Translations under genes and position numbers: made by a program | Source: an uncultured Verrucomicrobiales bacterium | Lineage (GTDB): Bacteria > Verrucomicrobiota > Verrucomicrobiia > Verrucomicrobiales > CAZUPP01 | Length of the DNA stretch: 64,000 bases | NCBI GenBank assembly: GCA_964622095.1 | Contig: CAZUPP010000009.1 | Span: 63,932-127,931 of the forward strand | Direction: 5' to 3' | The notes under the pieces: generated by a model | What the model was told of the DNA's origin: nothing | The model's database searches: none | What the model saw: the letters and a program-made list of their open reading frames with translations, nothing else | Shown here: one piece after another, positions 1 to 64,000 of the stretch | Numbering within the stretch: the stretch's first letter is position 1 | Layout: each line of letters opens with the position of its first letter

Positions 1-575
1 AGCCGCTCGGACTGGGTCAGGACATCGACCGCCAAGTCCAGGTCACAATTCGCTTTTTTGGTCACGTTACCATCATCATCTGTGTGACGGCGCATGCGCT
101 TTTCGACGACCTTGTAGCCGATATCCCGGAGGGTCGCGAAGAAGTTTTGAGTGCGGCGGCGGTAATCTGGATCTTCATCCGCGCGCTCTACATCGAAAGG
201 CAGATAGGCACTCAGTTTGACCACCTCGCCGTTATCATGACAGGCAAAGTCCCGCAGCACTTCATACTGCATCCCGTAGCCACCGCCCTGCGCCACGTTC
301 GCACTGTCTACATAGATCCCGACGCGCTGAGTCGGCAAAGCCCCTTTACGATCGGCCAGACTGTCGTCGTCTGACGACGGGGCGTAATTCATCGCCTGGT
401 TGATAGAAGGTTCGCGGCGGCCGCGGCTTTTGTATTCCTCCGCCGTTTCGGCTTCAGCGGCCCCGGTTTCCTCTTCCGGGCTCAAGGTGTCCGTGTCTTG
501 CGATTCAAATTCAGGCACTTTCGTTTTTGGTTTGCGGGTTTTCGTTGCGGTTGAACCCAAGGTTTGTCTGGCCAT
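1..575 (-). CDS. NYN (LabA/DUF88-like) domain protein, N-terminal 191 codons; 3' end lies outside the window
   Basis: Absent from the ORF track because it has no stop in the window. Reverse-strand ATG at 575-573 opens MARQTLGSTATKTRKPKTKVPEFESQDTD..., a disordered stretch of about 85 aa. This is followed by RVGIYVDSANVAQGGGYGMQYEVLRDFA...KKANCDLDLAVDVLTQSER, the pattern of NYN/PIN-like domains. Plus-strand ORFs 84..374 and 400..636 are antisense shadows of this gene. Confidence 0.6.
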   Translation of the reverse strand, partial: MARQTLGSTATKTRKPKTKVPEFESQDTDTLSPEEETGAAEAETAEEYKSRGRREPSINQAMNYAPSSDDDSLADRKGALPTQRVGIYVDSANVAQGGGYGMQYEVLRDFACHDNGEVVKLSAYLPFDVERADEDPDYRRRTQNFFATLRDIGYKVVEKRMRRHTDDDGNVTKKANCDLDLAVDVLTQSER

Positions 576-760
576 AAATTTTGGCGGTTTAATAAGAGGA
601 GGCAGGTATTCTGCCCTAATGGTCTGGGTTGTTTAGCGTGGTCTGATCATCGCTCCATAAGCAGGTTTATTACCTAAGCAGAGTGCTTCGCTGGAGTTTG
701 GCAAATTTACGCAACTTTCATCTCGCCGGATGCCGTCTGCAGGAGGTTGGGCGACAAACG

Positions 761-2041
761 TTATTCCCCTCCCCTCAATGGGGTGAGCGCCTCAGCGTAG
801 CCGGTCAGCTCCATGTAGCCCCGGCCCGCGACAGGTTTCCCTGCCCGGCTGCCCTCTAGGATGACCGCCCCCTCCCAGTAGGCCACGGGAGGGAAGTCCA
901 TTTCCTGCTCGGGAAAGGTGGTCCGTACAGTCAGATCCAGCTCCAGTTTGGGTATCTCAACACGCCATTCCTGGGGATAAGCGCCTCCGGTCTCCGGGCT
1001 GAGCCACGGCTTGGCGGGCGTCAGAGTATATTCCTGGAAAGTGACCATCTGGGAATCCACTTCCGGGCTGACAAAAGTACCCTTACTCGCCGGGTCCACG
1101 CCCCCATCCGCCAGCCGCATCTGGTAAATCATGAGTTCACTGCCGTCATCGAGTTGCAGGCTGAACCAATCCCAGCCAGCCTGGTTTTCACCCAACTGAT
1201 TCGTGGCCCACTCCTGGTCAAACCAGCCTTCTCCTTCTACTTGAATGGGTTCACTCTGATCTCCAGGTTGGACCGTGCCTTCCACCTTCAGCCTGCACCA
1301 GGAGTAATAATGACTGGCCCGGCCTTTCCCCGCGGCCTTCTGGCTCACCCCGTCTTTACCATGGAAGATGGGCCGTTGCGTCGGGGTGAGGCGAAGCTGC
1401 AGTTCCGTTCCGTCTTCCATCCGGCCCGTCGTCTCATACCGGATCAGGGCATTACCTCCCTCCAGGCTGATGCTGTCCCGGTAGACGGCCCGGACTTCCC
1501 AGTCTTCGATCCAGGCGAGCCGGGCTGTCCGCTCCTGATTCTGCCCGGGGTTGTCCGGGGAAGGGGTGTAGAGTTCATTTCCAGCCTCACCGAAAACTCC
1601 ACGGGCTACTTTCTGCTCACGATAATGCTTTTTTCGCTTCAAATCGCTCAACGCGAGGTGGGCGAAATAGAAACTGCTCTTCAGCCAACGCGATTTCGGT
1701 TCCGCGTCTTGCCAGTCCCCGGGCGGGATCACCCCCTGACGGAACAGGGTGACCTGGAAGCCATAGCGCTCTTGCGGGTCTGTCTTCGCGCGGAGGTTTC
1801 CCGTGAAGTACCACCATTCCGTTTGAAAGTCAGGATGGGCAAAGTGATCCCGTGGAAACTGATACTCCCAGCCGGGCAGCGCCTTGCGCCATTCCCCCCC
1901 GGACGGAGCCTGCCAAGACTTCACCACAGGTGCCGCGGGTGCGGAAGGTTCTGCGCCGTCCAAGAACGCCGTGGATACTGTGCCGATGACCACGGCGATG
2001 GCTGCGAAAGGGGTGTTTAAGTGTGACGATTTAAGTAACAT
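761..2041 (-). CDS. CrtC/AttH-family protein (carotenoid 1,2-hydratase-like lipocalin fold), secreted
   Basis: 426-aa ORF with ATG start and a hydrophobic N-terminus (FAAIAVVIGTVSTAF). The motif DHFAHPDFQTEWWYFTGNL and the length fit the hydroxyneurosporene synthase/AttH family. The true substrate is unknown. Confidence 0.65.
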   Translation of the reverse strand: MLLKSSHLNTPFAAIAVVIGTVSTAFLDGAEPSAPAAPVVKSWQAPSGGEWRKALPGWEYQFPRDHFAHPDFQTEWWYFTGNLRAKTDPQERYGFQVTLFRQGVIPPGDWQDAEPKSRWLKSSFYFAHLALSDLKRKKHYREQKVARGVFGEAGNELYTPSPDNPGQNQERTARLAWIEDWEVRAVYRDSISLEGGNALIRYETTGRMEDGTELQLRLTPTQRPIFHGKDGVSQKAAGKGRASHYYSWCRLKVEGTVQPGDQSEPIQVEGEGWFDQEWATNQLGENQAGWDWFSLQLDDGSELMIYQMRLADGGVDPASKGTFVSPEVDSQMVTFQEYTLTPAKPWLSPETGGAYPQEWRVEIPKLELDLTVRTTFPEQEMDFPPVAYWEGAVILEGSRAGKPVAGRGYMELTGYAEALTPLRGGE

Positions 2042-2141
2042 TGCGTTTTTTTGTGGTCATGCGGCCGCAAGGAACGATTATCTTTCTACAGGTTATTAAC
2101 ACTTTAACCGCTCTCACCTCTACCTCTTCACCTTCAGGTTT

Positions 2142-2471
2142 ATGCACGACGGCTTCCACTATACGGATACGCCAGGACAACCGTTTGCGCTGTTTTCGGC
2201 TGCCAAGCTCGCTTCACAGTTTGAAGAGGCTTGGGTTGTCGAACAGGCGGTGCTGGTCAATCATGGTCCTCATTCTTTCCGGCTGGAGGTTGCCCGGCGC
2301 ATTGGCTCCCAGCCTGGTTTCCAGTGTTGCATCCATGAAGAAGAACGTCTGAGCGGGATCTGGCGCCGCACGCCGTTCTTTAATTACGGCTCAAGCGTGG
2401 AAGACGCCCTGAACAAGGGCCTGCTCCAATTGGCTCAGCTTCTGCGAGCCAATCAGGAAGCGGTCGCCTGA
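2142..2471 (+). CDS. hypothetical small protein (109 aa)
   Basis: ORF only, with no motif recognised. It sits between two minus-strand genes and overlaps the thioesterase 3' end by 19 nt. ORF 2041..2352 competes in another frame. Confidence 0.3.
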   Translation: MHDGFHYTDTPGQPFALFSAAKLASQFEEAWVVEQAVLVNHGPHSFRLEVARRIGSQPGFQCCIHEEERLSGIWRRTPFFNYGSSVEDALNKGLLQLAQLLRANQEAVA

Positions 2472-2953
2472 GACTTTACCTCACTGAGTCCCGGCCAACG
2501 CTCTAACCATTCCGCCGGGACACGCATGGGGCGGTTGGCCTTGGCATCGACAAAGGCCAGGCTCTGGCGGCTGGTGACCAGTAGTTCACGCTCCCCAGGC
2601 TCTCCCCCGGATTTGGGACGGGTGATCTCGAACTCCACCCAGAATCGTGCCCGCTCCAACTGAGTGACTCCCCCAGAGATAAGCAGGTGATCTCCCAGCA
2701 CGGCGGGTCGGCGGTAGTCGACCTCCGTCCGCGCCACGACGACATACCGGCCCTGTTTCGCCATTTCGACCAGGTCCAGACCCATCGCTTCCGCCAGCTC
2801 TGTGCGGGCCGTTTCAATGAAACGCAGATAGGAGATATTGCTCACCACCCCGCCTGCGTCTGTGTCAAAGAACATCACCTTGTAGTGATGCTCTGCCCTG
2901 GGAAATTCCGTTGCACCGTCCATCGCAGGGTTAAAGCTGTGGCTTGCCACCAT
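2453..2953 (-). CDS. acyl-CoA thioesterase, 4HBT/YbgC family
   Basis: 166 aa. YKVMFFDTDAGGVVSNISYLRFIETARTELAEAMG is the hot-dog fold thioesterase N-terminal signature, with the catalytic Asp in FDTD. Confidence 0.75.
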   Translation of the reverse strand: MVASHSFNPAMDGATEFPRAEHHYKVMFFDTDAGGVVSNISYLRFIETARTELAEAMGLDLVEMAKQGRYVVVARTEVDYRRPAVLGDHLLISGGVTQLERARFWVEFEITRPKSGGEPGERELLVTSRQSLAFVDAKANRPMRVPAEWLERWPGLSEVKSQATAS

Positions 2954-3019
2954 CCCTTGGCAAGTGTTTCATCGGCTCGGTAAGAAGCTTTCAGTCTTCC
3001 CGCGTTCCTGTCCCACGCC

Positions 3020-5233
3020 ATGTCTACCACTGAGCAGCAGCCCATGCCCCCGGCGGATGCCACCCCTTTGCTTTACCCTGAATTAACGGAAACCAGCGCA
3101 GCGGACGGCGGATCAGGACCGTTGCGCTCTCCCCTGGCCTATCTCTTTTCCCGCCACCCGGTGCCGTCTCAGACTTTCTGTGACACAGAGATCCTGGCGC
3201 TGGAACGCAAGGGCATCTACCCGCTGATCGCCTCGATCAATCCGCCGAAAACAAGCTTCCGCCATCCCCTCGTCGATCAGCATGTCTCGCCCTTCTTTCT
3301 CAATCCCCCCTCCGCTGTCCTGAGAGCCCTGGAAGAGGAGGCGCGTGAAAACGGGACATGGCCGGAGAAGCTCGTTGAGCGGCACCGGCGCCTCTACGGG
3401 GAAGCGTTCAAACCGGATCAGCGCTGCCGGAATGCACTCTACTTCGCCCGGCTCTTCAAACGCCGCGGAGTGAGACATATCCACGTTCATTTTATCAACC
3501 GTGCGACGCATACCGCCCTCTTTCTCAAGCAGGTGGCCGGGATCACCTACAGCATCACGGCCCATGCTCAGGATTTCATGGTGGACCTGGCCAATGAAGA
3601 GCTCCTGCGCGAGATGGTGCGCGAATCCAGCTTCACCATCACCGTGAGTGACTTTAGCCGCAAGCTGCTCACCGGGATCTGTCCTTTTGCGGAAGAAAAA
3701 ATTTCCAAGGTCTACAATGGAATCGACCTGAGCCGGTTCATCCCGCGCACCTGGCCAGGGGGTCCGGTCAATCCAGCTCTGGAAGCCGGTCATGGTGATC
3801 CGGTGCGCATCGTCTCAATCGGACGGCTGATTGAGTTCAAGGGCTTCCATAAGCTTATGGACGCCTGTGCCCGGCTCAAGAGAATCGGGCTCCCCTTTGA
3901 ATGTGTCATCGTGGGTGAAGGCCCATGGTCTGAGCGCCTCATCAAGCAGCGGGATGAACTGGGTTTGAGCGACTCTGAGTTCCGTTTTCTCGGTTCGCTT
4001 GATCAGGACGGTGTCCGAGAGCTTTTGCAGTCGGCGCACATTTTTGCGCTCGCGTCCCTCGTCGATGAAAAAGGTGCCTCAGATGTTTTGCCTACCGTCA
4101 TCATCGAGGCCATGGCCACCGGCCTTCCTGTTATCTCTACACGTCTGGCGGGCATTCCGGAAATGGTGAAGCACGGGGTTACCGGTCTGCTTGCGGACCC
4201 AGGCGACGCCGAGGAACTGGCCCATCACCTGGAGCATCTGGTGCGCAATCCGGGTATTGGACAGGAAATGGGACGTAAAGGACGAATCCGCGCGGAGCAG
4301 CATTTTGACTGCGCCCAGAGCGCGGACATCCTGCTCAGCCTGTTTCACAAGCACGCCCGTCTGGAACTGCGCCCTGATCCGGACAAACCTGGCAACCAGC
4401 CAGTCACCCAAAGCCTTCAGCCCGCCTACTATCTTCTCTCGACTCCCTGGCTGGATCCGCTTGAGATTCAGCGGGTTATCCTGGAGATTGAAAGCCTGCG
4501 GGAACGTTTGCCGGCCCTGTCCATCCGTATCATTTTCGCGCACGGCCCGGCCGCCTTACCGGCTGGCCTCAGTCCAATGCAGCGTTCCTTTATTCTGGAC
4601 GCACTCTTCCTCCATGACGGCCCGCTGCGTGAGGCCTCCTGGCAGGCTTTCCGACGCCGGTCACCGGACGACTTTTTTGCCATGGAACAATGGCACGCGG
4701 AACTCAGCCCTGAGGTTCCATTTCCCGTTTTTCAAACCCAGCTTCAGACCGCCGTTTTCATTGATCAACACCTCGGCCTTTCCGGACTGTGTCCAGGTTC
4801 AAAGCATGATCACTCACCCGGATGCCCACTCTTTTTCTGCCGCGGACTGGATGGACTCGTCGCAAGCTGGTGCTTGCGCCAGCTTCAGCCAGGAGTGCGT
4901 CTGGCCTACAGTCAGGCTTCGGAAACTCCGGCGCGCCGCGGCGTCCTGAAGCAGCTTCTCCCTTCCGTTCAGCTCGCCCGGTTGCCAGACCCGGACAGTT
5001 GGCGCGCCTGGTATGCCGAAAAGGGTCAGCCGCTCCCCACACGCCTTCTTGGTAATTGGCTTGATCAAAGTATCGACGCGCGGCTTACGCGTATCAGTAA
5101 GCTGGAAACCAATCTCAGTTTCCTTGGAATCAAAACTCCGCGCCGGCAGCTCGCCGAAAATTTTGAGGAATCGATTGAAGAATGGGCCGTGGCCATCCGC
5201 TCACTCGTCCCCAAAAATGTGACCGGTGCATAA
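3020..5233 (+). CDS. glycosyltransferase family 4 (GT-B) with an uncharacterised C-terminal extension of about 280 aa
   Basis: 737 aa. The GT4 core includes VGEGPW...LGSLDQDGVRELLQSAHIFALAS...LPTVIIEAMATGLPVISTRLAGIPEMVKHGVTGLL (E-x7-E region). From about residue 455 onward I recognise no motif. Confidence 0.8.
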   Translation: MSTTEQQPMPPADATPLLYPELTETSAADGGSGPLRSPLAYLFSRHPVPSQTFCDTEILALERKGIYPLIASINPPKTSFRHPLVDQHVSPFFLNPPSAVLRALEEEARENGTWPEKLVERHRRLYGEAFKPDQRCRNALYFARLFKRRGVRHIHVHFINRATHTALFLKQVAGITYSITAHAQDFMVDLANEELLREMVRESSFTITVSDFSRKLLTGICPFAEEKISKVYNGIDLSRFIPRTWPGGPVNPALEAGHGDPVRIVSIGRLIEFKGFHKLMDACARLKRIGLPFECVIVGEGPWSERLIKQRDELGLSDSEFRFLGSLDQDGVRELLQSAHIFALASLVDEKGASDVLPTVIIEAMATGLPVISTRLAGIPEMVKHGVTGLLADPGDAEELAHHLEHLVRNPGIGQEMGRKGRIRAEQHFDCAQSADILLSLFHKHARLELRPDPDKPGNQPVTQSLQPAYYLLSTPWLDPLEIQRVILEIESLRERLPALSIRIIFAHGPAALPAGLSPMQRSFILDALFLHDGPLREASWQAFRRRSPDDFFAMEQWHAELSPEVPFPVFQTQLQTAVFIDQHLGLSGLCPGSKHDHSPGCPLFFCRGLDGLVASWCLRQLQPGVRLAYSQASETPARRGVLKQLLPSVQLARLPDPDSWRAWYAEKGQPLPTRLLGNWLDQSIDARLTRISKLETNLSFLGIKTPRRQLAENFEESIEEWAVAIRSLVPKNVTGA

Positions 5234-5253
5234 CCATTGCTTTTGATCTGATC

Positions 5254-6540
5254 ATGGCACGCCCCCCTTCCATTGCCGTAATTATTCCGCTCTACCGGCA
5301 TGAACATTATATCGCCGAGACCCTCGCCAGTGTAACGAACCAGAGTCTGCTACCGGAATGCATTCTGGTCCTTGACGACGGCTCTCCGGATCACTCCTTG
5401 GAGGCGGCCCGTGCTGCCGCCAGCCGCTCCAGCCGTATCGAGGTCCACACCCAGGAAAATCAGGGCGCGCATCACGCCTTGAATTCCCTGGTTGCCATGG
5501 CAACGAAAAAAGGTTGTGAGCTCTGCGCCATTCTCAATTCAGACGACCGGTTTCATCCGCAACGGCTGGAAAAAACGGCGGCTCATTTACATGCGAATCC
5601 CGGCGCCCAGGTGGTCTGTACATCCCTCCGGCTCATTGATGACCACGGCAAAAAACTCGATGATTACCATTCGCGCGCGCGCTGGTTTCAGGCCGTCTGG
5701 TCCTGGAGGGAACGCTACGAAAAAGGTGAAGTCACTCTGTCCGAATGGCTCGGGCTCGCGAATTTTCTCGCCACCACCAGCAATGTAGTCGCGCGCACCG
5801 ACTATCTCAAGGCCCATCCCTTTAGGAATTATCGCTACGCTCACGACTACTATTTTCTAGCGGAGGCTGCGCTTCGCGAAGAACTCACGCTCCTGCCAGA
5901 GCCCCTCGTGGATTACCGCGTGCACGAGAAAAATACCATTTCCACTGCCCCGGAGAAGTTGACCTCAGAAATCCTCCGCGTGCACCTGGATTTACTGCGA
6001 AGTCTCGCTCCGGACCTGGACAAAGATCCGGCTCTGCGCCAACGGACCGCGCAATACTTTCATAATGCATGGCAGAACGTCAGCGCACTCCGGATGGATT
6101 TATTCACCACGGTGTGTGCCCAACTCGCCGCTGGATACAGCGACGAGGAATTTGCCGCGGGCCTCGAAACGATCTCTGCCGATCATTTTCCGGAACTGAC
6201 CGCTTTTCCAAATAAGGACCTCGTGAATACCCATCGCGAAGGTCACGTTCTGGGAAGCGACTCCGGATTGATCAGCCGCTTCGAGGAACGCAATAGCGAG
6301 CTGAAAGAAGCCAAGGCCCAATTAAAAGCTCTTCGCGACCTGGAACGGCTTCGCCGGGAAATTTCAGGCTCTTCGTGGCTGGCCCTCGGCCGATTTATTT
6401 TCCGCGGCAAAGCCTGGACGACGAATGCGGGTAAAACCCCTCGGGAAAAACGGGAGCGCCTGCGTGAGGCCCTTCACCGGAGCATGTGGTACCGCTTTGG
6501 CCGCACCTGTGGGCTGATCAGGGATCTTCTCGCAGAGTGA
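5254..6540 (+). CDS. glycosyltransferase family 2 with C-terminal coiled-coil tail
   Basis: ATG at 5254 gives MARPPSIAVIIPLYRHEHYIAETLASVTNQS...VLDDGSPDHS...NSDD, a GT-A DxD fold. The tail FEERNSELKEAKAQLKALRDLERLRRE is coiled-coil-like. The ORF-track start at 5182 lies inside the preceding gene. Confidence 0.8.
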   Translation: MARPPSIAVIIPLYRHEHYIAETLASVTNQSLLPECILVLDDGSPDHSLEAARAAASRSSRIEVHTQENQGAHHALNSLVAMATKKGCELCAILNSDDRFHPQRLEKTAAHLHANPGAQVVCTSLRLIDDHGKKLDDYHSRARWFQAVWSWRERYEKGEVTLSEWLGLANFLATTSNVVARTDYLKAHPFRNYRYAHDYYFLAEAALREELTLLPEPLVDYRVHEKNTISTAPEKLTSEILRVHLDLLRSLAPDLDKDPALRQRTAQYFHNAWQNVSALRMDLFTTVCAQLAAGYSDEEFAAGLETISADHFPELTAFPNKDLVNTHREGHVLGSDSGLISRFEERNSELKEAKAQLKALRDLERLRREISGSSWLALGRFIFRGKAWTTNAGKTPREKRERLREALHRSMWYRFGRTCGLIRDLLAE

Positions 6541-6562
6541 ATCTGAGCTGCTATATTCTTGT

Positions 6563-7207
6563 ATGACTGTCTACCCTTCAGCCAGCTCCGTGCACCAAAG
6601 GTCTGCGGCAATGGACGATCTTCAAAGCGGGGACCGGCTTTCGCAGCCAGAATTTCATCGTCGCTATCTTTTGATGGGGGAGCATGTCCGCGCCGAACTG
6701 ATAGAAGGTATCGTTTTTATGGCTTCACCCTTATCCGCTTACCATGGCAGACCCCATGCTCATTTGATTTACTGGCTGGGAGATTATGTCCGGTCAAAGC
6801 CTGACCTGGGACTGGACGTCCTCGATGCTGTCTCGCTCATTATCGACAACGAAAACGAGGTTCAGCCAGACATCACAGTGCGTCAGACCAAAGGTTCAGA
6901 AGCAGATGATAGTTATGTCGATAGCGATGGCTACATTCGTGGCGCGCCCAGTTTCGTGATCGAGATTTCTCGCAGCAGCGTTTCCATTGATCTGCATGCC
7001 AAAAAGCGAATTTACGAACGCATCGGTGTGCGCGAATATTTAGTCCTCAAAGCCGATGATCTTGCCGGAGTTTGGTTCACACTCGAAAACGGCGCTTATC
7101 AGACAATCCAGCCAAACGAAAATGGTGATTTGGAAAGCCGAATCTACCCCGGCCTCATTCTTCTTCGCTCATTTTTAGAGGGTTTACGCTCGCAAATGCA
7201 GGCTTAG
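6563..7207 (+). CDS. Uma2 (DUF820) family putative endonuclease
   Basis: 214 aa. It shows the Uma2/PD-(D/E)xK-like pattern: EFHRRYLLMGEHVRAELIEGIVFMASP...HG.PH, PDITV, and APSFVIEISRSSVSIDLHAKKRIYERIGVREYLV. Confidence 0.75.
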   Translation: MTVYPSASSVHQRSAAMDDLQSGDRLSQPEFHRRYLLMGEHVRAELIEGIVFMASPLSAYHGRPHAHLIYWLGDYVRSKPDLGLDVLDAVSLIIDNENEVQPDITVRQTKGSEADDSYVDSDGYIRGAPSFVIEISRSSVSIDLHAKKRIYERIGVREYLVLKADDLAGVWFTLENGAYQTIQPNENGDLESRIYPGLILLRSFLEGLRSQMQA

Positions 7208-7225
7208 GTAGCAATTACGAAACAC

Positions 7226-8227
7226 CTATTCCGCAATCACCCGGCGGATTTCCTGCAGTTCTGCCTCAGAGAAATCAGGTTGAGATTTGACGGCGCGCAC
7301 ATTTTCTTCAATCTGCGAAGTGCGGCTGGCGCCGACCAGAACGCTGGTGACCCGTTCGTCCCGCAGGAGCCATCCGAGGCTCATGGCGGCGAGAGTTTGC
7401 CCGCGGCGCTGGGCAATGTCATTAAGTTCGCCAATTTTTTTCTGTAATTCCGGCGTGATGCGTTCCGGCTGTAAAAAGGGGCTCGGACGAGCCGCGCGGG
7501 AATCATCTGGCACGGACTGTAGATATTTACTCGTGAGAAGTCCCTGTTCGAGTGGACTGAAAGATATCAGTCCGATCCCGTTATCCGCGCAGGCGGTAAG
7601 GGTGCCTTCCTCTTCCACCCCACGGGTAAATAAACTGTATTTGCTTTGGTTCAAAACCACCGGCACTTTATGATCGCGTAAAATGGCGCAGGCTTGGCGG
7701 GTCTGCTCCGCATTGTAATTACTGATTCCGGCGTAAAGCGCCTTGCCGCTGTGCACGGCTCGCGCGAGAGCGCCCATGGATTCTTCCAAATCTGTTTCCG
7801 GATCATAACGATGATGATAAAATATATCGACGTAATCAATGTTCATCCGCGCGAGACTCTGATCGAGGCTGGAAAGCAGATATTTCCGGGAGCCCCCATT
7901 ACCGTAGGGACCCTTCCACATAAAATACCCGGCTTTCGTGGAGATGACGACCTCATCCCGGTGTGCGGCGAATTCTTCCCGGAGAAAACGCCCGAAAAAA
8001 TACTCCGCCATGCCCGGAGGCGGGCCGTAATTATTGGCCAGATCAAAATGGGTGATTCCCAGATCAAAGGATTTCGTGAGGATCGTCCGCGCCTCCACCG
8101 GATCATCGTCTGCGCCGAAATTATGCCATAGCCCGATGGAAACCGCTGGCAGCTTCAGTCCACTCTTCCCGCATCTGCGGTAGGGCATGTCATCATAGCG
8201 GGTCTGAGAAAAATTGTCTTTCTCCAT
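7226..8227 (-). CDS. aldo/keto reductase, YghZ/L-glyceraldehyde-3-phosphate reductase-like
   Basis: 333 aa. MPYRRCGKSGLKLPAVSIGLWHNFG...THFDLANNYGPPPG...ISTKAG matches the AKR14-type signature end to end. Confidence 0.85.
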   Translation of the reverse strand: MEKDNFSQTRYDDMPYRRCGKSGLKLPAVSIGLWHNFGADDDPVEARTILTKSFDLGITHFDLANNYGPPPGMAEYFFGRFLREEFAAHRDEVVISTKAGYFMWKGPYGNGGSRKYLLSSLDQSLARMNIDYVDIFYHHRYDPETDLEESMGALARAVHSGKALYAGISNYNAEQTRQACAILRDHKVPVVLNQSKYSLFTRGVEEEGTLTACADNGIGLISFSPLEQGLLTSKYLQSVPDDSRAARPSPFLQPERITPELQKKIGELNDIAQRRGQTLAAMSLGWLLRDERVTSVLVGASRTSQIEENVRAVKSQPDFSEAELQEIRRVIAE

Positions 8228-8263
8228 GGCGGTAGCCTATATCTCATCCGGATACAAAGTAAA

Positions 8264-8291
8264 GCCGGTGGACAGTCTCCCATCCACCGGC
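8264..8291 (-). terminator. intrinsic terminator candidate downstream of the small lipoprotein gene
   Basis: Perfect 9-bp stem gccggtgga / tccaccggc (8264-8272 and 8283-8291) with a 10-nt loop. On the minus strand it is followed by TTTACTTTGT. It lies 25 nt after the stop at 8316. Confidence 0.55.
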
Positions 8292-8315
8292 CCGAAAATT
8301 ATTGCCTGGCACGAA

Positions 8316-8477
8316 TCAGTTCGTGACCGTGCGGGCGGCAGCGTTGCCGATGCCTTCGGCACCGTCAATGACACCTCTACCCGCATCTGCGGTGGCACGG
8401 CCAATCGCGCATCCGCTCATAGCCAACGTGGCGGCGGAGAAAACAAGGGCGATAATGAAAGTAAGAATCTTTTTCAT
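8316..8477 (-). CDS. small lipoprotein (53 aa), entericidin-like in size and composition
   Basis: ATG at 8477 gives MKKILTFIIALVFSAATLAMSGC, a signal peptide plus lipobox, then a Gly/Ala-rich tail. A strong hairpin follows the gene. Confidence 0.45.
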   Translation of the reverse strand: MKKILTFIIALVFSAATLAMSGCAIGRATADAGRGVIDGAEGIGNAAARTVTN

Positions 8478-8549
8478 GTGTGTATTTGAACGATTGTTAG
8501 GTTCAGAGTTTGGTTGGGTGAGCAATCTGCTGCGGTCTCCATTAAAGCA

Positions 8550-9038
8550 TCAACCACCCGCCTGGCGAGCAAAAACCAGCGTCGGCCCTTCCTGTTCCGG
8601 TATGCCATTCTCAGAGAAACTCAACATGCTGAGATGAAGCCACCCGGTCCCTTTCATCGTGGCGTTCAGCAGCCTGATCTCGCTATCATACTCGCCGGGC
8701 TCGGCGATCACGAGAAAGGTTTGCCCGGAAACTCCCTGCACAAGAATATAGCTAAAGGGCTCTTCCTCCTGCGGGATCAGCACCCGGCCGTTCTCCTCAA
8801 AGCTCATCGGTAATTGAGCATCGTCATCCTGCAAAATGGCCTTGACCTCCTCAAGTGCTTCCGGGTCACCGGCGTTTGCTTCTTTGCAGGCCTCTCCATC
8901 CAGGCTCCACGCGCCGATCAGCAGTTTTTCCATCTCCGTAAGCGATTGCGATTGCTCGCTGGCAGATAGCGTGGCGGCTCCCGTCATAACGATGAACAGG
9001 AAGAGAAAAGTGTTCGTGAGGATTCGCTTGAGCATCAT
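8550..9038 (-). CDS. secreted hypothetical protein (162 aa)
   Basis: MMLKRILTNTFLFLFIVMTGAATLSASEQ is a cleavable signal peptide. The rest has no recognised motif. Confidence 0.55.
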   Translation of the reverse strand: MMLKRILTNTFLFLFIVMTGAATLSASEQSQSLTEMEKLLIGAWSLDGEACKEANAGDPEALEEVKAILQDDDAQLPMSFEENGRVLIPQEEEPFSYILVQGVSGQTFLVIAEPGEYDSEIRLLNATMKGTGWLHLSMLSFSENGIPEQEGPTLVFARQAGG

Positions 9039-9358
9039 TTGTGATTTATAGGGTATTTTCTGGTTGGAAAAGTGTCGCGTTCCGTTCGTCGCGGCGGAGT
9101 GAGTAGAGCATAAATCCCGGTGAAGGTCTATCGGGAAATCATTCCTGTTCTGATGATATATGCATTATCCAATAAATCCGTCGCTACCGCCCCTCCTGGC
9201 ATTCTGCTCGAGCCTGGTCCCTTGCTCGATATATTCTGCGATGGCATTGAGATCCACCGGCTAGGATCCTTCCCTGTTATGTTCGAATTATCTAAATCAA
9301 AAATTATCCTTAAGCTAAAGGCGATTTTTTTCATTGGAACAGGAAGCCACCATGTCCC

Positions 9359-10306
9359 TTAGAACCCCATCGTCCGCTTGCGTTCATGTTCTTTGAGGAC
9401 CATGCGCAGATATTCGCCGTAGCTGCTCTTGGCCACCGGCTCGATGAGCTGCTGGAATTGGGCTTCATCGATAAATCCACGCTGAAGGGCGATTTCCTCA
9501 ATGCACCCGATTTTCAGACCCTGACGCCGTTCGATCGCGGCGATGTAAGCGGCGGCATCCATCAGGCTGTCCGGCGTGCCAGTATCAAGCCATGCGACCC
9601 CCCGGCCGAGGGGCTCGACAAAAAGTTGTTCGCGCCGCAGATAGGCCATGTTGACATCAGTGATTTCCAGCTCGCCGCGGGCGGAGGGTTTCTGCCGGCG
9701 GGTCAGCGGCACGATTTGTTCATCATACACGTATAGGCCGGGCACGGCGAAATGACTGCGGGGCTCTGATGGTTTTTCAACGATAGATAGGGCCCGGCCG
9801 TCGGGGCCAAATTCCACCACCCCATAACGCTCCGGGTCGCTGACCTGATAGCCAAAGACACAGGCACCTTCCGATCGCTGAAGGGCGCGGTAAAAGAAAT
9901 CGAGCTTTCCGTAAAATAAATTATCGCCCAGAATCAGAACACAACCCTGCCCGGCCAGAAAATCCTCCCCGATCAGAAAAGCCTGTGCGATGCCTTCCGG
10001 TTTCGGTTGCTCCTGATATTCAATCTGCAATCCCAGCTGCCGGCCATCACCAAATAGTTCGCGAAACATGGGCAGATCTTTTGGCGTGGAAATAATGAGA
10101 ATCTCCCGGATACCGCCGAGCATGAGCACGGCGAGCGGATAATAGATCATTGGCTTGTCATAAAGCGGGAGGAGCTGCTTGCAGACGATGCGGGTCAGCG
10201 GATAAAGCCGGGTGCCCGCGCCTCCGGCGAGGATAATGCCTTTGCGCGAGGGCCCTTGCCGGGCTGCGAGATATTCAGGGTCAGTCGGGTGTGCTGCGTC
10301 CGCCAT
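9359..10306 (-). CDS. rfbA: glucose-1-phosphate thymidylyltransferase
   Basis: KGIILAGGAGTRLYPLTRIVCKQLLPLYDKPMIYYPL...ILGDN...EKP is the RmlA signature. It has an N-terminal extension of about 20 aa. Confidence 0.9.
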   Translation of the reverse strand: MADAAHPTDPEYLAARQGPSRKGIILAGGAGTRLYPLTRIVCKQLLPLYDKPMIYYPLAVLMLGGIREILIISTPKDLPMFRELFGDGRQLGLQIEYQEQPKPEGIAQAFLIGEDFLAGQGCVLILGDNLFYGKLDFFYRALQRSEGACVFGYQVSDPERYGVVEFGPDGRALSIVEKPSEPRSHFAVPGLYVYDEQIVPLTRRQKPSARGELEITDVNMAYLRREQLFVEPLGRGVAWLDTGTPDSLMDAAAYIAAIERRQGLKIGCIEEIALQRGFIDEAQFQQLIEPVAKSSYGEYLRMVLKEHERKRTMGF

Positions 10307-10343
10307 GGGCGGGTTGCATGCCGCAAAAGCGGGCCGGGGTCAA

Positions 10344-12266
10344 TCAATCCCGCGCCAGGTATTGGGGGCGGGTATAGGTGGCGCCGGAGGCTTCGAGGTC
10401 ATCCAGCCACTCCCTCAGGCGCGAGCTGGGTTCCCATGCGCCGGAAACGGCGGTCTCCTCCGCCAGGGCCCGGCCAAGCGCGTAGCCCTGCTCATCAATG
10501 GCCTGGCGCCGGGCTTCCGGATCAACCATGACGGCGCGTTCGTCATCCAGACCAATCGCCGGGATGAGCACGAGATTTGCCGGGTGATTGGCCAGTTCCG
10601 GGGCGATGTGCTCCGGCATGGCGCGAACGGCTTCGAGCGTCTCACCGCTTAGTCCGCCGCCCCGCACAATCCGCGGACGCTGACCGGCGGCGAGCGCCTG
10701 CAGATTTTCTTCCAGCTCAAAGATCCCCAGCTTCTGCGCGGCGTGATACTGCTCCAGCAGATTGGCGCGCTCCGTCAGAGGGGCATCGACCCAGCCGCGT
10801 GGCACCCGGATTTCCCCGGCGGGAATGGCCGCATCCCGCGCCTGATAGAGGTGCTCAAGGTAAGCGCGCAGGTCATAGCCCGCGCTCTCCGCCTCGTGCA
10901 TGCGGTAAAGCAGGCGCCAGATCCAGTCGTTCAGCGCCCATTCCTCAGCCGGCAGCCGGGCCAGATCGTCCGGGGCGATGAGATCGCTTCCGGCGCGAGC
11001 CAACTCTTTCAGGCTGTTCGCGGCCGCAAGATAGGTTTCGGAAGCTGCGCGTTTTTCATCGAGGATCGCGTGGCCGTTTTTGAAGAGTTTGCCGCCTTCA
11101 TTAAGCAGTCCGTTGACGAGCGCTTCTTTCTCCTCATCCGGGCTGAACTCTTCGGACACCACAAACGCATTGGACAGCTCGCCCATCTGATCCGCGCGGC
11201 GGACGACGGTGAGGAGGCGCTTCATCTCCACGAGCTTCTTCAGCTCGGTCACACCGGCCAGACGATCCCATTCCACGATGAGCACGAGCAGCTCAACGGC
11301 GGCTCGAGCGCTCACCTCGCCGATGGTCAAGTTATCGAGACTCTTTTTGGACTGCTCCAATCGCAACACTCCGGACGAAACGAGGCCCTGGCGGCGGGCC
11401 ACTTCTTCCCGGCGGTCCGCCCAGTATGCGGCCCAGACAATCTCGGCATCCTCAATCAGGTTGGCCTTGCCACGGGCACAGCGCCAAAGGTAATCGACCC
11501 CGCCTGCGACCTGATTGCACGTTTCCCAGAGCTCGATCCATGGTTGTGTGGCTTTTTCGCCATCCACAAAGAACAGGAACGGCGAGGCCAGCAGGTCACC
11601 CACCGCGCTGAATAGTTCCTTGAAGTCCTGCTTGATGATATTGAGCTGATCCTCCGAGGCCTTCTGAACAGTCTCAATGTGGTCAGTGATGTTGACGCCT
11701 TCGCTGACGAACTGGGCTTCGGCGAAAAAGCGCAGAAGATCGTCCCGGGTGCCTAGAAAATCGAACTCCTCATGCGGCTCCACCGCGAGCCGTCCATAGA
11801 AACGATAGAGCGCCGCGCCATCTTCGGTCGTCCCGGGCAGACGCACGGCAAAGGTTTGGGCGGGATCAAAGAGTTCAGCGGCGTCCTGCTGCCAATTCAG
11901 GGAGACCGCGGCGGATTGCAGGAGCGGTGAGCGCTCGATGAGCGGCTCCTCCGGCGGACGCGCCGCGTGTTCGCGGAAGGATACCCCACCCTCGCGGGAT
12001 TCACTCTCGGCGTAAAAACCGGCTTCTTCCGTCGTGTCCCCGCGCGGTTGCTGGTCATCGCGCCAGGACCACCAGAGCCCGCCGCCGATCAGCGCCGTCA
12101 TCAGCGTCAGCGCCGTGATCCAGGGCCACCATCTCACTGGCTGCACCTCCTGGGCAGGATAGTCCTCAGCCGGCGGACGCGCCTCGGTTCCGCCCAGGCG
12201 GTGATCGTCCGGTTTGCTGAGCAATTGCTGGTTACGCTCACGGCGCAGTTGTTCAACCCGTTTCAT
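10344..12266 (-). CDS. orphan single-pass membrane protein (640 aa)
   Basis: ATG start. One predicted TM helix (WWPWITALTLMTALIGGGLWWSW, about residues 56-78) is followed by about 560 aa, mostly helical-looking, with no motif I recognise. It lies 37 nt upstream of rfbA on the same strand. Confidence 0.6.
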   Translation of the reverse strand: MKRVEQLRRERNQQLLSKPDDHRLGGTEARPPAEDYPAQEVQPVRWWPWITALTLMTALIGGGLWWSWRDDQQPRGDTTEEAGFYAESESREGGVSFREHAARPPEEPLIERSPLLQSAAVSLNWQQDAAELFDPAQTFAVRLPGTTEDGAALYRFYGRLAVEPHEEFDFLGTRDDLLRFFAEAQFVSEGVNITDHIETVQKASEDQLNIIKQDFKELFSAVGDLLASPFLFFVDGEKATQPWIELWETCNQVAGGVDYLWRCARGKANLIEDAEIVWAAYWADRREEVARRQGLVSSGVLRLEQSKKSLDNLTIGEVSARAAVELLVLIVEWDRLAGVTELKKLVEMKRLLTVVRRADQMGELSNAFVVSEEFSPDEEKEALVNGLLNEGGKLFKNGHAILDEKRAASETYLAAANSLKELARAGSDLIAPDDLARLPAEEWALNDWIWRLLYRMHEAESAGYDLRAYLEHLYQARDAAIPAGEIRVPRGWVDAPLTERANLLEQYHAAQKLGIFELEENLQALAAGQRPRIVRGGGLSGETLEAVRAMPEHIAPELANHPANLVLIPAIGLDDERAVMVDPEARRQAIDEQGYALGRALAEETAVSGAWEPSSRLREWLDDLEASGATYTRPQYLARD

Positions 12267-12528
12267 TGGTCTACACAGGGGCTAAGGATGCGTTCGATGC
12301 TCAAGATATACGAACTTCACAAAAGACAACGCTTCTCTATGTATCAGAGCGAGGGGCATTCCCTTGCGAAAAGTATAGACGGTGCTGATGTTCGTTTGTT
12401 CAGTTTATTAGTCATTTCCGTTTTCCAGGCGTCCCTCATCATCGTCTTGCGGTTAAGGAGGTTTCTCTTGGTAATCCCGTTGTATTTCAGACTGAGATGG
12501 AAAGGCTTAGGGAAGTACGAACTCTGGA

Positions 12529-14100
12529 ATGCTCAAGCTTTGCTTTTTAGGGTATCTGGTTCTTGTTTTTCCACTGTTTTGCGCAGATGGAAGATCATCC
12601 ATGGATAAACCCAATATTGTTTATATCCTGGCGGATGATATGGGATATGGAGATGTCTCGTGTCTGAACGCAGATTCTAAAATTCACACCCCAAATCTTG
12701 ATCGCCTCGGGCGTGAGGGGATGATCTTTCGGGATGCCCATTCCAGCTCTGCCGTCTGCACCCCGTCACGATACAGTATTCTCACCGGCCGGTACAATTG
12801 GAGGTCGCGCCTGAAGAAGGGTGTGACTTACGGGTATGATCATCCGGTGATTGAAGAGGGCCGGGAAACGGTGGCATCTTTTCTGGGCGGGCATGGATAT
12901 CGCACGGCTTGTGTTGGGAAATGGCATCTTGGCTGGCACTGGGCGAAAAAACCTGAAATAGACGAACCCTCAGCGCGTGAGCATGAGGCCATTGATTACA
13001 GCGCGCCGATTTCGGGCGGGCCTACTGATTGCGGTTTCGATTATTTTTTTGGCATGAGCGCTTCCCTGGATATGGCGCCCTATGTGTGGATTGAAAATGA
13101 TCTTCCTACAGCAAAACCGGATCGGATCATCGAGGCTAACGGGGGGCAGGGATTCTGGCGGGAAGGACCCATTGCACCAGATTTCACTCATGCCGAGGTG
13201 CTCGATCAAACCACCGAAAAGGCGCTTCATTTCATTCGTGAGAACGCTGAGGAGAAAAATCCGTTTTTCCTGTATTTTCCGCTCACCGCTCCGCACACAC
13301 CTATATTGCCAGGGCCGGAGTTTCAGGGTAAATCCGGCCTGAATGCTTACGGCGACTTCTGTCTGCACATTGATCACGTGGTGGGCAGGATTCTGGAAGA
13401 ACTGGAAAAAAGGAATCTTTCTGAGAATACGATCGTGATTTTCACTTCGGACAATGGTTGTTCACCTCAAGCGGATTTTGATGAACTTCATCGGCTGGGA
13501 CACCGGCCGAGCTACGTTTTTCGAGGTCATAAAGCAGACATTTATGAGGGAGGTCATCGCGTGCCGTTGCTGGTTCGTTGGCCGGAGAGAATTCGCGCAG
13601 GTTCGGTCACGGATGAAACCGTCTGTCTGATCGACTTTTTCGCGACGTGCGCGGAAATTCTGGGTGTCACCATCCCGCATGATGCGGCGGAAGATAGTGT
13701 CAGTAATTTAGGGCTTTGGGAAGGGAAGCAACTCGACCGGTCACTCCGTGAGGCGACCGTCCATCATTCCATTGATGGCTCCTTTGCGATTCGCGCGGGA
13801 CGGTGGAAGCTGGAAATGTGCGCGGGTTCGGGAGGCTGGAGTTACCCTCAACCGGGGGCGGAATCCGACGGGCTGCCGCCCATCCAGCTCTATGATCTGG
13901 AGGCTGACATTAGTGAGCGGCGCAATCTCCAAGCAGAACATCCAGAGATAGTGAAACGTTTGGAAGACCTTTTGACCGCCTACATTAAAAATGGCCGGAG
14001 CACCCCAGGACCAGCCGCGAAAAACACCGGCGGAACTCCATGGGATCAGTGCTGGTGGATGATGGACGCGAAAAAAACCGAGCCAAGTGCGGGTGAATAA
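12529..14100 (+). CDS. arylsulfatase-type sulfatase (Cys-type formylglycine), secreted
   Basis: Signal peptide MLKLCFLGYLVLVFPLFCADG. KPNIVYILADDMGYGDV and the CTPSRYSILTGRY (CxPxR) sulfatase signature are present. Confidence 0.9.
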   Translation: MLKLCFLGYLVLVFPLFCADGRSSMDKPNIVYILADDMGYGDVSCLNADSKIHTPNLDRLGREGMIFRDAHSSSAVCTPSRYSILTGRYNWRSRLKKGVTYGYDHPVIEEGRETVASFLGGHGYRTACVGKWHLGWHWAKKPEIDEPSAREHEAIDYSAPISGGPTDCGFDYFFGMSASLDMAPYVWIENDLPTAKPDRIIEANGGQGFWREGPIAPDFTHAEVLDQTTEKALHFIRENAEEKNPFFLYFPLTAPHTPILPGPEFQGKSGLNAYGDFCLHIDHVVGRILEELEKRNLSENTIVIFTSDNGCSPQADFDELHRLGHRPSYVFRGHKADIYEGGHRVPLLVRWPERIRAGSVTDETVCLIDFFATCAEILGVTIPHDAAEDSVSNLGLWEGKQLDRSLREATVHHSIDGSFAIRAGRWKLEMCAGSGGWSYPQPGAESDGLPPIQLYDLEADISERRNLQAEHPEIVKRLEDLLTAYIKNGRSTPGPAAKNTGGTPWDQCWWMMDAKKTEPSAGE

Positions 14101-15131
14101 ACAACTGACTTTTGACGGCCTGAAGGTCATCCCGTTTCAGCAGCGCCTGGGCACAGCCCCCTACGGCAAGGGGTTCCGGCAAGACACGCACTGGATCTGG
14201 TGCGGGTCCGTGGCACGGGACGAAACCGGTCTTTATCATTTATTTGCCTCGCGCTGGCCAAAAACCTACCCCTTTTTTCATGGTTACCTTGCAGCCTCGG
14301 AAGTCGTGCGTGCGACATCCAGAGATATTCTGGGCCCCTATCGTTTTCAGGAAATTGTCCTTCCTGCACGTGGCGCAGCGTTCTGGGATGGCCGGGTCAC
14401 ACATAATCCGTTTATCATCCGATATGGAGAAGAATATCTGCTTTTCTATATCGGCACGACCTTTGAAGGAGATTTGCCCGGGATTGAAGAAATGCACCGG
14501 ATGCGAGAGATATCAGGCGGTAACGGTCGAATCTTTTCGTGGTATGAATCAATTCGCATCGGGGTCGCAAGAGCCAGGAAACTTGAAGGTCCGTGGGTCC
14601 GAGATGATTCCCCGATCCTGGAAGAACCCCAGTCCATGTCTGACTCCGGACGGATCACTGCTGCTTTACTATCGCAGCAACAGTAAACTCGGCGTGGTTC
14701 AACAAAAGTCTCCCGGCGCATCGTTTGAGCGGATTCTCAACCGGCCGGTATTCGATCCCGGGGAAGGCCTCAGGCTTGAAGACCCTTTTGTGTTTTGGAA
14801 TGGCTCTTTTTATGAAATGGTCTGCAAGGATCTGACCGGCAAATTGACGGGCGAATTTCATGCCGCCGTTCACCTGTTATCTGAAGACGCCCTTAACTGG
14901 AAACCCGCACCGGAAATCAAAGCCTGGTCACGACAACTGCAGTGGGAAGACGGAGCGCGCACGACTCAGGCCAGTATCGAACGACCATTTATTCTGTTTG
15001 AAGACGAAAAAGCCAAAGCCCTTTTTGTTGCGACTGCGGACGGCCCGGGTCCTGGACAAGGTCGAGCGGGACATTATTTCGCGGAGAACACCTGGAACCT
15101 GGCTATTCCTTTGAAGGATTCGGCGGGATAA
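14087..15131 (+). pseudogene. beta-propeller glycoside hydrolase (GH43/GH117-like), interrupted by a +1 frameshift near 14610-14630
   Basis: ORF 14087..14686 (GTG start) reads ...WCGSVARDETGLYHLFASRW...GPWVRDDSPILEEPQS.. then stops. ORF 14244..15131 carries the natural continuation from about 14622: KNPSPCLTPDGSLLLYYRSN...EDPFVFWNGSFYEM...IERPFILFED. Together they give about 348 aa of one protein. The family assignment is tentative. Confidence 0.5.
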
Positions 15132-15226
15132 CCCCCCGCATGAATTCAGAATCCCGGAATCCCGATCTCCGTATTCCGAAGCAACCCGGCCGGATATGTT
15201 TCCTTTTATGGAAAATGCGCGGCCTC

Positions 15227-15877
15227 TCAAAAAGGCCCGGCCTGGTCGGCATGATTGGATTCCCCATCTCCGGTGCCATTCGGATCATTCTTCTTATCAT
15301 CGCGGGGAACGGAGCGTCCGCCGAAGGTCATGAGACCGCTGGAGTATTCTCGGCCGAAAGATTGCTGGAGGCTGACGACCTGGTAAAGGCCGCTGAGCAC
15401 TTCGGTTTCCGTAAGGGTCGAAAGCGGATGAATGAAAGCGGCGTAAAGGATGCCGTCACTCACGCCGTAGCGGGCATCGAGAGCAGAATGAAAATTCGCC
15501 ACAAACATGGCGTCCTTCTGCTCGGCGGTGACCTGGCTGAACTCCTGGATAGGTGCGACGAAGCGCATGCGGTTGTGTGATTCGTCAAAGACACAAAGGA
15601 TCGGGGTGCCTTCGAGATCAAAGCGAAACGCACTCCCAGCCGCCTCCACGTCTTCGACAAGGCCGGAGACAACTTCGAGCAGGCGCGCACCGGTCATGGG
15701 CTCGGCGGTTGGGCTTTTGCTCGGGGCTGCCTCGGAGTCAGGCTCAAGTTCAGGCTCTGCCGGGGCCGCAGGCTCCGAACGATCCGTCTCCACGGACGGA
15801 GAGAGGGGCGGTTCCTCAGCCCGGGCGGATGGAATGAGGCAAAAGCTGAGAAAGGCAAAAAGATAGAAGACGCGCAT
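15227..15877 (-). CDS. secreted protein with YbjN / type-III-chaperone-like core
   Basis: Signal peptide MRVFYLFAFLSFCLIPSARA, then an acidic Pro-rich linker. The core FRFDLEGTPILCVFDESHNRMRFVAPIQEF...MFVANFHSALDARYGVSDGILYAAFIHPL resembles the YbjN/CesT-like family. Confidence 0.55.
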   Translation of the reverse strand: MRVFYLFAFLSFCLIPSARAEEPPLSPSVETDRSEPAAPAEPELEPDSEAAPSKSPTAEPMTGARLLEVVSGLVEDVEAAGSAFRFDLEGTPILCVFDESHNRMRFVAPIQEFSQVTAEQKDAMFVANFHSALDARYGVSDGILYAAFIHPLSTLTETEVLSGLYQVVSLQQSFGREYSSGLMTFGGRSVPRDDKKNDPNGTGDGESNHADQAGPF

Positions 15878-15960
15878 CCTATAGCCTACCCTTGTCTGAA
15901 GGAACGAGCAAGCGCTCCGGGACGCCCGGGGCGTTCGCCCGCGAGAAAGCTGATTTCTTT

Positions 15961-16560
15961 TCAGGCTGCCTGGGCGAGATGCGCGCTGCGCCCACCGCTG
16001 CCGGAGGAATTGCGGAAGGCAAACTCCAGCTGGAGACCATCCGGGTAGGACCGGTCACTGCGGAAGAACTGCATGACGCGCCCGCAGTAATCTTCCAGAT
16101 CTTCGCCACGCAATTGAGCGGGCAGATGCTCGAGATCATTACCCTGAGAATCGCGGGCGATCACCTCCAGTTGAGCCTCCAGCCAGTAGCGCAGGCAGGC
16201 CACGGCCGGGGCCTGCGGATCGTCATGACCATCGGCGAGGCTTTCCGCGATATTGAAAAACGCCTGCACGCAACGGCCGGGCTGTTGGCGTTCAGCCACG
16301 AAGAGACGCAGATCAAGGAGGTCATCCGCGAGGTAGGGTTTGGCCTCGACGAGCTTGCCGATGATCTTATCGACATACCCGGCGGCCAGAAAAGGGCCCG
16401 GAGCAGCTACCGGCTGAACAGCCGGATGTCCTGCGGCAGGCGCGGCGGTGGAAGCGGCCGGGCGAGCACCCTGGTAGTTGGGTGAGGTGGATGACGGGGG
16501 CCGGTCACCGCCTCCCTTGGGGGCGGGCACCGGTGACGTATATGGCGGAACGGAACTCAT
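15961..16560 (-). CDS. hypothetical protein (199 aa), Pro/Ala-rich N-terminus
   Basis: ATG start and longest ORF at this locus. No motif recognised. It lies 83 nt upstream of the previous gene on the same strand. Confidence 0.5.
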   Translation of the reverse strand: MSSVPPYTSPVPAPKGGGDRPPSSTSPNYQGARPAASTAAPAAGHPAVQPVAAPGPFLAAGYVDKIIGKLVEAKPYLADDLLDLRLFVAERQQPGRCVQAFFNIAESLADGHDDPQAPAVACLRYWLEAQLEVIARDSQGNDLEHLPAQLRGEDLEDYCGRVMQFFRSDRSYPDGLQLEFAFRNSSGSGGRSAHLAQAA

Positions 16561-16766
16561 GCTGATTCAATCAAAGATGCTGATACTACACGACGCATCA
16601 GGTCTCTTATTATTCTCAATCGGGCCTGGTGCTCATTAACGAAAACTTGTGCAAGGAAGCGCTATAGCGATGAATTGCGGCTCGTGCGCAAGGCGGCGAT
16701 AGATTGGGCTGCATCCGGCCAAAGAACGCTTGACGGCAGGCAGCGCCTCATGACAATCTCCGCGCC

Positions 16767-17405
16767 ATGCCGAATGCATTTTCTATCGCTCTCAATAAAG
16801 CGAAGCTGACATGGAAGCATCGCAAAGCGCTCTTCAAGGCTTATAAATTTTACCTGCTCCAAATGGAGTTTCATGACTGGGAATGGGGCTCGGTCAAAGT
16901 CGAAGAAGAAAAGGGGCTGGCGCGCGCGGTGGAATTAAGCAACGCAAGCAGCGGGCCGCTCGTCGAAATCGGCTGTCTCTTCGGTCTGACGACCAATCTG
17001 ATCGCCAGCCTGAAGCCGCCAGAGAAGAAGTTCTACGCGGTGGAGAATTTCTCGTGGAACCCATTCCAGATTCCCACGCACAAACACCGGGTTTTTACAA
17101 AACGTGTCATGCGCCTGGGTATACAATTTCATAATGTGGAACTCTATGACGGGGACAGCGGAGACTTCTACAAGTCCTATGAAGGCGAACCGCCCTCGAT
17201 GATTTTTATCGATGCGGATCATTCCTATGAAGCCGTGAAAAACGATATTGCGCAGGCCAAGACGACCAATCCCCTCGTCATCGCGGGACACGACTATGAT
17301 CAGTTCAATAAGGGAGTCATCCGCGCGGTAAACGAGGCATTCGGCGAAGAAAACGTGGAGACCTATGGTAGTGTCTGGGTGGTGAAGAATGGCCAACATG
17401 CCTGA
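16767..17405 (+). CDS. class I SAM-dependent methyltransferase (Methyltransf_24-like)
   Basis: LVEIGCLFGLTT (motif I-like), MIFIDADHSYEAVKNDI and VIAGHDY are typical of this O-methyltransferase-like family. Confidence 0.7.
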   Translation: MPNAFSIALNKAKLTWKHRKALFKAYKFYLLQMEFHDWEWGSVKVEEEKGLARAVELSNASSGPLVEIGCLFGLTTNLIASLKPPEKKFYAVENFSWNPFQIPTHKHRVFTKRVMRLGIQFHNVELYDGDSGDFYKSYEGEPPSMIFIDADHSYEAVKNDIAQAKTTNPLVIAGHDYDQFNKGVIRAVNEAFGEENVETYGSVWVVKNGQHA

Positions 17406-17440
17406 CGATGCTTTCCATGGTGTTTTTAGGTCGAAAAAAA

Positions 17441-18091
17441 TCATTTCTTGGTTTTGACAGCTCTTTTTCGTTCGGGGAAGAAGGTGGTGCAGAATTCGCA
17501 GGTCATACCCTGGCAGCCGCGGGCGGTGCAGTGTTCCCGGCCGTAAAAAATGATGCGGAGATGAAGCTGGTTCCAGGTGTCTTCGGGGAAGAGCCGTTTC
17601 AGGTCTTTTTCGGTTTGGGCGACGGATTTTCCGTTGGTTAATTTCCAGCGCTGAGCGAGGCGGTGGATATGGGTATCGACGGGAAAAGCGGGCACGCCAA
17701 AGGCCTGCGCCATGACAACGCTGGCTGTTTTATGGCCGACCCCGGGGAGGGCCTCGAGTTCCTCCATGGATTGCGGCACCTGACCGCGATGTTGATCGAC
17801 TAAAATGCGGGCGAGGCCGGCGATGGCTTTGGCTTTCTGGGGAGCGAGCCCGATGGGTTTGATGATTTCCTGAATTTCCGCGATGGAGAGGCGGCTCATT
17901 TCCTGCGGGGTGCGGGCTTTGGCAAAAAGCAGGGGGGTGATTTCATTGACCTTCTTATCGGTGGTTTGGGCGGAGAGGAGAACGGCGATGAGGAGGGTAA
18001 AGGGATCGCAGTGATCGAGCGGGATAGGCGTTTCGGGATACAACTCCTCGAGGCGGCGCAGGATGAAGTCGACACGCTCTTTTTTGGTCAT
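17441..18091 (-). CDS. nth: endonuclease III
   Basis: Start taken at ATG 18091 (MTKKERVDFILRRLEELYP). LLSAQTTDKKVN, the HhH motif LPGVGHKTASVV, catalytic VDTHIHR and a C-terminal Cys cluster are present. The longer track ORF (to 18301) overlaps the divergent HDAC gene and is Pro/Ser-rich. Confidence 0.9.
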   Translation of the reverse strand: MTKKERVDFILRRLEELYPETPIPLDHCDPFTLLIAVLLSAQTTDKKVNEITPLLFAKARTPQEMSRLSIAEIQEIIKPIGLAPQKAKAIAGLARILVDQHRGQVPQSMEELEALPGVGHKTASVVMAQAFGVPAFPVDTHIHRLAQRWKLTNGKSVAQTEKDLKRLFPEDTWNQLHLRIIFYGREHCTARGCQGMTCEFCTTFFPERKRAVKTKK

Positions 18092-18120
18092 GGGCTTGAA
18101 GGTGAGCGGGATGATGCGAA

Positions 18121-19098
18121 ATGTCCACCATGGCTGGCGAAGCAAATCCGGAAGTGGCCCTGGTGATGAATGACCTGGTGCTGGGACATGAGACGGGGCC
18201 CGGACATCCGGAACGGCCGGAGCGTTTTGAGGCGATCCGCGACCGGCTGAATGGGGAAGGGCTGACGGAACGGATGACGAAGGTGGAAATGCGGACAGCA
18301 ACGGACGCGGAATTGCGCCGCGTTCATTCGGATAAATATCTGCACACGGTGGAGGAAGACATTGCGATGGGGCACGATGTTCTGCGCACGGGAGACACGG
18401 TGGTGAGCCCGGAGAGTGAAAAGATTGCGCGCTCGGTCGCAGGCGGCATTCTCAATGCGACGGATGCGATCTGTGAGAGCGGAAATCCGGTGAAGCGCGC
18501 GTTTTGCGCGGTGCGTCCCCCGGGGCATCACGCCACCCCGGAAAAAGGGATGGGATTCTGCATTTACAGTAACGCGGCCCTCGCGGCGCGGCATGCGCAG
18601 GAAGTTCACGGGCTGGAGCGGGTATTTATTTTTGATTGGGACGTGCATCATGGGAATGGCACGCAGGATTGTTTTTATGATGATGGGAGCGTATTTTTCG
18701 CGAGCGTGCACCAGCACCCGTGGTATCCGGGCACAGGCATGGCGAACGAGACGGGTGCAGGCGAGGGCAAGGGGACGACGGCGAATTTTCCGCTGCCCAG
18801 TGGTTCGGGCGGGGAAGAGATTGTGAAAAAGGCGCTGCAGGAAACGCTGCTGCCGCATGTGCTGGAATATAAACCGGACCTGATCATCATCAGTGCTGGA
18901 TTTGATTCGCGTGATGGCGATCCGCTGGGCGGGTTCCGGCTGACCGATGAGGATTTCGCAGAGATGACACGGATCCTGATGGATTTTGCGGAGAAACATA
19001 GTGGCGGGCGGCTGCTCTCTGTGCTGGAGGGAGGCTACGCGCTGGATGGGCTGGCCCGGGCGACGGAGGCGCATGTGCGGGCGCTGCTGGGGGAGTAA
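18121..19098 (+). CDS. histone deacetylase-family (acetoin utilisation/acetylpolyamine amidohydrolase-like) protein
   Basis: HPERPERFEAI, RPPGHHA, FDWDVHHGNGTQ and GGY match the class II HDAC/AcuC signature. Confidence 0.9.
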   Translation: MSTMAGEANPEVALVMNDLVLGHETGPGHPERPERFEAIRDRLNGEGLTERMTKVEMRTATDAELRRVHSDKYLHTVEEDIAMGHDVLRTGDTVVSPESEKIARSVAGGILNATDAICESGNPVKRAFCAVRPPGHHATPEKGMGFCIYSNAALAARHAQEVHGLERVFIFDWDVHHGNGTQDCFYDDGSVFFASVHQHPWYPGTGMANETGAGEGKGTTANFPLPSGSGGEEIVKKALQETLLPHVLEYKPDLIIISAGFDSRDGDPLGGFRLTDEDFAEMTRILMDFAEKHSGGRLLSVLEGGYALDGLARATEAHVRALLGE

Positions 19099-19152
19099 GG
19101 TGACGAGGACGGGAATACCCGTCGGCGCCGGTCAATCGTAGGTGTTACTGAT

Positions 19153-20097
19153 ATGAAGCGAATCTTTCTAATGATGATGCTGGCCGCGCTCCTCGCGGCT
19201 TGCGGCGGGAACTCAGATAAGGCGACGGCGCAGATCGAGTCACCGTCCGTTGAGCAACTCAATTCATACTGGCGTGCGGGTGAAGCGGAGCTGGTGAGCT
19301 ATACCCTGCAGCAGGTGCGTTACGGGGCGGTGCATGAGGGCAAAGAAAACTACGCCGTGCACATCTATGTGACGGAGGACTTCCTTCTTGAGAGCCAGGT
19401 GAAGTTTGAGCGCCCGAGCGATGAGCCGAAGGCGACGGTTCTGAAGATTAATAATATCCGGGAATTTCTGACGGGCATGTATGAGTATAACTTTATGACG
19501 TCCGTCTTTACGCCTTATGAAAGTATTGGTGACGGGGCGGGTCCGCGAGACTCGATCAAGGTGACCTTTACCGGACAGGACTGGTGCGGACATGTTTTCG
19601 CGCAGCTCAATCACCGGGGTAATAATTACGAAGGTGAACTACGCTCTTATTTTCAGAGTGAAGGGGATGAGGACTTCACCGTCGACAATGTGGTGTTAGA
19701 GGATGAACTGTGGACGATCCTGCGACTGGACCCCAATGAGTTGCCGCGCGGCGAATTCGAGATATTGCCAAGCATGACGTTTCTGCGCTTTCATCATTTG
19801 CCCATGGAAACGACGAACGCCACGGCGACCCTGGAGCTGCAGGAAAAATCGGACTACAGCAACGAGGCACACCTGAAATACGAGGTGATTTATCCTGAGT
19901 TTGATAATCGCCGCAAAACAATCTGGTTCGAGCGGGAATTTCCGTTTAAGATTCTTGGCTGGGAAGAAACCGGGATAGGCCGCGAAAAAGGTCTGGTCAC
20001 GAAGGCCAAGCGCAAGGAAATCGTCAAGACGGATTACTGGAGTAAAAACCAGCCGGGGGACGAAAATTGGTATAAGAAGCTGGGATCGGATTCATGA
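19153..20097 (+). CDS. lipoprotein of unknown function (314 aa)
   Basis: MKRIFLMMMLAALLAACGG is a lipobox signal peptide. The mature part looks globular, with no motif recognised. Confidence 0.65.
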   Translation: MKRIFLMMMLAALLAACGGNSDKATAQIESPSVEQLNSYWRAGEAELVSYTLQQVRYGAVHEGKENYAVHIYVTEDFLLESQVKFERPSDEPKATVLKINNIREFLTGMYEYNFMTSVFTPYESIGDGAGPRDSIKVTFTGQDWCGHVFAQLNHRGNNYEGELRSYFQSEGDEDFTVDNVVLEDELWTILRLDPNELPRGEFEILPSMTFLRFHHLPMETTNATATLELQEKSDYSNEAHLKYEVIYPEFDNRRKTIWFEREFPFKILGWEETGIGREKGLVTKAKRKEIVKTDYWSKNQPGDENWYKKLGSDS

Positions 20098-20116
20098 CCG
20101 CCGATCAATCGACTGA

Positions 20117-20647
20117 TCAGTTCCCTCCTAAGAGTTTGCGCTCAGCATATCTGAGTGTCCCGTTGGAGAAAACAATATAGCCGATGGCGGGTTGGCCACT
20201 TGGGTTAAAGGCGAGAGAATTTATAAGACCGATATTTCCCGTGCCGTCGATCGTTTCGATCATCCATGAGGCACCTTTGAACTGAGCATATTTCAAATCG
20301 TCGTTGATCCCGTCGTAATAGCTCATGGCCGGTTGTCCGCTTTGAGTGAAGGCGAGAGAACCGACCTCCGTAATATCTCCCGAGCTGTCGACAGTTTCGA
20401 TTCCCCAATCCAAGGCGCTTTCAATGAACCCAAGAAGCTCCGTATTCTGGCTCTTCAGATTCTCAATTTCGCCATCCAAGGCTTCATTTTGACCTTTTAC
20501 AGCCTGCAGTTCATCCCAGATTTCCTGAAGGCTTTTCATCGTTTCGTCCGGACCGGCGTCAGGACTGATGGGGCCTTGGGCTGAAGCAGTCAGCACGGCA
20601 AGGCCAGAGAGGAGCGGGAGTGAGAGAAAGGCAGAGCGAGATTTCAT
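20117..20647 (-). CDS. secreted coiled-coil plus beta-repeat protein (176 aa)
   Basis: Signal peptide MKSRSAFLSLPLLSGLAVLTASAQG. A coiled-coil-like segment follows (SLQEIWDELQAVKGQNEALDGEIENLKSQNTEL). Two internal repeats are present: GSLAFTQSGQPAMSYYDG and NSLAFNPSGQPAIGYIVF. Confidence 0.6.
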   Translation of the reverse strand: MKSRSAFLSLPLLSGLAVLTASAQGPISPDAGPDETMKSLQEIWDELQAVKGQNEALDGEIENLKSQNTELLGFIESALDWGIETVDSSGDITEVGSLAFTQSGQPAMSYYDGINDDLKYAQFKGASWMIETIDGTGNIGLINSLAFNPSGQPAIGYIVFSNGTLRYAERKLLGGN

Positions 20648-20684
20648 CAGGGGAGGCTAGGGGAGTTATGCAGGCGGTGAACAG

Positions 20685-21398
20685 CTATTTCTGAATTGTT
20701 TGGCGTTTCCAGATGACCCAGACGGCAAGGGCGGGTCCACCGAGACCGCCGAGGAGGCTGAGGATCATACCGCCACCGAGGCCGATGATGCGACGCCAGA
20801 CCTGCGAGGGACGCAGGTGGAGGACGGCCGGCGAGAAATCTCCCCGCATGTCGACGACATACTCGCCGGGCTGGTCAAAGGTATAGGCGCCCATGGTGGT
20901 GCGGATGGTATCGCCGACCGCTTCGCGGGCATGGAGGACGCGCTCCTGCTGGATGGCTTCCCATTCAATGGCGCCATTGTCCTTGATGCGTTTGGCATAG
21001 ACGAACAGTTCGGAGCCCTCCGGGAACCCGTCATTGATGCGGGTGCCATCATCGAGAAAGCTGCGTTTCGCTTCGCCGGATTCCCGCTGTTCTTCGGTTT
21101 TCGGGGCGAGGATGTATTGCTCGCCTTCGAAGATGGTCTGGTATTCGTCCCAAAGGACATAGGTGCCGGGTTGCTCGATCTGCACGGTGGTCGAGCCTGG
21201 CACGAGGAATCGCGTTCCAGCAGGGGCGTGCTGGCTCCACTGAGAGAGGAGCAGTCCCCCGCCCAGCCCGGCCACGAGGATCACCGCGGCCACGCCGAGG
21301 AGCCAGAGGGGCGGCGCGGCTGATGGGACAGGTGCGTCGGGCGAAGGAGCATTCGCCGAGGAAGAAGGAGTCGATGATGAAGGAGCGGGATGATCCAT
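20685..21398 (-). CDS. two-TM membrane protein with extracytoplasmic beta-rich domain (237 aa)
   Basis: ATG start. After a Pro/Ser-rich N-terminus comes TM1 (LWLLGVAAVILVAGLGGGLLL), with a second TM at the C-terminus (IIGLGGGMILSLLGGLGGPALAVWVIW). No family recognised. Confidence 0.6.
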   Translation of the reverse strand: MDHPAPSSSTPSSSANAPSPDAPVPSAAPPLWLLGVAAVILVAGLGGGLLLSQWSQHAPAGTRFLVPGSTTVQIEQPGTYVLWDEYQTIFEGEQYILAPKTEEQRESGEAKRSFLDDGTRINDGFPEGSELFVYAKRIKDNGAIEWEAIQQERVLHAREAVGDTIRTTMGAYTFDQPGEYVVDMRGDFSPAVLHLRPSQVWRRIIGLGGGMILSLLGGLGGPALAVWVIWKRQTIQK

Positions 21399-21413
21399 GG
21401 GTTGAGCAGGCTA

Positions 21414-21435
21414 TTTTACCGAACGTTTGGTAAAA
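21414..21435. promoter_or_regulatory. operator-like palindrome, copy 1 (ttttaccgaacgtttggtaaaa)
   Basis: Inverted repeat TTTACC-N8-GGTAAA. The inner 16 bp are symmetric about a central CG. It lies 16-37 nt upstream of ATG 21398. Confidence 0.35.
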
Positions 21436-21472
21436 TGGCCGGGATAGATGACGTGTTGAAGGGGCTGCAAGG

Positions 21473-21494
21473 TTTTACCGATCGGTTGGTAAAG
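21473..21494. promoter_or_regulatory. operator-like palindrome, copy 2 (ttttaccgatcggttggtaaag)
   Basis: 19/22 identical to copy 1 with the same half-sites, and start-to-start spacing of 59 bp. It lies 75-96 nt upstream of ATG 21398. Confidence 0.35.
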
Positions 21495-21594
21495 AAAAAA
21501 GGACAGCGGATCCGGGCTTGGGGTGAGTTGAGGTGCGAGGGTCTATATCTCGCTACGCTACGCCGGGCGGGCCAGAGGTTGAAGCTCAATTCTG

Positions 21595-22236
21595 TCAGAA
21601 GGTCCATTCCTCAACGGGTTCAAGGGTGAGATCGACCTGCCAGTCCGGGATCTGCTGGCCGGAGAAGTTAGTATAAAGGGGCGCGGTGAGAATGGCGGCG
21701 GCAGGTCCGGCGGGGACCGGGAAAGGATGCTGGTGCACGCGGAGTTCCCCGGCGATGGCGCCGCCGAGGGTGGACCTTGCGATCGGATCAGTGGGAGGAG
21801 TGATGCCGGGCGGGAAAATGGTATCGAGGCGGACGAAAAAATCGGTCGCAAAGAGTGGTCCGGGAGCGCGCCGGCCGGTGCGAAAGGCGCGGAGTTCGAG
21901 CTCAATGTCCAAGGCCGATTCGGTGACGGGATCGAAGAGCTGGATGCGCCGGCGCAGATCGAGCCCGAACCGGCAACTCAGGTCCGAGAAGGAGGCGGGG
22001 ATGGAGCGATCAGGGCGTTCGTGGTGGGCGAACTCCTCCGTGTAATCCGGGAAACGGGCGAGCGGGTTGGCGAGACCGGTGAGGCTGAGGCGCCAGCGGC
22101 GGACCCGCCAGAACCACAAGGTGATGGTAGCGAGCTGGTCCGTCGTAAGGGGGAAAAGGGTGCCCGGGCCGACCTCCGAGGGGGAGGCGGCGGGACGCAG
22201 GCAGAAGGGTAGAGGGCCGATGAAGTAGGCGAACAT
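21595..22236 (-). CDS. hypothetical protein (213 aa) in a GC-rich islet
   Basis: Longest ORF at the locus, with an ATG start and protein-like composition. The overlapping plus-strand ORFs are Gly/Glu/Ala-rich antisense-type. No motif recognised. Confidence 0.45.
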   Translation of the reverse strand: MFAYFIGPLPFCLRPAASPSEVGPGTLFPLTTDQLATITLWFWRVRRWRLSLTGLANPLARFPDYTEEFAHHERPDRSIPASFSDLSCRFGLDLRRRIQLFDPVTESALDIELELRAFRTGRRAPGPLFATDFFVRLDTIFPPGITPPTDPIARSTLGGAIAGELRVHQHPFPVPAGPAAAILTAPLYTNFSGQQIPDWQVDLTLEPVEEWTF

Positions 22237-22257
22237 GGCGAAAGCAACGAGGCTGGA

Positions 22258-22653
22258 TCAGGAAAATTGCATTTCTTGCATTTTGCGGCGGCGATAGGCG
22301 TGGACTTCATCGAGGTCAAGGACGTAGACGCGTTTACCGGGGCGCTCGATCCGGCGCAGCTCACCGCAGGCGATGAGGCGGCGAACAAGGGCTGGGCTGC
22401 AGCCGAGAATGCGGGCGGCATCCTGGGTGGTGCCGCGTGGGCGGACCGGACCGGAACCCGCTCCGACGTAGGATTCATCGGGCTGGAGGGGCTTTTGCGC
22501 GGGCGAAGAGGAGCCGCCGAGGGACGAGGACGGTGAGACGCAATTGGAGGAGAGGCCGCGGTAAAGGAAGGCGCGGGCGCGGGAGGGAGTGTGAGAGAGC
22601 CTGGAAGTGGGGGTGGCAGCAGGATGAGGCGGACGGGCGGCGTTTTGCTTCAT
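22258..22653 (-). CDS. excisionase/MerR-type helix-turn-helix DNA-binding protein with disordered N-terminal half
   Basis: The C-terminal segment TTQDAARILGCSPALVRRLIACGELRRIERPGKRVYVLDLDEVHAY matches the excisionase-family HTH pattern. The N-terminal roughly 70 aa are Ser/Pro-rich. Confidence 0.55.
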   Translation of the reverse strand: MKQNAARPPHPAATPTSRLSHTPSRARAFLYRGLSSNCVSPSSSLGGSSSPAQKPLQPDESYVGAGSGPVRPRGTTQDAARILGCSPALVRRLIACGELRRIERPGKRVYVLDLDEVHAYRRRKMQEMQFS

Positions 22654-22763
22654 ACAAATAAACTACCGCAGATTCCTGCGTATGCAAGAACAAAAAGTGT
22701 TCGCATGAACGGTTTTACGGTTGAGATCAGGCCCTTAAAAGCCAACGTGGAGATCAGAAAGCC

Positions 22764-23345
22764 TCACCTGAACCAATCCGGGGCGTTGCCGGGTTTCCAT
22801 TTGATATTGCAGCCGGTGCTGGGGATGCCTTGAGGGGCGTCCTGGCCGTCGACGATGGCATCGAGGGCTTCGGCGAGGTCCGCGCCATCGGCGGTGCCAC
22901 CGGTGCTGGGACGGGTGGAATCAAACTGGCCGGCGTATTGCAGTTTGAGATCCTGATCAAAGGCAAAGAGATCCGGGGTGCAGGCAGCCTGATAAGCCTT
23001 GGCGACTTCCTGGGATTCATCGAAAAGGTAGGGAAAGTTCCAGCCGGCCTGGGCGGCGAAGTCTTTCATTTTTTCCGGTTTATCATCAGGATAATTTTCG
23101 ACGTCATTGGAATTGATGGCGACGAAGGCAACGCCTTTTTCTTTATATTCATCAGCGAGTTGACCAAGGGCGTCTTTGATGTGGACGACGTAGGGGCAAT
23201 GATTGCAGGCAAAAACGACGACGGTCGCATTGGCCCCGGCGCTGATATCCTTGAGAGAATGCATCTGGCCATCGGGATCAGGTAATTCAAAGTCCGGTGC
23301 GGTGCTGCCGATGGAAAGCTGAAAGGTAGACGGAGTGAGAGCCAT
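22764..23345 (-). CDS. thioredoxin-fold thiol-disulfide oxidoreductase (AhpC/TSA redoxin-like)
   Basis: GSTAPDFELPDPDGQMHSLKD...VVVFACNHCPYV (a CxxC motif) and AFVAINSND. Confidence 0.8.
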   Translation of the reverse strand: MALTPSTFQLSIGSTAPDFELPDPDGQMHSLKDISAGANATVVVFACNHCPYVVHIKDALGQLADEYKEKGVAFVAINSNDVENYPDDKPEKMKDFAAQAGWNFPYLFDESQEVAKAYQAACTPDLFAFDQDLKLQYAGQFDSTRPSTGGTADGADLAEALDAIVDGQDAPQGIPSTGCNIKWKPGNAPDWFR

Positions 23346-23409
23346 AATTCAGTGGAGAGTTGTGAGTATGTTTGTGTTGGTGTGAGTTGGTGGTTTTTCG
23401 ATTGATGAT

Positions 23410-24888
23410 TTATTTTGCGCTGTGCAGGGAACGGCCGTCCACGGCAAGCGCAGCTTCCTTGATGGATTCACTCAAGGTGGGGTGAGCATGGACGGTGCGG
23501 GCGAGGTCTTCGGCGCTGCCGTGGAATTCCATATTTGTGACGGCTTCGGCAATTAACTCGCTGGCATGTTCGGCAATCATATGGATGCCGAGAATACGAT
23601 CGGTCGTGGCGTCAGCGATCACTTTGACAAATCCATCGGTAAGGTCGGTAGCGAGGGCGCGCCCGTTGGCCCCGAGAGGGAATTTCCCGGATTTATAGTC
23701 GATCTCCTTTTCTTTGGCCTGCTCTTCGGTCAAGCCGACCCCGGCGACCTCCGGGCTGGTGTAGATGACATTCGGAATGACTTCATAATTCACGTGGCCG
23801 GCATACCCGGCGATGATTTCGGCGACGGCAACGCCTTCCTCCTCCGCTTTATGCGCAAGCATGGGGCCGGTGATGGCATCGCCGATGGCGTAGATTCCAT
23901 CAACCGCGGTGCGAAAATGATCATCGACTTGGAAGCGCCCGCGATCATCGCGCTCGACGCCGACGCTGTCGTCGACGACGCCATCAGTGTAAGCACGACG
24001 ACCGACACTCATGAGCACGCGGTCAACATTCTCAAAGGTAACCGTTTCCTCGTTTTTAGTTTCAGCGGTCACGGTGGCTTTTCCGGATTCTTCGTCGACC
24101 TCGACAGAGGTGACTTTGGTTTCCAGATAGAAATTGAGGCCCTGCTTTTTCAGGGAGCGCTGAAGGGCCTTGGAGAGTTCATCATCAAAGCCCGCGCCGA
24201 TTTTCGGGAGTAATTCAACGACGTGCACCTCCGTGCCGAGTCGGGCCCAGACGCTGCCAAGTTCCAGGCCGATGGCCCCCCCGCCGATGACCACCATTTT
24301 CGCGGGGACCTCCTGAAACTCGAGCGCGCCGGTGCTGCTGACGATGATCTTTTCGTCAATCTTCGGCATATTCGGCAGCTCCATGGGCACGCTGCCGCTA
24401 GCGAGAATGATGTTCTTCGCTTCGAGCGTGAAGGGATCGCCCTCCGGTGGGGAGACCTCGATCTTGCCAGTCTCCGTGACCTTACCGGTGCCCTGGTGGA
24501 CGGTGATCCGATTCTTTTTCATGAGCGTGCCGATGCCGCCGGTGAGCTGGTCGACGACTTTGTCCTTACGCTGAAGCATTTTGGCGACGTCCACGCTGGG
24601 TTCCTTGACGATGATGCCATGGTTTTCGGCATGATCGCGCACGAAACGAAATTGTTCGCTGGAGTGAAGGAGTGCTTTGCTGGGAATGCAGCCGATACGC
24701 AGGCAAGTGCCGCCGAGCTTGGGTTCTTTCTCAATGAGAGCAGTATGGAGGCCGAGCTGAGCAGCGCGGATGGCCGCGACGTAACCGCCGGGACCGGCGC
24801 CGATGACCGCGACATCGAAGGGGCCGCGGTCGTTGGAGTGATCATTTTCTTGGTTCTTTGCCATAGGTGGTTGTGACAAGAGGAGCAT
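23410..24888 (-). CDS. lpdA: dihydrolipoyl dehydrogenase
   Basis: FDVAVIGAGPGGYVAAIRAAQLG, redox-active GGTCLRIGCIPSK and C-terminal HAHPTLSE. The start could instead be ATG 24864 (MAKNQ...). Confidence 0.92.
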   Translation of the reverse strand: MLLLSQPPMAKNQENDHSNDRGPFDVAVIGAGPGGYVAAIRAAQLGLHTALIEKEPKLGGTCLRIGCIPSKALLHSSEQFRFVRDHAENHGIIVKEPSVDVAKMLQRKDKVVDQLTGGIGTLMKKNRITVHQGTGKVTETGKIEVSPPEGDPFTLEAKNIILASGSVPMELPNMPKIDEKIIVSSTGALEFQEVPAKMVVIGGGAIGLELGSVWARLGTEVHVVELLPKIGAGFDDELSKALQRSLKKQGLNFYLETKVTSVEVDEESGKATVTAETKNEETVTFENVDRVLMSVGRRAYTDGVVDDSVGVERDDRGRFQVDDHFRTAVDGIYAIGDAITGPMLAHKAEEEGVAVAEIIAGYAGHVNYEVIPNVIYTSPEVAGVGLTEEQAKEKEIDYKSGKFPLGANGRALATDLTDGFVKVIADATTDRILGIHMIAEHASELIAEAVTNMEFHGSAEDLARTVHAHPTLSESIKEAALAVDGRSLHSAK

Positions 24889-24966
24889 GACGGGGCGGAG
24901 AGGACAAGGAAGTCATCCGCGCCAGGTCACTACTGGAAATCATACGCTCATCTGCTTTAGTGATTC

Positions 24967-26739
24967 ATGGCAGCGGAAACGACGACCGAGACGCTTTCGA
25001 CCCACCCCGATCCAGCATTTACCAGTTCGCCGCCTGATCCGGACACGGCGCACCTGCCGGATACCGCCGCCGGGACGGCCCATCACGGGAATGGCCGGCA
25101 CGCGGCCATCGGCGAATCGAGCCCAGCGGTGCAGGCGGCGCCGTCGGAGATGGACCGCAAATTCTACCTGCCGGCCGATGAATTTTTCACGAGCCTGCTG
25201 CCGGACGCGGTGACCTACGATGACATTTCCCTGGCGACGGACTTTTCCTCCGTGATCCCGCGCGAAGCGGAGCTGCACACCACACTGTCAGAACGGATCA
25301 CCCTGCGGCTGCCCATTTTATCCGCGGACATGGACACCGTGACGGAAAGCAAAATGGCGATCGCGATGAGCCTGAACGGCGGGATGGGGCTGATCCACAG
25401 TAATATGCCGCGCTCCCAGCAGATCCGCGAGGTAGCGGAGGTAAAGCGCCATATTCACGGGCTGATCCGGCAGCCGGAAAAGGTCACGCCAGACCTGTAC
25501 ATCGGCGATGTGCTGGAGCTGCAGCGGGAAAACCGGTATGGCTTCTCCACCTTTCCCGTCGCGGATGAAAGAGGGCGGCTGCTCGGGCTGCTGCCGGGTA
25601 AAGTGGTGCGTCCGCGCTATGCGGACCGGACCGTGGTGGAGCTGATGACGCCGCGCGCGGAGCTGTTGACCCTGCTGGAAAGTGAGCTGGGCAACGATCC
25701 GATCGCGGTAGCGGACCGGCGTTTCACGGAGAATCCGGGCGTGCACAAAATCCTGGTGGTGGACGGAGACGACAGGCTGACCGGGCTGTTCACCCTGACG
25801 GACATCGAGCAGATCACGAGCGAGGCCTACAGTGACCGGAGACCGAGCCGGGATTCATCCTTCCGGCTGCTGGTGGGAGCGGCCGTGGCACCAAGTTTCG
25901 GGAAGGACGGCAAGCTGGACCGGGATTCACTGGTGGAGCATGTGGGGCACCTGCAGGATGCGGCGGCGGACGCGGTGGCAATCTCCAGCGCGCATGCCTT
26001 TACTGAGGTCATGGGACAGATGGTGCGTCTGATCCGGCAGCAGTTCCCTGAAATGACGATCATCGCAGGAAATGTGACGACCGGCGGTGGGGTGGATTAT
26101 CTGGCGGATTGCGGGGCGAACGCGATCAAAGTGGGTCAGGGCCCCGGCTCAATCTGCACCACGCGCATGGTGGCGGGGGTGGGCATTCCGCAGCTTACCG
26201 CGCTGTATATCGCGAGCCGGTCAAGCCAGCGCAAAGGGGTGCGAATCCTGGCGGACGGCGGGATTAACAAGAGCGGAGATTGCGTGAAGGCGTTGACCCT
26301 GGCGGACGCGGTCATCTGCGGCGGGATGTTGGCCGGTTGCCGGGAAGCGCCAGGGGAGATCGTGGAGATCGAAGGGAAGCGCTACAAACAGTACCGCGGG
26401 ATGGGCAGCCTGGCGGCGATGAAGAAAGGCTCAGCGATCCGCTACGGCCAGATGGCGGACAGCGGTGATGGAGCACCTTCGCCATCACAGAATGGGACAT
26501 CGTCATCTTCTTCACAGAAGCTGGTGGCGGAAGGAATCGAGGCTCTGAAGGAGGTTTCCGGGTCGGTGCGCGAGGTGCTCGGACAACTGGCCGGGGGAAT
26601 CCAGAGCGGGATGGGATACCTCGGAGCGCGCAACCTCTGCGAGCTGAAGGTGCGGGCACGTTATGTGCGGATCACCCCGGCGGGAATGGCGGAAGCGCGG
26701 CCGCACGATGTGATTGAGGTCTCCAAGAAGATTTCCTGA
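24967..26739 (+). CDS. guaB: IMP dehydrogenase
   Basis: TYDDISL, a CBS pair, and [17 protein letters not shown] with the catalytic Cys. The first 61 codons are Pro/Thr/Ala-rich, so the real start may be ATG 25150 (MDRKFYLP...). Confidence 0.92.
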
Positions 26740-26764
26740 CGTGGGCGACGTCGGGTCTTGAACT

Positions 26765-27520
26765 GTGGGCCAATCCTTGGAATGGTCCCGGCGGTTCGGC
26801 AACCGCTCGCTCGCTCTCAGCCCGCTCGCCACATTCTTTATGGACGCCGCAGAATCCACGACCGTGCCCGGAACAACGTCCCAGCCGGATCGGCTTCGCC
26901 CGGAACTGATCATCTTTGATTTCGATGGGACGCTGGCCAACAGCCTGCATCTGGGTGTCGAAATAATGAATGCGCTCGCGCCGGAATTCGGCCACCTGAA
27001 GGTCGAGCCCGAGCGGATGATGTATCTGCGGGATCAGGGACCGCGCCGGATTATGAAGGCGCTGAAGGTTTCGCGCTGGAAGTTGCCGTTTCTGCTGAAG
27101 CGCGCCCGTCAGGAGTACGGAAAAAGAATTACCGAGGTAACGCCCTATGACGGAGCGGTCGAGACGCTCAAAGTACTACGTGACCGCGGTTACCGGCTGG
27201 CGGTCCTGACCTCCAATGCTGAGGAAAACGTGAAGCGGTTCTTCGATAAATTTGATTTCGGTGAATTTGATTTCATCGAAGGCAAAAGCAGTGTCTGGGG
27301 TAAAAAGAAAGATCTGCGGCGGATATTAAAGGTCCAGAAACTGGACGCCCATGAAGTGGTCTACATTGGCGACGAACGGCGGGATATTGAGGCGGCGCAC
27401 GCCAACAAAATACCCGTGGTCTCAGTGACTTGGGGATTTAACAGTGAGCGAGGCCTGGCTGAGCTAAAACCGCGCGCCATGGTTCATTCCTGGCAGGAAA
27501 TGGAAGGCGTCTTCGTTTAA
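26765..27520 (+). CDS. HAD-superfamily hydrolase (phosphoglycolate phosphatase-like)
   Basis: LIIFDFDGTLANS (motif I), LTSN (motif II) and YIGDERRDIEAA (motif IV). The track start is a GTG; ATG 26840 is an alternative. Confidence 0.8.
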   Translation: MGQSLEWSRRFGNRSLALSPLATFFMDAAESTTVPGTTSQPDRLRPELIIFDFDGTLANSLHLGVEIMNALAPEFGHLKVEPERMMYLRDQGPRRIMKALKVSRWKLPFLLKRARQEYGKRITEVTPYDGAVETLKVLRDRGYRLAVLTSNAEENVKRFFDKFDFGEFDFIEGKSSVWGKKKDLRRILKVQKLDAHEVVYIGDERRDIEAAHANKIPVVSVTWGFNSERGLAELKPRAMVHSWQEMEGVFV

Positions 27521-27524
27521 GCAT

Positions 27525-28826
27525 TCACTCTTCCGCGACCAGAAAAGGAAAGGTCGCCGTGGCGGCTTTGCCCTCTGCGTTGGTGACCTTTAAATAGAGC
27601 CGGTAACTGTCCGGAGTTTCGGGGGCAATGATTCTCTTTTCTGGCACCCGGTTGATCCAGCCCTTAAGCACTTCAGCGGATTTGTTTTCAAAGGTAAGTC
27701 CGCTCTTGGTCTTCATCGAGCGGTCCGTTGCGATTGACCAATGATAGATCCAATCCTCCTGAGGTTCGGTTTCAAATTGGGCACGGGCCACGATTGGGGT
27801 TCCGGGCGCGATCTCCTCCTCGGCCGCATCGGAAGCAACCGCCAAAAGGGGAGGGGCAGGCATATCCACCTTTTTACCCGTCCACAGTTCGGAAAGAACG
27901 GCGGCGGCATGGGTGGGCTCACCCTTGTCTGTATGCGTGCCGAAATAGGTGAAAGTAGACTCTTCTTTATCTCCCCAGATAAAGGCAAAAGACCCCAAAC
28001 AATGTGGTTGATCCTGAATGCCTTTTTCCCAACCGCGTCGAAAATAATCGGCCTTGGTGTAACTGGACTCTTCGATAATCGCGCCCCATTCCGTTCGTGG
28101 AGCTTCCCACCAGCCGCGATAGCCATATTCCGTGACCAGATAGGGCTTCGGGTAATTTCGCTCTTTCAGCTTACCGGGCAGCGCAGGGAGAGGGGCGTAT
28201 GTATTGACGCCAAAAATATCGATGTCTGGACAATGCTGTTCAACGGCGTTCAGCTTCCAATCATCGTGGCCTGCGAGAACGACCACGGTGGGATGGAGCG
28301 GATCGATCTTTTTGACCTCAGCGGCGAGATCATTGATCGCTTGCCAGACAGCAGCCGGGTTGTCTTGGCCGAGACCAATCTCGATTTCGTTACCGATGCC
28401 CCAAAGCAACAGGGCGGGATGGTCTTTCCGCATCGCGACCAGATCCAGCAGCTCTTCTTTTTGCACGGCGACAGCCTTAGGGTCGGTATAATCCATGTGC
28501 CGGACGGTTTTCATTTCCAGGCCCAGCATGACTTTAAGGCCAAGGGAATGGGCTTCATCCAGAAACTCCGTGACACTAAACCAATCCGCGTCCGCAGTAT
28601 TCCAGACGCGGACCGCGTTGGCGCCAGCTTCCTTTAATTCGGGAAGGAGTGTATATCCCCCGGCTCCGCGGACCGTGAAGGGTTCACCGTCGACAAGGAG
28701 GGTCCAGCCATCCTCAGGATTTCCATTGATTTTCACGGTGACTGGTTCGGCTCGGACGGTTGGTTGTTCACAAAACAGTGCCGCTAGAAAAGTGAATAGA
28801 ACAGGCAGAATACATCTCAGGTTCAT
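27525..28826 (-). CDS. secreted clan GH-A (TIM-barrel, GH2/GH5-like) glycoside hydrolase
   Basis: Signal peptide MNLRCILPVLFTFLAALFC. LLWGIGNE is a candidate acid/base NE and YLVTEYG a candidate nucleophile E. A C-terminal beta-sandwich-like region follows. Confidence 0.7.
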   Translation of the reverse strand: MNLRCILPVLFTFLAALFCEQPTVRAEPVTVKINGNPEDGWTLLVDGEPFTVRGAGGYTLLPELKEAGANAVRVWNTADADWFSVTEFLDEAHSLGLKVMLGLEMKTVRHMDYTDPKAVAVQKEELLDLVAMRKDHPALLLWGIGNEIEIGLGQDNPAAVWQAINDLAAEVKKIDPLHPTVVVLAGHDDWKLNAVEQHCPDIDIFGVNTYAPLPALPGKLKERNYPKPYLVTEYGYRGWWEAPRTEWGAIIEESSYTKADYFRRGWEKGIQDQPHCLGSFAFIWGDKEESTFTYFGTHTDKGEPTHAAAVLSELWTGKKVDMPAPPLLAVASDAAEEEIAPGTPIVARAQFETEPQEDWIYHWSIATDRSMKTKSGLTFENKSAEVLKGWINRVPEKRIIAPETPDSYRLYLKVTNAEGKAATATFPFLVAEE

Positions 28827-29449
28827 CGAATAAAATAACTCAAATTTTCAAGTTCCAGGGCGAGGTCGACGTTATTCACGACTACCCCGTCGGGAACGTG
28901 CAGGATAATCGGCGCGAAATTGAGGATGGCCTGAATCCCCGCATCGACAATCAAATTCGCTACTTCCTGCGAATATTTGGCCGGCACCGAAAGGATCGCC
29001 ATTTTGATGCTCTGCTCCTGAATGTAGTGAGCGCATTCCTCCATGGGAAGCAGCGGAACATCACTGCCCTGACTTTTGGCTGGCTCCGTATCAAGATCGA
29101 AGGCGGCAACGATTTCGAAGCCTTCCTTGTTGAATCCGCGGTAATTGAGCAGAGCGGTGCCGAGGTTTCCCGCGCCGATGAGGATGACCGGCTGCAGCCG
29201 GGTGGTCCCGAGGACCTCGGTGAGTCTACGTTCGAGCAGTTCAACGTCGTAGCCGAGCCCTCGCGTTCCGAGCGGTCCGAAATAGGCGAGGTCTTTGCGC
29301 AATTGGGTAGGCTTCACACCAACGGCAGCGGCGAGCGCTTCCGAGGACACGCGATCGACTCCGTTCTGGCGCAGACGCTCCAGATTACGATGATAAACGG
29401 AGAGACGATAGATTGCTTTGCGCGGGATAACGCCGTGATTTTGTCCCAT
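28823..29449 (-). CDS. rex: redox-sensing transcriptional repressor Rex
   Basis: IPRKAIYRLSVYHRNLERL...VSSEALAAAVGVKPTQLRKDLAYFG, plus the Rossmann motif ILIGAGNLGTALLNY. Confidence 0.88.
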   Translation of the reverse strand: MGQNHGVIPRKAIYRLSVYHRNLERLRQNGVDRVSSEALAAAVGVKPTQLRKDLAYFGPLGTRGLGYDVELLERRLTEVLGTTRLQPVILIGAGNLGTALLNYRGFNKEGFEIVAAFDLDTEPAKSQGSDVPLLPMEECAHYIQEQSIKMAILSVPAKYSQEVANLIVDAGIQAILNFAPIILHVPDGVVVNNVDLALELENLSYFIR

Positions 29450-29503
29450 GGCTTGTGAAAAGGAACGAAGTCCGGGACAAAGATAGGCTGGATGCCGGGC
29501 CGG

Positions 29504-30589
29504 TCAACCAGCCGTCGCCGCCAGGCCTTCATCCAGCCACTGAAGCAGTAACGTGATCGTTTCGGCCGACTCATCACCCATGTTAGAAATGCGGAAGGTC
29601 TCTCCTTTGATCTTACCGTAGCCGCCGTCGATGACGCAGTTCCGGTTCTCCCGCAGCCAGCCAATGAGCGCCGCAACGTCAATCCCACGATTGTTCTTCA
29701 CGCACGTCAGTGACTTGGAGCGGTAACCTTCCGGGGCGAAAAATTCAAAGCCCTGGCGGCGCACCCAGTCATGCACCAGACCGTTCGTCTCAGCGTGGCG
29801 GGCAAAGCGTGCCTCCAGTCCCTCTTCAAAGATCTGCTGAAGCTTGGCGCCCAGCCCGTAGATGAGGGAAATAGAAGGTGTGCTGGGCGTCATGTCTTTC
29901 TCGCCATTCTTCCGGAACTCCAGAAAATCAAAATAATACCCGCGGTCCGGCATGGTCTCAGCGCGGGCCATGGCTTTCTCACTCACCGAAAAAAGGGCGA
30001 GACCAGGCGGTAGAGCCAATGCCTTTTGGCTTCCGGTAAGCATCACATCGAAACCGAGCTCATCCATCGGCACGGGCAGTGTGGTAAACGAGGAAACCGT
30101 ATCGGTAACCCAGCAGACCTCCGGGTGCTTCTGCATGACCCGAGCGATATCCGCGACAGGATTGAGCACCCCGGTGGAGGTCTCATTATGGACCAGGGTG
30201 ACCGTATCAAAATCACCCGTGCTGAGGCGCTCATCGATCATTTCCGGCAGGATGGGATTCCCCCACTCCACCTGCAAGGCCTCCGCCTCTTTCCCGCACC
30301 GCGTGGAGACGTCAAACCATTTGTCAGAAAAAGCGCCGCACATGCAGTTGAGCACCTTTTTGTGGACGAGGTTACGGATACAGCCCTCCATGATCCCCCA
30401 TGCGGAAGAGGTGCTCAGGTAGACTGGCTGACTGGTTCCGAAAAGGGTGCGGAGACGCGGCTGAATCTCTGCGTAAAGCGCCTGGAAGTCCTTGCTGCGG
30501 TGGCCGATCATCGGCGCGGACATCGCTTCGTAGACGCGGGGATGGACCTCGACCGGGCCCGGAATGAAGAGTTTGACGTGTTTATCCAT
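29504..30589 (-). CDS. class V aminotransferase (alanine-glyoxylate / serine-pyruvate type)
   Basis: Start taken at ATG 30589 (MDKHVKLFIPGPVEVHP). LVHNETSTG and TGSQKALALPPG (PLP Lys) are present. Confidence 0.85.
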   Translation of the reverse strand: MDKHVKLFIPGPVEVHPRVYEAMSAPMIGHRSKDFQALYAEIQPRLRTLFGTSQPVYLSTSSAWGIMEGCIRNLVHKKVLNCMCGAFSDKWFDVSTRCGKEAEALQVEWGNPILPEMIDERLSTGDFDTVTLVHNETSTGVLNPVADIARVMQKHPEVCWVTDTVSSFTTLPVPMDELGFDVMLTGSQKALALPPGLALFSVSEKAMARAETMPDRGYYFDFLEFRKNGEKDMTPSTPSISLIYGLGAKLQQIFEEGLEARFARHAETNGLVHDWVRRQGFEFFAPEGYRSKSLTCVKNNRGIDVAALIGWLRENRNCVIDGGYGKIKGETFRISNMGDESAETITLLLQWLDEGLAATAG

Positions 30590-30688
30590 GGAAAACGGGG
30601 TGCAAGTGCGGACGAAAGGCGGCCCAAGGGGCCTCAACCAAGCCAACGGATGGCTCGTCACGCAAGGACGCTTTTACGGCCGGGGAAC

Positions 30689-31477
30689 TTACGGCGTCGG
30701 GTCACCCGTCCCATTGTCTCCCCCATCCCCATTGCCGTTGCCATCCCCATTTCCGTCGCCGTTATCCGGAGGTGCGCCTTCCGCAAACTCGTCGGCATTC
30801 AGAAAACCGTCCTGCTCAAGCTCGGTGATAATGATGTCGGCGGCTTCACCTACGGAGATCTGAAATTCCGTGTCGTTGATTTCCCGGGTGCGTCCTCGGT
30901 CAAAGCGCATCTCCATTTCGACCATTCCGGCGAAACCGGGCAGAATTTCGATCGCTTCATCGGTGATTAACCCGTCATCGTTTCGGTCAACTTCAACTTC
31001 CGGCCCGGAGGACAGCGCCATGCCTTTGAGCCTTTCGACGACATTTGTGCCGAGCCCGCCCCCGATTCGAACGAAGTCACCCAGTTCCCCAAAGGCCTGC
31101 CAGGTCGTGGTATCTTCATTTACCTGCGCACCAGAAATGCGATACACCCCGTAGGTTTCGCCGTCGCCGGTATCTTCTATAAAGAACAGCTCGCCGACAT
31201 TCCGTTCCAGATAAAATCGCCGTAAAGAGCGGGCAAATCCTGTGCCGCTGACGAAATCATGAAACGTAAGGACGACTGCGGCCGGAGCGTTGGCACCGCC
31301 CGGCGCCTGGATGATGGCAAAGCCACCATCAAAGAATTCGAAGTTCACCCGGTCACCCTCCTCTTCAAACTCAAAGCGGTAAATGAGCACTTGGGCCTTG
31401 ACCGTGTGGGTGGCAAAGAGGGCGAGGAAGACGAGGCCGAGACAGAGCAGCGGACGGGTGAAATGGGCGCTTGGCAT
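30689..31477 (-). CDS. secreted hypothetical protein (262 aa) with one EF-hand/dockerin-like loop and a GDGNG-repeat tail
   Basis: Signal peptide LLCLGLVFLALFATHTVKAQ. It contains a DRNDDGLITDEA loop and the C-terminal tail PPDNGDGNGDGNGNGDGGDNGTGDPTP. Confidence 0.6.
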   Translation of the reverse strand: MPSAHFTRPLLCLGLVFLALFATHTVKAQVLIYRFEFEEEGDRVNFEFFDGGFAIIQAPGGANAPAAVVLTFHDFVSGTGFARSLRRFYLERNVGELFFIEDTGDGETYGVYRISGAQVNEDTTTWQAFGELGDFVRIGGGLGTNVVERLKGMALSSGPEVEVDRNDDGLITDEAIEILPGFAGMVEMEMRFDRGRTREINDTEFQISVGEAADIIITELEQDGFLNADEFAEGAPPDNGDGNGDGNGNGDGGDNGTGDPTP

Positions 31478-31584
31478 ATGAGCTCAGTGTAGCGTGCGAA
31501 GGGAAAATGTCCATGCGGATGTGTTGAAGCGTGCCGGTACAAAAACTCTCGCGTTTCGGGCGGGGACAAGCCAAATTCGCCAGC

Positions 31585-32184
31585 ATGGAACGAAGCAGCA
31601 GCAGCACGGGCACCGTGAGCACCAGTGGCCTGGGAAGCCCATCCGGAGGAGCGGAAGAGAAGACCAAAGCGCCAAAGGCGGGAGGTCCAACGGCTGCGGA
31701 GGAGACTTCTAAGCGACAGGAAGAGATTCACCGCAAGCTGGCCAGCACTCTTTTCAACCTCACGTGGGAGCTGATGGAAAAAGAGGGCCGCACGGCGGAT
31801 GAAGACCTAGAGATGGTGCACACGGCACATGCCTCACGCTGTCATTGGTCCGTCGTGGGCGGTCCTCAGGAATGGGCCATTGGTGAGTGGCAGATCTCCC
31901 GAGTGTATTCTCTGCTCAACCGCCAGGAACCAGCGATTTATCATGCTCGCTGTTGCCTGAAGCTATGTCTGGATAATGAGGTGGAACCATTCTGCACGGC
32001 TTATTCCTATGAAGCGCTGGCTCGCGCCTACAGCTTGAATGGAGATGTCCGGACGGAGGAAAACCTGAATATGGCCCGCCAGCACGCCGAGGAAATTAAA
32101 GACGAAACCACGCAGGCCAAGCTGCTGCAGGATCTCGATACGATCGAATCGAGCATGGAAAAGGAGCGCGAAGAGGAAGATTAA
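31585..32184 (+). CDS. hypothetical protein, helical-repeat-like
   Basis: The ORF opens at GTG 31531; the first ATG is at 31585. After a Ser/Gly-rich N-terminus comes NLTWELMEKEGRTADEDLEMVHTAHASRCHWSVVG...EWQISRVYSLL. I recall this pattern as a widespread uncharacterised family but cannot name it. Confidence 0.5.
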   Translation: MERSSSSTGTVSTSGLGSPSGGAEEKTKAPKAGGPTAAEETSKRQEEIHRKLASTLFNLTWELMEKEGRTADEDLEMVHTAHASRCHWSVVGGPQEWAIGEWQISRVYSLLNRQEPAIYHARCCLKLCLDNEVEPFCTAYSYEALARAYSLNGDVRTEENLNMARQHAEEIKDETTQAKLLQDLDTIESSMEKEREEED

Positions 32185-32199
32185 TCTGAATCCCATTCC

Positions 32200-32520
32200 T
32201 CAATGCCGGCATCGCGCCGGGAGAAATAAGAGGAAGCTCTGCGCGACCAGCCAACTGATGAGATAAAAGAAGAGCGCTTCCTCAATCGGAATCGGACCGA
32301 GGTGCAGACCAAGAATCTGCTTTTCATCGAAGTGCCAGATACCCTCGACCACCGCGACACAATCGGCCAGAGAAAGGTAGGTTCCGATGATCAGGGTGGG
32401 AAAGATAATTGAGCGCCAATTCCGCAAAAAAATGCCCCAGCCAATCACCCATTGCAGGGCGATGATCGGCATGACCCACACCGTAAGGTGCAAAAAATAA
32501 TGCCAGGGTGAGTCACTCAT
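32200..32520 (-). CDS. lycopene cyclase domain protein (small subunit of a CrtYc/CrtYd-type heterodimeric cyclase)
   Basis: 106 aa, polytopic, with the GPIPIEEALFF (PxEE) motif. It overlaps the upstream partner by 8 nt. Confidence 0.7.
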   Translation of the reverse strand: MSDSPWHYFLHLTVWVMPIIALQWVIGWGIFLRNWRSIIFPTLIIGTYLSLADCVAVVEGIWHFDEKQILGLHLGPIPIEEALFFYLISWLVAQSFLLFLPARCRH

Positions 32521-32848
32521 TTTCTTTTTCGCCTGGTTTTGGCAGAAAAAATACCGCAGTTAAGCAGACCATGACGCTCATCAGGATAAAGAAGGCGTAT
32601 TCTTCCGCGGGCAACCGGAATTCTTTCCCGAAAGCAGAGATTTCAACCGCCGTCACGCGCTCCCAGTCAAATCCCCAGATGCCACGGTAGACGGCCCAGT
32701 TATCCCAGGGAGTGGTGGCGAGAAAGGCGATCACGCAGACGAGAAGGATCGACCAGAGATGGGCGGGGCGGAATCTTTTCCGAACCAGAAACGCCATCAG
32801 CAGAATGGCAGGGATGGTAAAGATAAGGTGGAATTGCAGATAGGTCAT
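32513..32848 (-). CDS. lycopene cyclase domain protein (partner subunit)
   Basis: ATG 32848 gives MTYLQFHLIFTIPAILL...TTPWDNWAVYRGIWGFD...LPAEEYAFF (PxEE motif). The track start at 32869 is a TTG. Confidence 0.7.
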   Translation of the reverse strand: MTYLQFHLIFTIPAILLMAFLVRKRFRPAHLWSILLVCVIAFLATTPWDNWAVYRGIWGFDWERVTAVEISAFGKEFRLPAEEYAFFILMSVMVCLTAVFFLPKPGEKENE

Positions 32849-32922
32849 GTCATAAGGCCCGAATGGCAATTTGCGCTATCATTTGCCAAACGAAAAAAAT
32901 TCAGGCCCGGATGAAAAAACCG

Positions 32923-33810
32923 TCAGCCATCGTCCTCTCCTTCTTCCGGAGAAAGTTCGAGGCTTTGCTGACTTTCATCGATTTCTTCCTGGGTCGCCGG
33001 TCTCAAGAACTCGGGGCTGACCGTAAATTTCTTTTCCTCGTAAGCCACTTCCCATCGATCCATCTCGGAATCGTTGACCACCGTTACCAGAGAGCCTTTG
33101 ACGACCCGGACTGAATCAAAGCGGTTATCGTCATACTCCAGCGCGAGGGTTTCTGTGAGGACAAAGTATTCGTCCTCCTCCCTCCGGCCCGTTCCATCCG
33201 TGCTTACTTCCCGACTGGTGTAGCTGCGTCTGGTTGTCTCCGGCATGTCAAAACGGCTGGCCGGAGTCGCTTCCACGACTCTTTCGCTTTCACGCTGATT
33301 CCTCAGATTCTCCTGCCGGAGGCGTTCCATATTCATCGAGAACTGAACCAGCAGGAGAATGACTCCGGTGAGAACGAGCAGGAGCACAACGGCCTTCCAG
33401 TTCAGGATCATCCGGATGACCCAAAGCTTGCTCGGGCGCTGACCGGTATGGAGCCGGTCGGGTTTCCGTTTGTCGCGGTATCGTTGCAGGTCCACCTTGG
33501 GCGCTTCGGACTGCAGGGTAGCCAGTTCGCGGCTTTCCTCGGCCGGGCGGGCGACGGAGCTTTCCGGCTCGTTAAGCAAGGCGGCGAGAAGGGAAGCATT
33601 AGCGCCCTGCTGAAACATCGATTCGACCTCAGAAAACTCCGAATAATCGGTGACGACTTTCCAGTCGTCGTTCCCATCTTCAATGACCCAGACATCCCGG
33701 TCGATGACTTCCTTGGTGAGCAATTCACGCAGTTTGATCTGGCTGAAGGGCCCCACCGGGGTCTCGCCATCTTCACAGTAATAGTAGCGGGGTTCTGTCT
33801 CGGATGACAT
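32923..33810 (-). CDS. GYF_2 (DUF4339) domain membrane protein
   Basis: N-terminal YYYCEDGETPVGPFSQIKLRELLTKEVIDRDVWVIEDGNDDWKVV is a GYF_2 domain. A central TM helix (WKAVVLLLVLTGVILLLVQF) and an acidic C-terminus follow. Confidence 0.65.
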   Translation of the reverse strand: MSSETEPRYYYCEDGETPVGPFSQIKLRELLTKEVIDRDVWVIEDGNDDWKVVTDYSEFSEVESMFQQGANASLLAALLNEPESSVARPAEESRELATLQSEAPKVDLQRYRDKRKPDRLHTGQRPSKLWVIRMILNWKAVVLLLVLTGVILLLVQFSMNMERLRQENLRNQRESERVVEATPASRFDMPETTRRSYTSREVSTDGTGRREEDEYFVLTETLALEYDDNRFDSVRVVKGSLVTVVNDSEMDRWEVAYEEKKFTVSPEFLRPATQEEIDESQQSLELSPEEGEDDG

Positions 33811-33918
33811 GGCCGGAAAAGGGCGCGCAGGACCACTGGTTAAGAGAAGCTGTCCCGGCGCAAGTTTTGGTAGCGCAGGGCCGGTCAGGGGACAAGTCTT
33901 AAGCCATCGGAGAGAGGC

Positions 33919-36900
33919 TTACTCGCTCAGCAAATCCTCGATTTCCTGCATGCTGAGGCCGCTCATCATCGGTGCGGCCTCACCGTCCACCACAGCTTTG
34001 ATCTGCTCACGCTTGCGGGCCTGAAGGGACGCGATCTTTTCCTCCACGGTCTCGCGGGTTATGAAGCGATAGACGTTGACCGTCCGGCGCTGCCCCATGC
34101 GGTGTGCACGGTCGGTCGCCTGAGCTTCGACGGCCGGGTTCCACCAGGGATCAAAGAGAACGACCATGTCGGCCGCGGTCAGGTTAAGGCCAACCCCGCC
34201 GGCCTTGAGGCTGAGCAGAAAAACCGGGACATCATCCTGAGTCTGAAAGCGCTTAATCTGGGCTGGGCGGTCACGGGTCTGACCGTCAAGGTAGGCAAAG
34301 TTAATGCCCTGCTCTCGCAGATCGTCCGCCAGGAGGCGGAGCATTTTGCTGAACTGACTGAAGACGAGCACCTTGTGCCCGCCAGGGATGGCTTCTTCGA
34401 GAAGATCTCGCAACATGCTTACTTTAGCCGCTGTCGTGGTGTCCGATCTCTTGGCTGGTGTTTGATCATCCGGTTCAGGAAGCACCAGCCGGGGATCATC
34501 GCAAATCTGCCGCAGACGCAGGAGAGCGGTCAGCATGATCATCCGCTTGCGGCCATCGTTCTTTTCGCTGCTGGCCTCATCCACCTTCTTGCGGCTTTCC
34601 CGAACCATCGTTGCATAAAGCTCACGCTGTTCGGGCACCAACTCGCAATGAAGGACCTGTTCGATCTTCTCTGGCAGCTCAGTGAGAACCTCTTCTTTGC
34701 GGCGGCGCAGCATGAAGGGCCGCATGCGTTTCGAGAGCCGTTCACGGATCATGACCGCGGTTGATTCGCTGATACTCCCTTGGCTGAGGGGCTGTTCATA
34801 GCGCTGCCTGAAATCATCACGGCGTCCGAGATAACCCGGCATAAGAAAATTCATGATGCTCCAGAGATCACGCACACTGTTCTCCATGGGCGTGCCAGTG
34901 AGCGCGAAGCGATGGGTGCCCTCCAGAGAGAAAACCGCCTTGGCCAGTTGAGTGTCCGGATTACGGATATTCTGTGCTTCATCAATGACGATGCATTGAA
35001 ATGAGACCTCTTTGTGCTGCTTCACATCCCGGCGGAGCAGAGCAAAGCTTGTGATAATCAGATCTGCGTCTTCCATCGCACCAAGCTTCCCGGAGCGCTT
35101 ATTTCCTTCGATGACCAACACTTTCAGATCTGGTGTGAAACGCGCGGCCTCTTCCGCCCAGTTCGTGACGAGTGAACTTGGACAGATGACCAGAGACGGC
35201 CGCTTTTCGTTCTCCGAGGCTTCTCGATGGACGCGGTCAATAAACGCGAGCGCCTGAAGGGTTTTCCCGAGACCCATATCATCAGCAAGAATCCCGGCGA
35301 ATCCGTTGCGCGAAAGAAAATCCATCCAGGAAACGCCCAGACGCTGGTAATCGCGGAGGGTCTGATTCAGGGCCCCAAGATCGACCAGCTCAAGTTCGCG
35401 CGGTCCTTCGGCGGTCCGGGAAAGAGTGCGCCATTCCGCCGGACTCATTCCTTTCACCTGGAGGTCATCTTCGGGAAGAACCTGACTGAGGAAGGCAGCC
35501 TGGCTGCGCTCGATCCGAAAAGAGCCGCCGCCGGCCGAGTCCGGGTTTAGGTCACGGAGCACTTCGTGAAAGTCCTCTATGCGCTCCGGGTCGAAAACGG
35601 CAAGGCGCCCGTCGCCAAGCTGAGTCGAGTTTTGCCCGACCTGAAGCATGCGAAGGATCTGCTCACGCCGGAAGGTCGTGCCACCTTCGGAGGCCATCTG
35701 ATAATCCAGCTCCAGCCAATTCTCGCCGCTGCCTCTTCGCTCCCCTTTCGCCCGGTCATCTCCGAAGGGATCGCGAATCTGGAACTCCGGCCGGATAACT
35801 TCGACCTTCTCCGTGACCCGGCCAAATCGTGAACCAATCTTTACCGTCCAGTCATCTTTAAGCTTTTCTAAAGCGCCGGCGAAGAATGCGAGGATTTCTT
35901 TCTGACCTTTGAGAGCCCAAGCGCGCCGGGTCCGGTCATAGGAGAATCCACAGCCCTGAAGCCGGCGGGTGGCCGCTGTTTCATAGTCACTGTTGCGCAG
36001 GAAAAGCCGTCGTGGATTATCAGGATCCACCAGGCTGAAAGTGTCCTGCCCTCCTGTTGATTTATCATCGCCATGGCGGACCTGGCGTCCCGGGTAATCG
36101 AAATCAATATGGGCCTCGAGGAAATTGAGGGAACCTTCAATCTCCAGCCTGACCTTGGGAATGGGCACGACGACCTCAAATGAATCATCCCCGGCCCCTT
36201 CGCCACGCTCGACTTGAAAGAACTCATAAAGCCGGGGCAATTCTGTCGCGAGAAATCGGATACCGGCTTCTTCCGGCAAGAAAACAGGAGCCCGCAGAAG
36301 GGACTGGTAGGCTGCGGGCAGACCGGGGGTGACCGGCTGAAGTTTTTTGCCCTCGACAAACAACCATGAGGCTTCTGAGCCCTGAAGCAGCTCCGCATCA
36401 TCCGGAAGCGTGGCCTTGACGTTGAAGCCGGATCCTTCCCCGCCTTCACCCGCACGAGTCACTTTAAGCAACGGAATGACGGGCTCGGGATCGATTTCTA
36501 CTGGCTGCCTGCGGCCCAGGGTGATTTCCGTGGCGGCCGTGCACGTCTCAAGCAGTTCAAGAAACTCATCTACAGACAGACTCAGGGCCGCCGCCCATTC
36601 ATAGCCGCCTTTCTCCCAGATAGACTCCAGCACCCGCACGTCATCCTCCATGCTGGCGTAAACGGCATCCGCCTGGAGCGCGCTCAGGGCCTGCAGTTTG
36701 CCATTTCCACAGACCTCGACCTGGGGCGTGACCATAATCTGCCCGCGCTTCCAGCTTTCGATAAAGTTCGGCGGCAGAATCAGGGTCAATCGGGCCTCCG
36801 GCAGCGCCGGAGAATCCTCATCCTCGAACAGCAGATCAGCTGGGCGAAACTGAGGACGCATTTCGCGTTGAGCCAACGCTTCCCGTGCCGAGGGCCGCGC

Positions 36901-37239
36901 TTCGTCTCTGACCGGTGAGCTGGCTGGCGCTCCTCCCGGCCCGCCGCCCCGGCCGATGTAGAGCGCGACTGCGACCGCGTGGCGGCAGATGATTCCGCGG
37001 TCCTGAGAATCCCGGCAGGGACAGAGGTTTTTGATGTCCAGGCGCGAGTCGATCTTCAGTCCGCTGCGCAGAACGCGGCTGCCTTCCTGGATTTCACCAC
37101 GGAGATAGGGCGGTTCCCACGAGGCTTTCAGAACGGAACCATTCTGATAGATGGCACGTCCGTCCCGGAAGACAGGCCAGCCGGCCATGTCCATAAGGCT
37201 ACGATCGTCAAATGAGATGGTCGCTCCCTTGGCAGACAT
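33919..37239 (-). CDS. SNF2-family helicase with N-terminal SWIM zinc finger
   Basis: 1106 aa. The SWIM finger is CPCRDSQDRGIICRHAVAV. Helicase motifs are ILADDMGLGKT (I), IVIDEAQNIRN (II), LTGTPMEN (III) and the C-terminal QATDRAHRMGQ (VI). Confidence 0.9.
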   Translation of the reverse strand: MSAKGATISFDDRSLMDMAGWPVFRDGRAIYQNGSVLKASWEPPYLRGEIQEGSRVLRSGLKIDSRLDIKNLCPCRDSQDRGIICRHAVAVALYIGRGGGPGGAPASSPVRDEARPSAREALAQREMRPQFRPADLLFEDEDSPALPEARLTLILPPNFIESWKRGQIMVTPQVEVCGNGKLQALSALQADAVYASMEDDVRVLESIWEKGGYEWAAALSLSVDEFLELLETCTAATEITLGRRQPVEIDPEPVIPLLKVTRAGEGGEGSGFNVKATLPDDAELLQGSEASWLFVEGKKLQPVTPGLPAAYQSLLRAPVFLPEEAGIRFLATELPRLYEFFQVERGEGAGDDSFEVVVPIPKVRLEIEGSLNFLEAHIDFDYPGRQVRHGDDKSTGGQDTFSLVDPDNPRRLFLRNSDYETAATRRLQGCGFSYDRTRRAWALKGQKEILAFFAGALEKLKDDWTVKIGSRFGRVTEKVEVIRPEFQIRDPFGDDRAKGERRGSGENWLELDYQMASEGGTTFRREQILRMLQVGQNSTQLGDGRLAVFDPERIEDFHEVLRDLNPDSAGGGSFRIERSQAAFLSQVLPEDDLQVKGMSPAEWRTLSRTAEGPRELELVDLGALNQTLRDYQRLGVSWMDFLSRNGFAGILADDMGLGKTLQALAFIDRVHREASENEKRPSLVICPSSLVTNWAEEAARFTPDLKVLVIEGNKRSGKLGAMEDADLIITSFALLRRDVKQHKEVSFQCIVIDEAQNIRNPDTQLAKAVFSLEGTHRFALTGTPMENSVRDLWSIMNFLMPGYLGRRDDFRQRYEQPLSQGSISESTAVMIRERLSKRMRPFMLRRRKEEVLTELPEKIEQVLHCELVPEQRELYATMVRESRKKVDEASSEKNDGRKRMIMLTALLRLRQICDDPRLVLPEPDDQTPAKRSDTTTAAKVSMLRDLLEEAIPGGHKVLVFSQFSKMLRLLADDLREQGINFAYLDGQTRDRPAQIKRFQTQDDVPVFLLSLKAGGVGLNLTAADMVVLFDPWWNPAVEAQATDRAHRMGQRRTVNVYRFITRETVEEKIASLQARKREQIKAVVDGEAAPMMSGLSMQEIEDLLSE

Positions 37240-40200
37240 CAGGCGCGCCGGCCACAGCAGGTCTTGAACTTCTTACCGCTGCCACACGGGCACGGATCAT
37301 TCCGGCCCACCTTGGCTTTCATCCGGGTCGCGGTGGCCGTAGCCGTTCCACCGGCACCACTTCCTCCGCCGCCAAGGCCGAGGTCGATGTCATCCAATCC
37401 TCTACCTCCTCCGGAATCGCGACTGGCCGCAGCCCCCGCCGAAGTCGTGCGACGACTCCGCGGACCTGGTTTGCGGGTTCCCGCTGTTTTCGCGCCCTGT
37501 CGAGTGGGCTCATCCTTTGGACCCTGAGGCCGGCCCCCACCCATCATGATCCTCTCAATGGCCTGGAGATTCTCCGCACTCTTGAAGAGATTGCTGAGCA
37601 CCTCATTCTCGATGCTGCCCATGAGCTGCTCGAACATGGTGAAAGCTTCTTTCTTATACTCAACAAGTGGATCCTTCTGGGCGTGATACCAGTTGCGAAT
37701 CCCGTCCTGGAGAGCGTCCATGGAGTAGAGGTGCTCCTGCCAGAGCCGGTCGATGGCGCTGAGCATAATCATCCGCTCAATATGCTGAACCGTGCTGCCT
37801 TCGATGATCTTAATGCGCTCTTCGTAGGCCTGCTTGATTTCGTTCAGAAGCCACTGGGCATTCTCTTCTGTGCTGCGGCTTTCCAGATCAGCCGAACTGG
37901 CGGTGATGCCGAGCGGGAAGGTCTGCTGAACCCAATGAAGGAGGCCCTCATAGTCTGGCTCGGCATCTTCCACCTGCACGTCGAGGAAGCCGGCCACGCG
38001 CTCAGGGATTTGCCGGTCCAGGACCTCATAGACCAGATCACGCGTGTTGTCTGACTGAAGCACCTCATTGCGGTAATCATAGATGACTTCGCGCTGCTGG
38101 TTCATGACATCGTCATAATCCAGGGTGTGTTTGCGGCGCATGTAGTGGGCCTGTTCAACGCGTTTCTGCGCGGTCTCAACGCTCTTGTTCAGCCAGGGGT
38201 GCTCGATCTCTTCACCCTCTTTCATGCCGAATCGTTCCATGATTTTGATCATGCGTTCGCTCTGGCCGAAGTTGCGCATGAGATCATCTTCAAAGCTGAC
38301 GTAGAACCGTGAGTAACCGGGGTCTCCCTGCCGCGCGCACCGGCCGCGCAACTGCCGGTCGATCCGGCGTGATTCATGTCGCTCCGTGCCGATGACATAC
38401 AGCCCGCCTTTTTCCGGAACGCCTTCGCCGAGTTTGATATCCGTCCCACGGCCAGCCATGTTTGTGGAGATGGTCACTTGCCCGGGTTGACCGGCGCGCT
38501 GGACAATCTCCGCTTCCTGCCGGTGATACTTCGCGTTGAGCACGGCGTGAGTGACTTTTTCGCGCTTGAGCATGCGGCTGACCAGCTCTGAGGCTTCGAC
38601 GCTGGCTGTCCCTACAAGCACAGGCTGACCGCGTTGGTGCGCGTCTTTGATCTCCTTTACAACCGCGTTGTATTTTTCACGGCGAGTCTTGAAGATCAGA
38701 TCATTCTTATCCTGGCGCTGGTTGGGACGGTTTGTGGGAATAACCAGCACCGGCAGATCATAGATATCCTTAAATTCGTTTGCCTCGGTCTCCGCCGTCC
38801 CGGTCATCCCGGCGAGTTTAAAGTATTGGCGGAAATAATTCTGGATGGTGATGGTGGCAAGAGTCTGGGACTCCTTGTCGATCTTTACCCCTTCTTTGGC
38901 TTCGACGGCCTGATGCAGACCGTCACTCCAGCGGCGACCCGGCATTTTGCGCCCAGTATTCTCATCAACGATGACGACCTTACCGTCCTCCACGACATAG
39001 TGGACGTCCTCCTCATACATGCAGTAGGCGCGAAGCAGTTGGGAGATGTGATGCATGCGCTGGCTCTGCTGATCCACCCGATTGCTCAGCTCCTGCTTTT
39101 TCCTGACCTTGTCCTGATCGCTCAGCCCCGGCTGGGCATCGATATCAGCGAGGCCACCCGCCAGATCGGGCAAGGTGAAGGCATCGGGATCGTCCGGGTT
39201 AAGAAAACTGCGTCCCTTCTCTGAAAGATCAGCATCCCGGCTGCGCTCATCGATCGTGAAGTAAAGCTCTTCCTTGAGCTCAAAGAGTTTTTCTTTCTGG
39301 CCTTCCTGGTAGTAAGAAAGTTCTGCGCGGTCCAGCATGCGGCGCATGGCAGGATCCTCCATGAGACGCATGAGACCTTTGTTGCGCGGCATGCCAAGCT
39401 TCACCTTGAAAAGCTTAAGCGCCGCTTCCCACTTGAGGTCTTCGTTGTTTGCTTCCTCTGCCTTTTTCAACTCGTCTTTGGCTTCATTGACGAGCGCATT
39501 GCACAGGAGAGTCTGCTTCTTCACCAGCTGATCAACCAGCGGCTTGAACTGGTCAAACTGCTGATTATCAACGGTGACAGGGCCGCTGATGATGAGCGGT
39601 GTGCGAGCTTCATCAATCAGGACGGAGTCAACCTCGTCGACAATGGCAAAGAAATGGCCGCGTTGGACCTGGTGATTCTTGCTCTGCGCCATTCCGTTGT
39701 CCCGCAGGTAATCAAAGCCAAACTCACTGGCGGTGCCGTAGGTGATATCCTTGGCATACATCTCCTTCCGGGTGGGCGGGCGCTGATCATTCTGGATACA
39801 GCCGACGGTGAGCCCGAGGAACTCATAGATCTTACCCATCCACTCAGAGTCCCGGCGGGCGAGGTAATCATTGACGGTGACGACGTGGACGCCGCGCCCG
39901 CTGAGGGCGTTGAGGAAAACCGGCAGGGTCGCGACCAGGGTTTTGCCCTCACCGGTGGCCATCTCGGCGATCATGCCGCGGTGCAGCGCGATGCCGCCGA
40001 TGAGCTGCACATCAAAGTGGACCATGTTCCAGGGCGTAGGCTGGTCACAAACGGTGAAGGTCTGTCCGCAGAGCCGCCGGGCTGTGTTCTTTACGACAGC
40101 AAAGGCCTCGGGTAGGATGCCGTCCAGCTGGGCGTTCAGCACATTGTCGTCTTCGATCTGACTGAACTGCTCCTTCCATTTTGCGACCTGCTCACGCAAC

Positions 40201-40325
40201 CTGTCGTCAGACCATCCTTTGTATTCTTCGTCAAAGGCATTGATCTGCTCGACCAGCGGCCGGAGCTTTTTGATTTGACGCTCATTCTGGGAGCCGAGGA
40301 TTTTTTTGAGAATCCAGCCGATCAT
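37239..40325 (-). CDS. secA: preprotein translocase ATPase SecA
   Basis: 1028 aa with the full SecA signature (MATGEGKTLVATLP, DEVDSVLIDEARTPLIISG). The C-terminal zinc motif is DPCPCGSGKKFKTCCG, preceded by a Gly/Arg/Ala-rich linker. Confidence 0.97.
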   Translation of the reverse strand: MIGWILKKILGSQNERQIKKLRPLVEQINAFDEEYKGWSDDRLREQVAKWKEQFSQIEDDNVLNAQLDGILPEAFAVVKNTARRLCGQTFTVCDQPTPWNMVHFDVQLIGGIALHRGMIAEMATGEGKTLVATLPVFLNALSGRGVHVVTVNDYLARRDSEWMGKIYEFLGLTVGCIQNDQRPPTRKEMYAKDITYGTASEFGFDYLRDNGMAQSKNHQVQRGHFFAIVDEVDSVLIDEARTPLIISGPVTVDNQQFDQFKPLVDQLVKKQTLLCNALVNEAKDELKKAEEANNEDLKWEAALKLFKVKLGMPRNKGLMRLMEDPAMRRMLDRAELSYYQEGQKEKLFELKEELYFTIDERSRDADLSEKGRSFLNPDDPDAFTLPDLAGGLADIDAQPGLSDQDKVRKKQELSNRVDQQSQRMHHISQLLRAYCMYEEDVHYVVEDGKVVIVDENTGRKMPGRRWSDGLHQAVEAKEGVKIDKESQTLATITIQNYFRQYFKLAGMTGTAETEANEFKDIYDLPVLVIPTNRPNQRQDKNDLIFKTRREKYNAVVKEIKDAHQRGQPVLVGTASVEASELVSRMLKREKVTHAVLNAKYHRQEAEIVQRAGQPGQVTISTNMAGRGTDIKLGEGVPEKGGLYVIGTERHESRRIDRQLRGRCARQGDPGYSRFYVSFEDDLMRNFGQSERMIKIMERFGMKEGEEIEHPWLNKSVETAQKRVEQAHYMRRKHTLDYDDVMNQQREVIYDYRNEVLQSDNTRDLVYEVLDRQIPERVAGFLDVQVEDAEPDYEGLLHWVQQTFPLGITASSADLESRSTEENAQWLLNEIKQAYEERIKIIEGSTVQHIERMIMLSAIDRLWQEHLYSMDALQDGIRNWYHAQKDPLVEYKKEAFTMFEQLMGSIENEVLSNLFKSAENLQAIERIMMGGGRPQGPKDEPTRQGAKTAGTRKPGPRSRRTTSAGAAASRDSGGGRGLDDIDLGLGGGGSGAGGTATATATRMKAKVGRNDPCPCGSGKKFKTCCGRRA

Positions 40326-40601
40326 CGTTCGAGGCAGTCAGTTAGACGTTTGATTGGTGTGGAGTGAACCGGGCGACCGGCCGAAATAAGCCGACTTTTC
40401 AGACAATCGAAATCAGTCCCTGCTGAAAAAACCGCCCGGCATCGTATCGACTCCGGGGCAAAGCGTAACAACCCATGATCAGCCTCATTGTCAAGGTAGG
40501 GTGACCGCATGGCGGGACAGAAGGTAGGGCCTGCGGAAAAGCGAAGGGCTGGGCCAAACGTGTCTTAGGCGACAGTCTGGACCAGCCCTCCGGCAAAGCC
40601 T

Positions 40602-40623
40602 GTCAGGGCCATCAAGCCCTGAC
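40602..40623 (-). terminator. hairpin after the glycine-zipper lipoprotein gene (weak terminator candidate)
   Basis: 8-bp stem gtcagggc / gccctgac with a 6-nt loop, 9 nt after the stop codon. Only a short TTTG follows on the minus strand. Confidence 0.3.
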
Positions 40624-40631
40624 TGAATCAA

Positions 40632-40934
40632 TCAATACGGCGGGGGTGCGGACGTGCCGTAGTAATATTGCTGATCACGCTTCAGCTTACGGTCATCTGA
40701 AGCGCTACCCAGCAGACCGCCCGCGACGGCGCCGGTGGCTCCGCCGATGAGGGCGCCACGACCAGCATTGCCAGACTGGGAGCCGATGAGGGCGCCAACA
40801 CCGGCGCCACTGAGGCCGCCGACAGCTGCGCCGGTTTTAGCGCCTGAGTTGTATCCTGGCGGATTACAGCCCGCCAGCAGGAAAGCCAGCCCCAAAAGGC
40901 CAGCCAGACTTAGGGTTTTGATTTTTTTGCTCAT
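40632..40934 (-). CDS. glycine-zipper lipoprotein (17-kDa-antigen / YMGG-like)
   Basis: MSKKIKTLSLAGLLGLAFLLAGC carries a lipobox. It is followed by GAAVGGLSGAGVGALIGSQSGNAGRGALIGGATGAVAGGLLGS. Confidence 0.75.
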   Translation of the reverse strand: MSKKIKTLSLAGLLGLAFLLAGCNPPGYNSGAKTGAAVGGLSGAGVGALIGSQSGNAGRGALIGGATGAVAGGLLGSASDDRKLKRDQQYYYGTSAPPPY

Positions 40935-41267
40935 GTATCAGTTACGACGAGGAATTCCTCGGGGTCATTCAAGATTTTTGAACGTTCATTCAGCCCGGTT
41001 CCGGGCCAGGCCGTATGGCCGGTGATAAAGAGTGCGAAAAGCCCGCCACGGGCAATCTTTTAGTGGAGTAACTTATCACGGTGTCCTTCGCTGCTGCTGC
41101 TCAGGCACCGAAGGTTTCTTCGTCCAACAACCTTTCCCTGGTGGCGTTCTTTTTCCGTTGAGGACGGCTATTGGGACGTAAGAAGATGAAGGAGAACAGG
41201 TAGACGTGCTCCTCCAAATTTTCCTCTCGACGGCAAGCCGTTTCGACCGCCAAATGGAGGACCGGTT

Positions 41268-42599
41268 ATGTCCAGCGAAACGACTTCGACGCCCTCACCT
41301 GCTCCTTCATCCCCTCATGCAGAAGGGCCGCTGAGACCGGATTTAACTTTGACCGCAGCCTCCGCGCCGGGTCGATCGACAACGGCAACGCCGTTGATCA
41401 CCCTTGAGGCACTGCCCGGCTTGGTGCGGAGAGAGATGGATGGCAAGGCTGCTTCTGGCAGAACAGAAGGCGGGCTTCACAGCAGCCTGGTGCGGGTAGA
41501 GTGCGAAGACCTGAGGACTCAGCTTAATGCAGTCTTGCGGCTTCAGTCCGAGCTGCGGGCGGAGGGCGTGGAGTATCTTTCCCACTCGGCGAGTTTTGCG
41601 CTCGAACCGAAGACCCAGGGTAAGGGAGCGATTCCCGCAATCTGCCAATTTCTGGACCGGGTTGATGAAAGTGAGGCAGAAGTGGTTCTGGTGCAGATCA
41701 CGGGCGGTGGTGGTGCGGAAGAGCCCAGGGGAACCGGTCCGCACCCAGTGCGGCCGCCTGTCCTGCCGGCCGATGCGGTGGAGGCATTTGGTTATTTTCA
41801 GTATGAGTTTGAGCAGCGCTACGCGCGGGCGGGGCGGCATTTTCTATTATGGCTGTCTCCGGCGGTGGCAATAGGCATTGCCCAGCAGGTGCCGGAGCTG
41901 GAGGCACGGTTCACCCAACGGTTGCGCCTGGCAAAGCAATCCACCTTGACCGGGCGGGGCACGAGGCCATCGCAAACACCCGCGGCCGAAAGCACGCGAC
42001 AGGCTGAAACGGCACGACGGGTAGCAAGTTTCCTTTACCGTAACGGATTTAATCTGGCACTGGCTCAGCAGGATTGCGCGCAGCAGATTATGGTAGACCT
42101 TATCGCGGCCGGGGTGAAGACGCTGCTTGATGCAGGGCTGGTGAGTGACGCGCGGAATTTCTGTAACTCCTGCCTGACGGCGCTGTCCCTGCGGGAAAGT
42201 GCGCGGGCACATAAGCGCGACTTACCCTTGGACGGAGATCTGCACGACGCTAATGATCAGGCACCCTTCCGCGAGCGCACCGAGCAGGCGCTGGCACCGG
42301 AGCATTGGCTGGACTTCACGCCTGTGGAGCTGGACACCAGCGACCCCGCCTCGCCCGCTCCGGAGGCGGACCAGAAGACAACCATAGAACAGGCCAATGT
42401 CCTGACGGTGAGAGCGCACCGCGCTCAGATGGAGCGTGAATATGATGCGGCGGAGAAGCTGCTGGTCCAGGCTTTCTGCCTCTGCGCAAGCCATCTGGGC
42501 TGGGGCCATCCGCAAACAATTTTGGGCCTGCGCGATCTGGGTCTGCTTTCAGAATATCGGGCAGAGGATACCTACCGGCCTGAGCTGGAGACACTGTAA
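41268..42599 (+). CDS. hypothetical protein (443 aa)
   Basis: ATG start and longest ORF. No catalytic motif recognised. The C-terminal roughly 60 aa look TPR-like (YDAAEKLLVQAFCLCASHLGWGHPQTILGLRDLGLL). Confidence 0.55.
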   Translation: MSSETTSTPSPAPSSPHAEGPLRPDLTLTAASAPGRSTTATPLITLEALPGLVRREMDGKAASGRTEGGLHSSLVRVECEDLRTQLNAVLRLQSELRAEGVEYLSHSASFALEPKTQGKGAIPAICQFLDRVDESEAEVVLVQITGGGGAEEPRGTGPHPVRPPVLPADAVEAFGYFQYEFEQRYARAGRHFLLWLSPAVAIGIAQQVPELEARFTQRLRLAKQSTLTGRGTRPSQTPAAESTRQAETARRVASFLYRNGFNLALAQQDCAQQIMVDLIAAGVKTLLDAGLVSDARNFCNSCLTALSLRESARAHKRDLPLDGDLHDANDQAPFRERTEQALAPEHWLDFTPVELDTSDPASPAPEADQKTTIEQANVLTVRAHRAQMEREYDAAEKLLVQAFCLCASHLGWGHPQTILGLRDLGLLSEYRAEDTYRPELETL

Positions 42600-42701
42600 T
42601 TCATAAAAAGCAGGGGTGATCCATGCCCGCCCGGACGGGTCCGAACAAAGACCAGAGGCTGAGGGCTTGCCGGGGTGCAACCGTTCGCTACCGTGACCAA
42701 A

Positions 42702-44216
42702 ATGACGAGACCGCAAATCGCCCCACCGCGCCCGGATCGAAAGGGGCCAAATGTTTTGTGGATCTGCACGGATTCGCAGCGGTGGGACACCCTGGGCGCC
42801 TACGGAAATCCCTGGGTGCACACACCGAACTTGGATCGTCTGGCCAGCGAGGGGATGCTCTTTGAGCATTGCTATTCGCAAAATCCGCTCTGTCAGCCCA
42901 GCCGCGGGTCATTTCTGACCGGCCGTTATCCCTCCGTGACGAGGCTTCGCCAGAACGGGCAGAACATTCCTGCAGGCGAAAGACTGGTAACCCGGGTCCT
43001 GGCGGATGAAGGCTATATTTGCGGTCTTTCTGGAAAACTGCATTTGCACGCCTGTAACCGCCGCAATCTGCTGGGCGAAGAATGGTGGAAAAGCGGCAGG
43101 GAAGAAGAGGTCATCCAGGGTCAGGAACCGCGAATCGATGACGGTTATGTCGAATTTCATTGGGACCATGCGCCAAGCGCGAATTTTCCATCGAGCGATT
43201 ATTGTCAATGGGTGCGAGACCAAGGTGCGGAAATCAGAAACCCGCCGAGAAGCGATTCCGCAGACGTTTTGCAGGGCATGCCAGAAGAGCTGCACCAGAC
43301 AACCTGGTGTGTGGAACGGGCGATCCGCTTCATCGAAAACTATTCAAAACGCAACGCTCCCTGGCTGTTCAGCGTCAATATTTTCGACCCACATTATGTC
43401 ATGAATCCGCCAGAGAAATATCTGGCGCGGTATCTTGAGAAGCTCGACCAAATCCCGTTGCCAAATTACGTGCCGGGTGAATTAAATAATAAACCGGAGC
43501 ATCAGCGCAAGAAACACGCAAACAGTATATACGGAGGCTACCGGGAGAGTGATCTGGGAGATCCGCATGAGCATCGGATGAATCGCGCGGCTTACTGGGC
43601 GATGTGTGACCTGATCGATGCGCAGACCGGCCGCCTTCTCGATTGCCTGGAAAAGACCGGTCAGCGCGAAAATACCCTGGTAATCTTTACTTCTGACCAT
43701 GGCGAAATGCTCGGCGATAACGGGCTTTATCTGAAGGGCGCGTATCTCTATGATCCAGCGATCCGCGTCCCACTGATCGTGTCCATGCCAGGAAAAATAG
43801 CAGCCGGTGTCCGTCGCAAGGCGCTGGTGGAATTGTCCAGCCTTGCCCCGACCCTTTTGGATGCCTGTGATCTTCCACGTCATCCGGGCATGCAAACAAA
43901 ATCCCTCTGGCCACTTTTGACAGACCCAAATCATCCCGACCAGCTGGAGAGCGAGGTCTTTTGCGAATTCCGCAATTCCAATCCCGGGCCGACACCTTTT
44001 CTCAGTATGATTCGAGATCACGAATACAAAATCATCGCGTGGCACGGCCATGAAACAGGTGAACTGTATAACATCAATCAGGATCCCGGTGAACACCGCA
44101 ACCTGTGGCATGATCCCACCTCACAAGAGGTGAAGCTCACCATGCTCCAGCGTCTGGCGGACCGGATGGCCTTTGCCTCAACCGATCCGTTGCCGGAAAG
44201 AATTGGTATTTACTAA
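42702..44216 (+). CDS. sulfatase (Cys-type formylglycine), no obvious signal peptide
   Basis: PNVLWICTDSQRWDTLG and CQPSRGSFLTGRYP (CxPxR). ATG 42702 is preferred over the GTG at 42675. Confidence 0.9.
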   Translation: MTRPQIAPPRPDRKGPNVLWICTDSQRWDTLGAYGNPWVHTPNLDRLASEGMLFEHCYSQNPLCQPSRGSFLTGRYPSVTRLRQNGQNIPAGERLVTRVLADEGYICGLSGKLHLHACNRRNLLGEEWWKSGREEEVIQGQEPRIDDGYVEFHWDHAPSANFPSSDYCQWVRDQGAEIRNPPRSDSADVLQGMPEELHQTTWCVERAIRFIENYSKRNAPWLFSVNIFDPHYVMNPPEKYLARYLEKLDQIPLPNYVPGELNNKPEHQRKKHANSIYGGYRESDLGDPHEHRMNRAAYWAMCDLIDAQTGRLLDCLEKTGQRENTLVIFTSDHGEMLGDNGLYLKGAYLYDPAIRVPLIVSMPGKIAAGVRRKALVELSSLAPTLLDACDLPRHPGMQTKSLWPLLTDPNHPDQLESEVFCEFRNSNPGPTPFLSMIRDHEYKIIAWHGHETGELYNINQDPGEHRNLWHDPTSQEVKLTMLQRLADRMAFASTDPLPERIGIY

Positions 44217-44246
44217 GCTTTTCTTTCTGATAAGCCCTCTCCCCAG

Positions 44247-46073
44247 ATGGCAACAGAATCAATCCCCCGCCCCGAGTATCCCCGTCCCCAGTGGCAGCGC
44301 CAGGAATGGCTGAATCTCAATGGAACCTGGGAGTTTGCGCGAGATCCCGCGGACTCCGGAGAAGAACACGGCCTGCATCAACAGCCGCTGCCGGAAAGAA
44401 TCGTCGTCCCGTTCTGTCCGGAATCTGAGCTTTCCGGCATCGGGAATACTGAGCGTTGCCTTGCGGTGTTTTACTCACGCTTCCTGGAAATTCCGGCCTC
44501 CTGGAGAGATCATCGCATCCTGTTGCACTTCGGCGCGGCAGATTACGAGACCACCGTTTGGATCAACGGAGATCAGGTGGCACTCCAGCCTCATCGCGGA
44601 GGTCACGTTTCTTTTTCCCTTGACCTGACCGGAAAGGTGAAGGCCGGGGAAACGTGCCGCCTCACCGTCCGTTGCCGGGATGATTGGTGGAATCAGTATC
44701 CCCGAGGGAAACAGATGACCACGGTGGAACGTCACGGTTGTCATTATGACCGGACCACCGGAATCTGGCAGACGGTCTGGCTGGAGCCTCTGCCGAAAAA
44801 ATCCCTGGGCCGTCCGAAAATCACGCCACGCGTCGATGATAGTACTTTCATCATTGAAGCCCCGGTCGATGGCTCCGGTTGGAAAGATCACGCGGTGCAT
44901 GTCACCCTTCGCGACGCGGGTGGCAGATTGCTGCTGGAAGAGAAGTCTCTCTGCAGGACAGAAAACCGGGCCCATTTACACCTGAAAGTGCCGGAGAGCG
45001 AAGTGCGTCTATGGGAACCCGGTGCGCCATACCTTTACCTCCTGGAATTTCAGCTGCGTGACGCGGAAGGAAATGTGCTGGATAAGGCAGCGAGTTACGC
45101 TGGCCTGCGCTCAGTGAGTATCGAGGGGAATTCAATTCTGATAAACGGCAGGCGGGTATTTCAACGTTTGGTTCTGGATCAGGGCTATTATCCAGACGGC
45201 ATGCTGACCGCACCAAGCGACGACGCGCTTCTCCAGGACATTAAACTAAGCATGGAAGCCGGTTTCAATGGCGCGCGCCTGCATCAGAAAATATTCGAAG
45301 AACGCTTTCTTTTTCATGCCGACGCCATGGGATATCTGGTCTGGAGTGAGTTTGCGGACTGGAGCAATGATACGGTCGATGCGATGGACCGGCCGGATCG
45401 TTGGAACATCACGTGGGTCCGTGAATGGATGGAATGTCTTGCCCGGGACTATAACCATCCGTGTGTTATCGGATGGTGTCCCATGAATGAGCAGATGCCA
45501 CGCCGGCATACTCAGTTCCCCCAACTGGAGAATGTCATGCACTGCATGTATGAGGCGACCAAGCTCTATGATCCCTACCGGCCGATCGTGGACGTTTCCG
45601 GTTGGCCGCACCGTGTGAAACATACGGATGTCTATGATACGCATGATTATGAGCAGGACGTCACGAAATTTAAGGAAAAATATGATGTCATCGCTCAGAC
45701 CGGCTCGATTGATATCAATTGGAATAAAGACAAGCCGGATCATCTGCCTTATGAAGGGCAGCCATTTTTCGTCAGTGAATTCGGCGGAGCACGCTGGGTC
45801 AAAGAGGAGGAAGAGCAGGACGCCGCCCGGAAAAAGAGCTGGGGCTATGGAAAAGGACCGGATAGCCTGGAGGATTTTTATGCACGTTTCCAAGGACTAT
45901 GCGAAGCCCTCCTTCATAATCCCGCCATGTTCGGGTATTGTTACACCCAGCTAACCGACGTTTTTCAGGAAAAGAATGGGATCTATACGTTTGCACGTGA
46001 AAGAAAGTTTGATCTCGCTAAACTAAAGGAAATCCAGACGCAAAAAGCGGCTTATGAGAAACGCGACGATTAA
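44247..46073 (+). CDS. glycoside hydrolase family 2
   Basis: LNGTWEF, HFGAADYETTVWINGDQV...HRGGHVSFSLDLT (sugar-binding domain), FNGARLHQK and NHPCVIGWCPMNE (TIM barrel, acid/base NE). No signal peptide. Confidence 0.85.
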   Translation: MATESIPRPEYPRPQWQRQEWLNLNGTWEFARDPADSGEEHGLHQQPLPERIVVPFCPESELSGIGNTERCLAVFYSRFLEIPASWRDHRILLHFGAADYETTVWINGDQVALQPHRGGHVSFSLDLTGKVKAGETCRLTVRCRDDWWNQYPRGKQMTTVERHGCHYDRTTGIWQTVWLEPLPKKSLGRPKITPRVDDSTFIIEAPVDGSGWKDHAVHVTLRDAGGRLLLEEKSLCRTENRAHLHLKVPESEVRLWEPGAPYLYLLEFQLRDAEGNVLDKAASYAGLRSVSIEGNSILINGRRVFQRLVLDQGYYPDGMLTAPSDDALLQDIKLSMEAGFNGARLHQKIFEERFLFHADAMGYLVWSEFADWSNDTVDAMDRPDRWNITWVREWMECLARDYNHPCVIGWCPMNEQMPRRHTQFPQLENVMHCMYEATKLYDPYRPIVDVSGWPHRVKHTDVYDTHDYEQDVTKFKEKYDVIAQTGSIDINWNKDKPDHLPYEGQPFFVSEFGGARWVKEEEEQDAARKKSWGYGKGPDSLEDFYARFQGLCEALLHNPAMFGYCYTQLTDVFQEKNGIYTFARERKFDLAKLKEIQTQKAAYEKRDD

Positions 46074-46788
46074 CACACAGATCGCGCAGCTTCTTCTTGT
46101 GATCCTTTTGACTTTGCTGGGTGCCGTTCACCGAGCGTGTGCCGGTCGCTTTAATGAACCCGGTCATGGTGACGCATTTATCTTCGAGCCGCACGATCCC
46201 GACTATCAGAATATCCTGAATCGGATCTTGGCACGAGCGGAAAGCCTGCCGAAATGCCGCCGTGCGATTGTCGGTCGCGCTGTGGAAGAATTACGCGCCC
46301 CAATCCGTGGGTCCGAGGCGAAAGACCGTTATGGAGCGGCCTGGTATGCGTGGTGGTGTTCAGAGTTTTGCAGCTATGTCTTGGCGGAATCGAACATGGC
46401 AGAGCTGGATCGCGAGACTCATTCCAATTCTGAACAACGGGCGGCGCTGGACAAGGCCGCGTCCACCGGCGGCTTTGTGCGCTACTTTAGTGAACATGGC
46501 CGCGGTTACGCTCTGCACGGACCTCAGGCTGCGGAAAACAAGGCAAGAGTGACGGCGGGAGACTATCTTGCGGTAAAAATGCGCCATGCCAGTGGGCTGG
46601 GCCACTCGCTGATTGTCATTTATGTTGACCCGCAACACCGCTACATTCTCTGCGCTGAAGGCAACAGCGGGCTGAATAACCGGGTGGCTTTGGTGCAGCG
46701 CCGTTTATTGGATCAGGATGGCACCCTGAATGACGACTTCTATTTTCTGGGGCAACCGCGCCTCAAACTCGCGGCCGCGCCTCAATAA
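46054..46788 (+). CDS. secreted CHAP/NlpC-P60-like cysteine amidase/peptidase candidate
   Basis: Signal peptide IAQLLLVILLTLLGAVHRACAG. AWYAWWCSEFCSYVL is a candidate nucleophile Cys. It is followed by GDYLAV...GLGHSLIVIYVD...ILCAEGNSG, the papain-like amidase order. The gene overlaps the GH2 3' end by 20 nt. Confidence 0.5.
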   Translation: MRNATINTQIAQLLLVILLTLLGAVHRACAGRFNEPGHGDAFIFEPHDPDYQNILNRILARAESLPKCRRAIVGRAVEELRAPIRGSEAKDRYGAAWYAWWCSEFCSYVLAESNMAELDRETHSNSEQRAALDKAASTGGFVRYFSEHGRGYALHGPQAAENKARVTAGDYLAVKMRHASGLGHSLIVIYVDPQHRYILCAEGNSGLNNRVALVQRRLLDQDGTLNDDFYFLGQPRLKLAAAPQ

Positions 46789-48203
46789 GTTTTACGCAGA
46801 TTGCTGGGCAGAATATTCAGTTCCTGCCGGTACTTCGCGACGGTGCGGCGCGCAATCGGGATACCCTTTTCGTTAAGAAGCTGGACAATGTCCTGATCAC
46901 TGAGCGGCTTGGAGCCGTCCTCATTTTTTACCAGATCGGCGATCGCGCCCTTCACGCTTGTATTACTGACGGCTTCACCACCATTGGTCTGATAGCCGGT
47001 CGTAAAGAAATAGCGCATCTCATAAACGCCCTGCGGAGTCTGCATATACTTCCCGGCAATGGCACGGCTGACCGTCGTTTCATGAACACCTACCACTTCC
47101 GCGACCTGATGCATGTTCATGGGATGTAAATGCGCCGGGCCATGATCGAGGAAATCTTTTTGCCGCTTCACAATTTCCTTGGCTATGTTTTCAATCGTCT
47201 GCTGACGCTGATGAATACTCTTAATGAGGAACTTTCCGCTGCGAATTTTGTCACGGATATAGGACTTCACGTTGGAGCGCCCATTCTGTTCCGCCATGAG
47301 ATCCTTATAAACATTGCTGATGCGCAAATGCGGAATGTAATCACTGTTCATGATGACCTGATAACCATCTTCACTGCGCTTTACGAGCACATCAGGAATG
47401 ACGTAACCATTGTTGCTGCTGGAAAACCGTGAACCCGGTTTAGGGTCAAGTGTAGCAATAAATGAGGCCGCCTCCAAAACGTCTTCCATTTCCAGTTCAA
47501 GCGCCTTGGCGATCTGCGGGTAACGCTTTTTCGCGAGGGCATCCAAATGCTTCTCCAGAATTTCGTAGGCGTTACTGTGCTGTTTCCCCAGCCGTCTCAA
47601 TTGCAGAAGCAAACACTCCCGCAAATCATAAGCGCCAATCCCTGCCGGATCCAGTTCCTGGACAATCGTGAGGACATTCTCAATGTCCTGCTCATCGATC
47701 CCGCTCGTTTCGCTGATCTCAGCCGGTTTGGCCTGGAGATAACCATAGTCATCAATATTACCGATGATAAGCTGGGCGATCATTTGCTCCTCATCGTTCA
47801 GGTCGAGCATGGCAATCTGGCCGAGGAGATGTTCCTGAAGATTTTCTTCAACCGTATGGCTTTCGAATAAATGCTGACGCCGTTTCTCGCGATCGGAGTC
47901 ATAGCGTTCGGAGTAAGAATTATTCTGCGACAGATAATCGCGCCATTCCTGATCAAGCTGGGATAGTTTTTCGAATTCTTCCCCAAACTCATCATTCTCT
48001 GAGCCGGCCCCATCCGTATCCACGGAGTCGACTGGTTCTTTAAGCTCCGCTTCAAGCACGGGATTCAGCTCGACTTCCTGCTGCAAAAGGGTTCGCAGGT
48101 CCAGCATGGGCGCCTGTAGAATCTGCAGGCTTTGCTGCAGCTGAGGTGCAAGCGTTTGCTGGAGGGAAAGATTCTGAAACTGTCCTAAAGCAGGTCCGGC
48201 CAT
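46782..48203 (-). CDS. rpoN: RNA polymerase sigma-54 factor
   Basis: N-terminal LSLQQTLAPQLQQSLQILQ, and the C-terminal RpoN box ARRTVAKYRQEL. Confidence 0.95.
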   Translation of the reverse strand: MAGPALGQFQNLSLQQTLAPQLQQSLQILQAPMLDLRTLLQQEVELNPVLEAELKEPVDSVDTDGAGSENDEFGEEFEKLSQLDQEWRDYLSQNNSYSERYDSDREKRRQHLFESHTVEENLQEHLLGQIAMLDLNDEEQMIAQLIIGNIDDYGYLQAKPAEISETSGIDEQDIENVLTIVQELDPAGIGAYDLRECLLLQLRRLGKQHSNAYEILEKHLDALAKKRYPQIAKALELEMEDVLEAASFIATLDPKPGSRFSSSNNGYVIPDVLVKRSEDGYQVIMNSDYIPHLRISNVYKDLMAEQNGRSNVKSYIRDKIRSGKFLIKSIHQRQQTIENIAKEIVKRQKDFLDHGPAHLHPMNMHQVAEVVGVHETTVSRAIAGKYMQTPQGVYEMRYFFTTGYQTNGGEAVSNTSVKGAIADLVKNEDGSKPLSDQDIVQLLNEKGIPIARRTVAKYRQELNILPSNLRKTY

Positions 48204-48378
48204 TTTGAAAAAGGGATGGGCAAAAGCTTGGAGCGGATAGGCTCTCGATTGATTGAAGGCAGGTCCCAGGTGGGCGTGGCTTACAACCCGGATTCATCAT
48301 CCAGGCATCCTTATTGCTACGCAAGCAGCATTGATGCCAAAAATAGCCTCTATGGAGGATCAACCGACCCGTTGAAAA

Positions 48379-49761
48379 CTAATCCAAGTTTTCCGTCACG
48401 CCGGGTTTGGGTGTGATCACCTCCAGCTCCGGAAGCAGCTCAGCCAGTTGTTCCTCAAACCATTGGATGGCAGGTTCATCCCCGTGCACCAGGAGTGTCT
48501 TCCGGGCGCGCACGGCACAGATATAGTCCAGTATCGCCTTGCGCGGCGCATGAGCGCTGAAGTCAAATTCTTCAATCTGGCAGCGCAAAGGCAATGGCTT
48601 GGTGTCCGGAGACAGCTGGATCTCATCCCCATGCCGGGCCGCCCGGATTTTGCCGGCGGGTGACGCAGGATCCGAGTAGCCGACGAAAAAAAGCCCGTGC
48701 TCGGGCCGGTCGATGATGTGCCGGGCAAACAGATTAGACAAAGTGTTCTCCGTCATCATTCCGCTGGAGATGCCATAGAGGTGCTTGGGCTTGGGACGCA
48801 TCCGCCAGATCGTTCGGCCGTTGGCGATTTCTGGGCGGGTTTCCTCCATGATGTTGAATTTTGGCTTCTGGCGATGGGCGGAATAGCTGAGCTTGTCGTA
48901 AATCGTGGTCATCTTCGAGCCCAAGCCGCCGATAAAAATCGGGCAACGGGGCAGATCCCGGCGCTGCTGCAAATGATTGAAAAGCGTCAGCATCTCTTGA
49001 GTCCGGCCGAGCGCAAAGAGCGGGATGAGCACGGCACCTCCACGGTCAAAGACTTCGCGAATGCACTCGGCGAGCCGTGCCGCTTCCGCTTCCCTGGAGT
49101 AATGAGGAGCGCGTGCTGCGGAGCCGCGGGTCGTCTCCACAATCAGCACATCGATGTTTTCAGTGGGTAGCTCAGCCGCCCGGCAGATGTCTTGGTCTTC
49201 CAACTGGATATCACCCGTGTAGAGCAGGCGCTGGCCCCGATACTCAATGAGCACCGCGACGGATCCAAGAATGTGGCCGCCATCAAAAAAAGTAAACACG
49301 GGTTCTCTCTGCGAGTCCCGCTGCTGGAGCCGTTCCCCCCGCAGGCTCATAGGCTGATTAAGCGGGCAGGGCAGCCATGAGCCAGTCGATGCCTCCACTT
49401 CGCGATGGGTAAAAAACGGGTAGAGATTGATGTCCAACTCTTCCCTCTTCTTTGTCATCACGTTGACAGAATTATGAAGCATGGTCTCTGCGAGCAGCAT
49501 CGTTGGCTGGCTCATAAAGACTGGAGCGTGAGGAAAACGCCTTTGCAGCATCGGCAGCGAGCCCACATGATCCATATGGGCGTGGGTCAGAATGATTGCG
49601 TCCAAAGGCTGGTCCCTCAAAAAACGGAAGTTCGGCAAACCATCCGCACCTTCCTGCCTCGGGTGAGTCCCTGAATCGATGACCAGGCGCTTGTCGCCGA
49701 CTTCAATCAGGTAACAGTTTGCCCCAATCTCGACGTCTCTGGTTAAAGCAGTGAAGCGCAT
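48379..49761 (-). CDS. MBL-fold beta-CASP family hydrolase (RNA-processing nuclease-like)
   Basis: ILTHAHMDHVGSLP (HxHxDH). The length and the later motifs (GDI, ETTRG, VHGD) fit the beta-CASP arrangement. Confidence 0.85.
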   Translation of the reverse strand: MRFTALTRDVEIGANCYLIEVGDKRLVIDSGTHPRQEGADGLPNFRFLRDQPLDAIILTHAHMDHVGSLPMLQRRFPHAPVFMSQPTMLLAETMLHNSVNVMTKKREELDINLYPFFTHREVEASTGSWLPCPLNQPMSLRGERLQQRDSQREPVFTFFDGGHILGSVAVLIEYRGQRLLYTGDIQLEDQDICRAAELPTENIDVLIVETTRGSAARAPHYSREAEAARLAECIREVFDRGGAVLIPLFALGRTQEMLTLFNHLQQRRDLPRCPIFIGGLGSKMTTIYDKLSYSAHRQKPKFNIMEETRPEIANGRTIWRMRPKPKHLYGISSGMMTENTLSNLFARHIIDRPEHGLFFVGYSDPASPAGKIRAARHGDEIQLSPDTKPLPLRCQIEEFDFSAHAPRKAILDYICAVRARKTLLVHGDEPAIQWFEEQLAELLPELEVITPKPGVTENLD

Positions 49762-49826
49762 CGGATGATGGTTGCATGGCGTTCGGGGCCCTTGAATTTC
49801 CTCCTCGCCACGCGCTAGATTGGCTT

Positions 49827-50225
49827 ATGCCGACTTACGAATACGTTTGTACGACCTGCGGGTCGACCTTTGAAGAGTTCCAGTCAATCAAGGCAGACCC
49901 ATTGACGGACTGCCGCTCAGATGGATGCCCAGGTCCAGTCCGGAGGAAGATTGGCACCGGAGCGGGAATCATTTTCAAGGGCAGTGGTTTTTACGAAACA
50001 GACTACCGGAGTGACAGCTATAAAAAGGCAGCCAAGGCAGAAACTTCGGATTCGGGTGGATCAGGCAGCGGAGAAAAGCCGGCCAAAGAAAGCGGCAAGA
50101 GCAGCGGCTCAGGAGGAAGCGAGTCATCTGGATCATCCGGTGGGAACGGCTCGAGCACCGCAACCAGCGCGCCGTCAAGCACCGGCTCCTCCGGTTCAGG
50201 AACGACAGGAACGAAAAGCGAGTGA
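49827..50225 (+). CDS. FmdB-family zinc-ribbon protein with Ser/Gly-rich tail
   Basis: MPTYEYVCTTCGSTFEEFQSIKADPLTDC...CPGPVRRKI, then FKGSGFY. ATG 49827 is preferred over the upstream track start. Confidence 0.8.
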   Translation: MPTYEYVCTTCGSTFEEFQSIKADPLTDCRSDGCPGPVRRKIGTGAGIIFKGSGFYETDYRSDSYKKAAKAETSDSGGSGSGEKPAKESGKSSGSGGSESSGSSGGNGSSTATSAPSSTGSSGSGTTGTKSE

Positions 50226-50258
50226 CTTGGCGATAGATCAAGGACATATCATTTGCTT

Positions 50259-50729
50259 ATGAATACCGCATTCCTGAATTCATTGGGCCGCTCTACCCGG
50301 CGCACCATCAGCTTCATCGGCCTCCTCACTCTGCTCTTCGCCAGCGCGGTTATGGTTGCCGCGGGTGAAGAGGTGAAGGACGGCGTGTTTATCCACGTCA
50401 GTAGCGGACCGGATGATTCGCAACGAGTGCTCATGGCGCTGAAGATGGCCAGTGTCATGTCCGAAGACCACGATGTTTTGCTCTACTTTGACGTCTCCGG
50501 CGTCAGCATCGTGACCGCAGACGGCCCCAATCTGGAGATTGAGCCTTACGGCACCTCCAAGCGGCTCCTGGCACTGCTCGTGGAAAGAGGCGTGCTCATT
50601 GAGGCCTGCCCTTCCTGCCTGAAAGCGGCCGGAAAGTCCAAAGAAGATCTGGCTGAAGGCGTTAAGCTGGCGGATAAGAAAGACTTCTTTGGATTTACTG
50701 ATGGTCGTGTCATCAGCCTGAGCTACTAG
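50259..50729 (+). CDS. DsrE/DsrF-like family protein with signal peptide
   Basis: ATG 50259 (the track start is a TTG). Signal peptide ISFIGLLTLLFASAVMVAAG. GVFIHVSSGPDDSQRVLMALKMA...VLLYFDVSGV...IEACPSCL fits the DsrE fold pattern. Confidence 0.65.
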   Translation: MNTAFLNSLGRSTRRTISFIGLLTLLFASAVMVAAGEEVKDGVFIHVSSGPDDSQRVLMALKMASVMSEDHDVLLYFDVSGVSIVTADGPNLEIEPYGTSKRLLALLVERGVLIEACPSCLKAAGKSKEDLAEGVKLADKKDFFGFTDGRVISLSY

Positions 50730-50870
50730 ACGAGCGCAGCCGGGCTTTCGCGGATGAAAGCTTGAAAGAAGGGCGCTCGTGGGTTCACACTGTTGTGAGG
50801 CTGCGGTTTTTTCCGCGTGCCATTACCACCACTGCCACTACTGAAGAATCTGCCGACCTTTTTATAAATC

Positions 50871-51308
50871 ATGAAACGTTTACTGGATCTACTCACGCTC
50901 AGCGGAGCCATTGCCGTTATTCTCTCTCTGACCGCCTGCCCGCTTAAAAAAGAGCAGGAGGAGGAAGCCGCCGTCACCGGTGAAGAAGAATCTGCGGAAG
51001 AGCAATCTTCGGAGCAGACGGCCAGCACGGTAGAAACGGAAGAGGAAACCGTTGAAGAAGAAGTCGCCTCGGAAGAAACTTCTGACGCACCAATTGAAGC
51101 TGATCGCGAGCCGGAGCCTGACGAGTTTGTTACCGTCTCACCCGGAGCCGATGCGCCCAAGGCAGAAATCGTGGATAAAGCGGGCGGACGAATCTACGTG
51201 CAAAGCCCGTATTCTGAAAATCCTGAAGCGAAAATCGACGTTACAGACAATCAGCCGGGTGATCTGGTCCAGGATCCATACACGAAGAAGTTCTTCGTTG
51301 TCCCCTGA
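50871..51308 (+). CDS. lipoprotein with acidic linker and C-terminal SPYS...DPYTKKFFVVP module
   Basis: MKRLLDLLTLSGAIAVILSLTAC carries a lipobox. A Glu-rich linker follows, and the last roughly 39 aa are paralogous to those of the next gene. Confidence 0.65.
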   Translation: MKRLLDLLTLSGAIAVILSLTACPLKKEQEEEAAVTGEEESAEEQSSEQTASTVETEEETVEEEVASEETSDAPIEADREPEPDEFVTVSPGADAPKAEIVDKAGGRIYVQSPYSENPEAKIDVTDNQPGDLVQDPYTKKFFVVP

Positions 51309-51463
51309 GTCGTTTCTGACCTGGTATCCCGCTTCAGCGGACTGGGCAAAGCACGCGGGCTGGCACACGTTGCAGGGAAATTTGAATATCTTCGGCTGAA
51401 CGGTCGTCTAGGATCAGGAAAGGCTCGCCTTGAATTTGGGGCGTGTGGGAGTAGGTGGTAACC

Positions 51464-52003
51464 ATGAAGGCATTGTCACGAATTTTAACTTTATTGGTGC
51501 TCGCTGTGCTACCCGGAGCACTGTTCCTGGGCTGCGACAGCTATTATTACGATGAAGTAGCCTACCTGCAGAACAACCCGTATGGCTACCGTCCCAGCGG
51601 CGGACCACCTCCCCGGCCCGACGGCCTGCCTCCCGGACAAACTCCGCCTGGTTATCAGGACCCTTACGGTGTGACGCCGGGCACGACGGAAGATCCGTAT
51701 GGCACGGACAGCACCCAGACTGCACAGACCCAGCCAGATTCCGCGGATGATTCAGGTCGTGGCAGAAGCGGCAGCCGTTCTTCTTCCGGGAGCGGGTCCA
51801 GCACGGACACGCCAGCTTCGAGCGGCAGCGGAGGCGGGAGCACCTCAGGAAGCAGCTTTCCGACTGCCAAAAAAGTGCCTGGTCAACCGAATTATGTCAT
51901 CAGCCCCTACTCTGATGGTGACCAGTGGGTGGATGTAAGCGGGATGGAATCCGGTTCACAGGCTTACGATCCTTATACCAAAAAGATCTTCATTGTGCCC
52001 TGA
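51464..52003 (+). CDS. lipoprotein with Pro/Ser/Gly-rich linker and C-terminal SPYS...DPYTKKIFIVP module
   Basis: ATG 51464 is preceded by GGAGTAGGTGG. MKALSRILTLLVLAVLPGALFLGC carries a lipobox. The C-terminal 38 aa are paralogous to those of the previous gene. Confidence 0.65.
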   Translation: MKALSRILTLLVLAVLPGALFLGCDSYYYDEVAYLQNNPYGYRPSGGPPPRPDGLPPGQTPPGYQDPYGVTPGTTEDPYGTDSTQTAQTQPDSADDSGRGRSGSRSSSGSGSSTDTPASSGSGGGSTSGSSFPTAKKVPGQPNYVISPYSDGDQWVDVSGMESGSQAYDPYTKKIFIVP

Positions 52004-52940
52004 CGGGTCTCTGGACTCAACGGCTGCACATCCGTTTTCTCGCGTGCCCTTCCAACGCTACGCCATCCTCGGGCCCGGCTTGCTGGGAGGCTCGATCGCG
52101 CTTGCCCTGCGCTCCCTGCGAGCAGGCGTCCAGATTTCAATGTACGGAAGGCGCCATGAGGTTTTGGATAAAGCCATGTCTCGCCATCTGGCTGATCGGA
52201 CGAGCACCGTTCCCTCTGAAGTTATCGATGGCGCAGAGTGCGTGATATTGGCAACACCCATCGGGGTGATGAGCCAACTGATAAAACAATCCCTTCATGC
52301 TCTCAGTCCGGAGGCCATCGTGACGGATGTAGGCAGCGTGAAGGCACCCGTGGTCAGGGAGCTGGAAACTGTTCTCGCTGATAGCCGTGCGCATTTCGTC
52401 GGCAGCCACCCCATGGCAGGTTCAGAAAAGACTGGTCTTGATGCCGCTGTGCCGGAGCTGTTTCACGGAGCCGCCTGCATCCTGACTCCCAGCCCGCACA
52501 CAAATCTGGAAGCGATGAGAAAGATTGACGCTCTTTGGCGTCTGCTTGGCTGTATGACCTACGAAATGTCTCCGGAACGGCACGACCAGACTGTCTCTAC
52601 GATCAGCCATGTGCCCCATCTCCTCGCTGCTCTTTTGGTCCAGCTAGCAGCGGAGGGGCGCGGTGAGGACGGGAGCGACACGGGATGGATGGCCTTTGCG
52701 GGAGGGGGCTTTCGAGACACTACCCGCATCGCAGCGGGACCTCCGGAGATGTGGACAGAGATTCTTTTGGAGAATGCACAAGCCGTTGAGCAAGATCTTG
52801 AACGCCTCGGAATTCTTATATCAGAGAGCCGCAAGGCCATTCGCTCTCATAACTGGGAGTCTCTTCGAGAGCTTCTTACTTTCGCAAAGTCTCAGCGGGA
52901 GAAACTACCTCTTCCACGCGCTGCCCATGCCCCCGAGTGA
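51993..52940 (+). CDS. tyrA: prephenate dehydrogenase
   Basis: YAILGPGLLGGSIALAL (Rossmann motif) and FVGSHPMAGSEKTG. The track start is a TTG overlapping the previous gene; GTG 52044 is an alternative start. Confidence 0.85.
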   Translation: MCPDGSLDSTAAHPFSRVPFQRYAILGPGLLGGSIALALRSLRAGVQISMYGRRHEVLDKAMSRHLADRTSTVPSEVIDGAECVILATPIGVMSQLIKQSLHALSPEAIVTDVGSVKAPVVRELETVLADSRAHFVGSHPMAGSEKTGLDAAVPELFHGAACILTPSPHTNLEAMRKIDALWRLLGCMTYEMSPERHDQTVSTISHVPHLLAALLVQLAAEGRGEDGSDTGWMAFAGGGFRDTTRIAAGPPEMWTEILLENAQAVEQDLERLGILISESRKAIRSHNWESLRELLTFAKSQREKLPLPRAAHAPE

Positions 52941-53022
52941 TAGGCCACGATAAAAACTATCCGTCCTCCGGGCGGATGCCGCTTGCCCGCAGCATTCGCG
53001 TGCATCACGTTCATTAACCACT

Positions 53023-54456
53023 ATGGCTGAACTGAAGTCCCGCAGTATCGCACCGATTCAGACGGAGCTGCGCGTCCCCGGAGATGAACAGATCAGTCAC
53101 CGGGCACTGGCCTGCGCCGCTCTGTCTAATGGCCCGTGCCAACTCAAGGGCTTCCTTCCCGCCGCCGGGCCTCAAACCACCGTTCGGGCGCTCCGGCAAA
53201 TGGGCATTGAGGTAAGTCATGATGACCAGGACCCGACTCTTGTCCGGGTCACCGGTTGTGGAGGAAAACTACCTCGCATCGCGGAGGAGATCGACTGCGG
53301 AAACGAACTGATTACTCTTGTCCTGGGGATTGCCATGGCCGCTCCCCGGAACGAGCGTGTGGTATTCTGGGCGGATGAAGAACTGAGCCAGAAGCCCCTG
53401 AAACGCATCCTCGAGCCCCTTCGCGCCTTAGGGGTGGACATTCAGAGCAAGGGCAGCGGAATCGATTCCGCCCCTTTAGTAGTAACTCCGTCAGAGGAAC
53501 TCCGTCCTGCGGTGTGGAAAGCTTCGTCAGCTCTGGTGGAGGCTAAAACCGCATTCCTCATTGCGGCTCACGCCATTAAAGGAGTTTCCAGATATGAGGA
53601 GCCGTTTCTGACTCCAAACCATACGGAAAACATCCTGCGATTCATGCATACGAGCATTTGGCAGGATGCTGATCGTGACACCGTCAACGTCTGTGGCCCA
53701 CAGAGGCTGGAGAGCCGGGAGATCATTATTCCGGGGGACATCTCTCACGCGGCACCGTGGCTGGTTCTGGCCGCTGCGAGGGAAGGGGCTCACCTGATCG
53801 TTCAGAATATTGGCTTAAATGAAACACGCACCACTGCGTTGGGCGTTCTGGTGCGGATGGGAGCGCTGATACGGGAACGCTTTGATCATCGCCGACGGAT
53901 GGAACCCATGGGACGGCTGGAAGTGCGTGGCAGTAAATTGCATGGCACCAGCATTCTGGGACGGGAGGTGCCCTGTCTGATGGAAGAAATCTGTGTCCTG
54001 GCGGTTGCGGGCGCTTTGGCAGCAGGCCGGACGACAATCCGTGACGCGGAGGAACTGCGCAGCAGACGGCCGGATCGCATCGCACTGACGGTAAAAAACC
54101 TGCGTCGCATGGGTGTGCAGGTAAAAGAACGTGACGACGGGATGGATATTACCGGACAGGGAAAACTGAAAGCGGCACGCGTCGAAACTCAGGGGGATCC
54201 ACGAATTGGAATGGCCTTTGCCATTGCCGGTCTGTGCGCCGAAGGCGGCGAGACCATTATTGAGGATGCGGAAGGCATTGAGCAGGCTTACCCGGGATTT
54301 GGAAAAACCCTGCACCACCTGATTGCCACACGCATCCCAAAGGGTTCGCGAACACCCGTGGTCACCAACCTGCCAAATTTATTCGCGAACGGTTACTTTG
54401 ATCATGAGGAAGAAAGAACCGCGAAGCGGAATGATTCTGCGGCATTTACCCCTTAA
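53023..54456 (+). CDS. aroA: 3-phosphoshikimate 1-carboxyvinyltransferase (EPSP synthase)
   Basis: LRVPGDEQISHRALACAAL plus the two-domain length. It has a C-terminal extension of about 40 aa. Confidence 0.92.
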   Translation: MAELKSRSIAPIQTELRVPGDEQISHRALACAALSNGPCQLKGFLPAAGPQTTVRALRQMGIEVSHDDQDPTLVRVTGCGGKLPRIAEEIDCGNELITLVLGIAMAAPRNERVVFWADEELSQKPLKRILEPLRALGVDIQSKGSGIDSAPLVVTPSEELRPAVWKASSALVEAKTAFLIAAHAIKGVSRYEEPFLTPNHTENILRFMHTSIWQDADRDTVNVCGPQRLESREIIIPGDISHAAPWLVLAAAREGAHLIVQNIGLNETRTTALGVLVRMGALIRERFDHRRRMEPMGRLEVRGSKLHGTSILGREVPCLMEEICVLAVAGALAAGRTTIRDAEELRSRRPDRIALTVKNLRRMGVQVKERDDGMDITGQGKLKAARVETQGDPRIGMAFAIAGLCAEGGETIIEDAEGIEQAYPGFGKTLHHLIATRIPKGSRTPVVTNLPNLFANGYFDHEEERTAKRNDSAAFTP

Positions 54457-54481
54457 GAATTTCTCGCTCTGTTTTCATTAG

Positions 54482-55186
54482 ATGTCCCAGGACCCAGCAG
54501 CAGCAGCACAATGCAGTATGAAAACGGTCATCGCCATTGATGGCCCGGCAGCCAGCGGTAAATCTACCGTCGCAAAAGAACTGGCGGATCGGCTGGGCTT
54601 TGCTTTTGTCAGCACAGGACAGGTTTACCGGGCCGCGGCGTGGCTGGCTCTGAAGAATGGAATAAATGTCCATGATGCCTATGCAGTTGAAACTGTGGTT
54701 TCCTCCGCGGACTGGCATTTTCTGTTAAAGGGAAACCGCTCCATGATCTCAATCAATGATCACGCCCTAAGCGATGAAGAGATGACGTCCCCTGAGGTCA
54801 ACGCCATCGTCTCGCTCGTTGCCAGTTATCCGGGCGTCCGGGATTTCCTCCTGGAGCGACAACGCGACTATGCCCGGGTCACTGACATTGTCGTTGAAGG
54901 CCGGGACATGGGCACGCAGGTGTTTCCGCATACTCCTTACAAATTCTTCATCACGGCCCGCGAGGAAATACGGCGTCAGCGGCGTGAACAGCAAGGCATC
55001 AAGGGCGATGATGTTGGGGAGCGTGATAAACTTGATTCCACCCGAAAAACGGCGCCACTCTGGCCGGCCCCGGATGCCAATACAATCGACACATCAGAAT
55101 TGACCATCACGCAGGTCGTCGAATTAATCCTGAAGGAACTCAAGGAACTGGAATTGCCCGCCGCGATCACTCATCTGGACGAATGA
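54482..55186 (+). CDS. cmk: cytidylate kinase
   Basis: VIAIDGPAASGKSTVAKELA (P-loop) and VVEGRDMGTQVFP. An alternative ATG lies at 54518. Confidence 0.92.
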   Translation: MSQDPAAAAQCSMKTVIAIDGPAASGKSTVAKELADRLGFAFVSTGQVYRAAAWLALKNGINVHDAYAVETVVSSADWHFLLKGNRSMISINDHALSDEEMTSPEVNAIVSLVASYPGVRDFLLERQRDYARVTDIVVEGRDMGTQVFPHTPYKFFITAREEIRRQRREQQGIKGDDVGERDKLDSTRKTAPLWPAPDANTIDTSELTITQVVELILKELKELELPAAITHLDE

Positions 55187-55839
55187 CCTACGTTTACGCT
55201 TTCGGCTATTTATTGACCAAGTATCTTGGTGCCACGCTTTTTGATTTGCAAATCCATCATCAGAAGCGCGCATTGCTCGATGGTCCGGTAATATACGCGA
55301 TGAACCATCAGAGTTTCCTTGATCCGCCTCTTGCCGGCATGGTGCCGAAGCGGGAAGTGTATTTCCTGGGGCGGAAAACCCTGCACGAGACCAGCCTGAT
55401 GGGAAATTTATTCTATAAGATGAATACCATCCCAATCGATCTCACTAAATCCGACATTACCGGCCTGAAAAGTATCATCCGCGTGCTGCGGGAAAAACAG
55501 TCCATCGTGATTTTTCCCGAAGGAACCCGCTCCAGAGACGGGACGATTGGGGAGGCCAAGGGTGGCATGGGATTGATCATCGCAAAATCCAATGCGCCCG
55601 TCGTTCCCATGCGTATTTTTGGAGCAAACCGTGCCTTGCAGCGTGGAGGCTTTCGTTTGCGCTTCACCCCGATTGACATTGTGGTGGGAGAACCCATCTA
55701 TGACTTTTCTGTCCCGAACGAGGCTGACCGCGTTAGCAGATATCGCCACATCAGTGAACAGGTCATGGAATCTATCCGTGAACTTAAGCTGCCACCTGAG
55801 GCCGAAGGAAGGCATCGGGAAGAACACAGCTCAGCGTAA
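55183..55839 (+). CDS. plsC: 1-acyl-sn-glycerol-3-phosphate acyltransferase
   Basis: NHQSFLD (HX4D) and FPEGTRS. Its start overlaps the cmk stop in an ATGA. Confidence 0.85.
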   Translation: MTYVYAFGYLLTKYLGATLFDLQIHHQKRALLDGPVIYAMNHQSFLDPPLAGMVPKREVYFLGRKTLHETSLMGNLFYKMNTIPIDLTKSDITGLKSIIRVLREKQSIVIFPEGTRSRDGTIGEAKGGMGLIIAKSNAPVVPMRIFGANRALQRGGFRLRFTPIDIVVGEPIYDFSVPNEADRVSRYRHISEQVMESIRELKLPPEAEGRHREEHSSA

Positions 55840-55880
55840 ATGGTTTACTCTTTGCCCAACAACTTCATCATCAGTTAATT

Positions 55881-56990
55881 ATGCAGGATCCCCGTTACGA
55901 TCGTTTTGCCGAGGTGCTTACCACGCACTCAACAAAAGTCAGCCCTGGTGACAAGGTTCTGATCGATCTATTTGACGCACCCGCCGAAATTGGCCTCGCT
56001 CTAATCAGAAAGGTTCGGTCTCTGGGAGGAACACCATTTATTGTGCTGCACAATAGTTTGATCACCCGCGAACTCATGATTGGTGCGACCGAAGAACAAT
56101 ATGAATTACTTTCCGAACTTAGCCTCGACCGGATGAAACACATGTCTGTTTACATCGCGATTCGTGGCAGCCATAACATTAATGAGACCAGTGATGTATC
56201 CAAAGAGAATCTGCATCTGGTATCCAATCGCATGCGGGAAGTAACCAATTATCGCGTAAACAATACCCGGTGGGTCGTTTGCCGATGGCCCCACCCGGGC
56301 ATGGCCCAGTTGGCAGGCATGAGTACGCCCGCCTTCGAGGATTTCTTTTTCCGGGTTTGCAATCTGGACTACGGCAAGATGTTCCGGGCCATGGAGCCGC
56401 TCAAGGAGCGGATGGAAAACACCAGGGACGTCCATATCACCGGGCCCGGCACCGACCTGCGTTTCAGCATTGCCGGGCAAAAAGCGATTTCCTGTGGCGG
56501 CGAGCGCAATATTCCCGACGGGGAAGTCTTCACCTCTCCCGTGCTCGAATCAGTCAATGGCACCGTTTCCTATAATGCCCCGACAATCTATCTGGGTAAG
56601 AGCTTTGATAGTATCGTTCTAACGTTTCGTGATGGTAAAATCGTCGAGGCTAGCGCCAATAGAACCCAAGATCTGAATGATATTCTTGATTCCGACGAAG
56701 GCGCGCGGTTTGTCGGGGAGTTTGCCATTGGCTTCAACCCGGAGATTCGAGAGCCCATGCGTGACATCCTTTTTGACGAGAAGATTTCCGGCTCGTTTCA
56801 CTTTACCCCTGGTCAAGCTTACGAAGCGGCGGACAATGGAAACCGCAGCCAAATCCACTGGGACATGGTCTGTATTCAGCGTTCAGATTACGGTGGCGGT
56901 GAGATTTGGTTTGATGGTGAATTGATTCGCAAGGATGGCCTCTTTGTCACGTCCGATCTGATACCCTTGAATCCAGAAAATCTGGTATAA
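55881..56990 (+). CDS. aminopeptidase, M29 (AmpS/PepS) family
   Basis: 369 aa. N-terminal RYDRFAEVLTTHSTKVSPGDKVLI. The later NIPDGEVFTSP and HWDMV are typical of M29. Confidence 0.85.
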   Translation: MQDPRYDRFAEVLTTHSTKVSPGDKVLIDLFDAPAEIGLALIRKVRSLGGTPFIVLHNSLITRELMIGATEEQYELLSELSLDRMKHMSVYIAIRGSHNINETSDVSKENLHLVSNRMREVTNYRVNNTRWVVCRWPHPGMAQLAGMSTPAFEDFFFRVCNLDYGKMFRAMEPLKERMENTRDVHITGPGTDLRFSIAGQKAISCGGERNIPDGEVFTSPVLESVNGTVSYNAPTIYLGKSFDSIVLTFRDGKIVEASANRTQDLNDILDSDEGARFVGEFAIGFNPEIREPMRDILFDEKISGSFHFTPGQAYEAADNGNRSQIHWDMVCIQRSDYGGGEIWFDGELIRKDGLFVTSDLIPLNPENLV

Positions 56991-56991
56991 C

Positions 56992-57423
56992 TCATGGCTC
57001 CACCGGACTGCCATCACCCGCCCGGTCCGTGTTGATGTACACATTTTCCAGATTGCGAAGAGACAGCTCATCGAAGACCGCGATGATTGAATCAAATGTA
57101 GCCGCTCGATCGACATCAAGGCGGATCCGGCGGGTTTTATCGACCTCCGTTATTTCGTCCAGTTTTTCTTGAATCGTCTCCAGCGAAGCGGGTTCGCCAT
57201 TCAAAAAATAGTTACCCTCAGGGTCGATCGATAGCAAAAGATAGTCTGCCGCCGCCGCGCTGGATGCACTGGCCTTGCTTTCCGGCAGCTCAATATCCAG
57301 TTCATTGGTCACTTCTTTCAGAGTCGTGGCGACAAGGAAGAAGATAAGGAGGAGAAAGACGCAGTCGATCAGAGGCGCCATCTGCACCTCCATCTCCTCG
57401 GTTTCTGGCAGGTCAACCTTCAT
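56992..57423 (-). CDS. exbD: biopolymer transport protein ExbD/TolR
   Basis: ATG 57423 is preferred (the track start at 57438 is a TTG). MAPLIDCVFLLLIFFLV is the family TM signature. Confidence 0.85.
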   Translation of the reverse strand: MKVDLPETEEMEVQMAPLIDCVFLLLIFFLVATTLKEVTNELDIELPESKASASSAAAADYLLLSIDPEGNYFLNGEPASLETIQEKLDEITEVDKTRRIRLDVDRAATFDSIIAVFDELSLRNLENVYINTDRAGDGSPVEP

Positions 57424-57441
57424 TTGTTCCCAAAACAATTC

Positions 57442-58251
57442 CTATTCTTCCGCGTATTCCGGATGCCGAAACCATCTGGAAATCAGTTCGTTTGTTTCTT
57501 CCTCCAGAAGTAAAGAGAGAGATTGAGTACGGCCTTTGAAGAAATGATAGATTGCCAGACAAGGCATGGCGATGGCCAGACCTGTCGCGGTGGTAATGAG
57601 CGCTTTGGAGATACTGTCTGCCAGAGTGGAAGCATCACCTAGAGCACCGAGTGACGCGACGCTTTCAAAGGCTTCGATCATGCCGATGACTGTTCCGAAT
57701 AATCCAAGCAACGGGCTGATCATCGCAACCACAGAAATAGGATAGGCTCGCTGCAAGTGACGGCGCATTTCCCGGCTGGCCACTTCACTGGCAAGTTCAG
57801 AGATCTCCGCGGGGGAATAATTCCGGTGCCTGACAATCGACGCGACAACTCTGCCTAAGGTGCTGCGTGAACTCTGTGCTTCTTCCTGAACGACGCCATA
57901 GTTACCGGCCATCCAGTCCCGGTTCAGCCGGTCAGATAATCCCGCCGGAACTATTCGCACACGCCGTAAATTCAGGGCTCGCTCAAGGGAAAAGGTTAAT
58001 CCTGCCAACGAAGCTACCGCGAGAAAAACCATGGTAATACCGCCTTGTCGGAGCCGTTGGAAAAAGCCTGGTTCTTCAGACCGTGCTGTAGGTGACGCCG
58101 ACGGACTCACGGTGGAACCATTGACTGCTTCTTCCGCCCGAAGTGACGGAGCAACTCCAGACGCGACCGTCACAAAAATGATGACCAATCCGCTGAAAAT
58201 AGCCGGAAACCGCATCAGCCTATTATTTGGAAGCCTCACGTTTAAAAACAT
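57442..58251 (-). CDS. exbB: MotA/TolQ/ExbB proton-channel family protein
   Basis: It has an N-terminal signal-like segment and a periplasmic region. The C-terminal LGLFGTVIGMIEAF...TTATGLAIAMP is the family signature. The alternative start ATG 58215 removes the 29-nt overlap with the upstream gene. Confidence 0.85.
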   Translation of the reverse strand: MFLNVRLPNNRLMRFPAIFSGLVIIFVTVASGVAPSLRAEEAVNGSTVSPSASPTARSEEPGFFQRLRQGGITMVFLAVASLAGLTFSLERALNLRRVRIVPAGLSDRLNRDWMAGNYGVVQEEAQSSRSTLGRVVASIVRHRNYSPAEISELASEVASREMRRHLQRAYPISVVAMISPLLGLFGTVIGMIEAFESVASLGALGDASTLADSISKALITTATGLAIAMPCLAIYHFFKGRTQSLSLLLEEETNELISRWFRHPEYAEE

Positions 58252-58714
58252 CCAGCTTCCAATAGACCACGGCGATCATACTCAAGATCATACCGAAAAA
58301 GTTACGTTTTACGGCGCTTTGAAAAAGAATCGCGCTGAAGAGCCCGCCCAGAATGAACTGGCTGCGCTTTTCATCATCTGTCGGCCGGTCCAACCAGCGC
58401 CGGGCTCCTTCCAGAATGTCACGAACGGTTTGCGGCACTTCTTCCCGGTGACGAGGGGCCGAGAAGAGCATGGGTGAAAGAAATACGCCGGTGATAGACA
58501 ATAATCCAATGAATCCGTCCCTCTTCCAGAAAGCCGCGAGCAGCGCGAAAAGAAAAAACATGCGGAAGCCCCACGTCGCCGGATTGTGCATGCGATTCCA
58601 CATTTCTGTAAAGAGAGGAATGCTCGCCGCAACCCTAGGTGGCGGAACAAAGACGGAACTGTCGGAATGGCTGTTGGAGATAGGCGCTTCGGCCTGCGGT
58701 TTTTCAGTGCTCAT
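58223..58714 (-). CDS. polytopic membrane protein of unknown function (163 aa)
   Basis: ATG start with 3-4 hydrophobic segments. The segment WNRMHNPATWGFRMFFLFALL is reminiscent of a DUF-type family that I cannot name with confidence. Confidence 0.55.
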   Translation of the reverse strand: MSTEKPQAEAPISNSHSDSSVFVPPPRVAASIPLFTEMWNRMHNPATWGFRMFFLFALLAAFWKRDGFIGLLSITGVFLSPMLFSAPRHREEVPQTVRDILEGARRWLDRPTDDEKRSQFILGGLFSAILFQSAVKRNFFGMILSMIAVVYWKLDVFKREASK

Positions 58715-58755
58715 GGGTGTTGCAGAGTGCAGGTGTTATTCTGATAAAAAATGCC

Positions 58756-59721
58756 TCATTCTTTGCTGACTTGCAAAATGCCTTTTGCAATAGAAACGTC
58801 CTTGATGATCTGTGCTTTTAGTTGCTCCACGCCAGCGAATTTCTGTTCGGGCCGGAGAAACTGAACAAAGGTAACTTCCACATCGGAGCCATATAAATCA
58901 TTGTGGAAGGAAAACAGGTGAACCTCCAGAAGCCGAGCAGGCTCCCCGGAGCCGTCTGCTTCACCTTCAAATGTTGGCCGAACTCCGAGATTGGCAACGC
59001 CCGGGTATGAACCATGTCCTTCCACAGTTGCGCTGATGGCATAGACTCCATTGGGTGGAAACTGCTCGGTTTTGGTCTCCAGATTGGCGGTTGGGAAACC
59101 GATTTCGTGCCCTCTCCCCGAGCCGTGTTCGACGCGTCCCAACACGGAGAAAGGCCGTCCCAATAGCCCCTCCGCCTCCTCCAGGTGGCCTCCGGAAATC
59201 AACCGGCGGATTCGCGTGCTGCTGACAATTTCTCCATCCGCCGCAACGGGTGCAATACCGTCGACTCGAAACCCGAGGTCTTTGCCGATGCTTTCCAGTA
59301 ATTCGACATTTCCCCGCGCCCCATGGCCAAAGGCCCAATCATTCCCTACGGAGATCCCACCCAACGGACGGCAAGAATCTGAGAGGTGCCGCACAAAACT
59401 TTCAGGTTCACTCTTAGAAAACTCCTGGTCGAAACGAATCAACAAGAGCCAGTCCAGACCCATGGCGTGAAGAATCTTTGCCTTGTGTTCGGTAGAGGTG
59501 AGAAGTGGCCGAACCTTGTCCGGTCGCAAGACCCGGTCCGGATGAGGATCAAAACTGACGACCACGGGTGTGCCACCGGTCTCCTGCGCATTCTTTTGGG
59601 CCTGACCAATTACTGCCCGGTGACCGATATGCACTCCATCAAATACGCCAATGGCGAGGTAGACCGGCCCCGGCACCTGCAAAAGCTCATGGATTGAGTG
59701 GAGAACGGTCATCTTCCTCAT
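58756..59721 (-). CDS. ribF: bifunctional riboflavin kinase / FMN adenylyltransferase
   Basis: LAIGVFDGVHIGHRAV, and the C-terminal kinase part GFPTANL...VANLGVRPTF...LEVHLF. Confidence 0.93.
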   Translation of the reverse strand: MRKMTVLHSIHELLQVPGPVYLAIGVFDGVHIGHRAVIGQAQKNAQETGGTPVVVSFDPHPDRVLRPDKVRPLLTSTEHKAKILHAMGLDWLLLIRFDQEFSKSEPESFVRHLSDSCRPLGGISVGNDWAFGHGARGNVELLESIGKDLGFRVDGIAPVAADGEIVSSTRIRRLISGGHLEEAEGLLGRPFSVLGRVEHGSGRGHEIGFPTANLETKTEQFPPNGVYAISATVEGHGSYPGVANLGVRPTFEGEADGSGEPARLLEVHLFSFHNDLYGSDVEVTFVQFLRPEQKFAGVEQLKAQIIKDVSIAKGILQVSKE

Positions 59722-60461
59722 ACTCCCCGCATTCTGGAGACCTCCGGAAGCGATAATACTTTTTCCGCAATGTCTTCACGGGAACCTTCCTTCAGCTCGG
59801 CCAGGGTGACAGCGTCATCGACATGGAATTTTCCCGACCGCGTCCGGCGTAAAGCACTGATGTGGGCTCCGCAGCCAAGCTCCTCACCGATATCATGGGC
59901 ATAAACTCTAACGTAGAACCCTTTGCTGCACCTGACGCGAAACTGCACTTCCGGAATCTCTATATTCAGAATTGCATAATTGTAGATATGGACGAGGCGC
60001 GGGTCACGCTGAACTTCTTTCCCCTGGCGGGCCAACTTGTAGAGCGGCACCCCTTCTTTCTTTACGGCGCTGACCATGGGAGGAGTTTGATAAATATCAC
60101 CCTGAAACTTCGCAAAAATGCCTTCAATCTGTTCATGGGAGATCTGGTCGACGGGGTGCTCCTCAATGATTTCTCCCTGGGCGTCATGGCTGTCTGTTTT
60201 TTGTCCAAGGGTCATGGCTCCGACATATTCTTTATCCTCGCTCATGAGCAGGTCGGATATCTTTGTGCCGCGCCCCAGAACCAGAACGAGTAATCCTGTA
60301 GCGATTGGGTCGAGCGTCCCGCAATGCCCAATCTTGCGCATGCCGAGGGTGCGCCGGGCAATATCGACGACATCATGGCTCGTCATACCGACGGCTTTAT
60401 CCACCAGCAATACGCCGTCGAGGTTATTTGCTGGATCACTCTGACGTCTTCTCGAGCTCAT
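59718..60461 (-). CDS. truB: tRNA pseudouridine(55) synthase
   Basis: GVLLVDKAVGMTSHDVV and GHCGTLDPIATGLL (catalytic Asp). Its stop overlaps the ribF start in an ATGA. Confidence 0.95.
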   Translation of the reverse strand: MSSRRRQSDPANNLDGVLLVDKAVGMTSHDVVDIARRTLGMRKIGHCGTLDPIATGLLVLVLGRGTKISDLLMSEDKEYVGAMTLGQKTDSHDAQGEIIEEHPVDQISHEQIEGIFAKFQGDIYQTPPMVSAVKKEGVPLYKLARQGKEVQRDPRLVHIYNYAILNIEIPEVQFRVRCSKGFYVRVYAHDIGEELGCGAHISALRRTRSGKFHVDDAVTLAELKEGSREDIAEKVLSLPEVSRMRGV

Positions 60462-61491
60462 TTTTTATCTTTTCTATCACTCGCTTCTTCGCCTCATCCA
60501 GCGGGCCGGGCAAACGCGCTCCTGCCGCGAGCATATGACCTCCACCTCCGAAACTTCCGGCAATCTCGCTGACATTGGCGACCTCCGCATCTTTGGAACG
60601 AAAGCTCACCCGGACTTTTCTCAGCCCGGCATCCATCATCTCCTCAAAGAAAACTGCGACCTCTACAGAATCAACGGAGCGAACATAGTTGATGAGGCCT
60701 TCGGTATCCTCGCGGCTCACTCCGAGGGTCTTCATTGTTTCCAGAGTCAAGAACATGCTCGCCACTCGGTCAGCGCAGAAAAACTCTCGGGTCTCAAGAA
60801 CGGCGGCCAGAAGATCAATGCGGCGTTTGGGGTAACTGAAATAAAGTTGCTGGCTGATCCTTCCAACATCAAGCCCTTCGGCGACCAACTGCGAAGCGGT
60901 GCGGAAGGTTTCAGCCGTAGTCGATCCATATTGAAATGATCCAGTATCGGTCGCAATTGCCACAAACAGATTCTCCGCGATCTGACGGTTCATCGGCATG
61001 TCATTCTCATAGATGAGCCGGGATACAATTTCTCCGGTTGCGGGACTATTTGCATCAACGTGGTTTACCGTGCCATAGCCACGGTTACTGATGTGATGAT
61101 CGATATTAATAAACAGATCAGAACCCGAGACGCGCCCGATGCCGTCTCCCAGTCTTTCCATATCTGCACAATCCAGAGCTACGACCACCTGGAAGCTTCT
61201 TTTCGCAGGATGCGCGGGAGGTTTCAGGCAAAGATGAGAGCCTGGAAGAAATTCGAGACTCTTCAGCAATCCGTCATGGTTCCAGATCGTTACTTTCTTT
61301 CCCAATTCAATGAGCGAAAGCCCGAGGGCAATCTGTGAACCATTAGCATCTCCGTCCGGGCGTTGATGACTAAGGATAAGGAACTCGTCGTGCTGCTTGA
61401 GTAAGCGCGAGATTTCCGGTAGCGAGGTATTCGTGACTTCGCCAGCCTGCGGGCCTGATGATTTCGCAATGGTAGCAGCGGGAACAGACAC
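60436..61491 (-). CDS. nrnA: DHH-family bifunctional oligoribonuclease / pAp phosphatase NrnA
   Basis: GTG start. HQRPDGDANGS, INIDHHISN (DHH) and GGGHMLAAG (DHHA1) are present. Confidence 0.85.
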   Translation of the reverse strand: MSVPAATIAKSSGPQAGEVTNTSLPEISRLLKQHDEFLILSHQRPDGDANGSQIALGLSLIELGKKVTIWNHDGLLKSLEFLPGSHLCLKPPAHPAKRSFQVVVALDCADMERLGDGIGRVSGSDLFINIDHHISNRGYGTVNHVDANSPATGEIVSRLIYENDMPMNRQIAENLFVAIATDTGSFQYGSTTAETFRTASQLVAEGLDVGRISQQLYFSYPKRRIDLLAAVLETREFFCADRVASMFLTLETMKTLGVSREDTEGLINYVRSVDSVEVAVFFEEMMDAGLRKVRVSFRSKDAEVANVSEIAGSFGGGGHMLAAGARLPGPLDEAKKRVIEKIKNELEKTSE

Positions 61492-61542
61492 AGGAGTTGA
61501 GGAGACTAAGAAAGAGACAGCGAGAGTTGGAAAAGAAATGCG

Positions 61543-62172
61543 CTATTGCTCGGAGTCCGAATCAGACTCAAAACGGAAGCCAAAGCGGGCACAAACTTGC
61601 TCGAGGACTTCCGGTTCCAATTCCATGTCGAGATTTGCCATCACACCGAGATCAACCAATTCCGACACCAGCCGAAAGGGCGTGACGCTGAGCGCAGCTG
61701 CCAGATCACGCACTTTGATAAACGCCGGCACGTTTAGCGCGGGTAAATCAGGGTGTTTTTGGTCGGCGGCGAGATCAAGCGGACCCTCATCATCCGCAAG
61801 CGTGGGCTCAAATTCCTGCAGTTCATCATCATCTTCGCTTACGGGCAAATCCTGCATTAATTGCACCACGCGCACACCGCGCTCAACTGATTCATCAAGG
61901 TGGAAATTGAGGTGTGGCGTATATTTCAAGACGACACGCTTGGATAAGGCGCTTTGAAGCATGACCCGATTCTCTTCCAACTTGGAAATGACATTGGGAG
62001 ACAGGTGATTGCTGGGCATGACGCCCAAATAAATATGCGCCTGACGAAGATCTGGCGTGATGCTGACCTCATGGATGGTCACCATACCTTCATCAAAAAC
62101 GAGGTTGCGATTTATGATGGCGCTGAGTTCCCGCATCACGGTATTCTCAACGCGTTGCATCCGGCGGCTCAT
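61543..62172 (-). CDS. rbfA: ribosome-binding factor A with an extra C-terminal IF2_N-like domain
   Basis: ATG 62172 gives MSRRMQRVENTVMRELSAIINR...ITPDLRQAHIY...LKYTPHLNFHLDES, the RbfA core of about 107 aa. An acidic linker follows, then a 52-aa segment aligning to the IF2_N domain of the adjacent infB. The track ORF start at 62262 lies inside infB. Confidence 0.85.
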   Translation of the reverse strand: MSRRMQRVENTVMRELSAIINRNLVFDEGMVTIHEVSITPDLRQAHIYLGVMPSNHLSPNVISKLEENRVMLQSALSKRVVLKYTPHLNFHLDESVERGVRVVQLMQDLPVSEDDDELQEFEPTLADDEGPLDLAADQKHPDLPALNVPAFIKVRDLAAALSVTPFRLVSELVDLGVMANLDMELEPEVLEQVCARFGFRFESDSDSEQ

Positions 62173-62225
62173 GGTTCTGGTGAATCCTCCTCCCTCTCCT
62201 GAATTAAATTGCCGCGCGGCGCGCC

Positions 62226-64000
62226 TTAGAGTGTTTGCTGGACGCTTTCCAAGCTGTAACACTCGATAACATCCCCCACTTCGTATTCGGTATAGTCACC
62301 CAGCTTGATGCCGCATTCCAGTCCCAGGCGGACCTCCTTCACATCATCCTTAAAACGGCGCAGAGTAGAAATGGGCCCATCATAAACGGACTGTTTCCCG
62401 CGCAAAACGCGGGCACGTGAGTTCCGGTCAATCTTACCTTCAATGACAAGGCAACCTGCTACGGTGCCGCGGGATAGTTTGAACACCTCTTTCACCTCGG
62501 CATGGCCCACAGGTTTTTCACGCTGCTCAGGCGATAGCAGGCCCAGCATGGCGTCCTTTACCTGGTCAATCAGCTCATAAATGATAGAGTAAAGCTTTAC
62601 CTGCACGCCTTCGGCCTTTGCCTTGGCGACCGCGTTGCTCTCCATCTTGACGTTGAATCCCACAATGACAGCGTCACTGGCGCTGGCGAGCAGGATATCG
62701 CTCTCTGAAACTGCGCCAGCCTGGGCGTGAATGATATCCAGGGTGACCTTCTCAGTCTTGATATCTTTCAACGAGGAAACGACCGCCTCCAGAGATCCCT
62801 GCACGTCCGCTTTGACGACCAGCTGCAGCGTCGGCCGGCCGTCCTGCGCATTGGCAAAGAGGTCTTCCAGGGTGGCCCGCCGCGGAGCCATGAGGTCTTC
62901 CGTGCGCTTCTCCTCCAGCCGTTCATCACTCAGCGTGCGGACAGCTTTCTCATTGTCCATCACCACAAACTGATCCCCCGCTTCTGGAAGACCGTTGAAA
63001 CCGAGCACCTTGGCAGGGTCAGATGGACCCGCTTCCTTGATTGTCTTTCCGCGATCATCAATGAGCGCCTTGACCTTGCCCCAATGCTTCCCGCAAATGA
63101 AGGGCATACCCACTTTCAGGTAGCCGTGCGTTACGACGATCGTCGCCGTTGGCCCTCGCCCAGGTTCGAATTGAGCCTCAATCACCACTCCACGCGGGTC
63201 TGCTTTGGCTGGGGTCTGCAACTCCAGAATCTCTGACTGGAGGAAAATCATTTCCAGTAGGGTATCGATCCCGTCCCCGGTGTGCGCGGAGACCGGCACG
63301 GTAATGGTTTCTCCCCCCCAATCCTCCGCCGCCAGACCGTGCTCCTGCAGTTGAGCTTTAACCTGATCCGGATTGGCCGTAGGCAGATCCATTTTGTTGA
63401 TTGCCACAATGATGGCAACGCCAGCCGCTTTAGCGTGGTTAATGGCTTCGACCGTTTGAGGCATGATGCCGTCATCCGCGGCGACCACCAGCACGACGAT
63501 GTCAGTCACGTTTGCTCCACGGGCGCGCATGGCGGTAAAGGCTTGGTGGCCCGGGGTATCCAAAAAGGTGACGTGTTTGTCGCCGTGTTGCACTTTGTAA
63601 GCTCCAATGTGCTGGGTGATCCCCCCTGCCTCTCCGGCCACGACTCGGGTTTTGCGGATGTAGTCCAGAATGGATGTCTTCCCGTGATCAACGTGTCCCA
63701 TGATCGTGACGATAGGTGGCCGCTCAAGCAGCTCCTCCTCTTCGTGGATCTCCGGCTGGACCGGCTCCTCAACTTTTTCCTCCTCCTTGTGAACTCCCGC
63801 CCCTTTCTCACGGCGCTCTACGTGGAAGGTAAATCCGAACTTCTGACAGATTTTTTCAGCGAGATCGGGTTCCACCCGTTGGTTGATATTGGCGAAAATC
63901 CCCTGCTCCATCAGCTCTTTGATAATCTCAAAGGGCTTGCGGCCGATCGCTTCAGACAGATCCTTTACAATGATCGGCGGCTTCAGGTTGATCAGCTTCT
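62226..64000 (-). CDS. infB: translation initiation factor IF-2, C-terminal about 590 codons (5' end outside the window)
   Basis: The reading frame stays open upstream of the track's Met ([33 protein letters not shown]...). G-domain motifs are [14 protein letters not shown] and NKMD. Confidence 0.95.

Follow-up and report, generated by a model that had tools for sequence, protein, structure and literature searches.

What is a domain of an initiation factor doing at the end of a ribosome assembly factor? In the 64-kb window, by which we mean the whole stretch of DNA analysed here, the rbfA gene encodes a protein that is much longer than usual, and the C-terminal part of this protein resembles a domain of IF2, the product of the neighbouring infB gene. 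Members of the RbfA family bind to the neck of the 30S subunit and function in maturation of the 5' end of 16S rRNA. RbfA is a gatekeeper that bars immature 30S particles from translation, blocking initiation on them until it is released (PMC7145577). There is still debate on how the release is linked to initiation factor arrival: in vitro, E. coli RbfA is released by IF3 but not by IF2 alone (PMC7145577), while genetic and drug data implicate IF2 together with initiator tRNA (PMC10486304). Below, we ask whether the fusion is real, what the added domain is and where it came from, how widely it occurs, and what it might do.

A genuine rbfA gene in the infB operon

The features of the locus are the following:

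60436-61491, minus strand: DHH/DHHA1 phosphoesterase gene, located 3' of rbfA and before truB and ribF
61543..62172, minus strand: rbfA coding sequence, 209 codons plus stop, comprising core, acidic linker and IF2_N-type domain (open reading frame list and translation)
61546..61566, minus strand: acidic C-terminal end of RbfA, SDSDSEQ (translation and alignments)
61567..61737, minus strand: IF2_N (N2-type) domain of RbfA, residues 146-202 (PF04760, BLASTP, AlphaFold2 and Foldseek)
61738..61851, minus strand: acidic linker of RbfA, residues 108-145 (net charge -13; pLDDT 55-68, predicted to be disordered)
61858..62163, minus strand: KH-like core of RbfA, residues 4-105 (PF02033, 81.3 bits; TIGR00082, 64.9 bits)
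rbfA start, minus strand: ATG, with the protein beginning MSRRMQ (translation)
62185..62200, minus strand: purine-rich, Shine-Dalgarno-like stretch AGGAGAGGGAGGAGGA (read from the sequence; putative function)
62226..64000, minus strand: infB (IF2), 3' part, with the 5' end outside the window (Pfam GTP_EFTU, IF-2, EF-G_D2 and IF2_N)
63816..63989, minus strand: N2-type IF2_N domain of infB (Pfam, 40 bits; custom module HMM, residues 4-61)

The long gene lies directly downstream of infB. A 53-nt spacer separates the infB stop codon from the rbfA ATG, and within it lies the Shine-Dalgarno-like stretch, a GGAGG-type run of purines 13-28 nt 5' of the start codon. The gene order infB-rbfA-DHH-truB-ribF is canonical and the same in the window and in its relatives; the DHH/DHHA1 (NrnA-like) gene between rbfA and truB, for example, has the same place in L001, L006 and L030. 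In L001 and L002, infB can be followed beyond the window for a further 108 and 116 codons, respectively, with the reading frame still open. An open reading frame of 163 aa (58223-58714, minus strand) sits between ribF and a MotA/ExbB-ExbD pair; it has predicted hydrophobic stretches and no Pfam match, and is conserved in L001 and L002.

Residues 4-105 of the protein pass the Pfam RBFA profile (PF02033) with 81.3 bits, against a cut-off of 34.7, as well as the NCBIfam equivalog TIGR00082 (64.9 bits, cut-off 51.15). The AlphaFold2 model of the core has helices at residues 2-23, 58-67, 69-79 and 95-107 and strands at 30-38, 44-52 and 87-92, with pLDDT values mostly above 90, and the helix that follows the core ends at residue 107. 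The windowed gene is therefore a genuine, operon-resident rbfA, and it belongs to an uncultured, Chthoniobacterales-like verrucomicrobium. Its length had been put at 209 aa instead of the usual number of about 120, and this is confirmed by the open reading frame and by the best 100 homologues, most of which have approximately 116-125 aa.

The fusion is the same in three assemblies

Two independent Logan assemblies (SRR6462987 and SRR6462997) can be aligned with the window along 12.4 kb and 6.5 kb, respectively, at an identity of 99.9% and with 0 gaps. The 14 and 6 substitutions that they contain are all located outside rbfA, and both encode the identical 209-aa protein (P0001). The GC content of the tail at the 3 codon positions (0.69/0.34/0.59, compared to 0.66/0.36/0.66 for infB) is of the coding type. 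Within the limits of what assemblies can show, their agreement, together with codon-position GC, excludes both a frameshift and a chimeric contig, and at this level the expected continuity of core and tail was upheld: all three assemblies have one continuous open reading frame, with 0 indels. An artefact, be it a sequencing or assembly error that joins rbfA to a separate small open reading frame or a chimeric contig, has as its sole point that all sources are metagenomic assemblies, and is highly improbable given that the three assemblies agree base for base across rbfA without any indel, that the flanking genes are in canonical order, that composition is of the coding type throughout linker and tail, and that an in-frame stop is absent, as is any credible second start with its own ribosome-binding site within the linker.

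The C-terminal domain is of the IF2_N type

The added domain belongs to the IF2_N family. The Pfam profile (PF04760) matches RbfA residues 149-199 with 28.4 bits and an E-value of 1.4e-6, significantly and above the gathering cut-off of 25.3, and the tail by itself scores 29.5 bits. In a pairwise BLASTP comparison with the IF2 segment of the window, the tail has 21/59 identities without gaps (E 3e-16). The original prediction of an IF2_N-type tail is thus borne out by profile search and pairwise alignment as well as by the predicted fold described below. A hand count of 20 identities over 52 gap-free positions was reproduced by MAFFT (20/53), and the linker between core and tail is acidic, as had been proposed. 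With regard to coordinates, the IF2 peptide PIIVKD...FTFH lies exactly at 63822-63977 as given originally, but the tail peptide FIKVRD...FRFE (residues 151-202) occupies 61567-61722 and had been placed 3 nt, or one codon, off. The segment of IF2 that aligns to the tail is the IF2_N domain located approximately 40 residues upstream of the GHVDHGKT G1 motif, and it aligns in turn with residues 261-317 of P. aeruginosa IF2 and 314-364 of E. coli IF2.

In the full-length AlphaFold2 model, residues ~145-202 form a compact beta-alpha-alpha-alpha-beta domain with a pLDDT of ~90, and the linker (108-145; pLDDT 55-68) is without secondary structure. The alignment used in this run consisted of RbfA homologues only and did not cover the tail, so that the confidence for the tail derives from the sequence itself, suggesting that the fold is intact and not decaying. 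Core and tail were modelled with separate alignments, and a second run with the tail and three IF2 fragments gave the same fold (strands at 12-15 and 67-70 and helices at 21-27, 32-41 and 54-63, in the numbering of that run). The tail is therefore predicted to adopt the small three-helix IF2_N fold of the solved IF2 N domains, as anticipated. Consistent with this, the top Foldseek matches of the tail model in the PDB (9a4o_A, 7uiu, 7unv_x, 9h9h_Y and 4b43) are all IF2, with TM scores of 0.73/0.66 for 7uiu ('N2 sub-domain of IF2 bound to the 30S subunit') and an rmsd of 0.9 A over 49 columns for 4b43 (T. thermophilus IF2 1-363). When the PDB was searched by sequence, the tail on its own gave no significant match (E 1.1), and the module profile gave an E-value of 0.0025. 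The best structural match, 9a4o_A, is an 'integrative model of IF2-TagH by crosslinking MS', which hints that an IF2 N-terminal domain may also join in a protein-protein contact in another bacterium.

The number of IF2N copies is two in many IF2 proteins and one in others (PMC1780047). The IF2 of this clade has a single IF2_N domain, N2, which follows ~200 residues of low-complexity charged sequence (L031:342-2732, L002:2-2119 and L003:3566-5917), and no N1 copy was detectable in the IF2 of these three loci. The tail matches E. coli IF2 better at residues 315-364, i.e., N2 (phmmer, 6.8 bits), than at residues 5-37, i.e., N1 (1.4 bits). In addition, it shares the C-x3-GF-x-F motif of verrucomicrobial N2 domains and groups with N2 sequences. 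Match and motif together identify the tail as N2-type and not N1-type.

A diverged domain that comes from IF2

A module profile found 23 loci in metagenomes, 22 of which are IF2 genes with the G1 motif ~40 residues downstream, so that the module is essentially an IF2 feature. The earlier statement that it is characteristic of IF2 therefore holds with one exception, a NERD/helicase gene whose product has two C-terminal copies. This protein (P0245; 958 aa, L005:2086-4962, also present at L020:725-3613) has tandem IF2_N-like domains at residues ~806-861 and 895-945. It shows weak PADLOC similarity to defence-type models (NERD+UvrD, Nhi and AbiO) and may be a ribosome-linked defence or RNA-surveillance helicase.

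Is the RbfA domain a copy of the one next door? The tail is 38% identical to the N2 domain of its own IF2, 33-44% identical to the other C-x3-GF-type IF2 N2 domains compared and 23-25% identical to those of E. coli and P. aeruginosa, while the N2 domains of the windowed IF2 and of the nearest relative share 66% identity. Of 200 neighbour-joining bootstrap trees, only 10 place the tail as sister to its own IF2; usually it lies on a long branch apart from all IF2 N2 domains, or beside the second domain of the helicase protein. Of the proposed paralogy to the neighbouring infB, homology to its N2 domain stands, but descent from that very gene finds no support in identities or bootstraps, and we reject a recent copy of the adjacent infB as unsupported (38% versus 33-44% identity; 10/200). 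The sequence comparisons indicate that the domain is derived, by domain shuffling, from an IF2 whose N2 is of the verrucomicrobial C-x3-GF-x-F type; the adjacent infB may have been the source. Either the copy evolved fast after its acquisition, or else it came from elsewhere. Although strongly diverged, it keeps the fold and every core position.

The infB gene of a related genome (L006:8001-9864, on a 1.48-Mb contig) is called as two open reading frames that overlap by 8 nt, the first of 100 aa with IF2_N and the second of 522 aa beginning near the G domain. A frameshift error or a pseudogene-like split is the probable cause, and this call accounts for the 'stand-alone IF2_N proteins' in the protein search.

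The fusion is found in a single lineage

To determine how widely the architecture occurs, we ran an exhaustive phmmer search with the full protein against 1.84 billion representative proteins. Among the best 150 of the 3,893 hits, only the protein itself spans both domains; the listed matches reach down to 59 bits, and a two-domain homologue should score above that. In a database of 5.8 billion clusters, the sole entry annotated with both PF02033 and PF04760 is again the protein itself, present from Logan only. A tail-only query of this database misses even the protein itself because of the word index, and a four-sequence profile of the module returned two IF2 fragments only. No relative was found in a metagenome scan with the tail, and a GTDB genome scan with the full protein gave only two Chthoniobacterales MAGs, both with a tail-less rbfA. 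Named RbfA homologues come from Chthoniobacterales and other Verrucomicrobiota. The survey thus agrees with the expectation that the architecture is not common, finding the fusion in one lineage only. The combination of RbfA and IF2_N appears to be undescribed: it did not turn up in the literature searched, and in the protein collections searched it is confined to this protein. The known carriers are of one lineage and identical in sequence.

We also looked for IF2_N in the long RbfA homologues (188-258 aa) and found none; these have acidic low-complexity tails or read through into DHH instead. Six of them (P0003, P0101, P0110, P0125, P0129 and P0157; 188-208 aa) have long, highly acidic low-complexity C-terminal tails. 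Acidic tails of variable length are in fact widespread in verrucomicrobial RbfA, and the IF2_N domain described here is appended to such a tail. The open reading frames of P0237 (254 aa) and P0160 (258 aa) run on from RbfA into a DHH domain, and could be true fusions or else frameshifted or partial gene calls. The nearest relative has an RbfA of 141 residues that is 67% identical over the aligned core, with the same gene order and no IF2_N. A search for a decayed remnant of the module 3' of its rbfA gave no match in the 94-nt spacer, and further module copies, sought in the window and in related loci, were not found besides those in rbfA and infB.

A possible second contact with the 30S subunit

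In IF2, N2 docks on helix 16 (h16) of 16S rRNA at the shoulder of the 30S subunit, stabilising and anchoring the factor (PMC9192638); docking of N2 on h16 is confirmed by an E. coli preprint (bioRxiv 10.64898/2026.06.26.734871). The P. aeruginosa interface consists of S277, V278, K279 and R259, together with an extension in the minor groove of h16 (PMC9192638). Since N2 anchors IF2 on h16, the likeliest role of a tethered copy would be contact with the small subunit at or near this helix. Our preferred reading, with a probability of about 0.35, is that the tail acts as a tethered 30S docking module at the h16 shoulder that competes with IF2, where both the site and the competition are taken over by analogy from IF2. 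The N2-derived domain, on its 38-residue disordered acidic linker, would provide a second, low-affinity contact that raises the avidity of RbfA for (pre-)30S particles. Once there, it would occupy or sterically guard the anchoring site of IF2 until RbfA leaves, and this exclusion of IF2 would reinforce the known RbfA checkpoint between 30S maturation and initiation. The NERD/helicase protein, which carries the same module, fits with an autonomous docking module.

The residues at the presumed interface make this reading tentative. In the tail, S162-V163 match S277-V278 of the P. aeruginosa interface, so that the neutral pair is kept, but both basic contacts are lost, with K279 replaced by T164 and R259 by P146. 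The IF2 of the window has G, R, K and K at the positions of S277, V278, K279 and R259. The basic ERREKG that follows the domain in IF2 is SDSDSEQ in the RbfA tail, and at the place of the upstream IF2 extension that wraps the h16 minor groove, the tail has its acidic linker. The core (pI 9.4) has a net charge of +2, the linker one of -13, the domain one of -4 and the final seven residues one of -3; residues 108-209 together come to -20. Such an acidic domain and extension are unfavourable for RNA binding. Compared to a bona fide N2 anchor, the tail thus has neither the basic h16 contacts nor the basic minor-groove extension, and it is located at the C-terminus of RbfA with no GTPase after it. 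Loss of the basic contacts and the acidic nature of the linker argue for a weakened h16 binding or a changed target, which is why we hold the docking mechanism at only the probability given above. By a rough estimate from general 30S geometry, h16 of the same particle would also be within reach of the linker only in a largely extended state. Moreover, in the S. aureus and E. coli complexes RbfA's C-terminal helix points to uS7 in the head, away from the shoulder (PMC9917171), and the displacement of E. coli RbfA by IF3 and not by IF2 alone (PMC7145577) likewise speaks against this reading. A more general proposal, in which the N2-type IF2_N domain is a portable h16 docking module reused for non-IF2 factors (RbfA and the NERD/helicase protein) and RbfA and IF2 compete directly in a hard-wired hand-over, seems unlikely to us.

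Alternative roles for the tail

The same acidic surface, devoid of the basic h16 contacts, would suit a protein or a basic surface as partner better than RNA. The domain might therefore have been repurposed as a protein-protein adaptor, and IF2_N-type domains can indeed bind proteins: E. coli IF2 N1 and the two following beta-strands (residues 57-90) bind the KH2/AR1 part of NusA (PMC12297416). Candidate partners would be NusA on the polymerase that transcribes rRNA, a ribosomal protein or a further assembly factor. With a single IF2_N and no N1 in the IF2 of the clade, an N1-like role could be vacant, and nusA, which here falls beyond the window, is part of the same operon in relatives. However, the tail is N2-type by sequence, and the NusA of one relative (L006; 416 aa) consists of NusA_N, KH1 and KH2 without AR repeats. 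In addition, the diffusion of E. coli RbfA is not nucleoid-like, which suggests that it acts after release of the rRNA (PMC12297416). On balance, we consider an adaptor role improbable, though worth keeping in mind.

It is about equally improbable that the tail is a young, lineage-specific accretion, in which part of an IF2 gene was added to an RbfA that already ended in a long acidic tail, and has been tolerated there while doing little or nothing specific. Restriction to one lineage (among the best 150 of 3,893 hits in 1.84 billion representatives, and in 5.8 billion clusters) would be expected in that case, as would a nearest relative, with a 67% identical RbfA, that has neither domain nor remnant, and the tail region is evolutionarily plastic in relatives, with variable low-complexity acidic extensions. 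Youth is difficult to reconcile with the degree of divergence: the tail shares 38% identity with the N2 of its own IF2 (33-44% with others), compared to 66% for the donor-type N2 between the closest genomes, so that the domain is either old or fast-evolving. An unconstrained, diverging segment of 57 residues would be expected to acquire stops or indels or to lose its foldability, yet here every core position is kept and pLDDT is ~90 without alignment support.

Finally, linker and domain could act intramolecularly, as an autoinhibitory or regulatory element that masks the basic RNA-binding core until the 30S subunit is met or, in a variant, as a decoy for an off-ribosome partner of IF2 N2. The combination of a basic core (pI 9.4) with a very acidic extension (net charge -20) is suggestive, and the widespread acidic tails of verrucomicrobial RbfA suggest that charge itself matters. 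A folded IF2_N domain would be unnecessary for charge alone, however, and the full-length AlphaFold2 model (pTM 0.50, with a low-confidence linker) does not support a fixed contact between core and tail. Taking both variants together, we regard this as quite unlikely.

Comparison with known systems

Taken singly, the two parts of the protein are members of well-known families and are recognised as such by sequence and fold; it is the combination that appears to be new. A natural fusion of RbfA with the anchor domain of IF2 constitutes 'Rosetta-stone' evidence that both factors meet on the same particle, although its weight is limited by its occurrence in one uncultured lineage and by the lack of conservation of the RNA-contact residues. 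With this fusion, it could also be tested in a simple way whether N2 is a stand-alone ribosome-docking module.

The closest known counterpart of the tail is IF2 N2 (N/G1; P. aeruginosa 7UIU/7UNV, E. coli ~294-364, T. thermophilus 4B43), which is of the same Pfam family and predicted fold and, in verrucomicrobial IF2, has the motif PF...L...G..AN...EP...C...GF.F in common with it. By contrast, N2 precedes the GTPase in IF2, whereas the RbfA domain is C-terminal, with acidic instead of basic flanks and with the h16 contacts changed from K to T and from R to P. IF2 N1 (IF2N; E. coli residues 1-50) is an autonomous module of the same family on a flexible linker (PMC12297416), but the tail matches it less well than N2, and the IF2 proteins of the clade are without N1. 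The NERD/AAA-helicase protein is the only other non-IF2 carrier of the N2 sub-type that we found. Its domains, 40-42% identical to the tail, are C-terminal and follow a low-complexity linker, as in RbfA; its enzymatic part is unrelated, and of its two copies the first is basic (+3).

On the side of RbfA, the mitochondrial RBFA provides a precedent for a C-terminal extension that makes added contacts with the small subunit and blocks the mRNA path, which it occupies (PMC9917171; see also PMC9200640). That extension is not an IF2_N domain and is unrelated to the tail in sequence. Canonical RbfA (E. coli and S. aureus, ~115-133 aa) has the same KH-like core, the same place in the operon after infB and the same C-terminal helix after beta3, but stops after a short variable tail, whereas the RbfA of the window continues for another 100 residues that include a folded domain.
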